Shown piece by piece: positions 1 through 64,000 of a stretch of DNA of 64,000 nt. The position numbers and the translations under genes are program-made. This DNA comes from Octopus sinensis (Eukaryota). Below the pieces are notes generated by a model. That model saw only the letters and a program-made list of their open reading frames with translations. It did not search any database and was not told where the DNA came from. Each line of letters begins with the position of its first letter. Position 1 is the stretch's first letter. The stretch is taken from the NCBI RefSeq assembly GCF_006345805.1, contig NC_043010.1, positions 63,240,001 to 63,304,000 of the forward strand. Reading direction: 5' to 3'.

Positions 1-330
1 ACATTTCTGCCAGTTCGCCGATCTGATCTAGCAATGTTTCTTCAGCTGGATGCCCTTCCTAACACCAACCACTCTGAGAGTGTAGTGGGTGCTTTTTACA
101 TGCCACTGGCACAGGAGCCAATCAGGCAGCCCTGGCATCAATCATATTCGTATAGTGCATTTTACATGCCACCGGTATAGGAACCAGTCAGGGGCACTGG
201 CATCGGCCATGTTCGGATGGTGCTTTATACATGCCAGCAGCATGGGAGCCAGTCAAAAGGCACTAGCATCAGACATGTTCGGATGGTGCTTTTTACGTGC
301 AACCAACACAGAAGCCAGGTGAGAAAAAAC
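1..330 (-). mobile_element. RTE-type LINE/SINE 3' tail (family C), partial
   Basis: Contains ctggatgcccttcctaacaccaacc and repeated gtgctttttacatgccac units, as in copies at 3046-3290, 13330-13690 and 48125-48395. The RTE assignment rests on recalled tail similarity. Confidence 0.7.
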
Positions 331-364
331 AAGGTGAGTATGCCTTGCTGGATCAGCCATGTCA

Positions 365-640
365 GCATGCATAAAGAATGTGGTGTGAATGAGCCGTGAG
401 AAAAACTGTTTCTGAAGAATCAGATGTTATCTGCAAGAGAGAAGACTAGATTTGTATGGATGATGGTAGGAGCATAGAAAAGTGCTGAGAGATCACAGTG
501 GGACAAGGAAACCTAGGAAGACATCGAACAGAAGTTGGTGAAAGCTGATCTAAAGATGCCGAACCTTGCAGAAGAGATTGACAAGTGACTGTGGCAACTG
601 GTAACGCCATAGACATACCGTGAAGGAGAAAACTGATTCT
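365..640 (+). mobile_element. Degenerate RTE-clade LINE fragment, C-terminal end of ORF
   Basis: Broken translation (VNEP.EKL..IRCYLQERRL; PRKT.NEVVKADLKM.NLAEE.TSD) resembles RTE C-terminal motifs LREKLGI..RRLRWYGHV and GRP.KTW...V..DL. Several frameshifts. Confidence 0.6.
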
Positions 641-729
641 ATTGAGCAAGAATTGCAGAAAGAATGCTTGTGATGCGTGAGTTGGTGGCTGAGATGCTCT
701 TACTGCAGTCACCCCCCTCACCCACCCCC

Positions 730-1400
730 ACTGATCCTCCTCTGCCTCTGCCTCTCCTCCAGTGATCTCTCTCCTCTCAGCCTTCCCACACAAGATACTT
801 CATCCTCTACTTTCTCTTTCTCTTTCCCTCTCTCTCTCCTTCTCCTCCTCCTCAACCTCTCCATGCAAGATATTTTCACTGCTTTTCTCTTCAGCTCCTC
901 CCTACCTCTATGGTGTCCTCCTCCTCCTCCCTCCAACCTCTCCTTATCTCACTCCATTCGTCCTCTCCTCTCTCCTCTACCTCTACAATGCTTTTCAGCA
1001 TTTCTCTTTCTCTCTCTCTCTCTCTTTCAGCCTTTCTTACTACATCCTCCCTCTGCTTCCTCTTTCTCTCTGTCTCCCCCCCCCCCCCCCGATGCTTTCT
1101 CTACATTTAAACTCTGCTCACCCCCCACCACCTGTGTGATACTTTCCAGCCTCCCTAACCCCACCCATCCCCACTTTCCCTCACTGCACACTTACATCAC
1201 TCCTCCCCCTTTACCTCCCTTTCTCTCTCACCATTCTTTCCTCACGGCTTCTCCCCCTCTTCAACACCCTCCCTGACCTACCCCCATAATTCCCTCACTC
1301 TTCTTTCCAACCCCCTCATCCCCACCCCCATCTGTTTCTCTCTTTCATAAATAAGGGATGACCCTGGACCCCCTCACCCTTACCACTCAGTCCCTCCCTT
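730..1400. repeat. CT/C-rich low-complexity tract
   Basis: Almost all pyrimidine on +, with (CT)n, (CCT)n and poly-C; explains the Ser/Pro/Leu-rich ORFs in the track. Confidence 0.9.
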
Positions 1401-2052
1401 TTTTACTAACACTTGATATTAATTCCTTCCCTTTGCTTTGTCCCTTTCAGACCCACTCCCTCCTCTATTACTATCTGTTCAACTACCCACCCCTGTCACA
1501 ATTATAGAGCTGAATGTGTATGTATGTATGGATGTGTATGTGTGTGTGTGTATATATGTATGATGTATGTATGGACATGTATGTATATTTGTATGTATGT
1601 ATGTATGTATGTATGTATATGTGGCATTATTCAGTTTTATTTCAAGATTTCTTGCCAATAGAGAAAGAACCAGTTTCTAACCTAGCTCCAAGGCTCCTTC
1701 ATTGGAATTTCAACATCAACAACAGGGTATTTTTGTATATGTGTATGTAAGTATATGTGCAAATTTGTATGTTTTGCTTTATGTATATATTCTCATGCAT
1801 ATAATTGCATGTCTAGAAATGCTCATATGTAATTAAATGATAAACTTCTGGAAAGTTTTACACATTTCACTGTTCCAGTGATGGATTGGATCTGTAGTCT
1901 TCAAATTAACTTTCTCTTTTCTAGTTTTGAGCAGTTTAATTTCTCAAGATTGGTATTTAGGTAGTGTGTTACATATTCCAGTATGCATGTGTGTGTGTGT
2001 GTGGATGTATGTGTGTGTGTGTAGGATGGATAAAGTTCAGGAAGTTATCAAC

Positions 2053-2330
2053 CTCTGTTGGCATCAAAAGGCTTCTCTCACTGAATGAAAAGGCAAATTG
2101 TATGAATCATGTGGCGTATGAATAGCAATGCCACATGGTGTGGTGAGATGTGGGCCCTAAATGCAGAGCCCATGCAAAAGTTGTCAGATGTGCATCATCA
2201 GTGTTCACATACAACAAAGTGCAAATGTGTAGAGAGTAAAGTAAGGAACAAGAGGAATCAGATGTAGTGTGCAAAAAAGACTGGTTTTCTGGTCATGTGA
2301 TGAGTTTGAGTGTGGCTGTATGCAAAAGCT
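2053..2330 (+). mobile_element. Degenerate RTE-clade LINE fragment, late RT/C-terminal region
   Basis: Translates to LLASKGFSL.MKGKLYESC..AMPHG..MWALNAE, similar to RTE KG.LY..CVR.AML.GSETW. Frameshifted. Confidence 0.6.
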
Positions 2331-2479
2331 GGCATTGGGACCTGATACAATTCTACAGATCCTGTCAAAGGTTGTTGTTATTGTTGTATATCCATAACAC
2401 TCCTGTTTGAGCAAGCCTATAGGGTAGAGGTAGTTTTTTTTTTTTAATTAGCTAGGAGTCTCCATAGGCCTGCCTTAGG

Positions 2480-2880
2480 AAAGCTCTGGCTTCTCAAGTC
2501 TTATGGGGTTACTAACCCATATCATCATATATGTATTGAAGGGGGGGAGACCCCCTTTGGACACGAATGACCATGGGATTGCACCTAGAAAGTTACCCTC
2601 TGAGGTACAAGTCCGGGCAAAGTAGTTTATGGAAGGCCAGCAGTCACCCATGCATACCGGTCTCCCCTCTCCACACCACCAGTGATATCCAAGGGGAAGG
2701 CAAAGGGGCCGATACAGCTTGGCACCAGTGATGTCGTAACTCATTTCTACAGCTGAGTGAACTGGAGCAACGTAAAATAAAATGTCTTGCTCGAGAACAC
2801 AACTTGCAGCCTGGTCCAGGAATCGAACTCACAACCTCACGATCATAAGCTCGACGCTCTAACCACTGAGCCATGCGCCT
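2480..2880 (-). mobile_element. tRNA-derived SINE (family E)
   Basis: Reverse strand reads ggcgcatggctcagtggttagagcg ... ggttgtgagttcgattcctggacc (A and B boxes), then ttgctccagttcactcagctg, shared with 58353-58590. Confidence 0.75.
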
Positions 2881-3045
2881 TCACATATATATATGAATAT
2901 GCATTCTTAATTGGATGTATTATATTGCAAGCACTTGTATTCCACCCACATGTAACAAGAAAACTTTTCACAAACCCTGCCCCAACAAACCAAACTACAT
3001 CTCTTCTCTTTTTTTTATGTATACATATATATATCATCATCATCA

Positions 3046-3290
3046 TTTAACGTCCGTTGTCCATGCTGGCATGGGTTGGACGGTTTGACCAGGGCTGGCA
3101 AGCTGGAAGGCTGCACCAGGCTCCAATTTGATCTGGCAGAGTTTCTACAGCTGGATGCCCTTCCTAACGCAAACCACTCCGAGAGTGTAATGGGTGCTTT
3201 TTACGTGCCACCGGCACGTGTGCCATTTGTGTGACACCGGTATCTGCCACGACTGCGATTTTGCTCGGCTTCATGGGTCTTCTTCTTCTC
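3046..3290 (-). mobile_element. RTE-type tail element (family C)
   Basis: (cat)n + tttaacgtccg...ccatgctggcatgggttggacgg...ctggatgcccttcctaacg; on the minus strand it ends in a (TGA)n tail. Confidence 0.8.
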
Positions 3291-4827
3291 AAGCATGACA
3301 TAATGCCAAAGGTCTCGGTCATTGCCTCCGTGAGGTCCAACACACACACACACACACATACACACACACTCTTACATGCATACATACGCGTTATTTTTGT
3401 TCTTTAGCCTTCTATCGACCTTGATCCAGCAAAGTTATTATCAAAGCCATTTCAGCCGTGACTCTCTCACTCATTTAAATACAAGGGTATCTAAGAAAAT
3501 CTATTGTCTCCGTTTAGGTCGCTATTTCTAACAAGCCGAGCAACCACGCAAGAGGTCCCCTCTTTAGCTGTTTCTCTTGGCGCAGACGTGCGCGCGCGCG
3601 TAGATGCGTGTGTGTGAATGCAAATGTTCGTTTAGCTATGTATTTCTGTGTATATTAGATGCACGTGAACAAACGTGTGTGTATATATGTATGTATGTAT
3701 GTATGCATACGGGTATTTGTTCATGAGTGTATGTGACAGCTGTTCGTAGATAGATGTGTGTGTACAATTGTATGAGCGTACTTTTAAATATGTGTGCGTA
3801 TATGCAGTAGAATTATTGTGCGCGTGTGTGTATTTATGCGTGTATGTATATGTCTAATGTGATGTGTAATAAGTATGCGTGGATATGTGTGTGTATGTGT
3901 CTAATTAGCGAGTGTTAATTTAAATATGTGTGCGTATGCGTAGGTGGTCTGATGTAGGTAGATGTATGTATATATGTATGTGTGTGGCTGTAAAAATGTG
4001 TGCATGTGTACAATTGAATAGGTGTGTGTGTGTGTGTGTGTGTTGCTAGTGCATACAAATGTGTGTGTGTTGCTTGCGTATAGAAATGTATGTGAATGCG
4101 CAAATGTGTGTAAATTGATGTATCTGTGAGATTGCGCAAATGTGTGTGTGTGTGTGTGATTGCGCAAATGTATGTTGATGTGTGTGCGTGTGTGTGTATA
4201 TATATATATATATGTAAGGGTGTGTGCGTGTGTATCTATACATATGTAAGGGTGTGTGCGTGTGTGACGTAGGTTGATCTGAGGTTGTAAAAAGTATATA
4301 TGTCAGGGGAGATAATAGATGCCATCTTGAAACCCGGTTTGGTCGACATTAAGGGTCTAGAAATACGGCTCGCAAATGGACACTAAGGATTGATAACACT
4401 AAATATGAATTTTAAAAAATAGAAAAATATTAATAATAGCGACAATATTTGATGACAGTCGAATTGTTCATGACACGTGGGTATTTTAAATTTAATTAAA
4501 TGTTTGATTAGTTTGAACGTTCAAGGGAGACAATCATATCGCCAGTGAGGAGAGTACGGATGGGGGGGGTTATGGTATTACGTATGCATATGTATGTATC
4601 TATCTTCCTCTCTATAGACATATACGTATATTTACCTATGTCTCTGTATATGTAGGTGTGTGTGGATGTGTGTGTGTGGTGAAAGAGTAAGCAAAGTTAA
4701 ATCTATTGCACTGCTGGGGTACACAATTTGCACTGACACCGTTTGTCTGTCTGTGAGTCTGGCTGAGCTCTGGTCACGTCTATTTAAAAAATTGCCAATA
4801 TTGAAGTGATCAAAAGAGGCCATCGGA

Positions 4828-4836
4828 AAGGTAAGC
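4828..4836 (+). promoter_or_regulatory. Candidate 5' splice donor (possible non-coding first exon of ZNF-A)
   Basis: AAG|GTAAGC with GT at 4831, in unique sequence; TATTTAAA near 4781 and YY1-like GCCATCTT at 4321. Confidence 0.3.
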
Positions 4837-4974
4837 GTTTTAGAAGTGTTCTTAGCTTTTGGCCATGTAGTTTATGTGTGCATATGTGTATGTGTGTGGC
4901 TGGTTTCTGTGAAGACATTTTGGTTGGAGGTGATCTGTGTGTGTCGGATGGGGAGTGAGAGAGGAAGACAGTAG

Positions 4975-5575
4975 CAGGAGAGAGGGAGGAAGGGGGTGTC
5001 AGGCACAGGCAGAGAAGGAAGGGAGGGAGGGAGGCAGGGAAAGGAAGGGGGAACAGTCACAGGAAAAAGAGGAGGGAAAGGTTGATAGATAGAGAGAGGG
5101 GAAGGGAGGAAGAGGCGCAATGAATGAATAAAAAGGAGGTGACATGTAGAGAGAGAGAGAGAAAGAAAGAAAGAGAAAGAGCGAGAACGATTTAGAGAGG
5201 ACAGGATAATTATGGGAGAGAGGAAGTGACAGATTTGAAAAGAAGGAGGCAAAAAAAAAATTAGAAATGTGATGGGCACACAGGAAGTAAGAGGGGGGGT
5301 GAATGACGCAGAGAGAGATTGAGAGGGTGAAAGGACAGATATATAGACAAAGAAAGGGTGGGAGGAGAAGAAGAGAAAGACGAACGCATCTATCATTCTC
5401 TCTCTTTGATTGGAAAGAAAAGGCAGACAGGAAGGAGGGAGGTGGAGAAGCCGTGACTGACGAAGTGAAATAAAAGATAGAGTTAACAATAGGAGGAAGG
5501 GGTGAGGTTTTTTGATTGAAGGGACTGAGTGAGGTGGGGTGGAGGGGTGAATTAAGGAGGAAGAGGAAAGTGTCA
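4975..5575. repeat. GA-rich purine tract
   Basis: (GA)n, (GGGA)n and (GAAA)n mosaic. Confidence 0.85.
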
Positions 5576-5625
5576 AGTGTGATGGGAATAAGCTGGGGAT
5601 GGCGACGAAGGACGTGAAACCTTAC

Positions 5626-5634
5626 ACTCACCTT
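5626..5634 (-). promoter_or_regulatory. Candidate minus-strand splice donor
   Basis: Reverse strand reads AAG|GTGAGT (intron would start at 5631), next to a CpG-rich unique segment at about 5600-6020. Confidence 0.35.
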
Positions 5635-7379
5635 TCACTGTCGTCTCGTCGTTTTATCGCCACTCATCTCTTTTCTTCCTGTCTTTCTCTCCTCTCTGAC
5701 TTTTTCATTCTGTTTTCTCTCACACAATGTAAACAAGCACCTGTCAACTGACCGTTTTAGGATTCTGGTAAAACCCGTCGCTGGCCCTTCATACGCGAAC
5801 CGTCGATGATATTGTCGAATTTTGAACCATCATCGCCTAATATGTCATGTTGGAATAATGCATTCGTTTCGATTTTCAAATATTCTCCCACCTTGCAAAC
5901 CCCGAAACGATGAATGTCACGAAATCTCGTGTATCTTTTTGCCACTTATAAATTTGTGTATGTTTAGTATAAAGTTAGAAATCAATAACTATCGAATGAT
6001 TAGTGACGGGCGATCGCATGGTGGGTTCACCAGAGCAGCAGGCTAATAATACTTGCAATAAGTATTTAGCTTCGTCCTTCATTTCAAATACCAGCAGGCT
6101 CGACTTTACTTTGTTGTCCTCTACTAAATAAAATACCTACCACTTACATAGACGATTTACTATACTCCCATCTTCTAAAAATGTGTCGTCTTGGCAGGCA
6201 CCCTTGCTTTCTAATTCTTCTTAACCGAATTTGTCCTTTAAAAAAAAACCTCTTAAAGGGTCGTCTAATTTGTGAATAGTCCATATTTTAAATTTTCTGC
6301 AAATCATATATATATGTATTTATTTTTTCAATTTTGTTACAAGAAATATTTATCAATTACTCAAATCCGTAAAAATCTTACTCGTATTTTTAATATTTTT
6401 TTATTACTTGGTCAGCCCTAGTTGAGCACGCTGTGACCATCACACCTTTTACACTTCAAACAACCGTCTAAAAAGGCTGTAATTTGAGGGAGATTTCGCT
6501 GTTATTTCTAGTCGCAGGATCGACCGCGCAAGGGCTTCCACGTTGGCTAAGTAGTCCAGCAGGTTTTATTGTAATTCGATAAGGGTAAGGGGTCTGCTTG
6601 CACCTTTTATCCCTTTAAGTATCCGAATAATTGACTTTACTCCTTAGATTAACGTTAAACACCTCATTCGTAATTATCGAATTAAACACACACACACATA
6701 CATACAGCCATACATACATACGTACATATACATAACAAATGATTAATCTAAATGCACGCATGATGCCTAGTTATTTGTTATGACAGTGTTGGTTTATTCT
6801 TATTTTTATTGTTATTTTAATTACCCGTTGCTTGTTGCCCAAATATACCTGATGCACCCAGCTCTTTTACTGTTTTTTTTTTGTTTCCTACCCCCCCCCC
6901 CCAAGTCCTGTACCGAAGAACTTTATTCAGTGTCTCCACCTTTTTTTTATACTGAAATGCGTCGGACACAATGTCATAGAAAACTAATTATACCCGGGTC
7001 GCTGCACTTTGCAAGAACACTGCAGCAGTCGGGTCTTAAGTCCCCTTGTCCGCCCTTAAAGTGCAAGCAACACTAAGGAAATTCGTTCAAGGTTCTCAAC
7101 CGCAGTTTTTTTACTTGAAGAAGTTTAAGAAGACACCAGTATTAGTTTCGACCCTGGACGGATGAAAGGCGAAGTTGACCTCGACGGGATTTGAACTCGG
7201 AAAATAAAGACCTACATATGCATTTTATTCAAATACACAGTGACTCAACTATGCCCATCTACACACAAGACATTTTGTTCGACTTTGTAACGAGTCTACC
7301 AATCCACCGACTTCTCCTTCCCCAAACCTGTAGCTCCCAGTCTGAAATTCTTCCCGCCCTCTTTTTCTTTCAAGCTGTA

Positions 7380-7580
7380 CATCAGCTACACTGAAGGATC
7401 GTTTAGGCTGTGGCTTGACATGTAGGAAAAGCATATCTCCTTCGAAGTATACCCTACCGTTTTAAATAAAGAATACACAGGACACCGTAGTCTTTGATAT
7501 ATCAGACGGGATGGTCGTTGTTCTAACGCTTTTGATCATAGATCTGCTTGACCAGGGCAAACCTGACGCAAAATAACAGT
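7380..7580 (+). mobile_element. Old interspersed repeat (family F), representative copy
   Basis: The pattern acctgctagaaatagcagcc..ttggataatgtagtc..gatggtcatggctgg..ttgatcatag..ggctaaacaac recurs, diverged, near 3400-3570, 6410-6550, 36820-37045, 42250-42630, 43790-44170, 57050-57210, 58170-58300, 58875-59050 and 62460-62610. Confidence 0.55.
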
Positions 7581-8698
7581 CACCATGCCATCAGAGCTGT
7601 CTGTCCCAGTTTCTCACCGTAAATATGAACAAGAAAAAGAAACATTAAATATTTTCTCTTTCCGTCGCTTTATCAGTGATGCGACAATGTGTGTAGATAT
7701 TTAACACAGAAATGCTAAACCTACATCGGCATACGATATATACACACTTACCCATAACCGAATAACAGCAGAAATATGCCATATTAGAAAAGTTGTCAAA
7801 TTCCCATGATAATATATCAAGGAACGAGGTACCTGTAACTGCGGTTAGTTTTGGCCATGAAAACCCAGTTTGCCCAGCTTTTGCGCTTAAAGTACGGGTG
7901 GTTAAATGAAGAATTTTTATTTGGCCGATAAATATATTTTTTCAACAGTTGTTTTATTTCGTTTGTGAATCTCCTAATTTTCAATCAGGTGCTTAGAATC
8001 TCCCTTTGAAATGCATCGGTTTCCCAACCGAAACCCGAAGTCGATTCTGTTGTCCTCTTGCTAGGTCTTCTCAGTTATCTTATTTCGAATGCTTCCGTTG
8101 ACCTCAACCTCTGCTTTTTATCTTGAACTATGCGGCTCATGATTGACTTGAAGGATTTACTAATTGGTTAATTAATTGATCGCTCGCTCGCTTCACATAT
8201 ATAACGCTGCTTACGTATGTGTGTATATATATATTATATGCGTGTGTGTGCGCGCACAGAGGCGTAGATAGATGTGCAGTCCTCTTATAATGTAGACACC
8301 GTCCAATATACACAAACATTTACGCAAACACGTTATATGCCAAGCGCTTATACATACATACATCATATATATGCACGTGCATGCAAACACATACATATGT
8401 ATAAACAAAAATACAATGACTCAACTGGACTTATACACACGCACACACACGCACACACATTCATAAAGACACTCTCCATGGCACACGCATTCTCTTATTA
8501 CAGCTATGTTCACACAGGTGGAAGCATACACTCGCAAACACACATACACGCATTCTTTAACCTATATACATATATTTAATACTTCAATTACCGTTAAGAA
8601 ATCGTTATTTCAAAGACATCACATTATAAAAGATCTAATTAGCCTTCTCTCTCTCTCTCCACCCCTCCTTTGCACTCGTCTCCTATGTATATATATAA

Positions 8699-8736
<38 letters not shown>

Positions 8737-8977
8737 ATACACATACATAATTAGCTGTTTATATCTACCGCCTCCCTCTCTCTAATTTTCTTGGTTAGCT
8801 TTATTCCTATCTCTGTCTGTTGATCAATTTTATCCATTCCCCATCCCGGCTCTTGTATGGCCATTGTAACACCCCAATTTTTCATTCTATCTTATCTAGC
8901 TATCTTTGAAGATAAAATAATGAAAACGTTAATCGCTTTGTCTTTATCTTCATTTACATATCTGTCTGTCTCCATCA

Positions 8978-9053
<76 letters not shown>

Positions 9054-9282
9054 ATATCTATCTATCTATCTATCTGTCTATCTATCTATCTGTCTATCTA
9101 TCTCTCTATCTATCTCTCTATCTATCTATCTATCTACCTATCTATCTACCTATCTATCTATCTATCATCTTCCTACCTATCTATCTCTGTCTATCTATCT
9201 ATCTCTCTATCTATCTATCTATCTACCTATCTATCTATCTATCATCTTCCTACCTATCTATCTCTGTCTATCTATCTATCTC

Positions 9283-9317
<35 letters not shown>

Positions 9318-9320
9318 CTC
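8978..9320. repeat. (TATC)n tetranucleotide microsatellite
   Basis: Long, near-perfect TATC array with TACC/TCTC variants. Confidence 0.95.
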
Positions 9321-10024
9321 CAGCTAGCTATCTAGCTTCCTTCTCCTCCTTTCTCTTCTCTTAATATTCCCCTCACTTCCATCCAGCTATTTTCTTGTCA
9401 CGAACTAAACCCACCCTCTACCCAATGATACATGTACACAAACACAGTCGAACAGACACATACATGCACACACACATGCACACACACACACACACACACA
9501 CGCACATACATAGTCCCTCGGATGCATACGCACGCGCACTTTCACACACACACATATGCACACTCGCGCGTCACGCACGCACAATCCCCCCCCTACACAT
9601 ACCGCACCACCACTTATTAATCCTTCTCTATTCAACCCTAAATTTCTCAATACAGAATATTGCCACTGAGATTGTCAGAATGATTGTTGATATGTCATTC
9701 CCTTTCTATCAGTTTTGGGTGTTTCTGCCCCGTCTGTTAGGGAATTCAAAATGGAGTTAAATAGATCCACTTTGTCTTTTAGATATTTCCCCATATCTGA
9801 CGAGTAAAATATCTCCCAATTAACTACATGAGAGATGGTTTGCTATATAAACACACATACACACTACATACACACATATGGCATATACTTGCGTGTGTCG
9901 GTAGAGAACATTCATACATAAATGTGTGTGTGTAATATATACAGTACCTGTAATAATCTTCAGCTATAAATAACCTGAAGACCTTGCATACACACGCACA
10001 TATACACACACAACCAGGAATCGC

Positions 10025-10027
10025 AGT

Positions 10028-10068
<41 letters not shown>

Positions 10069-10152
10069 TATATATATATACTTATATATATTATGTGTGT
10101 GTGTGTATACATATATATGTATATATATATATATATATACATATGTATGTAT

Positions 10153-10219
<67 letters not shown>

Positions 10220-10240
10220 GTATGTATATATACATATATA
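10025..10240. repeat. (TA)n/(TG)n microsatellite mosaic
   Basis: Directly visible; similar tracts at 3650-4260, 18500-18700, 20480-20620, 27450-27900 and 52460-52590. Confidence 0.95.
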
Positions 10241-10718
10241 TAAGCACTGCTAGAGAGACTGTGGTGAGAGAGTGTGTGTGGAGATAAAAAAAACAAGATA
10301 GAGGTTGATAAAGAAATTAAATGTGTATACACATATATACATTAATGTCTATATATATATGTATTTGTGTATGTATGCACGCGCGCGTGTGTAGAGGGAG
10401 AGAGAGAGAGAGTGAGAAGTTAGGAATATAGATATACAGATGGCAAGTAAGAAAGAAAGAAATGAGAAAGATAAAAATCGTATTGAATGAGAGCAAAACG
10501 AGGAAAGAAATCTAAAATCTAAAATGGATAATTGGCGATAGAAAGACATTTAAGTAGATTGAGATAGACAGAGACAGATATATTGCTGGAATATTGATTC
10601 TATTAGATAAATATATTATTGTCAGTAGTGCAAGATGTGTATCATTAAAGTTTCAATATCACGGACGAAAACTATTAAATATAAGCCGCGCTATATATAT
10701 ATATGTGTGTGTGTATAC

Positions 10719-10750
<32 letters not shown>

Positions 10751-11692
10751 GTATATAATTGTTATTTTGTGTATATTCCAACTCCAGGCACGTACTTTCT
10801 CTTTCGACGTTGGCAACAACAGATGATTATTATTATTGTGCTTGGAATCTTATTAATTTAGAAGACATTGGATGGAGAAAGGCATGGACATCACTTAATC
10901 TCATTTTCCCACTATTTCAATGTGGATGCTTTTACGAGTATAGAACAATTGCTGCTGCTATTATTATTATTATTATTATTTTTGGGGGTGAGGTGATAGT
11001 AGTTGTTTAGTCCCTGGTTGGTCCTGAGCGAACCGTCCTGTCACTAAAGCATTCCAGCTGTGACCATCCAGCCTTTTTGTTTCTCCTTTTAGGACTACAT
11101 TATTTGGCGATTCGGTATTGGTCTCCAGAGTGTCAGTATGAGGGGACATCATTCAGCTCTCTTTTTCCCTGTCATGTGTAGGTGAGTGACGTCGTATACC
11201 AATACCGAAGGATTGCCCATTATTTTATGTTAGTGTTTCTGCTGGTGGTATTTTAACCACTGGGTCAAGTTTGATTTAGCAAACCTGGCATCAGAAATAT
11301 TCCAGCCTTGACCATCATCACTTTTATTCAGACATAATACATCAAAGACAACCAAGTGAATTTAGTGTTGCTACATATTTTATTTTGATTGGATGGTCAT
11401 GGCTGGGACACTTTTGAATATATGTATGTTGGATCAGAGTTGAGCTGGAGCTAAACAATAATAACATTAAATATTGTAGTCCTTGATACATCATGACTGT
11501 AAACACAAGAGACAGGATGGACATAACTGAAGCACCTTTGATCATAGATTTGCTGGATCTGTGCTGGCCTTTGGTTAAACAACAACAGTAACATTATTTA
11601 ATGTAGTCCTAGATATCACCGTGATCACCCAGACTATCAGATGTTGCTGCACATCGCTGGTCACAATGCGCTTCGCATTGTTTTAGCCTTCA

Positions 11693-12443
11693 AATTGAAA
11701 GAAACACAGAGCATCTGAACAGAAATATGATAAGAAAAGGGTTAAAATATATAATAGAGAAACAATTCTTAACCCTTTTGATACCAACCTGGCTGAAACC
11801 AGCTCTGGCTCTGTAGTCCAAATGTCTTGTTTTCATAAGTTTTGAATTAAATCTTCCACCAACCTTAGTCACAATTTATGCTCCTAACTCTAGCTGAATG
11901 ATAACTAAGTTATTTTACTAAATTCTTTGTCATATTTAAAGTAATTGAAAGAAACGCAGAGCATCTCAACAGAAATATGGTAAGAATAGGGTTAAAATAT
12001 ATAATAGAGAAACAATTCTTAACCCTTTTGATACCAACCTGGCTGAAACCAGCTCTGGCTCTGTAGTCCAAATGTCTTGTTTTCATAAGGTTTGAATTAA
12101 AATCTTCCACCAAACCTTAGTCACAATTTATGTTCCTAACACTAGCTGAATGATAATGAAGTTATTTTACTAAATTCTTTGTCATATTTAAAATTAATTG
12201 AAAGAAACACAGACCATCTCAGCAGAAATATGGTAAGAAAATGGTTAAAATATATAATAGAGAAACAATTCTTAACCCTTTTGATACCAACCTGGCTGAA
12301 ACCAGTTCTGGCTCTGAGTACAAATGTCTTGTTTTCATAAGTTTTGAATTAAATCTTCCACCAAACCTTAGTCACAATATGTTCCTAACACTAGCTGAAT
12401 GATAACCAAAGTTATTTTACTAAATTCTTTGTCTAAGGGTTAG
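11693..12443 (+). repeat. Three tandem units of about 251 bp, each built from a TTAA-flanked MITE (piggyBac-like ends)
   Basis: Units start at 11693, 11943 and 12196. Complete MITEs TTAA|CCCTTTTGATACC...GGTAAGAATAGGG|TTAA at 11773-11991 and 12023-12244 (right end TGG), separated by an identical 23-bp spacer. Confidence 0.85.
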
Positions 12444-12779
12444 ACTGAGCATATTCAGCCAAAATCTTCTCTCTGTTTTGCATTCAAACTGGCTAGATCT
12501 GGTTTTCCACACCAATCCTACAACCTCATTCTAAGAAAATATACAGTCACCTCATCAAAATCTCAAAGCTCTAAGAGAATGCATGATCAATTGAAAGCAA
12601 CAAGAATAAATAAGCATTACTTTTGACAGAATAACACAAATACTAAAGAGTTCAATTGATGTATACTGGCCGTGGAACGGAATGCTGTGTCATTTGTGCC
12701 TCGACTGCATTGAAACTGTTGTGGACACACTTCTGGAGCTAACGATGGGGATTCGTTATTGTCAACACTGTTTTAATTA

Positions 12780-13194
12780 CTCTTTACTCCTTTGCTCTTT
12801 TACTTGTTTCAGTCGTTTGACTGTGGCCATGCTGGAGCACCGCCTTTAGTCGACCAAATCGACCCAAGGACGTATTCTTTGTAAGCCTAGTACTTATTCT
12901 ATCGGGTTCTGTTTCCGAATCGCTAAGTTACGGGGACGTAAACACACCACCATCGGTTGTCAAGCGATGTTGGGGAGACAAACACAGACACACAAACATA
13001 TACACACACATACATATATATACATATATACGACGGGCTTCTTTCAGTTTCCGTCTACCAAATCCACTCACAAGGCTTTGGTCAGCCCGAGGCTATAGTA
13101 GAAGGCACTTACCCAAGGTGCCACGCAGTGGGACTGAACCCGGATCCATGTGGCTCGTAAGCAAGCAACTTAACACATAGCCACTCCTACGCCT
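12780..13194 (-). mobile_element. tRNA-derived SINE family B (about 410 bp, internal TA/CA microsatellite, AAGAGTA tail)
   Basis: Minus-strand head aggcgtaggagtggctatgtg..ggttcagtcccactgcgtggcaccttgggtaagtg (CORE-like ccttgggcaag). Other copies near 19880-20255, 21410-21800, 23490-23840, 29093-29480, 41620-42190, 44480-44878, 47088-47468 and 61975-62340. Confidence 0.85.
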
Positions 13195-13329
13195 ATTGTT
13201 CACTTTTCCATGCTAGCATGGGTCAGATGGAGTTTACTGAGTCAAGTTTTCTGCAGTTGGATGCCCTTCCTGCCACCTTCTTTCACCTCTTTTCAAGCAA
13301 AGTGATATTTCCACTTTGCCAGAGATCAT

Positions 13330-13690
13330 CATCATCATCATTGTTGTTGTTTAACGTCCGCTTTCCATGCTGGCATGGGTTGGACGGTTCGACCGGGGTC
13401 TGGGAAGCCAGGAGGCTGCACCAAGCTCCAGTCTGATCCGGCAGTGTTTCTACAGCTGGATGCCCTTCCTAATGCCAACCACTCTGTGAGTGTAGTGGGT
13501 GCTTTTTACATGCCACCGGCACAGGTGCCAGGGGAGGCTGGCAACGTCCACGATCGGTTGGTGGTTTTTACGTGCCACCAGCACAGAAAGCCAGTCAAGG
13601 CGGCGCTGGCATCGGCCACATTCGGATGGTGCTTTTTCCATGCCACCGGCACAGGTATCACAACTACAATTCCCATTTGATATTTATTTG
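13330..13690 (-). mobile_element. RTE-type tail element (family C)
   Basis: Same sequence as 3046-3290, with a (cat)n tail. Confidence 0.8.
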
Positions 13691-13714
13691 GAAATTGTAG
13701 TTGTGATACCTGTG

Positions 13715-14455
13715 CCTTTGTTCACAGCCCCTTATCATTCCTTTGTTCACAGTCCCTTGTTATCCCTTTGTTCACAGCCCTTTGTCATTCCTTTGTTCAC
13801 AATCCCTTGTCATTCCTTTGTTCACAGCCCTTTGTCATTCCTTTGTTCACAGACCTTGTCATTCCTTTGTTCACAGCCCTTTGTCATTCCTTTGTTCACA
13901 GTCCCTTGTCATTCCTTTGTTCACAGTCCCTTGTCATCCCTTTGTTCACAGCCCCTTATCATTCCTTTGTTCACAGTCCTTTGTTATCCCTTTGTTCACA
14001 GCCCCTTATCATTCCTTTGTTCACAGTCCCTTGTTATCCCTTTGTTCACAGCCCTTTGTCATTCCTTTGTTCACAATCCCTTGTCATTCCTTTGTTCACA
14101 GCCCTTTGTCATTCCTTTGTTCACAGACCTTGTCATTCCTTTGTTCACAGACCTTGTCATTCCTTTGTTCACAGTCCCTTGTCACCCCCTTGTTCACAGC
14201 CCTTTGTCATTCCTTTGTTCACAACCCTTTGTCATTCCTTTGTTCACAGTCCCTTGTCATCCCCTTGTTCACAGTCCCTTGTCATTCCTTTGTTCACAGT
14301 CCCTTGTCATCCCCTTGTTCACAGCCCTTTGTCATTCCTTTGTTCACAGTCCCTTGTCATCCCCTTGTTCACAGTCCCTTGTCATTCCTTTGTTCACACC
14401 CCTTTGTCATTCCTTTGTTCACAGTCCTTTGTTCACAGCCCCTTGTCATCCCCTT
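13715..14455. repeat. 25-bp minisatellite, about 30 copies
   Basis: Unit gtcattcctttgttcacagtccctt with few variants and some 23-bp units; no spacers. Confidence 0.95.
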
Positions 14456-14644
14456 CATGAAATCGAACTGCTGTCATCAGCCATCATCACTTCCTGTATC
14501 CTTTTCACTTTTCTTTCTCCAACAGACCCCTTCTATTTGGATCATTTGACCCTGTTTCACTCAACCCATGACCTTCTTTCACATCACATGTCCCAACCAT
14601 CATAATCTTCTCTCTTCCACAATACGGTTGCTTCCATTCCAGTC

Positions 14645-14857
14645 CAGTGGTTCTCAACCGTTTTCCTTAACCTGTGGACTCCTTGCTTATTATTTTACTT
14701 CAGTGGACTCATCCCATTCCCACCCGGCCGTTATTGTTCATCGTTAAGAAACAAAACAGAAACCGTATTGCATATTCATGTGTTGTACAAGTATTTTCAG
14801 TTCATTGCAAGCAAATTTTAACAACAAAATCTTATGGACCCTGGTTGATAACCACTG
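14645..14857. mobile_element. Old hAT (Charlie-like) MITE
   Basis: TIRs cagtggttctcaacc and ggttgataaccactg; TSD not recognisable. Confidence 0.6.
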
Positions 14858-15520
14858 ATTTTACAGTCTTTTCTGCTCACCTCACTTACGCAAGCCATCG
14901 TTATACACCCAGCCAAGCATAAACCCCCACCCGCCCTCTCTGCCTTTGCGTGTCCTCCACATTTAGCCTCCGTGTCCCACTGCCCTACAACATTGCTTTA
15001 ACACATTGTGACCTTACTCTCAACTCTCTCCCTCCCTCTCCCACCCCACAATTCTTACTTTTTACGGTTTCTTATTCTTTGATGTGTCTCGTCACTGTTA
15101 CATGCTATTATTGTTTGATGTCTATTATCTATCTTACCTATTTATACATTTTATCTGGTTTACATTGTAAGCTTTTCAATGTTAACAACAAATAAAACTA
15201 CAGTTACAACTATACTATAACCTGTTTATGGCTGTCTTATAATATATTTACAATTATTATAGTATATTTATAACTATTTTACAGCCTATTTGTAGCTTTA
15301 TTACAATATATTTATAACTAATTTATTAGTCTCTTACGAAATATTTATAACAATTATACACATAATGGTATTATAATGTATTTATTATTAAAATAACCTT
15401 TATAACTATAATATGTTTATAGCTATATTACAATATATTTTTAACTATATTATAATAAATTATTTTCTGATTCCCATAGACAGAGAAAAGTTCCAAATAT
15501 AACTTGTTTAATGTGTATTT

Positions 15521-15535
15521 ATTTTTAAATTTCAG
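15521..15535 (+). promoter_or_regulatory. 3' splice acceptor of the ZNF-A coding exon
   Basis: tatttatttttaaatttcag|GTCC after a long AT-rich tract; the exon would start at 15536, 114 nt before the ATG. Confidence 0.65.
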
Positions 15536-15649
15536 GTCCATGCTTGCGGTTAAGTTCCAGGAGATTCTGTTAAGGTGTTAGCTGCTGCTTCTACTGTATT
15601 TTAGTTCAGCACAGGCCAGCTGTCAAGCTAGCCGACTTAGTTGGCCAAA

Positions 15650-16678
15650 ATGGAACGGTCAGCCAGCGTACCGTTCCATTACGACATGTACGGGATGCCC
15701 TTTCACCCGGCGCATACCCTACATGCTCCGAGGATGACTCACATTGCCGACAAGTCCATTCATAACACAATCTCTTCAGCCGGGAAGCACTTTCCTCACA
15801 GCAGTGACCATGGCCTCGACACTCAGCGCATGATTCCTATGCAGGATAAAGGCAATCACAGCAATATTTCTGGCAAACACCTCCACCATCGACACTCCTC
15901 ATCGTCGTCGTCATCACATTCCCACAGTTCTCAGAGAATGTCCCATGCAATAGAAAAATCTATGCACCATTCAAGCAGCTCAGGCAAGCAGTTCCCACAT
16001 GACCACACTCTCGATTCACAAAGAATGCTACATGGTATTGAAAAGTCCAGCCAAAATAGCAGCAGCAGCTCTGGCAAGCATTATTCCCATGAACATAACA
16101 TGCAGTCAAGCCAAAGAATCTCACATGAGAAAACAACCCATTCTTCATCAATTTCTGGGAAACAATTTCTGCCAAGTAGCTGCCAAGAAGTTCCAAGGAT
16201 GTCGCATGTTCCAGAGAAAAACATTCACAACAGCATCTCCAGTAAACAGATCTCTTCCCACAGACATAACTTGGAGAAGGAGAGAATAGCCTCACCAGTT
16301 GACAAACCAGACAACAACAGCAACAGCGACCTGTCTGGGAGCCAGTTCTCTCATGAGTCGACTATCGAGAGCCAGAGGCTGCCACTGCCCTATATTGGTC
16401 AGACAGTGTTTCCTGGTAACAATATGTACAGCAGCCAGTATTCTCAGCCATGTTACTTACCGACCACTGACAGAATGCAGTCAAGCTTGGAGGGCGGACA
16501 ATCATCCAAGGAGAGTTCTTCTCAAAAGAGCTCCACTTCTAGTATTGATAAATCATTCCATGGTGATGTGTCTCAAAAACAATACGGCCCGAACAAACTC
16601 TCGCAGAGCTCCATAAAACAACATCAACATCAGCCACATCAACAACAGCCACAGCAACCACCACAACAACAGCAACAA

Positions 16679-16709
<31 letters not shown>

Positions 16710-18436
16710 AACAACATCCTCCACCCCTCAAACAGCTCTTCTGCGATTACTGCGGCAAGAAGTTTGCTCAGGAATATTTGATGCACATGCACCGAAGGAA
16801 ACATACAGGAGAGAAACCGTTCCAGTGCGACATCTGCAACAAACAGTTCTCTCGCAAAGACGTGATGCAGCGACATAAAAAGAATCACACGGATAAAATC
16901 GATCAACCAATGAAAAGCAATGAAAACCATTACCAGTCGATGCCAGTCAATGTTCAAAGAAATGAAATTCAGAATCATGGAAAATTCCAACATCAGAATA
17001 TTTCTCCAAGTTACCAAAGACCACCAACTAATACACAGAAATATCCATCGCAATCTCAGCAGCCCATCTCACAACCTCAGTATCAGATGCAAAAAAACAT
17101 GGGCAGCAATTATCAAGGAATGCCACCAGATATTCCCAGGTTTGAAGAACTACATAACGTTTCTATGAAAAAATCTTATTACTGTGACATATGTCAGAAA
17201 CAGTTTGCTCAGCGCTATTATTTGGCCATTCATAAACGGTCTCACACTGGCGAGAAACCATTCCAGTGTGATTTTTGTATTCAGAAATTTGCCCGCAAAG
17301 ATACATTAAAGATCCACCGTAGAACACACACAGGCGAGACACCTTATCAATGCAATGTTTGTCTTGAAAAATTCTCTCAAAGAATTAAGTTGCAAATTCA
17401 TCAGAAACAGCACATTAGTAAGAAACGGTACCAATGTGATATTTGTCTGAGACATTTCGCACAGCGTTACTACCTGCGAATACATCGCAGGACTCATACC
17501 GGGGAACAGCCTAATCAGTGTGAAGTCTGTCTAAAACAATTTGTACAGAAATACCACCTGGAGATCCACAAGCGGATCCATACTGGGGAGAAACTGTTCC
17601 AATGTGATGTCTGTCTGAAACAGTTCACTCAAAAATACTACCTGGCCATTCATAAGCGAACCCACACGGGAGAGAAACCATTCCAGTGTGACTTTTGCAT
17701 CCAGAAATTTGCTCGCAAAACGACCCTTCAAATTCACCGGAGAACCCATACAGGGGAAAAGCCCTTTAAATGTGAAGTTTGCCTCAAGCAATTTTCCCAA
17801 AGTAGCAAACTAAGAGTTCATCAAAGGACCCACGGACCGAAACGACGCTACCAATGTGATGTTTGTATGAAACTGTTTGCGCAGCGACATTATCTTCAGA
17901 TCCACCAGAGATCCCACACCGGCGAGAAACCGTTCCAGTGTGAGATTTGCTTCAAACAGTTTGCTCAGAGAAACACATTACAGATACACAAGCGAACGCA
18001 CACAGGAGAGAAACCATTCCAGTGTGAAGTCTGCCTCAAGAACTTTGCCCACAAACACTACCTGCAATTGCATAAACGGACCCACACCGGGGAAAAGCCG
18101 TTCCAGTGTGACTTCTGCTTCAAGCAATTCGCACAGAGGAATTCTTTGCAGATGCATCGCAGAACGCATACGGGTGAGAAACCCTTTCAGTGTGAAGTGT
18201 GTTTGAAGGCATTCGCTCAGAGACACTACCTACGACTGCACAAACGAACCCATACAGGGGAGAAGGCCTTCCACTGTGACTTGTGCCCTAAACACTTTGC
18301 TAGGAGCGACACACTACATCGCCACAAGAAGACCCACAACAAGACTGCCAGTAAACCTCCAAAGACTTCTTCGAATTCCATCAACAAAACGGTTGAAGAA
18401 TTTCCTCCTATGAGTACTTATTTGTGGCAACTGTGA
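15650..18436 (+). CDS. C2H2 zinc-finger protein ZNF-A (about 928 aa): Ser/His-rich repeat N-terminus, polyQ, 2 + 14 C2H2 fingers
   Basis: Uninterrupted ORF. The first in-frame ATG is 15650 (aaaATGg), with an in-frame TAG at 15638. Sixteen C-x2-C-x12-H-x3-H fingers with TGEKP-type linkers; first Cys at 16742, 16826, then every 84 nt from 17183 to 18275. Confidence 0.95.
16664..16714 (+). repeat. Coding (CAA/CAG)17 polyglutamine tract
   Basis: 17 consecutive Gln codons, mostly CAA, directly before finger 1. Confidence 0.95.
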
Positions 18437-19604
18437 TCTGACAGAGGGAGACTGTTGTAATGTTTTTAGTTAAATGATAACTAAAATATTGTGTATTGCA
18501 GTGAATACATACATGTATACATATATACCTACATATGTGTGCACGCATCATATATATATATCTATATATATTATATAAATATAGATATACATATATATAT
18601 ACATGTATATATACATGCGCACATACATACATGCATGTGTGTCATGGAATATACATATGTATATACATTATATGTCATGTATATACATATGTATATATAC
18701 AGGCACCCAATTAAGATTATATTTCAAGACAGACAATGACACAGTGTATTATTATTATTATTATTATTATTATTGTTATTATCAACATCATCATCATTTT
18801 TATTATTATTATTATTATTATTATTTCATTACATCTTCACAAATCACATCATAAAACATTTGGAAAACGTAGAGAGAGCATTTTTGCTGAATCATCCATC
18901 CTAGAAAGTTTTCTTATATTTTTCATATCATTTTTTCTTCTTTTTTTGACAGTTTTCTTTTTCTCAACCCTTTCTTGTTCTCCCCCCAACCCCTGATCTT
19001 CAAGGAGTCATACAGTACCAATTTGTCTTGGTGTCATTGGATAGACTTAGTTGAATCTACTTTGGAAAATTCTTTATTTCTCTTGTACCTTCTCCTCCAA
19101 CTAAAAAACATTACTAATCGTGGCTTGACCGATGCCAAACTCACCAGAAACTTTTCCAAACATTTTCATTCATAATTGACTTATGGCCAGACGTTCCAAA
19201 ACTGATGCTAAACAATCCACATCCTTAAAAGAGCCAACTTCATGTACGGTGGGTAAAAACAATAAAAATGGAAGATAAAAAATAAAAACAAAACTGGTGG
19301 CTCTTGGAAGGGCAGATAACCCATGTTTAGACAATAAAGACTTTGATTGACTCATGCAAAAAAAAAAAAAAAGACGGCTGATACACAATTGCTGTATATT
19401 CGCATTGTAGACCATCAGAGTGTGCATACGAAATATGTTGCACTTGGGTCTAGTTTGTATACTGTATATACAGCCATTGTTTGCATAAAAGTTTGTAGTT
19501 TTAAAGAACCAGATTTCATTGGAAAAACAAACGCTGCTTGCTGATTGCAGAAAAAGTCATTGCTGAAGGCTAAGTGAGATTTCATTCATTTTATTTAATA
19601 CGTT

Positions 19605-19711
19605 AATAAAAAGTCAGAGATGATGCAATGGGACAAAATAAGGGGAATCTTTAAATATTTATATCATGCAGCATTCTTTGTGAGTCTGTGTTATATAAAT
19701 AAAGAAATAAA
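19605..19711 (+). promoter_or_regulatory. Candidate polyadenylation signals of ZNF-A
   Basis: AATAAA at 19605, 19698 and 19706, followed by T/GT-rich sequence and then a SINE; implies a 3' UTR of about 1.2-1.3 kb. Confidence 0.45.
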
Positions 19712-21829
19712 TATTATATGTGTAGCAATCAATTTCGTTGTTTCTTATATTTTTTTTTAAGCTACAAGTATCGAAAATAATCAGACCAGTTTAAAACCTT
19801 TTTGTCTTTCCGATTCTACTTTCATTTTCAAATTGTCTTTTACATCTACAATGTGTGGTGATTGCATGCTTTAAAATGATTGTTTCTTGATTAGGTACAA
19901 GGTGCAGGCGTGGCTGTGTGGTAAGAAGCTTATTTCCCAACCATATGGTTCCGGGTTCAGTCCCACTGCATGGCACCTCAGGCAAATATCTTCTACTATA
20001 GTCTCAGACCAACCAAAGCCTTTGGGTGTATTTGATAGACGGCAATTGAAAGGAGCTTGTGGTATTTGGTGTGTGTTTGTGTTTGTTCCCCTCCAACACC
20101 TTACAACTGGTGTTGCTGTGTTTACATCCCCATAGCTTAGCAGACTAAGAGAATAAGCACCAAAATCAATATACTTGACTAAAAAACTAAAAGTTCTTCA
20201 AGGCAGTGCCCCAGCATGGCCACAGTCTAACGGCACAAACAAGTAAAAGATAAAGGTTAGAAATTTTTGGTAAGGATTAAACTGCAGACCGTGGTTGAAG
20301 CCAATGGTGATTTTATTGAATAAATTTAGCCTTTAGTATTTCAAGATATTTTTATGTAATTTTGGTAAATATATCTGTTAAAATGAGATGTCAGGGTTAT
20401 TTTCCTTTTTGCGTAATTTAGACAACAGTTTATTCACTGCACCCTGTATATATATAAAATGTTTTCTGTGTATATATGCTTGTGCATATATATATATATA
20501 TATTATATATATATATATGTGTGTGTGTATATATTTATACATACATATGTATATATATATACATATATAATATAATATTTTTTGGGTATACATGTCTGTG
20601 TGTATATGTGTGTGTGTGCGCGCGCACGACTGAGCACCCTACCCTTATTCCGACACCACTTTTCTCACTTGTTAGCCATTCCTTATCCATTAATATTGTT
20701 CACCACACCCACATGTCACAATGGCCTTCCCCCTCCCTGGGCCACCAAATTATCCAACTCATGCATTATCTCTGTTTTATCTCTCTGCTCTGCCCCTGCA
20801 GCTTATCCAAACATGTCATATCTCTCCCTTTTTTTTCTCTTCTTCCCAGGCAATTGGCATCGTTACTACCAAACTGCTTGTATCCCTCAGCCTCCCCAAC
20901 TCATACACCTCCTCCCTTCAATCCCTACAGACATTGCCCACCTCCCTCTTCCACTTCCCCTATCTCTTCTCTCACAGACTCTCTCGCAACCTCCCCACCA
21001 GGGCCTTGTTTTCGAGGTGCCATCTGGACAACTCATCATCACTCTCATTCTCTCCCCTAAATATAAGCACCAAGGAGCTCCTCTACAACAAGAGCCTGTT
21101 CTATCCTACCACTTCCCTCATCTCTTTAACCCCCATCTAGTATACAGAGGCAACGTGCTCCATCCCCGGGTCTCTTGACTTGAGAGCTCTATGGTGAGTT
21201 CAGTTGGCATCCAGCACACATTATAAAGTGGTTGGTGTTAGGCAGGACATCCAACCAGAGAAACCATGCCAAAGCTCACACTGGAGTACGATGCAGCCCT
21301 TAACCCATTGGATCCTTGTCAAACTGTCTGACCCATGCCAGCATGGAATAAGGACCTTAAATGAGGATGATGAAACTGCCAATCACCTGATTAGCTACCA
21401 ATGTCAAGGCACAGGAATGGCTGTGTGGTAAGTAGCTTGCTTACCAACCACATGGTTCAGGGTTCAGTCCCACTGCATGGCACCTTGGGCAAGTGTTTTC
21501 TACTATAGCCTCAGGCCAACCAAAGCCTTGTGAGTGAATTTGGTAGACGGAAACTGAAAGAAGCCCATGGTATATATGTATATATATGTGTGTGTGTGTG
21601 TGTGTGTATATGTTTGTATGTCTGTTTGTCTCCCCCAACATCACTTGACAACTGATGCTGGTGTGTTTACGTCTCCCATAACTTAGCGGTTCGGCAAAAG
21701 TACTAGGCTTACAAAGAATAAGTCCTGGGGTTGATTTGCTCGACTAAAGGCAGTGCTCCAGCATGGCCACAGTCAAATGACTGAAACAAGTAAAAGAGAC
21801 ACAAAAGCCAGATAGACTTCGTTCATTCA

Positions 21830-23400
21830 TTCTCACCAGACAACAGAATAAACGAATGCTAATGAATGATGGTTATGAATGAATTCTTTCCCCAGTGAAA
21901 AATGTACAACCTGACATGTGTTGGTGAATGCTGATTTTGAATAACAGCCAGATGGAAACAGAAGCTTGAGACAGCTTGAAGAAGGAAGATATATAATAAG
22001 CTTAAAGTGCCATCAAGCAGTCAGAAGTTCAAGGAAGCACTGTGAGTTTCAAAGTAGTGTTTTGAAGCATTTGATGGATACTTTAAGAGCAAAAACTGGG
22101 AGTTTATGAATGTCACAGACACAATATAGCATGACCAAAGAAAACGTCTAATAATTAAATGACTGGTATTCTAAGCAAGGAGAGAAGAAGAATGAACGAA
22201 ATTTGCAAGTGTTCTACGGCTTGAGGTGTTTAGATTAGCAAAGAAGGAAAATTGGGATGTCATTGGGGAGAAGTTTATATGGGGCCACTAGAATGCACTT
22301 GGTTTCTTTGATGCTGAAAAGAAAGGGGCCTGGAAAGTTAGTCTGATATGTTACTGAATGTGGAGGATCATGGGAGAGAGAGATATAGAGGGACCAGCAA
22401 TTCAAGTTGAGAGCAATATGGTAGATGGGGGGTGGCATGGGATTCAGGATATGAAGGTGGGGAAAGCAGAACTTGGCCCTTTGGAAATAGTTGCTGGGAT
22501 GCTTAAAATATCTGGTAAAGTAGGATAAAGATCAAATGGTTCTGGGTTCAATCCCACTGCATGGCACTTTGGGCAAGTGTCTTCTACTAGAGCCTCAGTC
22601 ATATGCATTATTATTATTGGAAAGAATTCAAAGTCTTACAGCTGTTTCTTGGATGTCCAAAGTATGAGATATTCCATCATCAGAGACAAATAGGGAAAAT
22701 TAGAAAGGTAGACAAATGAGGAAAATTAGAAAGGTATATACATGCATGAAGGTGTCACATAACCAATGACTGACACAGCAGGATTTGTAAACTGCTACAA
22801 AGACAAAGGAAATGCACTGCAGGGAGGAAAGTAGAGAAGCATCATCGAAATGATGGACCAGGTTATGAAAGTTACTGAAAAAGTTATTGCAAAATTGATT
22901 AGGAACAGAATTAGATCAGACGAGCTGTAGTTTGACTTTGAACTCGGAAGAGGCACCACAAATACCACCTTCCAAGTGAGACAGCTACAAGAAAAATCCT
23001 TATCTAAAACCAGCATTTGGATGCATGGAAAAGGCTTTTGACTGGATCCATCACTCTATCGTTTATTGGGTTCTAAAGAAGCTAAGGTAGATGAATGGCT
23101 TGTGAGGGCCATAGGCCAAACATGCTGTGTACAGAGATGCAGTCAACAAAATGAGTACAGTGATGAATTTTCAGTTTACTCCTGTTTAAAAATGTGGTTA
23201 AGACTGGTTGTCCATAGGAACTTCTGTATGCTGGTGACCTTGTTTTTATAGCAGAATCTGTGAAAGATTTGAAGAAATTTCAAACTTGAATGCAAAACCT
23301 GGAACTGAAGAGCCTTGAAATAAACTCAATCAAGACTAAAGTTATGGTAAGTAGAAAAGAAAATGGGTATTTCAGACAGGCAGCAGAGATAGACTTTGTA
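21830..23400 (+). pseudogene. Degenerate RTE-clade LINE (pre-RT and RT domain), interrupted by a SINE fragment and a hammerhead element
   Basis: Translates to IQDMKVGKA..IVAGMLKISGKVG and MDQVMKVTEKVIAKLIRNRI..FDFELGRGTTNTTFQVRQLQEK..MEKAFDWI..VDEWLVRAI, matching RT motifs QFGF..GRSTTDAIF.VRQLQEK and DLEKAFD. Many stops and frameshifts. Confidence 0.85.
22633..22687 (-). ncRNA. Minimal type I hammerhead-like motif (family 2), solo copy
   Basis: Reverse strand: GTCT-CTGATGA-TGGA..TCCA-A-GAAAC-AGCT-GTA-AGAC; the element 22597-22740 is homologous to 26999-27120 and 27113-27256. Confidence 0.6.
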
Positions 23401-24264
23401 TGTGACTGATGCATAGCAATACAAAGAGTAGCTGTGAAATAAACTCCTTCAGCTACTCAGAGTATTTCCTAGAAGTAATCAATAATATTTGATATCTGGC
23501 TGTGTTGTGAGAAGATTGCTTCCTGATCACATGGTTCTGGGTTTAATTCCACTGTGTGGAACCTTGGGCAAATGTATTCTTTTATAGCCCCTGGCTGACC
23601 AAAGCCTTGTGAGTGGATTTGAAAGAAGCCCATCGCATGTGTCTGTTTGTCCCCTATCACTGCTTAACAACTGGTTTTAGTGAGTTTAGTTCTCTGTAAC
23701 TTAGTGGTTCAGCAAAAGAGACTGTTAGAATAAGTACCGGGCTTTAAAAAAAAATGAAACAAATACAGGGGTCAATTTGTTTAAGTAAACCCTTCAAGGA
23801 AGCGTTCCAGCATGGCCACAGTCTAATGACTGAAACAAGTAACAAACCAAACATTTGAGGCCATAAACTATGTCCTGTCGTCCATGCCGTAACAACTGCC
23901 ATTTTGATCTTAAATTAATTAATGTCTGCTAGGATAATAATGTTGTTTATAAAAGCAGAATGATGACATTAATTGCATGAAATCAACCAAAATATTGCTG
24001 AAAGACATCTGGAAAATTTGTCTCATCTTCCATCTCTTTGCTCAAGGACACAAGTGTTATTGTGTATTGAACTCATGACCTTCCAGTCATGAGCCAACCA
24101 CCCTAACCATTTGGCCACATGCCTCCACCACCTCACTTGGAAACAGGTGGGGAATGGTGACAAGAAAAGCATCCAGTCTCAAAGAATCTCATCTGATGCA
24201 TGCAAGCATGGAAAAACAGGTGTTCCATAACAGTTATGAGGATATAAGAATGGGTTTCCACGAG

Positions 24265-24640
24265 GGGGCAAGATGGCAGAATTCTTAGCATGTTGGGTGA
24301 AATGCTTAGTGGTATTTCGTCTGTCTTTTACGTTCTGAGTTCAAATTCCGCTGAGGTCAACTTTGCCTTTTCATCCTTTCAGGGTCAATTAAATAAGTAC
24401 CAGTTACGCACTGGGGTAGATGTAATCAACTTAATCTGTTTGTCTGTCTTTGTTTGTCCCCTCTGTGTTTAGTCCCTTGTGGGTAGTAAAGAAACAGGTA
24501 TTTTGTCTGTCTTTATGTTCTGTGTTCAAATTCTGCCGAGGTTGACTTTGCCTTTCATCTTTTCGAGGTCAATAAAATAAGTACTATTTGAACACTGGGG
24601 TCAGTGTAATTGACTGACCCTTCTCCCAAAATAGACGGCT
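24265..24640 (+). mobile_element. SINE family A, head-to-tail dimer
   Basis: Head ggcaagatggcagaattcttagca..gagttcaaattcc; the second unit restarts at gtattttgtctg (24498) right after the tail gtagtaaagaaacag. Confidence 0.8.
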
Positions 24641-25171
24641 CTGTGCCAAAACTTGAAATGAATATTGGGATTCCACACAGTTTCTGTTGACAAAATTTCA
24701 TTTACTTGGCACTGGTCAAGCAACTGCTACTGTAAAACAATTTTCCAAGGTGCTGTGCAATGGTATTGAACCAGAAATGGCCTGGTTGTGTAAAGATCCT
24801 GTTAACTACACAACCATACCAGTATCTTAGACATTTTATAAAATTCTTACAATGGTGGTTCTACCTTTTCTCTTATCTCGCTCTCTCTTTCTCTCTCACT
24901 TACTCATCTTCTCTCTCCCTCTCTCTTTCCATTCTTTCTCCCTCCCTTTCTTTCCCCTCTTTCGACCCTCTCTCTCCCCTTCTTACTACACTTTCTAATT
25001 TCTCCTCCTCTCCCTTGCTCGTCTTCCAAACTTTTACCATTCTTTTCCCTTATCATCTTCCTCCATTTTTAATTTTCTCATACCCTTCTCCCCTATTTCT
25101 ATCTTCCTTTCCGTCTATCTGTTTATCTATCTAGTTGTCTATCTGACCATCTATTTATATATCAAACCTTC

Positions 25172-25195
25172 TCTATCTATCTATCTATCTATCTA

Positions 25196-25251
<56 letters not shown>

Positions 25252-25700
25252 CCTACCTACCTACATGTATTGTCTGTGTGTCTGTCTATCTATCTATCTA
25301 CCTACCAACCTACCTACCAACCTACCAACCTACCAACCTACCTACCTACCAACCTACCTACCTACCTACCTATCTACCTACCAACCTACCTACCAACCTA
25401 CCAACCTACCTACCTACCTATCTACCTACCTACCAACCTACCTACCTACCAATCTACCAACCTACCTACCTACCTACCTACCTACCTACCTACCTACCTA
25501 CCTACCTACCTACCTACCTACCTACCTACCTACCTATCTACCTACCTACCTACCTACCTACCTATCTACCTATCTATCTATCTATCTATCATCTCTCTCT
25601 TTCTCCATCTATCTATCTATCTATCTATCTATCTCTCTCTTTCTCTCTCTCTTAATCTATCTATCTATCTATCTATCTCTATCTCTATCTACCTATCAAT
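25172..25700. repeat. (TATC)/(TGTC)/(CTAC)/(CCAA) tetranucleotide mosaic
   Basis: Directly visible; source of the PTYL-repeat ORFs. Confidence 0.95.
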
Positions 25701-26475
25701 ACACCTGTGTAGTTTTTCTATCTAACCATCTATCGCAAGCTAGGTAGTTAACTATCCCTCTCTCTCTCTCTCTCTATTTATCAATCTCTCTATCTCTCTC
25801 TATCTCTCTACATATACACCACACATACATATACACACTATGTGTTTATCTAATTTTTCTTTATCCTATTTCTACATATCTTCCTATCTTCTCTCCTTAT
25901 CTTTCCCTTTTCCCCCCTATCTCCCTCCCTCCCTCTCATTCCCTTTCTTTTTTTTTCCACATCTTTCTCCCATTTTCTTCCCTTCCCCCACCCTACCTCC
26001 CATCTTTCTACCCCCTCCCCCACCTCACCTTCAGGTAATATCTACAATTAATTACAGCAGGCTCGTCAATCCTCACCATACATCATACGCCTTTGATGTA
26101 ATTTCTCTGCCAGTAACACGTTAATGGACTTAAAATTCAACCTCATAAATCATAAAAGCAACCCAACACGATAATTAAAAACAGAATCAACGAAGAATAA
26201 AAAAAAATAAACGCAGGAAAAAAATATGAGTAAAAATTATTAATGAGGTTTAGCGAAAATATATTTTTTTAAAGCCTTTAAATCAAATAAAATAAAAAAT
26301 AATTTTGTGTATTTGCTTTAAAGAACGAATGTTTTCCTCAAAATGTTTGTGGTTTCGTTAATGGGATTGTGTTTGAGGTAAAGATTTTTTTCTTTTCTTT
26401 TTATAATTATTATTCCGTTAAGGTTTTGGGATATGTTTTCTGTACACAAAAAGATATCGTTAAAACGACCTGCAG

Positions 26476-26545
<70 letters not shown>

Positions 26546-26570
26546 CTATCTATCTATCTATCTATCTATC

Positions 26571-26602
<32 letters not shown>

Positions 26603-26920
26603 GTATTTCTTTATTGACCACAGGGGGCTGTACACTTAAACACAAGAGAAAACCACCTTTAACAGGTAATTTTTACACGCTAGAGGAAGCAGTTAAAACT
26701 ACCAGAACCTCATATAAGAGGAATTTTCGAAGGAAATGCAAAATAAAAATTTTTACCTTGTTATTTTTTTACAGTTATACCTAGGTTTCACATTTCTTTA
26801 GCAAATAAAATAATTTGCTAGGCAAATCCTCATCAGTAACCTTGATTTTGAAACACTATTTTGAAAAATTATAATATATAATGATGAGACGTGTTATTTG
26901 TCTCTAAATTATATGTTAGT

Positions 26921-26956
<36 letters not shown>

Positions 26957-27034
26957 GTTAAAGAGGACAACAAACATTAAGGGAAGGCAAATATCTCAAG
27001 TCATATGCATTATTATTATTGGAAAAAATTCAAA

Positions 27035-27090
27035 GTCTTACAGCTGTTTCTTGGATGTCCCAGAGTATGAGATATTCCATCATCAGAGAC
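27035..27090 (-). ncRNA. Minimal type I hammerhead-like motif (family 2)
   Basis: Reverse complement of the motif at 27165-27220. Confidence 0.6.
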
Positions 27091-27164
27091 AAATAGGGAA
27101 AATTAGGAGGGTATATACCTTTCTAATTTTCCTCATTTGTCTACCTTTCTAATTTTCCCTATTT

Positions 27165-27220
27165 GTCTCTGATGATGGAATATCTGATACTCTGGGACAT
27201 CCAAGAAACAGCTGTAAGAC
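27165..27220 (+). ncRNA. Minimal type I hammerhead-like motif (family 2)
   Basis: Stem I GTCT/AGAC, core CTGATGA, stem II TGGA/TCCA plus an extra A, GAAA, palindromic stem III ACAGCTGT, GUA cleavage triplet ending at 27216. Confidence 0.65.
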
Positions 27221-27441
27221 TTTGAATTTCTTCCAATAATAATAATGCGTATGACTTGAGATGTTTGCCTTGCCTTAACGTTTGTTGTCCTCTTTAACAA
27301 TTATATATCCGATATATTGGAAATCTGCAAAGGCTCCATTACTACTGCCTTGGCCATAACATTGGAGCCCTAGTAATCCATTAAAGCACTTACCTAGCAT
27401 ACCTAATCGTTTAGACCATTGTGAACTAAACCCCGTCATAA

Positions 27442-27516
<75 letters not shown>

Positions 27517-27524
27517 GTGTGTGT

Positions 27525-27697
27525 GTACCGTTGGCGATTTTTTTCCTCCGTCTTCCCTTCTTTGGATCTTTCCTTTTCCTATGTTTCCAACGAAGAGCTC
27601 TGCTCGAAACAAACCCTCCTTCTTTCCTGAGCGTCCAATAATACTATACTTGTTCCACGTCCTCGCGTTGTGTTTTTTTGTGCTTTCTTGTTTGGAT
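27525..27697 (+). mobile_element. Penelope-like pLTR fragment, family 4, with a decayed hammerhead (27583-27614)
   Basis: GTTT-CCAACGA-A-GAGC-TCT-GCTC-GAAAC-AAAC; inverted partner at 28329-28519; 3' end runs into (TA)n. Confidence 0.6.
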
Positions 27698-27800
27698 TAA
27701 CTATATATATACACACATACACTGTATATACTGTATATATGTGTGTATGTGTGCGTGCGTGTGTGTTATATATGTGTGTGTATGTGTGTGTATGTATGTA

Positions 27801-27861
<61 letters not shown>

Positions 27862-28076
27862 CATACATACATACATATATATATATATACATATATAATA
27901 ATATAAATATTAGGGAATAAATCCAAATTTACAGGGAAAAAATCAGATTTAGGATTAAATCCAATTTTATAGTAAAATATTATAAAAATTATTAGAGACA
28001 AAACCACTATTTTGCAAAACAAACAAGGAAAGACTTAATCAATACATAAAATTTTAATAAATAGTCAAAAAAACCG

Positions 28077-28119
28077 CCACTACAATTGTTTCTTGTCTTG
28101 ATCGACAATCTTCAGGTGG
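28077..28119 (-). ncRNA. Minimal type I hammerhead ribozyme (family 3)
   Basis: Exact reverse complement of 28167-28209. Confidence 0.8.
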
Positions 28120-28166
28120 ACTTCCAATAAGTCAGTTTCATAATTTGAAACTGACTTATTGGAAGT

Positions 28167-28209
28167 CCACCTGAAGATTGTCGATCAAGACAAGAAACAA
28201 TTGTAGTGG
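28167..28209 (+). ncRNA. Minimal type I hammerhead ribozyme (family 3)
   Basis: CCAC-CTGAAGA-TTGTC-gatcaa-GACAA-GAAAC-AATT-GTA-GTGG: stem I CCAC/GTGG, CUGANGA core, 5-bp stem II, palindromic stem III ACAATTGT, predicted cut after 28205. Confidence 0.8.
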
Positions 28210-28328
28210 CGGTTTTTTTGACTATTTATTAAAATTTTATGTATTGATTAAGTCTTTCCTTGTTTGTTTTGCAAAATAGTGGTTTTGTCTCTAATAATAT
28301 TTTATATACATATATATATATATATATA

Positions 28329-28519
28329 TCCAAACATGAAAACACAAAGAGAAAACACAACAACGCGAGGACGTAGAACAAGTATAGTATTATTGGACGC
28401 TCAGGAAAGGAGGAAAGAAGGAGGGCGTAACGTTTCGAGCGGAGCTCTTTGTCGAAAACATAGGAAAAGGAAAGATCCAAAGAAGGGAAGACGGATCAAA
28501 AAAAATCGCCAACAGTACA
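28329..28519 (-). mobile_element. Penelope-like pLTR fragment, family 4, with a decayed hammerhead (28425-28459)
   Basis: Reverse strand GTTT-TCGACAA-A-GAGC-TCC-GCTC-GAAACGTT; homologous to 27525-27697; 3' end runs into (TA)n. Confidence 0.6.
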
Positions 28520-28798
28520 CACGCGGTAAAACTCAGTAGAATCTAGGCACATCAACTCATAGGATGCCAGAAATGGCTAGGTACAATAGCATAGGGTTCA
28601 CAGCGAGGGAAAAACAACTTTGACGGTATTAGCTGTTGGTAGGATACAGTAGATATGTAAGTACCAAATTCAGTTTAACCCGAATATCTGATTCAGGGAA
28701 GGCGTGGCTGTGTGGTTAAGAAGCTTGCTTTGCAAATATGGTTTCAGGTTCAATCCCACAGCTTGGCACAACCATGGACTGATTGATGACTTGTAAAA

Positions 28799-29027
28799 GG
28801 CGGCGAGCTGGCAGAACCGTTAGCATGCTGGGCGAAATGCGTAGCCGTATTTCGTCTGCCGTTATGTTCTGAGTCCAAATTCCGCCGAGGTCGACTTTGC
28901 CTTTCATCTTTTCAGGGTCGATAAATTAAGTACCAGTTACGCACTGGGGTCGATATCATCGACTTAATCTGTCTGTCTGTCCTTGTTTGTCCTCTCTATG
29001 TTTAGCCCCTTGTGGGTAATAAAGAAG
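28799..29027 (+). mobile_element. SINE family A (about 230 bp, tRNA-derived)
   Basis: ggcggcgagctggcagaaccgttagca (A box) ... gagtccaaattcc (B box) ... cctttcatc..ggtcgataaattaagtaccag ... gtaataaagaa. Other copies near 33690, 34322, 35183, 35356, 44947, 59205, 59972, 60480, 60981, 61397 and 62820. Confidence 0.85.
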
Positions 29028-29299
29028 CAGATGACTTGTAAATGAATCTGGTAGACAGAAATTGGGTGGGGGTTCATTATAAATACATTCTTTTATTCTT
29101 TTACTTGTTTCAGTCATTTGACTGTGGCCATGCTGGAGCACCACCTTTAGTTGAGCAAATCGACCCCAGGACTTATTGTTTGTAAGCCCAGTACTTATTC
29201 TATCGATGTATTTTGCCAAACTGCTAAGTGACAGGGACGTAAACACACCAACTTTGGTTGTCAAATATTGTTGGTTGGGACAAACACAGACACAAACAT

Positions 29300-29330
<31 letters not shown>

Positions 29331-29535
29331 ACAGGCTTCTTTCAGTTTCTGTCTACCAAATCTACTCACAAGACTTTGGTCAGCCCAAGGCTATAGTAGA
29401 AGACACTTGCCCAAAGTGCCATGCAGTGGGACTGAACCCAGAACCATTTGGTTGGTAATTGACCTACTTACCACACACCCACATGTTCGCTATATATGTG
29501 TATATATATGTGTGTATGTGTGTGTATGTGTGTAT

Positions 29536-29902
29536 GGTGGAGGCACAATGGCCGAGTGTTTAGGGCAGCAGGATCACGATTTCGATTCCCAGACCAGGCG
29601 TTGTGAGTTTTTATTGAGCAAAAATACTCAAAGCTCCACAAGGCTCCGGCAGGGTGGGGTGGCGAACCCTGTTATACTCTTTCACCACAACTTTCTCTCA
29701 CTCTTTCTTCCTGTTTCTGTTGTACCTGTATTTCAAAGGGCCAGCCTTGTCACACTCTGTGTTACACTGAATCTCCCTGAGAACTAGGTTAAGGGTACAC
29801 ATGTCTGTGGAGTACTCAGCCACTTGTCTGTTAATTTCATGAGTAGGCTGTTCTGTTGATCGGATCAAGTGGAACCCTCGTCGTCGTAACCAAAGGAGTT
29901 CC
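29536..29902 (+). mobile_element. tRNA-headed SINE (family D)
   Basis: ggtggaggcacaatggccgagtg..tttcgattcccagacc head and a distinct tail ending ggaaccctcgtcgtcgtaacc. Confidence 0.6.
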
Positions 29903-30081
29903 ACAATGTGTGTGTGTGTGTGTACTGCTTTGTCTTTCCTTCCCCACCATTTGACAACCAGTGTTGGTTTGTTTACACTCAATAACTTTGCCGTTTTGCA
30001 AAAGAGACTAATAAAATAAATACCTGAATTTAAACAAGATAAGGACAGTGGTCAGTTTGTCCATCTAAACCCTTCAACACG

Positions 30082-30290
30082 GTGATGGTGGTGGTGGTGG
30101 CGGCGGTGGTGGTGGTGGTGGTGGTGGCGGTGGTAGTGGCGGTGGTAGTGGCGGTGGTGGCAGTGATGGTGATGTGGTGGCATTGGTGGTGGTGGTGGCG
30201 GTGGGGATGGTGTTGGTAGTGGTAGTGGTTGTGGTGCCAATGGTGGTAGCAGTAGTGACGGCGGCGGCAGTGGTGGTGGTGTAGACAAGC
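30082..30290. repeat. (GGT)n/(GGC)n/(AGT)n trinucleotide array
   Basis: Directly visible. Confidence 0.9.
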
Positions 30291-30641
30291 AGAAGTAGGA
30301 GTAGTAGTAACAGTAGGGATGCTAGTGCTAATGGAGGTGTTGTAGCATGTCGGATGGCAGAGGCAGAGACAGTAAATCAATGAGTATCAGATGGGCGTGG
30401 TCCATCTGACCCTTTTCACCCACCCCCTACCCCATCCTTCATTTCCATAGTTACCAACCAACTATGATGCCAGTTTGCTGTTCAAGCACAACACCAACCA
30501 CTAAGCCATCATTCAACCCTACCACCCCACGCTACTCCCCACCCCGGTCCATATTCTGCAGGGGCGGGGAGGCAGGAAGGGGTCACAGTGGATGATTAGT
30601 GCAGACTTTTGGATTTGTTACATGGCTCAGAATCCCCCTCA

Positions 30642-30745
30642 ATATCATCATCACTGTCATCATTATTGTCATCATCCACATCATCATCATCATCATCCAC
30701 ATCATCATCATCGTCGTCGTCGTCATCATCGTCATCACCATCACC

Positions 30746-30779
<34 letters not shown>

Positions 30780-30784
30780 TCATC

Positions 30785-30818
<34 letters not shown>

Positions 30819-30951
30819 TCCACATCATCATCATCATCACATCATCATCATCCACATCATCATCATCGTTGTCGTCGTCATCATCATCATCATCATTATC
30901 ATCATCATCTACATCATCATCAACCACATCATCATCAACCACATCATCATC

Positions 30952-30983
<32 letters not shown>

Positions 30984-31400
30984 CATCATCATCACTATCA
31001 TCATCATCATCATCATCATCATCATAATCATCATCATCATCATCATCATCATTGTTGTCATTATCCTCATCATCATCATCATTATCATTGTCATCATTGA
31101 CATCATCATCAGTATCATAGTCTATGTCATCATCATCATCAGCAGCAGCAGAATCAGTATCATCATCATCATCATTACCGTTATCATCATGATCAACACC
31201 ATTACAGCCACTACCGTCACTACCGCCACATTACCATTACCATCATCATCACTATCACCACCACCGTCACCATCACTACCATCATGAAAATTACCAACAT
31301 CCCTAATCATCATCACTGCAACCATCATTATCACCATCATCATCATAATAATTACCACCATCCCTACCACCACCTCCACTCCCATCATCATCAACACTAC
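30642..31400. repeat. (CAT)n/(CAC)n trinucleotide array
   Basis: About 760 bp of CAT with CAC, CGT and TAT variants. Confidence 0.95.
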
Positions 31401-31416
31401 ATACTAAGCTTTCAGA

Positions 31417-32247
31417 TATCAGTTGCAGACAGTGTGATATCAATTGTGAACAATGTGATATCAGTTGTGGACAGTGTGATATTTGTTGTGGATAGTGTAA
31501 TATCAGTTGGGAGCAGTGTGTTATCAATTGTGAACAATGTGATATCAGTTGTGGACAGTGTGATATTTGTTGTGGATGGTGTAATATCAGTTGGGAGCAG
31601 TGTGATATCAATTGTGAACAATGTGATATCAGTTGTGGACAGTATGATATCAGTTGTGGACAGTGTGATATTTGTTGTGGATGGTGTAATATCAGTTGGG
31701 AGCAGTGTGATATCAATTGTGAACAATGTGATATCAGTTGTGGACAGTATGATATCAGTTGTGGACAGTATGATATTTATTGTGGATGGTGTAATATCAG
31801 TTGGGAGCAGTGTGACATCAATTGTGAACAATGTGATATCAGTTGTGGACAGTATCATATCAGTTGTGGACAGTATGATATTTGTTGTGGATGGTGTAAT
31901 ATCAGTTGGGAGCAGTGTGATATCAATTGCGAACAATGTGATATCAGTTGTGGACAGTATGATATCAGTTGTGGACAATATGATATTTGTTGTGGATAGT
32001 ATGATATCAGTTGGAGGCAGTGTGATGTCAGTTGTGGACAGTATGATATCAGTTGTGGACAGTATGATATTTGTTGTGGATGGTGTAATATCAGTTGGGA
32101 GCAGTGTGATATCAATTGTGAACAATGTGATATCAGTTGTGGACAGTATGATATCAGTTGTGGACAGTATGATATTTGTTGTGGATAGTGTGATATCAGT
32201 TGGAGGCAGTGTGATGTCAGTTGTGGACAGTGAGATATCAGTTGTAG
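31417..32247. repeat. 21-bp minisatellite with higher-order structure, about 39 units
   Basis: Unit tgatatcagttgtggacagtg; four variant monomers recur in ordered 84-bp and 105-bp blocks. Confidence 0.95.
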
Positions 32248-32540
32248 ACATATATCTAGCAACAGGTTTGGCCCTGTATCATTTAAACCAGCCAAAATCC
32301 AGTTCAAATTTTCTACATGTTTTACAGTCAAACTGGCCACATCCAACCTCTCACACCTGACCTACACTAACATTCTAAAACTAAACAATCACTTAACTGA
32401 AACCGCAAAGTTACAAGATAGTGTGTGATTGGTTCAAAACAATTTAAATAAAAAGAGCATCAAGTTCTATATTTAAGAGATGAGGAATTATGTACATTGT
32501 TTACATTTGACGGATATTTGTCTTCATCTTGTTTGTTGTT

Positions 32541-32586
32541 AACACAACATTTCGGCTGATATATCCTCCAGCCTTCATCAGGTGTC
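32541..32586 (-). ncRNA. Minimal type I hammerhead ribozyme (family 1)
   Basis: Reverse strand GACAC-CTGATGA-A-GGCTG-gaggatatat-CAGCC-GAAA-TG-TT-GTGTT; one C>T change in stem III. Confidence 0.7.
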
Positions 32587-32840
32587 TTGGTGAAATTTAG
32601 AATCTGGGTTCTCATTCCTAAGGTATTTTTCAATGTTATTGTCGATGTTGTTGTTGTTATTGTTGTTATTATTATTCATGTCACTGCCTGGAATCGAACT
32701 CGGAATCTTGGGGTTAGTAGCCCACACTCTTAACCACTATGCCTTTGCCCACAGGCATATGGTGTAGTGGTTAAGAGCACTGGCTACTAACCCTAAGATT
32801 CTGAGTTCGATTCCAGACAGTGACATGAATAATAATGATG

Positions 32841-32898
<58 letters not shown>

Positions 32899-32959
32899 CA
32901 ACAACAATAACATTGAAAAATACCTTAGGAATGAGAACCCAGGTTTGGAATTTCCCCAA

Positions 32960-33005
32960 GACACCTGATGAAGGTTCGAGGGTATATCAGCCGAAACGTT
33001 GTGTT
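32960..33005 (+). ncRNA. Minimal type I hammerhead ribozyme (family 1)
   Basis: GACAC-CTGATGA-A-GGTTC-gagggtatat-CAGCC-GAAA-CG-TT-GTGTT; palindromic ACGT stem III; stem II weakened by two changes relative to the partner copy. Confidence 0.7.
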
Positions 33006-34013
33006 TAACAACAAACAAGATAAGGACAAATATCCGTCAAATGTAAATAATGTAAAAAATGTAAAAAAGAGCATTACATTGGATCGAATAATATGAATAC
33101 TAAAGGTTTAAGATATTTAACTATGACAACATAATAATGTTGTTGATGTTGTTATTAATGGTGAACTCCAGTCAAATAAGAGCAAGAAGCATTTCAGATG
33201 TGTTTATACCATTCAATCTTCATTCAAATGTTAATTTAAAAAAAAAAAAGACATGGTGGAGTTCGATGTGAGTGAAATATGCCTGAAATGTTGGCTGCTA
33301 TTTCTTGTAAGCTGTACAACCACGTAGGTGCTACCACATTACTGTGTTCATGTTTATCATGTAACGTTATGTGATATGAAGGTGGTGAAGGGGCCTAGCC
33401 TGGTGGTTAGGGAGTTGCATTCATGATTGCTAGATCACAGGTTCGATTCTTGGACGGTGCAGTACAATGTGCTCTTGAGCAAGGCATTTCATTTCACATT
33501 GCTCCAGTCCTCTCGGCTGTAAATGGAGAACCCTGCAACGGACAAACCTTTTGATCAGAAGGAATGTTGGCCTGCCCACTTAGGCAGCAGGGTGCCATCA
33601 TTCGAAAGCTAAAATGATGCAAAGTGCACTGTGATCAGCGATGTATAACAGCATCTGATAGTCTGTTCAATCATATGATATGGTGGAATTAAGTTGGTGA
33701 GTTGTCAGAATTGTTAGCAAGCCAGGTAAAATGGTTTGCAGCATTTCGTCTGTGTTTGTGTCCTGAGTTCAAAATCCACCGAGGTCAGCTTTGCTTTTCG
33801 TCCTTCCAGGGTCGATAAAATAGGTACAAATTGAGGTAACGTAATCAATTTAACCCCCCGCCACTCAAAACTTGCTGGCCTTGTGCCAAAATTTGAAACC
33901 AATGTTTTTTTTGTAAGATAAAGTTAAAAGAAATTGTTTAATCTATGAATTTACAGGTACACTTGTGTGTGTATGTGTGTGTTACATATATTTGGCTGTG
34001 TATATGTGTATGA

Positions 34014-34048
<35 letters not shown>

Positions 34049-34243
34049 AGTGTATCTATACAAATATAACATATGTGCGTATGTATATTATTTTATTTGT
34101 GTGCTTGTTTTGCTAAAATTTTGATGTGAAAAATCTGTGCTGAAACAGATGTTGTTCTATCTTGGGAAGGTCATTTTTGCCAATAAGAAATACGTGCACA
34201 AGTTCTATCTCACTCATCATCATCATCATCATTATCATTAATA

Positions 34244-34316
<73 letters not shown>

Positions 34317-34563
34317 TATTAGGACAGTGAGCTGGCAGAATCGTTAGCACGTCGGGCGAAATGCTCAGCAGTATTTCATTCATCTTTACGTTCTGAGTTC
34401 AAATTCCGCCGAGGTCAACTTTGCCGTTCATCTTTTCGGGGGTCGATTATATAAGTACCAGTTACGAACAGGGGTCGATATAATCGACTTAATCCCTTCT
34501 CCCAAATTTGAGGCCCTGTGCTTTCAGTAGAAAGGATTATCATTATTATTATTATTATTATTA

Positions 34564-34595
<32 letters not shown>

Positions 34596-35149
34596 GAGTG
34601 AGAGAACAGTGCATGCCATCAAAGTGACACGGGTAAAATATATGAAGCCCAGTAAATCCATCATGACTACCCGTCTGATAAGGGTAGACCATGCACATGC
34701 ATCACAACCATATGTGTGTGACATGATGATCTCATATCAAGATAAACAGCACATGACCTTGCAGGTGGGGGCCAGTTAGAATTTTCTTCTGGTCGAGTAA
34801 CCCATCCCACTCAAAAGGTCCCTGAATAAGGGTTGTTTAAGGATGTTGAACGAAACACCCATGTTTCCAAAGGTGAGTTATTCAAACCTCATAGAATTCC
34901 TCTCAACATATGGCTATGATGCTACCCCCACTACTTCTGCTCGTGATCAGAGATGCACATATCGTCAGCCACTAAGGGACATGCTCAACTGGTTATGGTC
35001 AAACAACTGACAAGCAAATCTGTGGTATTGAGCAGAATATTTGCTGTAGCCCATCTTTTATACCAAAACAAAACAATGTACGTGATAAACCTTCCAATCA
35101 GTTAAGATCAGAAGCCATGAGAGCCACTGCCTGGTACTGCATCTGGGCA
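34596..35149. mobile_element. Interspersed element of about 550 bp flanked by (TAT)n on both sides; class unknown
   Basis: Complex-sequence block with sharp boundaries against (TAT)n tracts; no ORF or TIR; probably a retroelement 3' region. Confidence 0.4.
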
Positions 35150-38024
35150 TTTATTATTATTATTATTATTACTATTATTGACAGGATGGTGAGCTAGCAG
35201 AAAAGTTAGCACATTGGACAAAATACTTGGTTCTGAGTTCAAATTTCTGCCAAGATTAACTTTACCTTTCATCTTTTTAGGGGTCAATAAATTAAGTACC
35301 ATTTGCATACTGGGTCGATCTAATTGATTGGCCCCCTCTCCTGAAATTTATTGAGGTGGCGAGCTGTCAGAATTGTTGGCACACTGGACAAAATACTTGA
35401 AGGCATTCCATCCATTTTTATGTTCTGAGTCCAAATACCCCCAAGGTTGACTTTGCCTTCCATCCTTGCAGGGTCAATAAAATAAATACCAGTTGAACAC
35501 TGGGGTAGATGTAATCGACTTAATCCCTCCCCAGGGAATGGCAGTGGTCATTTTGGGGTTCTTTCACTTGTGCTTAAGACCATGACACTCTCATATTCCT
35601 GATCCTGTGACCCGTATTGGCACTGGGTATCTTGTCCTAGCTTGTCTCTGAATCATGTTAGTAGGATGGAGAGGTAGTGTGAAGTGTGGAGCAAGCCTTT
35701 GTGGACCTAGAATATGAGGTTGTGCGATCACCTCTCACGCTACTATCCAATGCCTAGTGGGGCTGGGGGATGCTGTGGTGGGCATGGGATCTGTGGATGC
35801 AAACCCAGGTGAAGCTGGCTGCCGGTGCAATAACCCCATGCATGAGCACTTCTGGCATTTGCATGGACAATGGTCAGTGATTGCCTTCCTTGGTCAAGTG
35901 TAGACAACCATCACTGTCGTTGTCATCATCGTCATCACCACCACCACCACCACCACCACCATCAACATCATCATCATCACCACCACCACCATTATAGGAA
36001 ACTTGGAGTCACTTCCATTATTTGTGATTATGACCATTAAACTATACCTACATACATACATACATACATACGTACGTACGTACATACATACATACATACA
36101 TATACCCACTATTTTAAATTTGGCAGTGACAGTTAGACTATGCTCTGCTGCTGATGTTCTCATAATAATAGAGTCTGTCAAAGTCCAGGCCACTCGTTAC
36201 TGCTGTTTGCTTTTAATTAATTTGAATTAAAATCTTGGGGTTACCGCCCTTCCCTTTCTAGATCAGAATTAACCATTCTGATAATTTAAAAATACAAAAA
36301 AAAAAGCGACATTAAATATGTTAACGCCCACTCTTCTAATAGCTTTTTTCCCGCAGCAGGGGCCTGTGAGCAGTTTACCTTGGTCATTTGGCTTTAGGAA
36401 GGGCATCTGGCCGTAAAAGCCATGTCAAAACAGAAATGGGAGCTTGGTGCAGCACGCTCGCTTGTCAGATCCTGTCAAGCCGTCCAACCCATGCTAGCAT
36501 AGAAAATGGACTTTAAATGATGATGATGATCATCATCATGATTATCATGATCATTCTATTCATCAAATTTCGAGTATATATCCAAGGTCTCACACAGCAC
36601 AACATAAAAAATGACGTTTCTAACGGCATGTTTCAACACTAGCCATATGCTGTCTCCTCATCTTTTTACTGAAAACATGATATAAATATAGGAATTATAT
36701 GTACAATTATTGTAGTTTCTTTCAGCACAAACATTCACATTAAGCAGCCATCCAAATCTAGTCTACTTTACTATTTTTTTTAAACTGAACAAAATGACAT
36801 GTCAAACTGCATGCTAACCTGTTGTCGACCAATGACATCACCTCCTTGGAAAAGCCTCTTTACGTGGTCATTCGATCTATTGACGATCGCAACAATATTT
36901 CCTTAAATATCACCCTTCTGTCTTAAAACATGAAAGGCACAATGGACAATGTAGTTCTAAATAAATAGAAAGAGTTGTTGGTCACGGTTGGGATGCCTTT
37001 GATAACAGGTTTGCTCAATCATGGCTGACCTCGGGCTAAACAATGACTAGACTGGGTTTTTATAACCTATTTCGAAAATTGATTTAACATTTCTCAACAA
37101 TATATGCAGAAAGCATTTGTCGATACGTTCAACCAATATATATTTATAAGTAATCTTAAGACATTCATTATATAATATGAAGTTAGAGCGGAACTGGCCC
37201 CAGATTAATACAGCTTTAGGCCAACCCCTTATCCCAGCAATAGAATAAGAAACCTTATGATACCCATTTATCCCTTTCATTATAACAACCAGAAAATGTA
37301 GTCGTAAATTTGCAGTCAGGTCAACTGTACAATGTACGCTCGAAAGATTAGTAAACTAGCGAATAAGAAATCTATAGTTTTATGACCTTGTTATGTCACT
37401 AAGAAAATCTGTTACTGGGACAAATTTGAAATATTTTACGCCAGATCAGATGACAGGACATAACACCATACGATTCTTTCGACTGCATCCCTGTATAGTC
37501 ATGTCCTCCATCCTTCTTTGCTCTGGAAATAACATCGGTTGTTTTCTTTATTAAGTTTACGTGTTTATAATAAGACGATGCGATTTTGAGTTATTCGCGA
37601 CGCCCCGATTTTAGCGCCTCGGGTGACCGTCTGATTTACGAAGTGCATAGCGCCGGTCCTGGTTATGAGTTCATTCAAATTTTTCGGTGAAATATTCTGT
37701 TACTAATAATATAACTCACTGCGGACGCAATCCCGTTAAACTAAAGCAATCATGGAGCTTCAGAGTTCGATACTTATCATTCCTTTTTCTCTTATATGAC
37801 AAATCTTAAATAAAGCCCAAGAACGCATCAACAGAATAAAAATATTTAATTAATTCTTGACGAAGGCTGGACAATGAACTAGATTGGGACCTCGGTTTTT
37901 TCTTGAAGTCTGAAAGCATCAAATGTTGAAATCTGCAAATGTCGCGACGTAGAATATCGTCGAAGTCTGAATGAAACTGTCCCGTTCTCTGAAGAAGAGT
38001 TCATTCTTCGGCATACTGACATTC

Positions 38025-38809
38025 TGTTTCTTTATTACAAACAAGGGGCTAAACACACAGAGGGGACAAACAAGGACAGACAAACGGATTAAGTCGATTA
38101 CATCGACCCAGTGCGTAACTGGTACTTAATTTATCGACCCCAAAAGGATGAAAGGCAAAGTCAACCTCGGCGGAATTTGAACTCAGAACGTAACGGTAGA
38201 CGAAATACCTATTTCTTTATTACCCACAAAGGGCTAAACACAGAGGGGGACAAACAAGGACAGACATAGGTATTAAGTCGATTACATCGACCCAGTGCGT
38301 AACTGGTACTTAATTTATCGACCCCAAAAGGATGAAAGGCAAAGTCAACCTCGGCGGAATTTGAACTCAGAACGTAACGGTAGACGAAATACCTATTTCT
38401 TTATTACCCACAAAGGGCTAAACACAGAGGGGGACAAACAAGGACAGACATAGGTATTAAGTCGATTACATCGACCCAGTGCGTAACTGGTACTTAATTT
38501 ATCGACCCCAAAAGGATGAAAGGCAAAGTCGACCTTGGCGGAATTTGAACTCAGAACGTAACGGTAGACGAAATACCTATTTCTTTATTACCCACAAAGG
38601 GCTAAACACAGAGGGGGACAAACAAGGACAGACATAGGTATTAAGTCGATTACATCGACCCCAGTGCGTAACTGGTACTTAATTTATCGACCCCGAAAGG
38701 ATGAAAGGCAAAGTCGACCTCGGCGGAATTTGAACTCACAACGTAACGGTAGACGATTTACCGCTAAGCATTTCGCCCGGTGTGCTAACGATTCTGCCAG
38801 CTCGCCGCC
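38025..38809 (-). mobile_element. SINE family A four-unit concatemer inside a single 18-bp TSD
   Basis: Period about 184 bp (cgaaat at 38201, 38385, 38569; cga at 38754). TSD ttcggcatactgacattc at 38007-38024 and 38810-38827. Only the rightmost (5') unit has the A-box head. Confidence 0.92.
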
Positions 38810-39730
38810 TTCGGCATACTGACATTCGTAATGTCTTACAAAACTTTGTTGACCTGATTTTTGTTTAAACTGACCACCACCAGTCTCCTCGAATAAAAAA
38901 AAATGTTCGACTTTTACATGGAACAATATTTGAAACCGTATTGACCGATGTACGTGTCCCATTAGGATTGACTGGAACTTTGCTCTTCTCTGTGGTTTTG
39001 GGACAGAAATAGTTGGACATCATCTGCTGAGGATGTGAAAAAATGAAGAAAAAAACACACAAAAAAAACAGGATTATCCAAGAGTAAAGACCTCGTTAGA
39101 GAGATTTATTCCTAGACAACACTTGTGACCGCCTTACTTTAATATTTATACTATGGAATTCTCGATGTTTATATTATTCTATGAATATTTCAATCTATGA
39201 ACAGACACACACATACACACGCACACACATAAATACGTACACATACATATTTCCACTCAACTCGTCTGTCATGACAATTATCTCCCTTGGCAAATATTTT
39301 TCTTTCGTTTGAAATTTGAAAACAATGATTTAAAAAACAAGAAACCCATATTAAAAGACTTCACAAGAAATACGAATATCAAATTCATGGATAATATTTC
39401 CAAATGAGACATTTTGGACTGTTCTGTGATCCAAAACAGAAAATCCGGCCGGAACTTCTTACGTCTTGCCACAGTTAACTCCCCTGACTCGATGATGGCT
39501 CTCTTTGCTTTCCATAACTGTTCAGTCTTATTTTCGAGACATTTTGTCACTTGTAGACCAGACAGAGTCGTTGTCGGCGGCCTATCCACCCCCATGTCGG
39601 AGTTGTGAGCTAGAGAGAAAGTACAGCCGGGAACAGAAAGTGTCAAAACCAAAGGCCTGCTCTCCACCCTGAGCATTTACAGTCGACTGGGGGGACGGCT
39701 TGCTGTAAGTACACAGATACATTCATCCGA

Positions 39731-39740
39731 AAGGGTAAGT
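39731..39740 (+). promoter_or_regulatory. Candidate splice donor (possible non-coding first exon of ZNF-B)
   Basis: AAGG|GTAAGT with GT at 39735 and a second GTAAGT about 30 nt upstream, closing a CpG-containing unique segment at about 39400-39730. Confidence 0.35.
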
Positions 39741-40114
39741 GCCCTGACCATTCGTACACACACACACACATTTCTCGATCGCCTACACACAGACACATCA
39801 CCTAACTATACCAAGACACACAGAACCACACACAACAACTACAGAAAGGGAATCGCGGGTGTATTGTACAGTCGTGTACATATGGCTATAGAGAGATAAA
39901 TTCACACAAAATTGGACATATGCCTATGTATATATGTGTGTGTGTGTATATATAATGACATGTATTTATGTATAACTAACATACATATAAGTTAATTAAA
40001 ATCAATAATAAATTAACATATGTGCGTGTAAGCTTGTGTGTATGTGCGTGTGTGTGTGTGTGTAAGCATTTGTACTTATGTCTATCAAAATGTTTTCATA
40101 TATATGTGTGTGTG

Positions 40115-40157
<43 letters not shown>

Positions 40158-40348
40158 TGTGTATGTTTGTATTTGCTAGCTTTATATGAAATTAGTTAAA
40201 AGTTCATGTGTAAAGTGTGATGAAGCGGTTGGCGCGGGGGTAAAAAAAAAAATAAACAAACAAGTGAGTCTGTAGCTGATAACGAATGCATCCATATATA
40301 TGGGTGTGTACGCATATATATGCATATATATATATATATATATGTATG

Positions 40349-40379
<31 letters not shown>

Positions 40380-40965
40380 GAAACTGTCTACATTGTTTGA
40401 CACCGGTCCGACGACAGGTCCAATTACCACCACTATCATCATTATCATAATTAAATGCTCTTTCTTACTGTCTGCTATATTTAAGTCCCTCCATCCATTC
40501 ATACGTCCACCCATACATACACCCGCTGCACTTTGTGTCAGTTCAAACACATCCACCCACTGCTCTGCTCTCTCTCGCCATTTACTGAATTCTTTTGAAA
40601 GTCCGTTCGTCGTTTTTTTAAAAATACAATGGTGTTTGTCTAAAAACTACAAACATATACATCTACGCATACAGAACGCATTCGTGTAGATATGTATTCA
40701 CAATTTAATAAACACATACAAATTCAGTTTAAATACATATACATATATATATGTATGAATGAAAGACAGAGCGGAAGGTAGGACACACGCACACACACAC
40801 ATACACACACACGCTCGCACGCACGCGCATACATACTCACGCACGCGCACACGCTCTCACGCACGCGCATACATTCAGAGAGTGGGAGGGAGGGAGAGAG
40901 AGAAATGGAATGGCCGTCAGTCCATTAGCGGCGATATATCATCAACCTCCACTTCTACCACCACC

Positions 40966-40999
<34 letters not shown>

Positions 41000-42752
41000 C
41001 CGTCACTGGCATGAAGTAGAGGAAGTGGGAGGAACAGTTTGCTCTCCTTCGTGTCCTCTCCCTCCCTCCCCGCCGCCTTAATCGCTATTCTCGTTTATGA
41101 AAGTAGCCACCATCACCGCCATCTCTTTGTCTTTTTTCTTCTTCTTTCAGTCCACCACAAATGCTAATGAATTGACATTTCGTTTTCTGCTTGGGGTTTG
41201 TGTATGTGTCTACGTATATATTTCTGTGTGTGTGTGTTATGAATAGCTATAGCAATGTGTGTATTCATTTAATACACCTTGACAGTCGGTTTTCATCTAC
41301 CCATATCCTGCGATCCGGTTTCAATCCTCAGCTTTGAACAATCCAAATCGCATTTTCCCACCTCTTTTGCAAATTCAACGACCATTTCCCTCCACACTCC
41401 ACATATGTAATGTCTGTATGTGTGTGTAGACACAATGTTGAATGCTTGCAAATAAGTTTTCTCGGTGTGTAGATCAGTGAGTGTAAATATCTCTCACCTT
41501 TATGTGGAGGTCGGGGCTGGGGCCTCTGGAGTTCGTTGACGCAGCCCCGTCCCGGTCCTTCCCACCCGACCAATTAAACCTTGGATAAAATCTGAACATG
41601 GTTTTGTTTATCGTTTCCTTGTTTCACTCATTAGGCTGGGGCACTACCTCGAAGAATGTTTCGTCGGACAAATCGGTTCCAGTACTTTTTTTTCTCTCTA
41701 AAGCCCAGTACTTATTCTGTTAATCCTATTTGCCGAACCGCTAGCAGACGGGGACGTAAACACACCAACACCGGTTGTCATGCTGTGGTGGGGGACAAAC
41801 ACTGACATAAAGACAAACACAAACACACATATATCTGTCAATCTATCAATGAATAAATATATATATATATATATATTAATCAGCCGAAATTGCGAGGATG
41901 ATCCGGTTCTTGACTGAAGATTAAAGGCTTCGAATGACCCATCCGTGTTTTTTGTATCGTCTATCTGGATGTTTTGTTGTCCCGTTTTGTATCACCTAAC
42001 TGTCCGGATGTTTTGCGTTCTTGTCCCATTTTGTATATATATATATATAAACACACACACACACACATGACGAGCTTCTTTCAGTTTCCGTCTACCAAAT
42101 CCACTCACGAGGTTCTGGTCGGCCTAAGGCTATAGTGGAAGATACTTCTACTATACTTGCTCAAGGTGTCACGCAGCGGCACTGAACTCGGAGTACGATT
42201 ACTTTGCTGGGTTCTGTGCATGTCTTTATGTTAGTTTTCTGGTGGTTGTGGTGGTGTAGTCCCAACCCAACTCTGATAAGAAAACACTTAATCAAAGGCC
42301 GTGCCCCTCCAGTCTTTTGACAGTCTCAGTATGTTTATCGCCTTTTTTTATTTTCCCAAGTTGACCCGGCGTAATTTCAGAGATTTGCCTGCTATTTCTC
42401 GCAGATAGAGCCACCACGTAGTGACACCCTTGTTGTCCCACCTAGAATTTTTGAAGTTATTCACGTATGTTGCAGTTAAACCCCCAGACGCCTGGCCTTC
42501 CAGCCGTAACCATCCCCAACGATTTCTCTTGTATATTTTCTCTTTTTAAGATGTAAGGGTTTTAATACGAAGAAAATTTGGCTACTATTTTGGAAGACCG
42601 ACCCCCTACATAGGTCTCCCTCGCTGGCTTGATGTTTGTATTTACAGATTAACTTTTAGAGTGTTTGTTTAACTTTTGAAATTGTTGTTTTCTTAATCTT
42701 TTCTGCCTTCTTGTATCACTTGCAGTGAATATGTAGTTGTATGATGGATGGC

Positions 42753-43057
42753 CAGTGGCGGACTGGCTAGGTTGCCAGCTTAGCCGATGATAGCAAGTGG
42801 GCCCCTGCGCCATTAGAATCCACATATGAGGCGGGTGGGGGTCCATGTTAGTATCTAAGGGGCCCATCCCCTCAAGTTTGGGAATTTTTTATTCACTCCT
42901 GGAAGGATGCATTATTTTAGCCTGGCTATGTTTGTAGACAGTTGAAAAGAATATTTTTAACCAAAAAAAAAAAAAATTAAGCGATAGCATTTGTAGTTGC
43001 GGGTGGGACCCTTTTAGTATCTTGGCAACCAATATTTTTAGACCCAGTCCGCCACTG
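42753..43057. mobile_element. hAT-like MITE (305 bp)
   Basis: Perfect 14-bp TIRs cagtggcggactgg / ccagtccgccactg; flanks tggatggc and tggatgca look like a decayed 8-bp TSD. Confidence 0.75.
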
Positions 43058-43281
43058 TGGATGCATGTTTCTTTTCATTGCCAACGATTCATTCATCTCT
43101 CTCTCACACACACGGCTGTGTAGTTTAGTTTCCGTTCTCTCTGGTAATACACACACACGCACATCATGCGTGTGTGTGTAATGTGCATGCGTCTATTTAT
43201 GTGTATGCGTGTGTATATGTATATACTTAATGTGTATCTCTTTGTGTCAACTGCATACTCGTGTAAATGCTTGTATGGGTA

Positions 43282-43475
43282 CTACTTGAGAACAGCGGGT
43301 CCTGGTGCGCGCACTCGCGTAGTCGCGCTAGCTAGTCATGACTAGTCGATCCTACGACTACCTAGCAAAGTAAATAAAACACAAAAACGCAGAGTAAGGA
43401 ACGACTAGTCACGACTAGCTAGCGCGGATGCGCGAGTACGCAAGTGCGCGCACCGGGACCACTGTTCTCTAGTAG
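43282..43475. mobile_element. CpG-rich fold-back MITE with TA TSD (Tc1/mariner-like)
   Basis: TA|CTACTTGAGAACAG...CTGTTCTCTAGTAG|TA; imperfect arms of about 70 bp with many intact CGCG and CTAG sites; no ORF. Confidence 0.7.
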
Positions 43476-46400
43476 TACCGCTCTATGTATGTGTGTGTGT
43501 GTGTGTGTGTACCAATTAAACAACTATGTCGTCTGTGTGTGTGTGTGGTGCATGTATCGATGATGATGATGGTTTTATTCAGGTGTTCCCCTGCTTTCCC
43601 CCCTCTTAAACAGTCTGTAATAAGGAGACATCTATTAACTGTCCCCTTCTTTCACTCTGCTCTGTCCTTCGCCCCTGTCGCTTAACCACTCTCTCACCGC
43701 GCCACTGACCAGCCTTTGTCCGTCCTCTTCCAGTCAACTGACCTCTTGTAACTGTCTAAACAAGAACCGGCTAATGCCACGATGGAGCCTCAACCCAGCT
43801 ACTCGATCTGCTAGAAATAGCAGTCCCAACTCCCTCCAAATTGCCGTCTTCAAAAAGGATACATTGGATGATGGGAGCCTTGGTTCCCTGCATATAGGAA
43901 AAAGCAGGGATGATGACGGCTGGAATACTTTTGATCCGAGGTCTGATGGATCGAAGCTGACCGAAGCATCATCACTCATGACACCTACGAGACAGTGAAA
44001 GAGCTTCTATGTGGCCACTCAACCTGCTAGAAATAGTAACCAATTCTCTTTCAAGTCATACCCTATCTCCTTAAAGAAATGGAAGTGCACATTGGATAAT
44101 GTAGTCATAAATATGCAAACTGACTGGATGGTCACTGCTAGAATGTCATTTGACCAGGACAGACCTAAATAATAGCATCCCACCTAAACTTACTCCACAA
44201 TCGTCTTCAACCGCTTCTTCAATTAGTGAAGGTGGTTAATTGTATGTCTAATGACTGAGAGTACCTACTCGTGGACTCCATCCACTTGAAAAATGACAGT
44301 CAAGTCAGAGCCATCTTAATGTAGTAATGGGGAGTTCATTTATTAAATTTGTTTGTTTTTATGTCTGTTTTTCTATCCTGGCATGGGTTAGATGAGTACA
44401 TAATATTGAGGTATTGTTTTGCAGCTGGATGCCTTTCCTGTCACTGTCATGCACATATTTTTAAGTAAGGGATTTCTTACTCTTTACTCTTTTACTTGTT
44501 TCAGTCATTTAACTGCAGCCATGCTGGAGCATCACCCTTAGTCGAGCAAATCGACCCTGGGACTTATTCATTGTAAGCCCAGTACTTATTCTATCGGTCT
44601 CTTTTGCCGAACCGCTAAGTGACGGGGACGTAAACACACCAGCATCGGTTGTCAAGCAATGCTAGCGGGACAAACACACACACATACACACATATACATA
44701 TATATACATATATACGACAGGCTTCTTTCAGTTTCTGTCTACCAAATCCACTCACAAGGCATTGGTCGGCCCGGGGCTATAGCAGAAGACACTTGCCCAA
44801 GATGCCACGCAGTGGGACTGAACCCGGAATCATGTGGTTGGTTAGCAAGCTACTTACCACACAGCCACTCCTGCGCCTTAGTTCACATTTCTTTGAAAAC
44901 ATGAAGCTAAAGGACAATTTGTTGATAGAAAATATAAGAAGAAAGGCAGCAAGCTGGCAGAATCATTAGCACACCGGGTGAAATACTGTGCAGTATTTTG
45001 TCTGCCTTTATGTTCTGAGTTCAAATTCCATCGAGGTCAACTTTGCCTTTCATCCTTTCAGGGTTGATAAATTAAGTACTAGTTACGCACTGGGGTCGAT
45101 GTAATCAACTTAATCCGTTTGTCTGTCCTTGTTTGTCCCCTCTATGTTTAGCCCCTTGTGGGTAGTAAAGAAATAAGAAAATATAACAAGACTATCACCA
45201 CCTGTTGCTTGCAGTTTTTTGGAGAAATGTGAAAGTAAACAAATATGCAGATGCACATGCATTCACACATGCGTCCCTTACTTGAACAGCACATGTGGAT
45301 CGTGTGAGCTACCAGCAGTCGTCTCAGAACTGAGCTTTGCTGGCCCACTGCAAGTTTTATGTTCTACTGTGTTGTTGCATTTATATTTGATGTCTCGTGA
45401 AGTTTCCTCGTGAATTTTGTGGACCATTTTCTGTAAAAAGTTTAGCATTAATATCACTTCACTAGAGATCAGAAATTGTATCCAGTTGTCTGCATTGGAA
45501 ACAATTCCTGTTGAACAAAAAGACCTGTCTTCTACAATGTGCCACATAAAAAGCACCGGTGATAGTGTCGCATAAAAAGCAATGGGGCTGGTGCCACATA
45601 AAAAGCAATGGTACTGGTGCCATGTAAAGAGTGCTGGTGTTGTGTAAAAAGCATTGGTGATGGTTCCATGTAAAAACTCTGGTGCTATGTTCTAAGCACT
45701 GCTACTTGTGCCATGCAAAGAGCACTGGTGATGGTACCGTGTAAAAAGCACTCAGTTCACTCTGTAAAGTGGTTGGCACTAGGAAGGGAATCCAGCTGTA
45801 GAAACCAAGCCAAGAAAAACTATGGAACCTAGTGTGGCCCCTGGCCTTACCAGCTCCTGTCGAGTCATCCGGTTTGGAAAACAGACGTTAAATGGTGGTG
45901 GTAGTGGCAGCAGCAGACATCTTCCATTTGGTCAAAAGTCTGTCTCTTACTGATGCAATAAGAACTGCAGGGAAGTTTCCCATTGATGACAACAAGTTTG
46001 GACTGCATGTTTCCCCTTACACTACAGTGGTTTAGCTAATAGCAACAATAACCCTGGGCTGTTATGTGACTGGCCTTTATCAGTGAGTCTCAACCAATTA
46101 TAGAGTTTTATTGTACCAGGGAGTGAGTCTCTGCCAATCAATGGAGTAACTTTTTTTTCTTAGAAGAAGTAATACAAACTAAAGACATGAGAGTTTGTAT
46201 CTTTGCCATCAGTTGTAAAGTAAGACAATAGCAGAGTGTTCCATAGTACTTACTGTAGACTTCTTGTATCAGTGTGATGTTGCAGTGTTCATACTTTTCT
46301 CAACCTCATTTGCATGGTTTCTATTCTAAGTTGGGACCAAAATGGCGATGAGGGCCATACTGAAACTATAGGATATTATACTGTGGGATTATCTAACAGT

Positions 46401-46517
46401 CCTGTCTATATATACTTAGGTCACAGTTTAATTGTCTAACAGCCCAGTGTGTATATATATGTGTGTGTGTGTGTGTGTATCAGTTCAGTGTATATATTTG
46501 GGCCACAATGTGATTAC

Positions 46518-46850
46518 CTAACAGTCCAGTGTGTGGGGGCTGACATGGATATATTGAAGCTTAGATGTCTGGTAACTGAATTGGTAGACACCCGTAAGAC
46601 TATCCACCATCGTTCCAACAACAACCTTAGGCACCTTTTCGAATCCTACATGATAAACATTTGCGGACATGCTTTTAAAATCAAAAAACAACACAGCACC
46701 CCATGACCTCCAGAAACATTTTTCCGCACTCAGAGTTGCTGAAGCATGAAATAAGCTACCCACATCAGTTGTTAGCTGTCGAGACACAACATCCTTCAAA
46801 ACTTCCATGCTTCCTGAAATCCACCAACAGTACACCTGTTGGCATATTCT
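46518..46850 (+). mobile_element. CR1-clade LINE 3' end
   Basis: Translates to LKLRCLVTELVDTRKTIHH..HLFE...CGHAFKI and HFSALRVAEA*NKLPTSVVSC..TSFK, matching the CR1 C-terminal pattern RGDLI..YKI..RGH..KL..FFS.RVV..WN.LP..VV. Confidence 0.75.
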
Positions 46851-46985
46851 TTTAAACCTGAGCACTGTATACAACAATTTCCTTCATTACATATCATTAT
46901 ATATACATACATATATATACATTAATAGTAATGCTAAGACAACAAAAGAATGAAAGAGACCTCGATATTATGTTTTAATTGCTTC

Positions 46986-47045
46986 AATAACTGAAGAGGT
47001 GCCGATACTGGTTTCTGCCCGACATCTGAAACTCGGAGTTTTATT
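46986..47045 (+). ncRNA. Minimal type I hammerhead-like motif (family 5)
   Basis: AATAA-CTGAAGA-GGTG..CATC-T-GAAA-CTC-G-GAG-TT-TTATT: stem I AATAA/TTATT, stem II with one G-U pair, quasi-palindromic stem III ACTCGGAGT, GUU triplet. Confidence 0.6.
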
Positions 47046-48989
47046 ATGCCAGCCAAAGAATTATCACATATTATATTACAGATATAGCAGGAGTGGCTGT
47101 GTGGTAAGTAGCTTGCTTACCAACCACATGGTTCCGGGTTCAGTCCCACTGCGTGGCACCTTGGGCAAGTGTCTTCTACTATAGCCTCGGGCCAACCAAA
47201 GCCTTGTGAGTGGATTTGGTAGATGGAAACTGAAAGAAGCCCGTCATATATATGTATATATATATGCGTGTCTGTGTTTGTCCCCCTAGCATTGCTTGAC
47301 AACCGATGCTGGTGTGTTTATGTCCCCGTTACTTAGCGGTTCGGCAAAAGAGACCGATAGAATAAGTACTGGGCTTACAAAAGAATAAGTCCCGGGGTCG
47401 AGTTGCTCGATTAAAGGCGGTGCTCCAGCATGGCCACAGTCAAATGACTGAAACAAGTAAAAGAGTATATATGACCCTATGTGATCACCTGAAAATCTAG
47501 TAGGTGTGTGTGTTTGTATGTATAGATATATGTATGTGTGTGTCATGTTGAATGCATTTGGATCCCACTGACCCGTCTCCCTCACACTTCCCTGTCCCTT
47601 ACCACCCCTGCAACCCACATTTCTTACAAGGTTTGTATCCTCCAGCAACTGTTGTACAGATGTTCAGCAACCTCTCTGCCTCTTCTTCTTTTGTCACTTA
47701 CTGGTTCCCATAGTAATGGTTGGTGTACAACTTCATCTCTTTTCTCTGCCATAAACTCAAACCTGTATTGTTTGATGGTTTCTTTTAATAATGCCATAGT
47801 TCCATGTAATAATACTGTTCAGTAAATGTTGCTTCTGTCTATTTCGGTTTGGTTTCTATGGCCGGATGCCCTTCCTAAAGCCAATCAGTTTAAAGAGTGT
47901 GCTGGGTGCACTTATGTAGCACTGACACCTACAAGACAAGACCTCTCACCTGGGAGAGGGGATGGGGCCACGGCCGTAAAGGACATGCCAATATGTATGG
48001 ATGGTTGCAATTTTGCTTAGCTTGACATGTCTTCTCAAGTACTGCAAATTGCCACAAGTCATGGTCCCTTGTCAAATTGCCATAAGTCCGGGTCCCTTGT
48101 CCCAGATATATATATATATATATCATCATCATCATCATCATCATCATCATACGTCCGCTTTCCATGCTAGCATGGGTTGGACGGTTCAACCAGGGTCTTG
48201 GAGGCCAAGAGGCTGCACCAGGCTTCAGTCTGATCTGGTAGTGTTTCTACAGCTGGATACCCTCTTAACGCCAACCATTCCGTGAGTGTAGTTGGGTGCT
48301 TTTTACGTGCCACTGGCACAGGGGCCAGGCGAGGCTGGCAAACGGCCACGATCAGATGGTGCTTTTTACGTGTCACCGACACAGACACCTGTGAGGCAAT
48401 ATATATATATATATATTTATTATTAAAATTAATCAAAGAACATATTAAGTATATCTGCCTGCTGGAAATAACAGTCAAAACTCTTATTTAAATCGCCAAA
48501 GAACACTGATAATAACTACAGATATCAGCCATCCGAATGCAAACGGGCTAAGACAAAATCCCAACGTTCAGTCATGGGTGAGGGGAATATATTAAGGACA
48601 GGGATTTTACAGCCAGATGCCCTTCTGGAGTTGAAAGGTTGCTTCCCAGCCGCATGGGTTCATGTTCAGTCCTGCTGGGTGGAACTTTGGGCAAGTGTCT
48701 TCTACTAGAACTTTCTTATGTGGTGCTGGCACAAGTGTCTTTTACGTGGCACCAGCACGGCTGCTTTTTATGCAACACCAGCATCCGTTTCCAATATTTT
48801 TTGAAAGAGGTGACGATTGGCAACAGAAAGGCCATCTGGCCATAGAAAATCTGTCTCAATTTAATCCGACCCATGCAATCTTGGAAAGAGGGTGAATAAA
48901 ATAATAATTGATATGGATGTAAGCAAGCGTGTGTGTGTGTATTTACAATTATACTTTTATACAACTGTCTGTATTTGAGATTTGCTCTA

Positions 48990-49170
48990 CCCTTCTTCTT
49001 CTTGCTTTTCTTCCTCTTCTTCTTCTTCTTGCTTTGCTTCTTCTTCCACTTCTTCCTTTTCTTCTTCTTCCACTTCTTCCTTTTCTTCTTCTTTTTCTTC
49101 TTCTTCCATTTCTTCTTTTCTTCTTGCTTTTTTCTTCTTCCACTTTTTCTTCTTCTTCTTCCACTTCCTT

Positions 49171-49201
<31 letters not shown>

Positions 49202-50400
49202 ATTTCTTCCTTTTCTTCTTCTTCTTTTCCTCTTCTTCTTCTTCTCTTCCATTTTTCTCTTTCCTTCCTTTTCTTCTTCTTGCTTTCCTTCTTCTTCCAC
49301 TTCTTCTTCTTCTTCCTCTTCTTCTTCTTCCACTTTTTCTTCTTCTTCCACTTCCTTTTCTTCTTTTTCCATTTCTTCCTTTTCTTCTTCTTGCTGTCCT
49401 TCTTCTTCTTGATTTTCTTCTTCCTCTTCTTCTTCTTGATTTTCTTCTTCCACTTCTTCTTCCATTTCTTCCATTTCTTCTTCTTCCCTTTCTTCTTCTT
49501 CCCTTTCTTCTTCTTCTTCTTTTTCTTCCACTTTTCTTCTCTCTTCTTCTTGTCTCTTCTCTCTTCTTTTCTCCACTTCTTCTTTGTCCTCTTCTTCACT
49601 TCTTTTTCTTCTTCTTCTTCCACTTTCTTCACTCTTCTTTGTCCTCTTCTTCTTCTTCTTCTTCTTTCTTCCCTTCTTCTTTGTCCTCTTCTTCCACTTC
49701 TTCTTCTTCTTCTTGCTTTCCTTCTTCTCCCTTCTTTTTATTCTTCTTCTTCTTCCACTTCTTCTTTGTCCTCTTCTTCCACTTCTTCTTCTTCTTCCAC
49801 TTCTTCTTCCACTTCTTTTTTGACCTCTTCTTCCACTTCTTTTTCTTCTTCTTCCACTTCTTCTTCTTCTTCTTCCACTTCTTCTTTGTCCTCTTCTTCC
49901 ACTTCTTTTTCTTCTTCTTCTTCCACTTCTTCCACTTCTTCTTTGTCCTCTTCTTCTTCTTCTTGCTTTCCTTCTTCTTCCACTTCTTTTTCTTCTTCTT
50001 CTTCCACTTCTTCTTTGTCCTCTTCTTCCACTTCTTTTTCTTCTTCTTCTTGCTTTCCTTCTTCTTCCACTTCTTTTTATTCTTCTTCTTCTTCCACTTC
50101 TTCTTTGTCCTCTTCTTCCACTTCTTCTTCTTCTTCCACTTCTTCTTCCACTTCTTTTTTGACCTCTTCTTCCACTTCTTTTTCTTCTTCTTCCACTTCT
50201 TCTTTGTCCTCTTCTTCCACTTCTTTTTCTTCTTCTTCTTCCACTTCTTCTTTGTCCTCTTCTTCTTCTTCCACTTCTTTTTCTTCTTCTTCATTGTCCT
50301 CTTCTTCTTCTTGCTTTTCTTCTACTTCTTCTTCCACTTCTTCCTCTTCTCCTCCTCCTCCTTCTTTTCCTGGTTTAATTTTTCCTCCTCTTTCTTTCTT
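48990..50400. repeat. 1.4-kb (CTT)n-based polypyrimidine tract with internal higher-order duplications
   Basis: CTT/CCACTT/TTTGTCCT mosaic; the block at about 49710-49860 recurs at about 50050-50200. Confidence 0.95.
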
Positions 50401-50408
50401 CCTTGCAG
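50401..50408 (+). promoter_or_regulatory. Candidate 3' splice acceptor at the end of the pyrimidine tract
   Basis: ctttctttcttccttgcag|ATGGC with AG at 50407-50408, followed by about 250 bp of complex sequence with only short ORFs (UTR-like). Confidence 0.4.
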
Positions 50409-52463
50409 ATGGCAACAGTGTGATGTCCAACTCGGCGGGAGATATGAAACACCAAAGAAGGCCATGATTCACGGCTGATCATTGAAGGCGAACAACTAAC
50501 ATGGTGGCTATTCAGTGTTGTCTGTGTATTAACACAGAGGGGATGGGGAGCCAGGCGTGCCCTCTGGTGATCACATCCTTCTAGTCCCTTACTGGTTCAT
50601 GATGACACCTTGGCTTGCGGGGTAAAGTCTTTCTGGCCACAGCGCAACACTTCAGTTGCGCCCAAGTTTTATTTATATCCCAACAGCAACAATAACAACA
50701 CAAAACAATACAAAAACAACAGTTACAACAACAACAACAACAATAATAATAATTGAATAATAATAATAGCAATAATAATTATGATGGCAGTGGTTGGGGA
50801 TTTGTTATTTAATTAATATATTCTCCTATTTTCTTACTACCTCTTTGTTTAGGTAACGAGCTAATGAGCTTGATATTGCAGTATTAGCTATTAGCATGTT
50901 TAATTGTGAGAAGTGGCTCCGTTTAATTAACAAATAAATTGCTCTATCGTGCTGACATCATCAATATCAGCTGTATTATAGCTATACATACAACTTATAT
51001 GTATATATATAGATAGATAGATATATATATATAGAGAGAGAGCAAGAGAGTGTAACATACAGATTTTCTATAACGAACCATCCATCCAAATTGTAAAAAG
51101 TAATTAATTATGATGCTAACGATATCCATTGATATTGAATATAATTGCAGTAACGTAAACTAAATTGACTAAACTGCAGTGGTGATAACCATTCTATTTA
51201 CTTTGTAATTAGTCCGTAATGGTCTCTGAAAGCACCATCAATTTTAGTCTCTTTTGAACGGTCACACTAGCTGTGATATCACTATCAGCAAACACCGAAA
51301 CAGTTATTGTTCCATTTGATAACAATTTTAGATATAGTCTGCCCTGTGTCTCGATGTCCATCCACAGCACTGATTGAAGTGATATCAGCTTCTGTTAAAC
51401 AATATCTTTGAGACAATAACACCAGGTCCGTCATATAAACCTCTACAAACAATGATACTCCCATGGTAATAATGTTATTTTAACAAACATCAATACTATT
51501 ACATACAACATCTAACACTGCATCATCATCATCATCATTATTATTATTTAAGGAATTATTATTATTATTTAAGAACTTATTATTATCTAATATTGTAGGC
51601 CAGTTAATTGATGATATTGTTATCATTATCATTATTATTTAACTTGTCATTGCGTGAGAACACACGATGACAAACCGATTTTGCCGGGCTCAATAAAAAC
51701 AAAAAAAACCCAATCAGCCAAGACTTGGCTATTGACAACCCCCTTCCCTCTCCCTTACCTGTTTTTATTATTATTATTATTCACTGTTCTGTTAAAGAAT
51801 GAACTATTCTTTAATAATCTAGGATAATTGTTAACGAAAGATGATGACAATATTGCATGAGAACACGAACAATATTGTCACAAAATTTCATAAATGTTTG
51901 CAATCGGTGACCCTGTCGACATATTTCTAACCGATGTGTGGTATTAAAACAGAATTAGAGGCCTCGTTAACTCCCTACCAGCAGACGTGTGTTGTGTCGA
52001 AAGCGAAGTAGAGACTCTGTGAACACGCTTTCAGAAATGTCATTGTTCTGTGAGAACTAAAGCAGTCCCTGTTGCTATGCGCTTGACAGATCTGTGTTTG
52101 CTGCTGCTGCCCTGGCATGAGGCCAACATCCTGAAAATAGGGTCTAACAACCTCACCTGAACTTCAGTTGTCAAACCCAACAACAACACTCAGGGGGTCT
52201 AACAAATAAACTGCAAATTAGGTGCGTGTGTGTGTGTATATATAATATATATATAATATATATATATATATAAAATTATAAATTAGGATATCTACAAGAT
52301 ACCACCATGCTGAAAATAGCAGCCATGATCTGACTCTAAAACCACCTTAATTGATACCGTAATTTATAATTTTAATAATTATACCTTTGAAGGTTATTTT
52401 TTCCATCCTGACCACTTGATAAAATCGTTAGTTTATTTTTAAATTAACGATCTTATCCTTATT

Positions 52464-52495
<32 letters not shown>

Positions 52496-52507
52496 CATAT
52501 ATATATA

Positions 52508-52579
<72 letters not shown>

Positions 52580-53837
52580 CATATATATATATGCACATTC
52601 ACACACATAATATATTCCTTTATTTTGTTGAGGTTTCTTTGCTGAGTGCAGTTAAGAACATCAGCAACTGCAACAATAACAACAAACACTACACTAAGTG
52701 CACCTAATCTGATCTCTCTCCTCCCCCCACCACCACCATCCTCTTAAAAGTCGTCCCTGGGGAAAGAAAGGTTCGTATTAGCAATTATTTTTAGTTTGTC
52801 TCGTCAAGTTAAGGCTTCTTCTTTTAACGACCCACCCCTAAACACTGACACACACACAGTTTCGTTTCTTTTTTTTTTGCGGTGTTTTTTTTTTTTAATT
52901 GTTAATTAAATTTTGTTTTTGTTGACTGAAACCTGTTACTACTACTGCTACTAGTATTATTCTGTGAGTAGTGCAACTGGTGCAGGTGTTAGTAAGTCAA
53001 CTTAGATGCTTTAATTGTATCCAGCTCAGTGTCTCGCTGTCTCCGAGTTCAGTTCATACCTGGCTACAGGGAGCAACGTTGCCTTTCATCCCTCCACGGT
53101 CGATCAAACAACCACCAGTAACATATACTAGAGTTCAGCTGTATATGCTCCTTCCCTACTAAATGTGGCCGTCTACCTACTGAAGGAAGAAAAAGCAAAA
53201 TTACCTTTATTAGTATTAGTAACCTACAACAGGGTCAGTATATGGTGCCCTTGGCCACAACGCAAACCCAAGGTTTACCCATCCCTTGGTAAGACACTTA
53301 TTATTATCATTAATATCCTCAACAGTAAGATACATTCATAGTTTGCTGCCAGAATCATTACTTGTCAAGGGTAATTGACAGCCGAGCAAAACGTCCTACC
53401 TCTGTTACATTTCTGAGATCTTGTCTTCAGGAGGACAACAGTGATTCCTGTCACAGAAGCCTCTTGTGTTAGTGTCAGTTCAATGCAATAGAAGTCATTG
53501 ATTAAAATAGTTAGATAATTCCATATTTGTCTTTAAGTTAAAAGAAAATTTACTGAAGACAATCTTAAGAGTTTCCAGTTTTATATTCGCTGGGATCTTC
53601 CTGCTTTTGAAAGACAACAGGAAATATCACATATATATTAATTTATTAACTCACAATTATGTCTGAGTAAAAGTGACATATTTTTTTTTAAAAAAGCCAG
53701 TATATATTAAGAAAACCCAGAACTAAACTGAATAAAATAAAAGGATTGTTTTAATTATAATTAATAATTCTGTAATCATAAATAAGGTATTTTAGGCTAT
53801 TTAACTAAGGGCAGAGTTCTCCTATCTCTTCTTCAAG

Positions 53838-55196
53838 ATGTGTTCTAATTCAGCTGTACAATACCCTCCCATTACAAACCATGTGAACTACCATGCCTGT
53901 AGTTTAGCGTACTCTCAGGTCGGCATCACTCCCTCCTACCTCAGTTATAAGCAGAGGTATATTGAAAAGAAGCCCTATAAATGCAATATCTGCCGTAAGC
54001 GGTTTGCATTAAGAGCCTACCTGAAGAAACATGAAATGGCTCCTGAGGCCGGCAAACATTTCACATGTATGTTTTGCGGTAAAGCTTTCCCGGAGCGTGA
54101 CAAACTGCGTAATCACGAACGTACTCACACCGGTGAGAGACCCTTCCCTTGTGAGCTTTGTGATATGGCTTTTGCTCAGAAAGATAAGTTGAAGATCCAT
54201 CAACTGACCCACACCGGCAGCAAACCCTTTCAGTGTACTATATGCCACAAAGCCTTCTCTAGAAACGATAAACTTAAAATACACACCCGTTCTCACACAG
54301 GAGAGCGGCCTTTTGAATGCTTAATTTGTCGTCGCGCGTTCTCTCGCAACGACAAGTTAAAGCTGCATCAGCGGTCGCACACGGGTGAAAAACCATTTGA
54401 GTGCCCCGTTTGTCAACGGTGTTTTTCACGCAATGACAAGCTGAAAATTCATGAGAGATCACACACAGGGGAGAAACCATTTAGCTGTGGGATTTGTCAG
54501 AAAGCTTTCTCTCGTAAGGACAAGATGAAAATTCATGAATTCACACACAGTGGGGAAAAGCCATTTAGTTGTTCGCTCTGCTCAAAGTCCTTCTCTCGCA
54601 AGGACAAGCTAAAACTGCACGAGTTTACGCATTCAGGACAGAAGCCTTACAGTTGCGAAATATGCCGCCGTGCATTCTCTCGCAACGACAAGCTGAAGTT
54701 GCACCAGCGCACACACATAGCCAGTGCCATGGGTACAGAGGAGAACAAGATGAACAAATGCGACAAAGATTACACCATGGCTGCTGCGGCTGCACCACCA
54801 CCACTGCCACCTCAACGATGCAACGTTGATAAACACAGCCAGTGTCACGCAGGGAACCACGCTGTCACCACACTGGTTGCATCTGCACCAACTTCGGTGC
54901 AGTCTTCGTCTATGATACCAACACCAGCTGCATGTTCACACCAAAGAATGCCCTCTCACTTGCCACATCTGCCACAGCTCCCACCGCTCACCCTCAACTC
55001 TCCTCCCATGGCCACGGCCTGCTCTCACCAGATGTCGGCTTTGAACAACTTCAACTGGAAGAGAAACGTTCCCCCCATGACGTCCACGTGGACTACAAAC
55101 TGGGGTAACACCCTCAGCGTGCCGTCCTACAGCATCGGACAGAGGAAGTGTGAGAACCAGGAAGCAGTACACAGCATTCAAACCTTAATGCACTAA
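53838..55196 (+). CDS. C2H2 zinc-finger protein ZNF-B (452 aa as read; 1 degenerate + 8 intact fingers, Pro/Ala/His-rich C-terminus)
   Basis: Uninterrupted ORF; finger Cys every 84 nt from 53982 to 54654 with TGE[KR]P or SGEKP linkers; finger 1 lacks its second His. The true N-terminus is uncertain because acceptor-like AGs lie at 53795-96, 53836-37 and 53852-53. Confidence 0.93.
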   Translation: MCSNSAVQYPPITNHVNYHACSLAYSQVGITPSYLSYKQRYIEKKPYKCNICRKRFALRAYLKKHEMAPEAGKHFTCMFCGKAFPERDKLRNHERTHTGERPFPCELCDMAFAQKDKLKIHQLTHTGSKPFQCTICHKAFSRNDKLKIHTRSHTGERPFECLICRRAFSRNDKLKLHQRSHTGEKPFECPVCQRCFSRNDKLKIHERSHTGEKPFSCGICQKAFSRKDKMKIHEFTHSGEKPFSCSLCSKSFSRKDKLKLHEFTHSGQKPYSCEICRRAFSRNDKLKLHQRTHIASAMGTEENKMNKCDKDYTMAAAAAPPPLPPQRCNVDKHSQCHAGNHAVTTLVASAPTSVQSSSMIPTPAACSHQRMPSHLPHLPQLPPLTLNSPPMATACSHQMSALNNFNWKRNVPPMTSTWTTNWGNTLSVPSYSIGQRKCENQEAVHSIQTLMH

Positions 55197-55424
55197 CTGA
55201 CAACCCAGCCTGCCCTTTGTGAGGCTTCTCAAATCTGACAGTAAACTACTACATCATTGAATGTTGGTAGCTAACCACCCCAGCCAGCCAGCTATGCCCG
55301 GCCACGACCCCCGTGGCTCGGCTGTCCTAATGTCTACAACATAAACAACTCAACTCTGTATAAAAACAAACCCACCCTTAATCGACCCATTGTAATGATT
55401 TCACCATTGTATATGTCTCCAGTC

Positions 55425-55430
55425 AATAAA
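55425..55430 (+). promoter_or_regulatory. Candidate polyadenylation signal of ZNF-B
   Basis: AATAAA about 230 nt after the stop codon. Confidence 0.35.
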
Positions 55431-55769
55431 GTCTGATACCCAGTGGCTCCTCCCCCACTGGGTACAGCACCATTTTACCAGCATTAAAACTGACAAACCA
55501 CTGATAATGTCTCTTTACATACGTACATATATATTTCCTTTTTCTATTATTAATAATTGGCAGAATTTACAGAGTGACATGAGGGCTGCGGGTTTTGTGT
55601 ATTGGCATTTATCAGAGTTTAATAAGTGCCAATACATGCAAAACTCTTGGCTTTAGAGATGCTCTCCATCTTCTACTGATTATTAATAATTACAAAAAAT
55701 TATATATGTACGTATACTCATGTTTTGAGTTCTATTTTCCTATTTGTATCACCAAACATATAAATGTGT

Positions 55770-56695
55770 ATATATATATATAATATATATATTATATATA
55801 TATTATATAATATATATATATATATTATATAATATATATATATATATTATAATATATATATTATATAATATATATATATATATTATATAATATAATATAA
55901 TATATATATTATATATTATATAATATATATATTATAATATATATATTATATATATAAATATAATATATAATATATATATATAATATATATATTATAATAA
56001 TATATTATATATATATTATATTATCTATTTATATTATTATATTGTATTATATTAGTATATATAGATATACATATATATATATTATTATATATATATATAT
56101 ATATCTATATATATAATATATGAATAATTATTAATTTATATTATATAGTATTTATGTATAATATTATATATACTAAGCAATAAATTACGAATACCACATA
56201 CATTAGAAATACATATATATATTCTATAGATTATAATAGGTAAGAGAGAATATTACAGCAATAAATATATGATAGATTGCTATTATTCTCTTTACCTGTT
56301 TGTTAATAATAATCTATTTTATAGAAGGAAATATATAATCTTTAATATTTCTAAATATATTATAATTATTTAAATATATATTATATATAATATATATATA
56401 ATATTAATATAATATATTATTATAATATATATATATAATATATATATTAATAATATTTAATATATATATATTATAATATATATATATATATATAAATATA
56501 ATATATAATATATATATATATATATATATTATAATATATATATATAATATATATATAATATAATATTTAATATATATATTATAATATTTAATATATTATA
56601 TATTATAATATATAATATATATTATAATATATATATTTTAATATAATATATATATTATAATATATATATATAATATTTAATATATATATATATAT
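55770..56695. repeat. Almost pure A/T tract, (TA)n/(TAA)n mosaic
   Basis: About 930 bp with very few G or C. Confidence 0.95.
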
Positions 56696-56726
56696 TGTGT
56701 GTGTTTGCATACATGTTGATCTAGAT

Positions 56727-57050
56727 CAGTGTTTCTCAAGCAAGGTTCACATGACCCCCTGGGAGTCCATAAGTGATTGGGGTGTTATCCATGCATGCAA
56801 AATTGTAAATTGAAGATCTGTAGTAGTATTTTAAGGGTCCATGGAAAAAATTTTGCTTTATTGCAAGAAACTGCCGGGTTTGTTTCTCTGGCATTTTGCA
56901 TAGTTCGACCTACACAAGTGAATGGGTGGGAAACGAAATGGAAATTTTGAAAGAAGTATCTAGAAAACTAGTGAATGGCTCTGGGGGGTCCACCAGAGTA
57001 AAATAGTAACCAAAGGGGTTCATAGATAAAAAATTGGTTGAGAACAACTG
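56727..57050. mobile_element. hAT (Charlie-like) MITE
   Basis: TIRs cagtgtttctcaa / ttgagaacaactg; flanks atctagat and gcctagat, a decayed 8-bp TSD of the NTCTAGAN type. Confidence 0.7.
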
Positions 57051-57720
57051 GCCTAGATCAATTCTACCAACCACTGATCAAAGATGGTCATGGCTGTTTT
57101 GATTGTGACCATCTTTTTTTTTTTCTTTTGAGAAATGGTTTATCTGGAATTTGCAAGAAGGTATGATGTGATTTGAAAGATATTTAGCTGTTATTTCTAG
57201 CATGTACCATGTTTTAAAAAAAAATTATATTTGATTTTTACATCCATTCTTCCATGCTGGCATGGGTTAGAGGAATATATTATTGAAGTATTTTTGTACA
57301 ACTGGATGCCCTTGTTGCTGACCCTTACATACTTTCAAGTAAAGGATCCCTTATTCCACACATCTTCAAAGGCACAAATCCAGTGAATGGTTTGTTGATG
57401 GCAGACAGGTGAATGACAGCAATGTCGCCGCTGGGACCTCGGCAGTTTTCAGAGAGGCAGAAATGTAAACAGACACACACACATGTAGTTATCTATCATT
57501 ACACGATGAGCTTCTTTCAGTTTCTGTATATCAAATCCACTCACAAGGCTTTGATTGGCCCAGGGCTATAATGAAAAATACTTGCCCAAAGTGTAGCACT
57601 GTGGGACTGAACCCAAAATCTTGTGTTTGGGAAGCAAGCTTTGTAACCCCATGGCTTTGACTGCTTTTGCTAATTTTTTTAGGTGTTTAAATAATTATGA
57701 ACAGATACAGACACCATTTT

Positions 57721-57953
57721 AAGGTGGTGAGCTGGCAGAAATGTTAGCATGCTGGGCGAAATGCTTAGCGGTATTTTGTCTGCCGTTAGGTTCTGAGTTC
57801 AAATTCTACCGAGGTCGACTTTGCCTTTCATCCTTTCGGGGTCGATAAATTAAGTACCAGTTACGCACTGGGATTGATATAATCAACTTAATCCGTTTGT
57901 CTGTCCTTGTTTGTCTCCTCTATGTTTAGTCCCTTATGGGCAATAAAGAAATA
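57721..57953 (+). mobile_element. Full-length SINE family A monomer with an 18-bp TSD
   Basis: TSD agatacagacaccatttt at 57703-57720 and 57954-57971; defines the monomer boundaries. Confidence 0.92.
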
Positions 57954-58352
57954 AGATACAGACACCATTTTGGCTTCATAACCCCTGACCCAGCAGATGT
58001 TGGAGGGAAAGAGGCCTGAACCAACACTCAGGCTAGTAGCCATTTCAGCTGAGTGGATGTTGAGTACAGTGTAATACTCAGCTGGATGGAATAACTAGAT
58101 CTGTGGACAATACCCATTGTTCAAAGGACAGCCTACTGAGCCAACATGGTGACCTCTTATGGTGTCTCTTGGTCTGCTAGAAATAATAGCAAATCTCAAA
58201 TTACATTTTACTATCTTAAAAAAAAAGGGACACATTGGATCACTAGATTCACTATTTTTGGAAACAAGATAGGATGGTCACTGCTGGAATGTCTGCAGTT
58301 AGATAACCTATGTGGGTATCTCTTTGAAAAATACTCAGCTCTACTAAAGATT

Positions 58353-58590
58353 GGTGGAGGCATGTGGCTTAGTGGTTAGGGTGTCAGTATCATGATCATA
58401 AAATTGTGGTTTCGATTCCTGGACTGGGCGACGCGTTGTGTTCTTGAGCAAAACACTTCATTTCACGTTGCTCCAGTCCACTCAGCTGGCAAAATTGAGT
58501 AACGCTGTGATGGACTGCCGTCCCATCCAGCTGGAGAACACATACGCCATGGAAACCGGGTCCATGAGCCTGGCTAGGCTTTAAAAAAAA
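58353..58590 (+). mobile_element. tRNA-derived SINE (family E)
   Basis: ggtggagggcatgtggcttagtggttagg..ggtttcgattcctggac..ttcttgagcaaaacacttc; related copies at 33390-33670 and 63234-63325. Confidence 0.75.
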
Positions 58591-61500
58591 AAAAGGTGCT
58601 ACTTAAGTCAAACTACTCTCTACTTAGAAAAAAAGAGAAAGACAGATGGGTTATTAGATCTGCAAGTCATTAGATAATAATCTGTGAATCATTAAATGTT
58701 TCACGAGTCATTAGATAATGTTATGTGAGTCACTAGGCAATGTTAAGTGAATCCTTTAGATGCTGTTAGGGAGTCATGAGATGCTGTTACATGAATCATT
58801 AAATGTGAGTCATTAGATGTCAGCTTGGAAAATACAACTTTGAGTCAACATGGGAACTATCATGTGGTTGCCACAACCTGCTAGAAATAACAGCCAGTTC
58901 TCTTCAAATTACCCCCTACTGCCTTGAAAACAAGAAATACGTGTATCCAGGATACCGTGTACTTCTGGAAACATTCTACCTTGAAAATTAAAACTGGATG
59001 GTCATGGCTTGAAAGTCTTTGCTTGTAGTAGGTCTGTTGAATTGAGGCTGAACTGGGACAAGACATCACTGTTTTGTAATACAGGTACAAAGGTCAGCAA
59101 TTGTTAGTGAAGGGGTCAAGTTAATGTAATCAGACTGGTGAAAAGAAGCTGTTTATTGTAATCACTTCAGAATGAAGTCTGATAACAATAACCCAATTGC
59201 TAATATTGGTTTCAAATTTTGACACAAGGCCAGCAATTTTTGTGGGGAGGGTCATAAGTTGAATACATCGACCCCAGTGCTCAACTGGTATTTCTTATTT
59301 CTTTTACTGACCCCGAAAGAATGAAAGGCAAAGTTGACCTCAGCGGAATTTCAACTCACAATATAAAGACAGATGAAAGGCTGCAAAGCATTTTGTCCAT
59401 CCTGCTACCTTAACCCAAATGATAATATTAAGCAAATAAAGAGCTCAGGACCCGATAGTGCCAAGTACAATGCCTTGTTGTATTTGTGACTCTGTGTTGT
59501 AGGTTCAAATCCTGCCAAAGTCAACCCTTCATAGTTTCAGGATCAACAGAAAGTCCCAATCTAGGGCAATGAATCGGTAGATCTGATTGGAGACCTTGTG
59601 GTGTTTGTTCCAGCTCTTTATGTTCTTGAGTTCAAATCCTGCCATTGCCTACTTGGGTGGTAGACTTAATCCATTGCCCTACTTAACATCACCATGGTCC
59701 CTTCGACAGGCTCCATTCTGTTGCAGTCACATCAGATCTCTGGTTCAGGGATACCTCCTACTTGTCCCATAAGCCCATTAAAGGGTCCTGGACCCTGTCT
59801 TTCCTCCAAATTAAAAAAAGCTTAAATATTGATGGTAAGAAGCTTGCCTCCTAATCACATGGTTCCAGGTTCAGTCCCACTGCATGACACCTTGAGCAAG
59901 TGTCTTCTGCAATAGCTTCAGGTCAACAAAAGCTTTGTGAGTGGATTTGAGTTGACAGAAACTGAAAGAAAGTGGCGAGCTGGCAAAATCTTTAGCACAC
60001 CAGGTGAAATGCGTACCCGTATTTCGTCTGCCGTTACGTTCTGAGTTCAAATTCCACCGAGGTTGATTATGCACTGGGGTCGATGGAATCAACTTAATCC
60101 ATTTGTTCGTCCCCTCTGTGTTTAGCCCCTTGTGGGCAATAATGAAACAAGAAACCCATTGTATATGTATGTATATATATATATATTATGTAAAACAATT
60201 AGGTTTGGCTCTATGTGATTTAAATTTTTGTATGTTTAGATATGTGGGTGTGTTGAAAAGTTCCTGGCTTTGAGGGCATCATGAAAGGCCTGGTTGGAAG
60301 CCCAACCTTCTAAGTTCTTTTACAGGGCTTAGAAGAAGTGAAGGACCACTAAGTGTATGAATCTGAGAGGGGGAATATGTTGAATAAAATCGTAATTAAC
60401 TGATTCTCCTGTATTTTCTTTTACCCAAAGCCAGGAACTTTTCAGCACCACCTTGTGTGTGTATGCATATAAGAATAATCTTTTCTACTCTAGGTACAAG
60501 GCCTGGATTTTGTGGGGAAGGGGACAGTCGATCACATCGACCCCAGTATGCAACTGGTACTTGATTTATCAACCCTGAAAGGATGAAAGGCAAAGTCAAC
60601 CTCGGCGGATTTGAACTCAGAACATAGCAGCTGATGAAATACCGCAAAGTATTTTGCCTGGCATGCTAATGAGTCTGCCAGCTTGCGGCCATTGTATATA
60701 AGAATAATATAACACCAGGATGGAGAATATAAGTTTTAATAGCAAATCTCATCTGTTTCTGCACCTGACACCAGCTTTAAGTTGTTTAGTTTACATTTAT
60801 GTATCATTAATGAGAATATTCTTTAGAATCATTCTATAATTAAATATTTTTCAGCAACAGCTGTGTGTGTGCTTCCTCAGGTGGAATGTAATCAATGCTT
60901 AATCGCATTCCACCTGAGCAAGCATCCACACAGCTGTTGCTGTAAAATATTTAATTATATATGTGTTTGTCTGTGTGAGGGTGGCGAGCTGGCAGAAACG
61001 TTAGCACGCCGGGCGATATGCGTAGCTGTATTTCGTCTGCCGAGGTCGACTTTGCCTTTCATCCTTTCGGGGTCGATAAATTAAGTACCAGTTACGCACT
61101 GGGGTCAATATGATCGACTTAATCCGTTTGTCTGTCCCCTCTGTGTTTAGCCCCTTGTGGGTAGTAAAGAAATATATATATGTGTGTTTGTCTGTGTCTG
61201 TCTCCCACCACCTCTACTTGACAATTGGGTTTGGCTTCTTCGTGTCCCTGTAACCTAGCAGTTCAGCAAACAAAAAATAGAAAACCAATATAATAAGTAT
61301 CGGGCTTCGTTTGACTAAAATTTCTTCAAGGCAGTGCCCCAGCTTGGGCACTAATAACCGAAACAAGTAAAAGATAAAATTATCCACAATTATATATTTC
61401 TTTATTGCCCACAAGGGGCTAAACATAGAGGTGACAGACAAAGGGATTAAGTCAATTACATTGACCCCAGTGTGAAACTGGTACTTTATTTATCAACCCT

Positions 61501-61849
61501 GAAAGGACAAAAGGCAAAGTTGACCTCGGCGGAATTTGAACTCAGGACGTAACGACAGACGAAATACCGCTAAGCATTTCACCTGGCGCGCTAATGTTTC
61601 TGCCAGCTCGCCGCCTTATTATTCACAATTATATTAACCAACTCTCCCTTATATTTTATCTGCTCTAGCAGGATTTGAACCCAGTATGTAGACAGATAAA
61701 GCTAGTTAAAGACCTTAGCATCCATTGTTATATCATGGGTGTTTTTTAACCTCAGATCAGCTCCAGTTGAACAGAACCATGATCCAAGCCTTTCCATCCC
61801 AGTCTATGATGGGTTCTGATCTTCCTTTAGCTGTTCTGTATGTAATTAA

Positions 61850-62430
61850 CCCTTTTGAGTCGAACCTAGCCAAGGCTACTTTGTGATATAAACTTCCTGG
61901 TTTTAAACTGACCTAAATTAAAACTTTCTGTCAAAATTTCATGTTAATTTAATTTCGAAACGCCAGCTTAATACTCTTTTACTTGTTTCAGTCATTTTGA
62001 CTGTGGCCATGCTGGAGCACCGCCTTTAGATGAGCAAATCGACCCCAGGACTTATTCTTTGTAAGCCTAGTACTTATTCTATCAGTTTCTTTTGCTGAAC
62101 CACTAACTTATGGGTAAGTAAGCACACTAGCATCGGTTGTCAAGCAATGTTAGGAGGACAAACACACACACATATACATATATACAACGGGCTTCTTTCA
62201 GTTTCCATCTACCAAATCCACTCACAAGGCTTTGGTCAGTTCAAGGCTATAATAGAAGACACTTGCCCAAGGTGCCACACAGTGGGACTGAACCCGGAAC
62301 CATGTAGTTGGTAAGCAAGCACACAGCCACTCCTGCGCCTGCTAACAATATTTCACTAAATTTTTAATAATTTTAAAAAATTAATTGTAACAAAGTCAGG
62401 GTATTTCACAGACATATGGTAACAAAAGGG
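61850..62430. mobile_element. TTAA-flanked MITE (same family as the 11.7-12.4 kb array) with a SINE B inserted
   Basis: TTAA|CCCTTTTG at 61846-61857 and CAAAAGGG|TTAA at 62423-62434; SINE B on the minus strand at about 61975-62340. Confidence 0.75.
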
Positions 62431-63499
62431 TTAAAGTGACCTGTACCTCTCCTGCTAAATATTGCTGTTGTTGTTTAACCCTAGGTCAGCTTTGAATGAG
62501 CAGGCCTATGATCAGACACATTCCAACCAAGACTACATTATCCATTGAATTTTTTCTAAGACAATGGAAAGTGGAAATCTGGCTGCTATTTTTAGCAGCT
62601 CAAGTAACCCCATTGAAGATATCAAACATTGAAATGAACTGACCCATGCACCATATACTTTCTTTTGTACTCTAAACACAAGGCCTGAGATTTCGGGAGA
62701 GGAGGCCAGTTGATTAGATGGATCCCAGTATGCAACTGGTACTTAATTTTTTGACCCCGAAACGATGAAAGGCAAAGTTGTGCCAAGCTAGTGCCCATTT
62801 TAAAATTTTACAATAATTCTTTCTACTGGAAGCACAAGGCCTCAAACTTGCGAGAAGGGATTAAGTCGATTACATCGACCCCAGAGCGTAAACTGGTACT
62901 AATTTTATTGTCCCTGAAAGGATGAAAGGCAAAGTCGACCTCGGTGGAATTTGAACTCTGATTGTAACAGCAGATGAGATACCATTAAGCATTTTGCCTG
63001 GCATGCTAACCATTCTGCCAGCTCGCCACCTTAATGACAATAATAATAATGCTTTCAAATTTTGGTTCAGGGAAAGGGATAAGTTGACTTTAACAACCCC
63101 AGTGCATATCTGGTACTCATTTTATCAACCCTGAAAGGACAAAAGACAAAGTTGAACTCAGAATGTCAAGCTTTTGGAAACAAAAAAACTATGAGGGTAT
63201 CTCTTTGAAAAACACTCAGCTCTACTAAAGATTGGTGGAGGCGCGTGGCTTAGTGGTTAGAGTGTCAGCATCATGATTGTAAGATTGTGGTTTCGATTCC
63301 TGGACCAGGCAACCCGTTGTGTTGTTGACTGCAAGGCATTAACGAACCTGCCAGTTTGCCGTCTTAGCTGAAAGAAATGTTGGTCTCAAATTTCGACACA
63401 AGGCCAACAAGTTTGAGGGAGGGGGCAGTTGATAACATTGACTAAATTCTATGAAATATTTTACCTGGAATGCTAATGATTCTACCTGTTCACCTTCAT

Positions 63500-63660
63500 C
63501 GTCATCATCATTTAACATCCGCTTTCCATGCTGGCATGGGTTGGACAGTTCAACATGGAGCTGTCCAGACTCCCAAGTGACCGCTGTGGCATGGCTTCTA
63601 CGGCTGGATGCCCTTCCCACTTAACAGAGTGTGCTGGGTGCTTTTTACCTGCCAACAATA
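63500..63660 (-). mobile_element. RTE-type tail element (family C); another copy starts near 63945 and runs off the window
   Basis: (cat)n tttaacatccgctttccatgctggcatgggttggac ... ggatgcccttccc. Confidence 0.75.
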
Positions 63661-64000
63661 AAGGGGTTCCCTCACAGAGTGAAGGGTAGATTGAAAAATG
63701 CTTGGGTACAAAGTGTGATATTGCATGGTTGCGAAAGACAGGTACTGATTTCAGAGGATGTGAAAAAAGGTTAGAGGGGACTGAAGCAAACAAGATGTGG
63801 TATATGTTTGTTGTTAGTGTGAGTGGATGACAGCAGAGGAGTTGACAGAAAAACTGAGTTTTATAAGGGGCCATTCCCTTTCTCATTATCTCCACCATTA
63901 ATTGTATAGTCTTCATACAAGCTAACACAAAAATTATCATTCACATCATCATCGTTTAGCGTCCGCTTTCCATGCTGGCATGGGTTGGACGGTGCAACTG

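What the first reader, a model, noticed from the sequence alone, without database searches (positions are those of the whole stretch)
53976..54716. ZNF-B is a homopolymeric finger array, a candidate microsatellite-reading protein
Seen: fingers 4-9 have helices RNDKLKI, RNDKLKL, RNDKLKI, RKDKMKI, RKDKLKL and RNDKLKL, and fingers 2-3 share DKL. The codons differ widely (tct aga aac gat aaa ctt; tct cgc aac gac aag tta; tca cgc aat gac aag ctg), as do non-helix residues, so recent duplication does not explain the uniformity. Established (Zif268-type code): Arg-1 with Asp+2 reads a 3' G, Asp+2 favours T/G at the adjacent triplet, Lys+3 favours G/T, and Ile/Leu+6 is non-specific. Inferred: the target is 18-24 bp of (TGG)n/(GTG)n or (TTG)n, which are abundant microsatellites here. 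This would be a host factor that binds or regulates simple repeats.
Basis: partly seen in the sequence, partly recalled or inferred. Interest (0 to 1): 0.8.

Follow-up and report, generated by a model that had tools for sequence, protein, structure and literature searches.

The report
Octopus zinc-finger gene, six matching fingers
An intact but unannotated Octopus sinensis zinc-finger gene carries six consecutive fingers with identical DNA-reading residues, kept that way by selection since an old internal duplication; this predicts, but does not show, binding to GG-every-3-bp DNA such as (TGG)n microsatellites.

Summary
Window 53838-55196 (+) is one 452-aa ORF. It holds a degenerate N-terminal finger, eight canonical C2H2 fingers and a 159-aa tail. 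Synonymous sites between fingers are saturated, and helix identity is 81% against 40% for scaffold positions.

The window is Octopus sinensis. ZNF-B is an old, diverged paralogue of a cephalopod-restricted gene with four canonical fingers (O. vulgaris, O. bimaculoides, Argonauta). It shares that gene's odd first finger and its C-terminal motif. The extra fingers look like serial copies of the family's third finger (RNDKLKI). So the uniformity comes from ancient internal duplication followed by purifying selection.

The target is inferred only. ZBTB7A finger 2 (RQDKLKV, solved with DNA) and the engineered module RSDKLVR (=GGG) indicate that each finger reads (G/T)GG. Six fingers would then read (KGG)6. 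In this window only (TGG)n/(CGG)n microsatellites fit, at five loci. (TTG)n is not supported.

I found no orthologue, annotation, expression evidence or binding data. This is an unusual variant of a known kind, of moderate interest.

The parts
53838..55196 (+). Complete ZNF-B coding sequence: 452 codons plus stop, apparently one coding exon.
   Evidence: ORF found. The start (M-C-S-N) aligns with the starts of the single-exon paralogues (M-Y-A-N, M-Y-S-N). GC is 48.6% against 29-33% in the flanks, and the other two + frames carry 18 and 31 stops. Pfam finds only C2H2 families.
53818..53837 (+). Polypyrimidine tract ending in AG directly before the ATG. It looks like a 3' splice site and may mark a 5'-UTR intron.
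   Evidence: Read directly from the sequence. It is absent upstream of the paralogues' ATG. No transcript evidence was available.
53976..54059 (+). Degenerate 'finger 0' (aa 47-74): YKCNICRKRFALRAYLKKHEMAPEAGKH. It has Cys-X2-Cys-X12-His, but the usual second His is replaced by Pro, and the next His lies 9 residues on.
   Evidence: The motif KKHE(M/L)APExGKHF is invariant in Octopus, Argonauta and the Logan homologues.
54060..54143 (+). Finger 1 plus linker, helix ERDKLRN. It corresponds to finger 1 of the four-finger paralogues.
   Evidence: It matches ancestral finger 1 at 13 of 16 non-helix positions.
54144..54227 (+). Finger 2 plus linker, helix QKDKLKI. It corresponds to paralogue finger 2 (RKDKLKN).
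   Evidence: Both share the unusual (D/P)MAF segment.
54228..54716 (+). Fingers 3-8, the homotypic block. Helices are R(N/K)DK(L/M)K(I/L) six times; the linkers are TGERP, TGEKP, TGEKP, SGEKP and SGQKP.
   Evidence: F3, F4 and F6 are closest to ancestral finger 3 (RNDKLKI). F4/F5 and F6/F7 are each other's nearest fingers, at 11 of 16 positions.
54717..55046 (+). Low-complexity, poorly conserved part of the tail (Ala/Pro/Ser/His-rich).
   Evidence: No Pfam family.
55047..55193 (+). Conserved C-terminal motif of the family: NWKRN..S(T/S)W..W..L(S/T)(V/I)PSY..RK.(E/D)NQ...(Q/H)(T/S)L(M/I).
   Evidence: Alignments. An exhaustive search of 1.84 billion representatives with the N-terminus plus tail found only the P0121 cluster.
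55425..55430 (+). First AATAAA downstream of the stop, a possible poly(A) signal.
   Evidence: Pattern match only.
30083..30204 (+). Impure (TGG)n/(CGG)n microsatellite. It is an example of the predicted target type, not part of the gene.
30735..30803 (-). (TGG)5-6 runs inside a (TGA)n tract. One stretch (30741-30760) matches (NGG)6-TGA exactly; that is the pattern predicted for fingers 8 to 2.
35932..35964 (-). (TGG)n microsatellite, with an exact (NGG)6-TGA match at 35935-35954.
40955..40984 (-). (TGG)8 microsatellite.
52721..52741 (-). Short TGG/GGG-rich tract 1.1 kb upstream of the ZNF-B ATG.
   Evidence: one mismatch.

Best explanation
ZNF-B is an intact, probably single-coding-exon C2H2 zinc-finger gene of Octopus sinensis (about CM016872.1:63,293,838-63,295,196). 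It is an old, fast-evolving paralogue of a small cephalopod-restricted zinc-finger gene. That gene has a degenerate N-terminal finger, four canonical fingers (ERDKLKI, RKDKLKN, RNDKLKI, RKDHLNK) and a conserved C-terminal motif.

In ZNF-B the family's third finger (RNDKLKI) was copied several times inside the array, long ago. Since then the helix residues of all copies have been held fixed while synonymous sites and scaffold residues drifted. This gives six tandem, canonically linked fingers with Arg-1, Asp+2, Lys+3 and Ile/Leu+6.

By structural and engineering precedent, each such finger should read two guanines (5'-NGG-3'), with Asp+2 favouring G or T at the adjoining position. The block should therefore prefer at least 18 bp of GG at a 3-bp period, that is (G/T)GG repeated six times. 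The next finger, F2 (Gln-1), should read NGA. In the octopus DNA examined, only (TGG)n/(CCA)n microsatellites, some interrupted by CGG, meet that pattern.

Shown: the gene anatomy, the paralogy, the age of the duplications and the helix-specific conservation. Inferred: the DNA target. Speculative: a biological role at microsatellites.

My confidence by layer is about 0.85 for the anatomy and evolutionary origin, about 0.5 for a periodic NGG target, and about 0.25 for a dedicated microsatellite function.
For: Anatomy.

Species: the locus carrying ZNF-A is 100% identical to GCA_006345805.1, which is O. sinensis.

Family: the shared KKHE(M/L)APExGKHF finger, the first three helices and the C-terminal NWKRN...PSY..RK..NQ motif.

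Paralogy and age:
- O. vulgaris P0249 and O. bimaculoides P0250 are the orthologues of Argonauta P0122. For Argonauta against O. vulgaris, amino-acid identity is 93%, dS 0.93, dN 0.032.
- ZNF-B against either of them has a proportion of synonymous differences of 0.90-0.93 (saturated) and dN 0.22.

Internal duplication: the finger-matching table.

Selection on helices. Eleven DKL-type helices in the neighbouring paralogue are identical between Octopus and Argonauta.

Rarity.

Reading rule:
- In ZBTB7A finger 2, Arg421 and Lys424 each bond a guanine. Asp423 bonds the opposite-strand cytosine of the adjacent base pair. Val427 makes no base contact, so the finger recognises two bases (PMC8553545).
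- RSDKLVR is the GGG module (PMC6146835; PMC5260015).
- Hydrophobic residues at contact positions give variable bases (PMC12264921).

Target availability: (KGG)6 with at most one mismatch gives 27 matches at 5 loci against 0 expected. Every (GGN)6 match is a TGG/CGG microsatellite. There are two exact (NGG)6-TGA sites.
Against: - There is no binding, expression or orthologue evidence. The exact product is not in the gene-position index or the protein collection, and no protein carrying this tail from any Octopus was found.
- Positions +1 (Asn/Lys) and +5 (Lys), which do not usually contact bases, are also conserved. The constraint may therefore be on the whole helix face rather than on base reading.
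- Six fingers that each read only two of three bases give a degenerate site. Any G-rich tract could compete with it.
- The four-finger paralogues have the same helix types without the amplification, which suggests the ancestral role was ordinary G-rich-box binding.
- The AlphaFold model was uninformative beyond finger 4.
Confidence: 0.55

Rival explanations
1. ZNF-B is an ordinary G-rich-box transcription factor. Like its four-finger paralogue, and like ZBTB7A, MAZ or Sp/KLF-type factors, it binds short G-rich promoter or enhancer elements with two to four fingers at a time. The extra identical fingers add avidity or let the protein bind in several registers. Microsatellites would then be incidental sites, not the function.
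For: The ancestral paralogues already carry three DKL fingers plus an RxDHL finger, and these are strictly conserved from Octopus to Argonauta with dN/dS about 0.03. That pattern is typical of a conserved regulator. ZBTB7A fingers 1-2 alone are sufficient for binding. The conserved C-terminal motif suggests a shared effector function.
Against: Six canonically linked fingers with invariant -1/+2/+3 residues have been maintained past synonymous saturation. This is hard to explain if only two or three are used. In this window, every sequence long enough to engage all six is a microsatellite.
Confidence: 0.25
2. The conserved helix face is not a duplex-DNA reader. The strongly basic R-(N/K)-D-K-L-K surface, repeated six times, might bind RNA, single-stranded or G-quadruplex DNA, or a protein partner.
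For: The non-contact positions +1 and +5 are conserved as strongly as the base-contact positions, and Ser at -2 is invariant. G-rich TGG repeats can form non-B structures (general knowledge). A literature link between zinc fingers and G-quadruplex or Z-DNA binding exists (PMC12539977, listed; I did not read it).
Against: The TGEKP-type linkers and the Arg-1/Asp+2 pair are the hallmark of duplex-DNA-binding arrays. There is no positive evidence for RNA or protein binding. The weak Pfam zf-C2H2_jaz and zf-met hits have no independently significant stretch.
Confidence: 0.12
3. ZNF-B is a silent relic: a duplicated gene that is no longer used, whose open frame survives by chance.
For: It is not present as a called gene with this product. 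It is absent from the protein collection. No orthologous protein was seen in O. vulgaris or O. bimaculoides annotations.
Against: The ORF is an uninterrupted 452 codons, although synonymous divergence from its paralogues is saturated. All 32 zinc ligands, the Phe and the Leu/Met core residues of the eight fingers are intact. Non-synonymous change is far below synonymous change. The other frames carry 18-31 stops. Absence from the databases is weak evidence, because even the annotated ZNF-A is missing from the protein collection.
Confidence: 0.06
4. The uniform helices result from recent tandem duplication or ongoing gene conversion among the fingers.
For: Tandem Repeats Finder reports an 84-bp period over 54422-54608 at 78% match.
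Against: Finger units are only 44-69% identical at the nucleotide level, and synonymous sites are saturated. Identical amino acids use different codons, and scaffold residues are 40% identical.
Confidence: 0.02

Closest known systems
Cephalopod four-finger paralogue family: O. vulgaris CAI9733359.1 'replication initiator 1-like', O. bimaculoides XP_052828934.1 'Krueppel homolog 1-like', Argonauta hians GAB1604197.1 'zinc finger protein 25-like', and the Logan cluster P0121
   Same: Same start, and the same degenerate first finger KKHE(M/L)APExGKHF. The first three helix types are the same (ERDKL...KDKLK., RNDKL..). The C-terminal NWKRN...PSY..RK..NQ motif is shared, as is the single coding exon.
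   Different: ZNF-B has eight canonical fingers rather than four, lacks the terminal RxDHL finger, and has a diverged middle tail. It is separated from these genes by saturated dS and dN 0.22, and it lies at another locus. It is a paralogue, not the orthologue.
Neighbouring DKL-rich cephalopod zinc-finger gene (O. bimaculoides XP_014771513.2 'ZFP2', Argonauta 'zinc finger protein 2 homolog')
   Same: Most fingers carry x-x-D-K-L-x-(I/V/L), and 6 of 13 carry R/D/K. The helices are identical between Octopus and Argonauta. It lies next to the four-finger gene.
   Different: The R/D/K fingers are interrupted by other types, so the longest run is 2. The N- and C-termini are different.
Human ZBTB7A/LRF zinc finger 2 (helix RQDKLKV), solved with DNA (PDB 7N5W, 7EYI and others)
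   Same: Same base-contact residues: Arg-1, Asp+2, Lys+3 and an aliphatic residue at +6. The structure shows Arg contacting G, Lys contacting G, Asp contacting the opposite-strand C, and no contact from +6. ZBTB7A chains are among the PDB sequence hits.
   Different: In ZBTB7A this is one finger of four in a BTB-domain protein. ZNF-B has no BTB domain and repeats the finger six times. The resemblance is in mechanism, not family membership.
Engineered zinc-finger modules and repeat-targeted arrays (RSDKLVR = GGG; GGAA-repeat-targeted arrays)
   Same: R-x-D-K-L helices are used to specify GG-containing triplets. Arrays of like fingers have been designed to bind microsatellites genome-wide (PMC9374162).
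   Different: Those are designed proteins with Arg at +6. ZNF-B is natural and has Ile/Leu at +6.
ZSCAN4, a natural zinc-finger protein that binds (CA)n/(TG)n microsatellites
   Same: It is a natural C2H2 protein whose genomic targets are microsatellites (PMC7083622 and PMC10785592).
   Different: ZSCAN4 has a SCAN domain and four non-identical fingers. It recognises a TGCACAC-type motif within dinucleotide repeats, not one repeat unit per finger.
Lineage-specific C2H2 expansions in coleoid cephalopods, and transposon-targeting zinc-finger arrays
   Same: ZNF-B sits 36 kb from another poly-zinc-finger gene (ZNF-A) in a genome known for C2H2 expansion. Binding sites of these genes are an acknowledged open question (PMC12513265; PMC10547256).
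   Different: Arms-race arrays diversify their contact residues. ZNF-B and its relatives conserve them. There is no KRAB or other effector domain.

Membership tests
Classical C2H2 (Krueppel-type) zinc-finger protein | Tandem C-X2-C-X12-H-X3-H units with conserved Phe and Leu core residues | tested here: met
   Eight complete units. Pfam zf-C2H2 E = 2.5e-44 with 9 stretches, and zf-H2C2_2 E = 1.3e-57.
Classical C2H2 (Krueppel-type) zinc-finger protein | TGEKP-type linkers between fingers, a mark of DNA-binding arrays | tested here: met
   The linkers are TGERP, TGSKP, TGERP, TGEKP, TGEKP, SGEKP and SGQKP.
Cephalopod four-finger zinc-finger family (P0249/P0250/P0122/P0121) | N-terminal degenerate finger with KKHE(M/L)APExGKHF | tested here: met
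   Invariant in the alignments.
Cephalopod four-finger zinc-finger family (P0249/P0250/P0122/P0121) | C-terminal NWKRN...PSY..RK..NQ motif | tested here: met
   An exhaustive search finds it only in this family.
Cephalopod four-finger zinc-finger family (P0249/P0250/P0122/P0121) | Exactly four canonical fingers ending in an R-x-D-H-L finger | tested here: not met
   ZNF-B has eight fingers and its last helix is RNDKLKL.
Cephalopod four-finger zinc-finger family (P0249/P0250/P0122/P0121) | Orthology (one-to-one relationship, same locus) | tested here: not met
   O. vulgaris has its own orthologue of the Argonauta gene, at 93% identity. ZNF-B is 72-74% identical with saturated dS. The flanks of L005 and L001 share only dispersed repeats with the window.
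KRAB, SCAN, BTB or ZAD zinc-finger families | An N-terminal effector or oligomerisation domain | tested here: not met
   No Pfam family other than zinc fingers is found in the whole protein, the N-terminus or the tail.
Microsatellite-binding proteins (a functional class, e.g. ZSCAN4) | Demonstrated preferential binding to a simple repeat in vitro or in vivo | not testable with these tools
   Only a code-based prediction and the presence of matching repeats.
Coleoid or octopus-specific C2H2 expansion clades (Holzinger et al. 2025) | Placement in one of the published expansion clades, and nervous-system expression | not tested
   The paper was read. No gene-level tree or expression table was examined, and ZNF-B is not in the protein collection.

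The most novel reading that the evidence does not exclude
ZNF-B is a dedicated reader of (TGG)n/(CCA)n microsatellites that docks one finger per repeat unit. It would then be a natural protein built by finger amplification to match the 3-bp period of a simple repeat. It could act on very many such repeats across the octopus genome, for example to mark, stabilise or silence them, or to use them as regulatory elements.
Probability: 0.25. Interest if true: 0.7.

Novelty: new variant of a known kind. Interest (0 to 1): 0.45.

Why it matters
Cephalopod genomes carry hundreds to thousands of lineage-specific C2H2 genes, and their DNA targets are unknown; the 2025 survey names this as the next open question. 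ZNF-B gives an unusually clean prediction that can be tested with one recombinant protein and a few oligonucleotides: six identical-reading fingers should bind (G/T)GG repeated six times. If the prediction holds, it would be a natural example of a zinc-finger array matched one finger per unit to a trinucleotide repeat. It would also link the cephalopod zinc-finger expansion to simple repeats rather than only to transposons. If it fails, it shows that strong conservation of 'recognition' residues can reflect something other than base reading. ZNF-B also illustrates conservation of contact residues across internally duplicated fingers, the opposite of the diversification seen in arms-race arrays.

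Tried and rejected
- Whole-protein homology search: swamped by generic poly-zinc-finger proteins. It was useful only for the comparator set and the cephalopod hits P0055, P0061 and P0063.
- Profile search with the N-terminus, finger 1 and tail: returned only short generic zinc-finger proteins and not even the known relatives. Uninformative.
The single-sequence version found only the P0121 cluster.
- Exact look-ups of ZNF-B: nothing found. The ZNF-A look-up showed that O. sinensis proteins are missing from the protein collection, so absence there means little.
- Synteny test by aligning 10-kb flanks of the Argonauta and O. vulgaris paralogue loci to the window: only dispersed repeats matched. 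These are different loci, and the flanks are too short to walk the cluster.
- Identifying the species behind Logan run SRR9970012, the source of P0121: not found. It therefore stays open whether the duplication predates the octopus-squid split.
- AlphaFold2 on the three-sequence alignment: mean pLDDT 46.7. The model was confident only over fingers 1-4, where the alignment has depth. It gave no information on fingers 5-8 or the tail, so no fold search was run.
- PDB sequence search: generic top hits (ZNF568, Aart, CTCF). It was useful only for pointing to the ZBTB7A structures.
- Hypothesis that Argonauta P0122 is the orthologue and the array grew from 4 to 8 fingers within Octopus: rejected once O. 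vulgaris and O. bimaculoides four-finger orthologues were found hidden in another cluster.
- (TTG)n as a target: rejected, because Lys+3 reads G in all the evidence found.
Full report
**1. What is at the coordinates**

Window 53838-55196 (+) is one uninterrupted 452-codon ORF. The finding's span, 53976-54716, is exactly the zinc-finger region, from Tyr47 to the last His of the last finger.

The protein has four parts:
- a 46-aa N-terminus;
- a degenerate 'finger 0' (C-X2-C-X12-H, then HEMAPEAGKH instead of H-X3-H);
- eight canonical C-X2-C-X12-H-X3-H fingers spaced every 84 nt from 54060, joined by TGEKP-type linkers;
- a 159-aa tail.

Pfam sees only C2H2 families. There is no KRAB, SCAN, BTB or ZAD domain. 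Helices at positions -1 to +6 are ERDKLRN, QKDKLKI, RNDKLKI, RNDKLKL, RNDKLKI, RKDKMKI, RKDKLKL and RNDKLKL. The observation and the quoted codons are correct.

**2. Is it more than chance, and is it recent duplication?**

It is not recent duplication. The 84-nt finger units are 44-69% identical in nucleotides. The proportion of synonymous differences between any two is 0.64 to about 1, which is saturated.

Within F3-F8 the pattern is helix-specific:
- Positions -1, +2 and +3 are 100% identical.
- The six helix positions other than the structural Leu are 81% identical.
- The 11 variable scaffold positions are 40% identical.
- Four of the 6 helix columns are invariant, against 1 of the 11 scaffold columns.

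I also examined 133 other zinc-finger proteins with at least 6 fingers. They came from the hits most similar to ZNF-B, which makes the comparison conservative. In them, the longest run of fingers sharing one (-1,+2,+3) triple is at most 4 and the median is 1. ZNF-B has a run of 6. The triple R/D/K occurs in 2.7% of 1908 fingers. The uniformity is real, unusual, and maintained by selection on the helix.

**3. Where it comes from**

The neighbouring gene ZNF-A (window 15650-18433, 928 aa) is on record in GCA_006345805.1, chromosome CM016872.1. The fetched locus is 100% identical to the window. That assembly is Octopus sinensis. ZNF-B therefore lies at about CM016872.1:63,293,838-63,295,196.

ZNF-B itself is not on record as a gene product and is not in the protein collection. 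ZNF-A is also missing from the protein collection, so that absence carries little weight.

**4. Relatives**

A search with only the N-terminus and tail found two proteins. One is Argonauta hians 'zinc finger protein 25-like' (P0122, 408 aa). The other is a Logan-assembly protein of unknown species (P0121, 404 aa). Cluster look-up then revealed O. vulgaris CAI9733359.1 (P0249, 407 aa) and O. bimaculoides XP_052828934.1 (P0250, 405 aa). These had been hidden in another cluster because an old gene model fused two adjacent zinc-finger genes.

All of these relatives share the following with ZNF-B:
- the start (M-Y-A/S-N against M-C-S-N);
- the odd first finger (KKHE(M/L)APExGKHF, invariant);
- the first three helix types;
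- a C-terminal motif, NWKRN..S(T/S)W..W..L(S/T)(V/I)PSY..RK.(E/D)NQ;
- a single coding exon.

They have only four canonical fingers: ERDKLKI, RKDKLKN, RNDKLKI and RKDHLNK. An exhaustive HMMER scan of 1.84 billion representatives with the N-terminus plus tail found only this family. As far as can be detected, the family is restricted to cephalopods.

**5. Paralogue, not orthologue**

Over 149 aligned codons:
- The Argonauta and O. vulgaris four-finger genes differ by dS 0.93 and dN 0.032 (ratio 0.03, 93% identity).
- ZNF-B against either has a proportion of synonymous differences of 0.90-0.93 (saturated) and dN 0.22.
- ZNF-B against P0121 has dN 0.26. P0121 against the four-finger genes has dN 0.15.

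O. vulgaris, which split from O. sinensis about 2.5 Mya, keeps the four-finger gene at another locus. That locus shares only dispersed repeats with the window.

ZNF-B is therefore a separate, faster-evolving paralogue whose origin predates the Octopus-Argonauta split. Its ORF and all its zinc ligands have stayed intact over that time, and the other two frames carry 18 and 31 stops. This argues that it is, or long was, a functional gene.

**6. How the array was built**

I matched fingers on the 16 non-helix, non-ligand positions:
- F1 matches ancestral finger 1 at 13 of 16 positions.
- F2 matches ancestral finger 2, sharing the unusual (D/P)MAF segment.
- F3, F4 and F6 are closest to ancestral finger 3, whose helix is already RNDKLKI.
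- F4/F5 and F6/F7 are each other's nearest fingers, at 11 of 16.
- F8 is ambiguous.

The simplest reading is serial internal duplication of finger 3, long ago, with loss or conversion of the terminal RxDHL finger. The signal from 16 positions is thin, so this step is an inference.

The same conservative behaviour appears in the neighbouring paralogue (O. bimaculoides 'ZFP2' and Argonauta 'ZNF 2 homolog'). Its eleven x-x-D-K-L-type helices are identical between the two genera. This clade conserves its contact residues. It does not behave like an arms-race array.

**7. What the fingers should read**

The best precedent is the ZBTB7A-DNA crystal structure (PMC8553545). Its finger 2 has Arg421 (-1), Asp423 (+2), Lys424 (+3) and Val427 (+6). 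In the structure:
- Arg and Lys each hydrogen-bond a guanine.
- Asp pairs with the Arg and accepts a bond from the cytosine on the opposite strand of the adjacent base pair.
- Val makes no base contact. The authors call this 'one finger-two base recognition'.

Two further lines agree. The engineered module RSDKLVR is used for GGG (PMC6146835; PMC5260015). A recent review states that aliphatic residues at contact positions leave the base variable (PMC12264921).

Each of F3-F8 should therefore read 5'-NGG-3', with the neighbour's Asp+2 favouring G or T at N. F2 (Gln-1) should read NGA. F1 (Glu-1, Asn+6) is less clear.

The predicted core is (G/T)GG repeated six times. (TGG)n and (GTG)n are the same repeat and fit this core. 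G-runs also fit. (CGG)n and (AGG)n are not excluded. (TTG)n is not supported, because I found no evidence that Lys+3 reads T. No trained motif predictor could be run offline, so this prediction rests on precedent and is an inference.

**8. Are such sequences present?**

Yes.
- (KGG)6 with at most one mismatch gives 27 matches at five loci: 30083-30204 (+), 30738-30803 (-), 35935-35964 (-), 40955-40984 (-) and 52721-52741 (-). None is expected from shuffles.
- Every (GGN)6 match in the window is a TGG microsatellite, some interrupted by CGG.
- Two sites match (NGG)6-TGA exactly, the pattern predicted for fingers 8 to 2.

By total length, other repeats dominate the window: CTT, ATC, TA, AC and CTAT. 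'Abundant' is fair for the number of loci, not for rank.

**9. What remains unknown**

- There are no binding data, no transcripts and no true orthologue.
- Positions +1 and +5, which normally do not contact bases, are as conserved as the contact positions. The constraint could be on the whole basic helix face, for example for phosphate contacts, non-B DNA, RNA or a partner protein.
- Natural arrays often use only some of their fingers.
- The AlphaFold model was poor outside fingers 1-4 because the alignment had only three sequences.

**10. Comparison and verdict**

ZNF-B is a classical C2H2 protein. It is a diverged member (paralogue) of a small cephalopod-specific family, and fails that family's four-finger architecture and orthology tests. 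In mechanism, its fingers resemble ZBTB7A finger 2 and engineered GGG modules. As a concept it sits near ZSCAN4, a natural zinc-finger protein that binds (CA)n repeats (PMC7083622), and near designed repeat-targeting arrays (PMC9374162). The targets of cephalopod C2H2 expansions are an acknowledged open question (PMC12513265; PMC10547256).

The finding is a real and unusual variant of a known kind. It is a homotypic finger block made by old internal duplication and held by purifying selection, with a sharp and cheap-to-test target prediction. Interest is moderate (0.45). The microsatellite-reader reading is possible (about 0.25) but untested.

Noticed in passing
window 53976-54059; also P0249, P0250, P0122 and P0121: The first 'finger' lacks the canonical second His, which is replaced by Pro. 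It has a His 9 residues after the first His, where the linker Pro normally sits. The segment KKHE(M/L)APExGKHF is invariant across all family members. This suggests a conserved non-classical zinc site or capping module.
   Followed up: partly
window 15650-18436 (+): ZNF-A is a 928-aa single-ORF poly-zinc-finger gene, annotated in GCA_006345805.1. It has a long Ser/His-rich N-terminus and a poly-Gln run encoded by an (AAC/CAA)n microsatellite at 16617-16716. It carries about 18 fingers whose helices alternate between Q-R-Y/H-Y-L and R-K-x-T-L types, mostly with Ile/Leu at +6. That is a two-finger periodicity, seen by Tandem Repeats Finder as a 168-bp period.
   Followed up: partly
protein P0251 (O. 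bimaculoides XP_014771513.1, 1089 aa): An old gene model fuses two adjacent zinc-finger genes: the 658-aa 'ZFP2' and the 405-aa four-finger gene. Because of it, the 90% clustering files the four-finger proteins under an unrelated representative (P0055), which hid them from the homology searches.
   Followed up: yes
protein P0088 (Logan, 791 aa): Another array with quasi-periodic helices (QKINLDN / QQINLRN / QQGNLxx recurring). It has an N-terminal finger ending HEMTH and a Trp-rich C-terminal tail, and it covered 100% of ZNF-B at 31% identity. It may be a distant relative with a different repeated helix set.
   Followed up: no
window 53818-53837: A strong polypyrimidine-AG sequence lies immediately before the ZNF-B ATG and looks like a 3' splice site. 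It is absent upstream of the paralogues' start codons.
   Followed up: partly
window 30583-31287 and 31415-32250: A roughly 700-bp mixed (ATC)n/(CCA)n tract produces long His/Ile-rich pseudo-ORFs on both strands. It is followed by an 84/105/189-bp minisatellite (GATATCAGTTGTGGACAGTGT-type units) of about 840 bp.
   Followed up: no
window 48992-50366: A 1.4-kb impure (CTT)n/(AAG)n microsatellite creates 200-500-aa pseudo-ORFs rich in Lys/Glu or Phe/Ser/Leu in several frames.
   Followed up: no
window 38027-38756; L005 17222-17829: A 184-bp unit is repeated four times at 97% identity. It is 87% identical to a tract near the O. vulgaris paralogue, so it is a dispersed tandem-repeat or SINE-like family shared by the two species. 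Other short dispersed elements (e.g. window 13031-13131, 21470-21565, 47146-47241) are shared with Argonauta loci.
   Followed up: no
window 13715-14432: A 25-bp tandem repeat of about 29 copies (87% match) lies just upstream of ZNF-A and gives long pseudo-ORFs in three frames.
   Followed up: no
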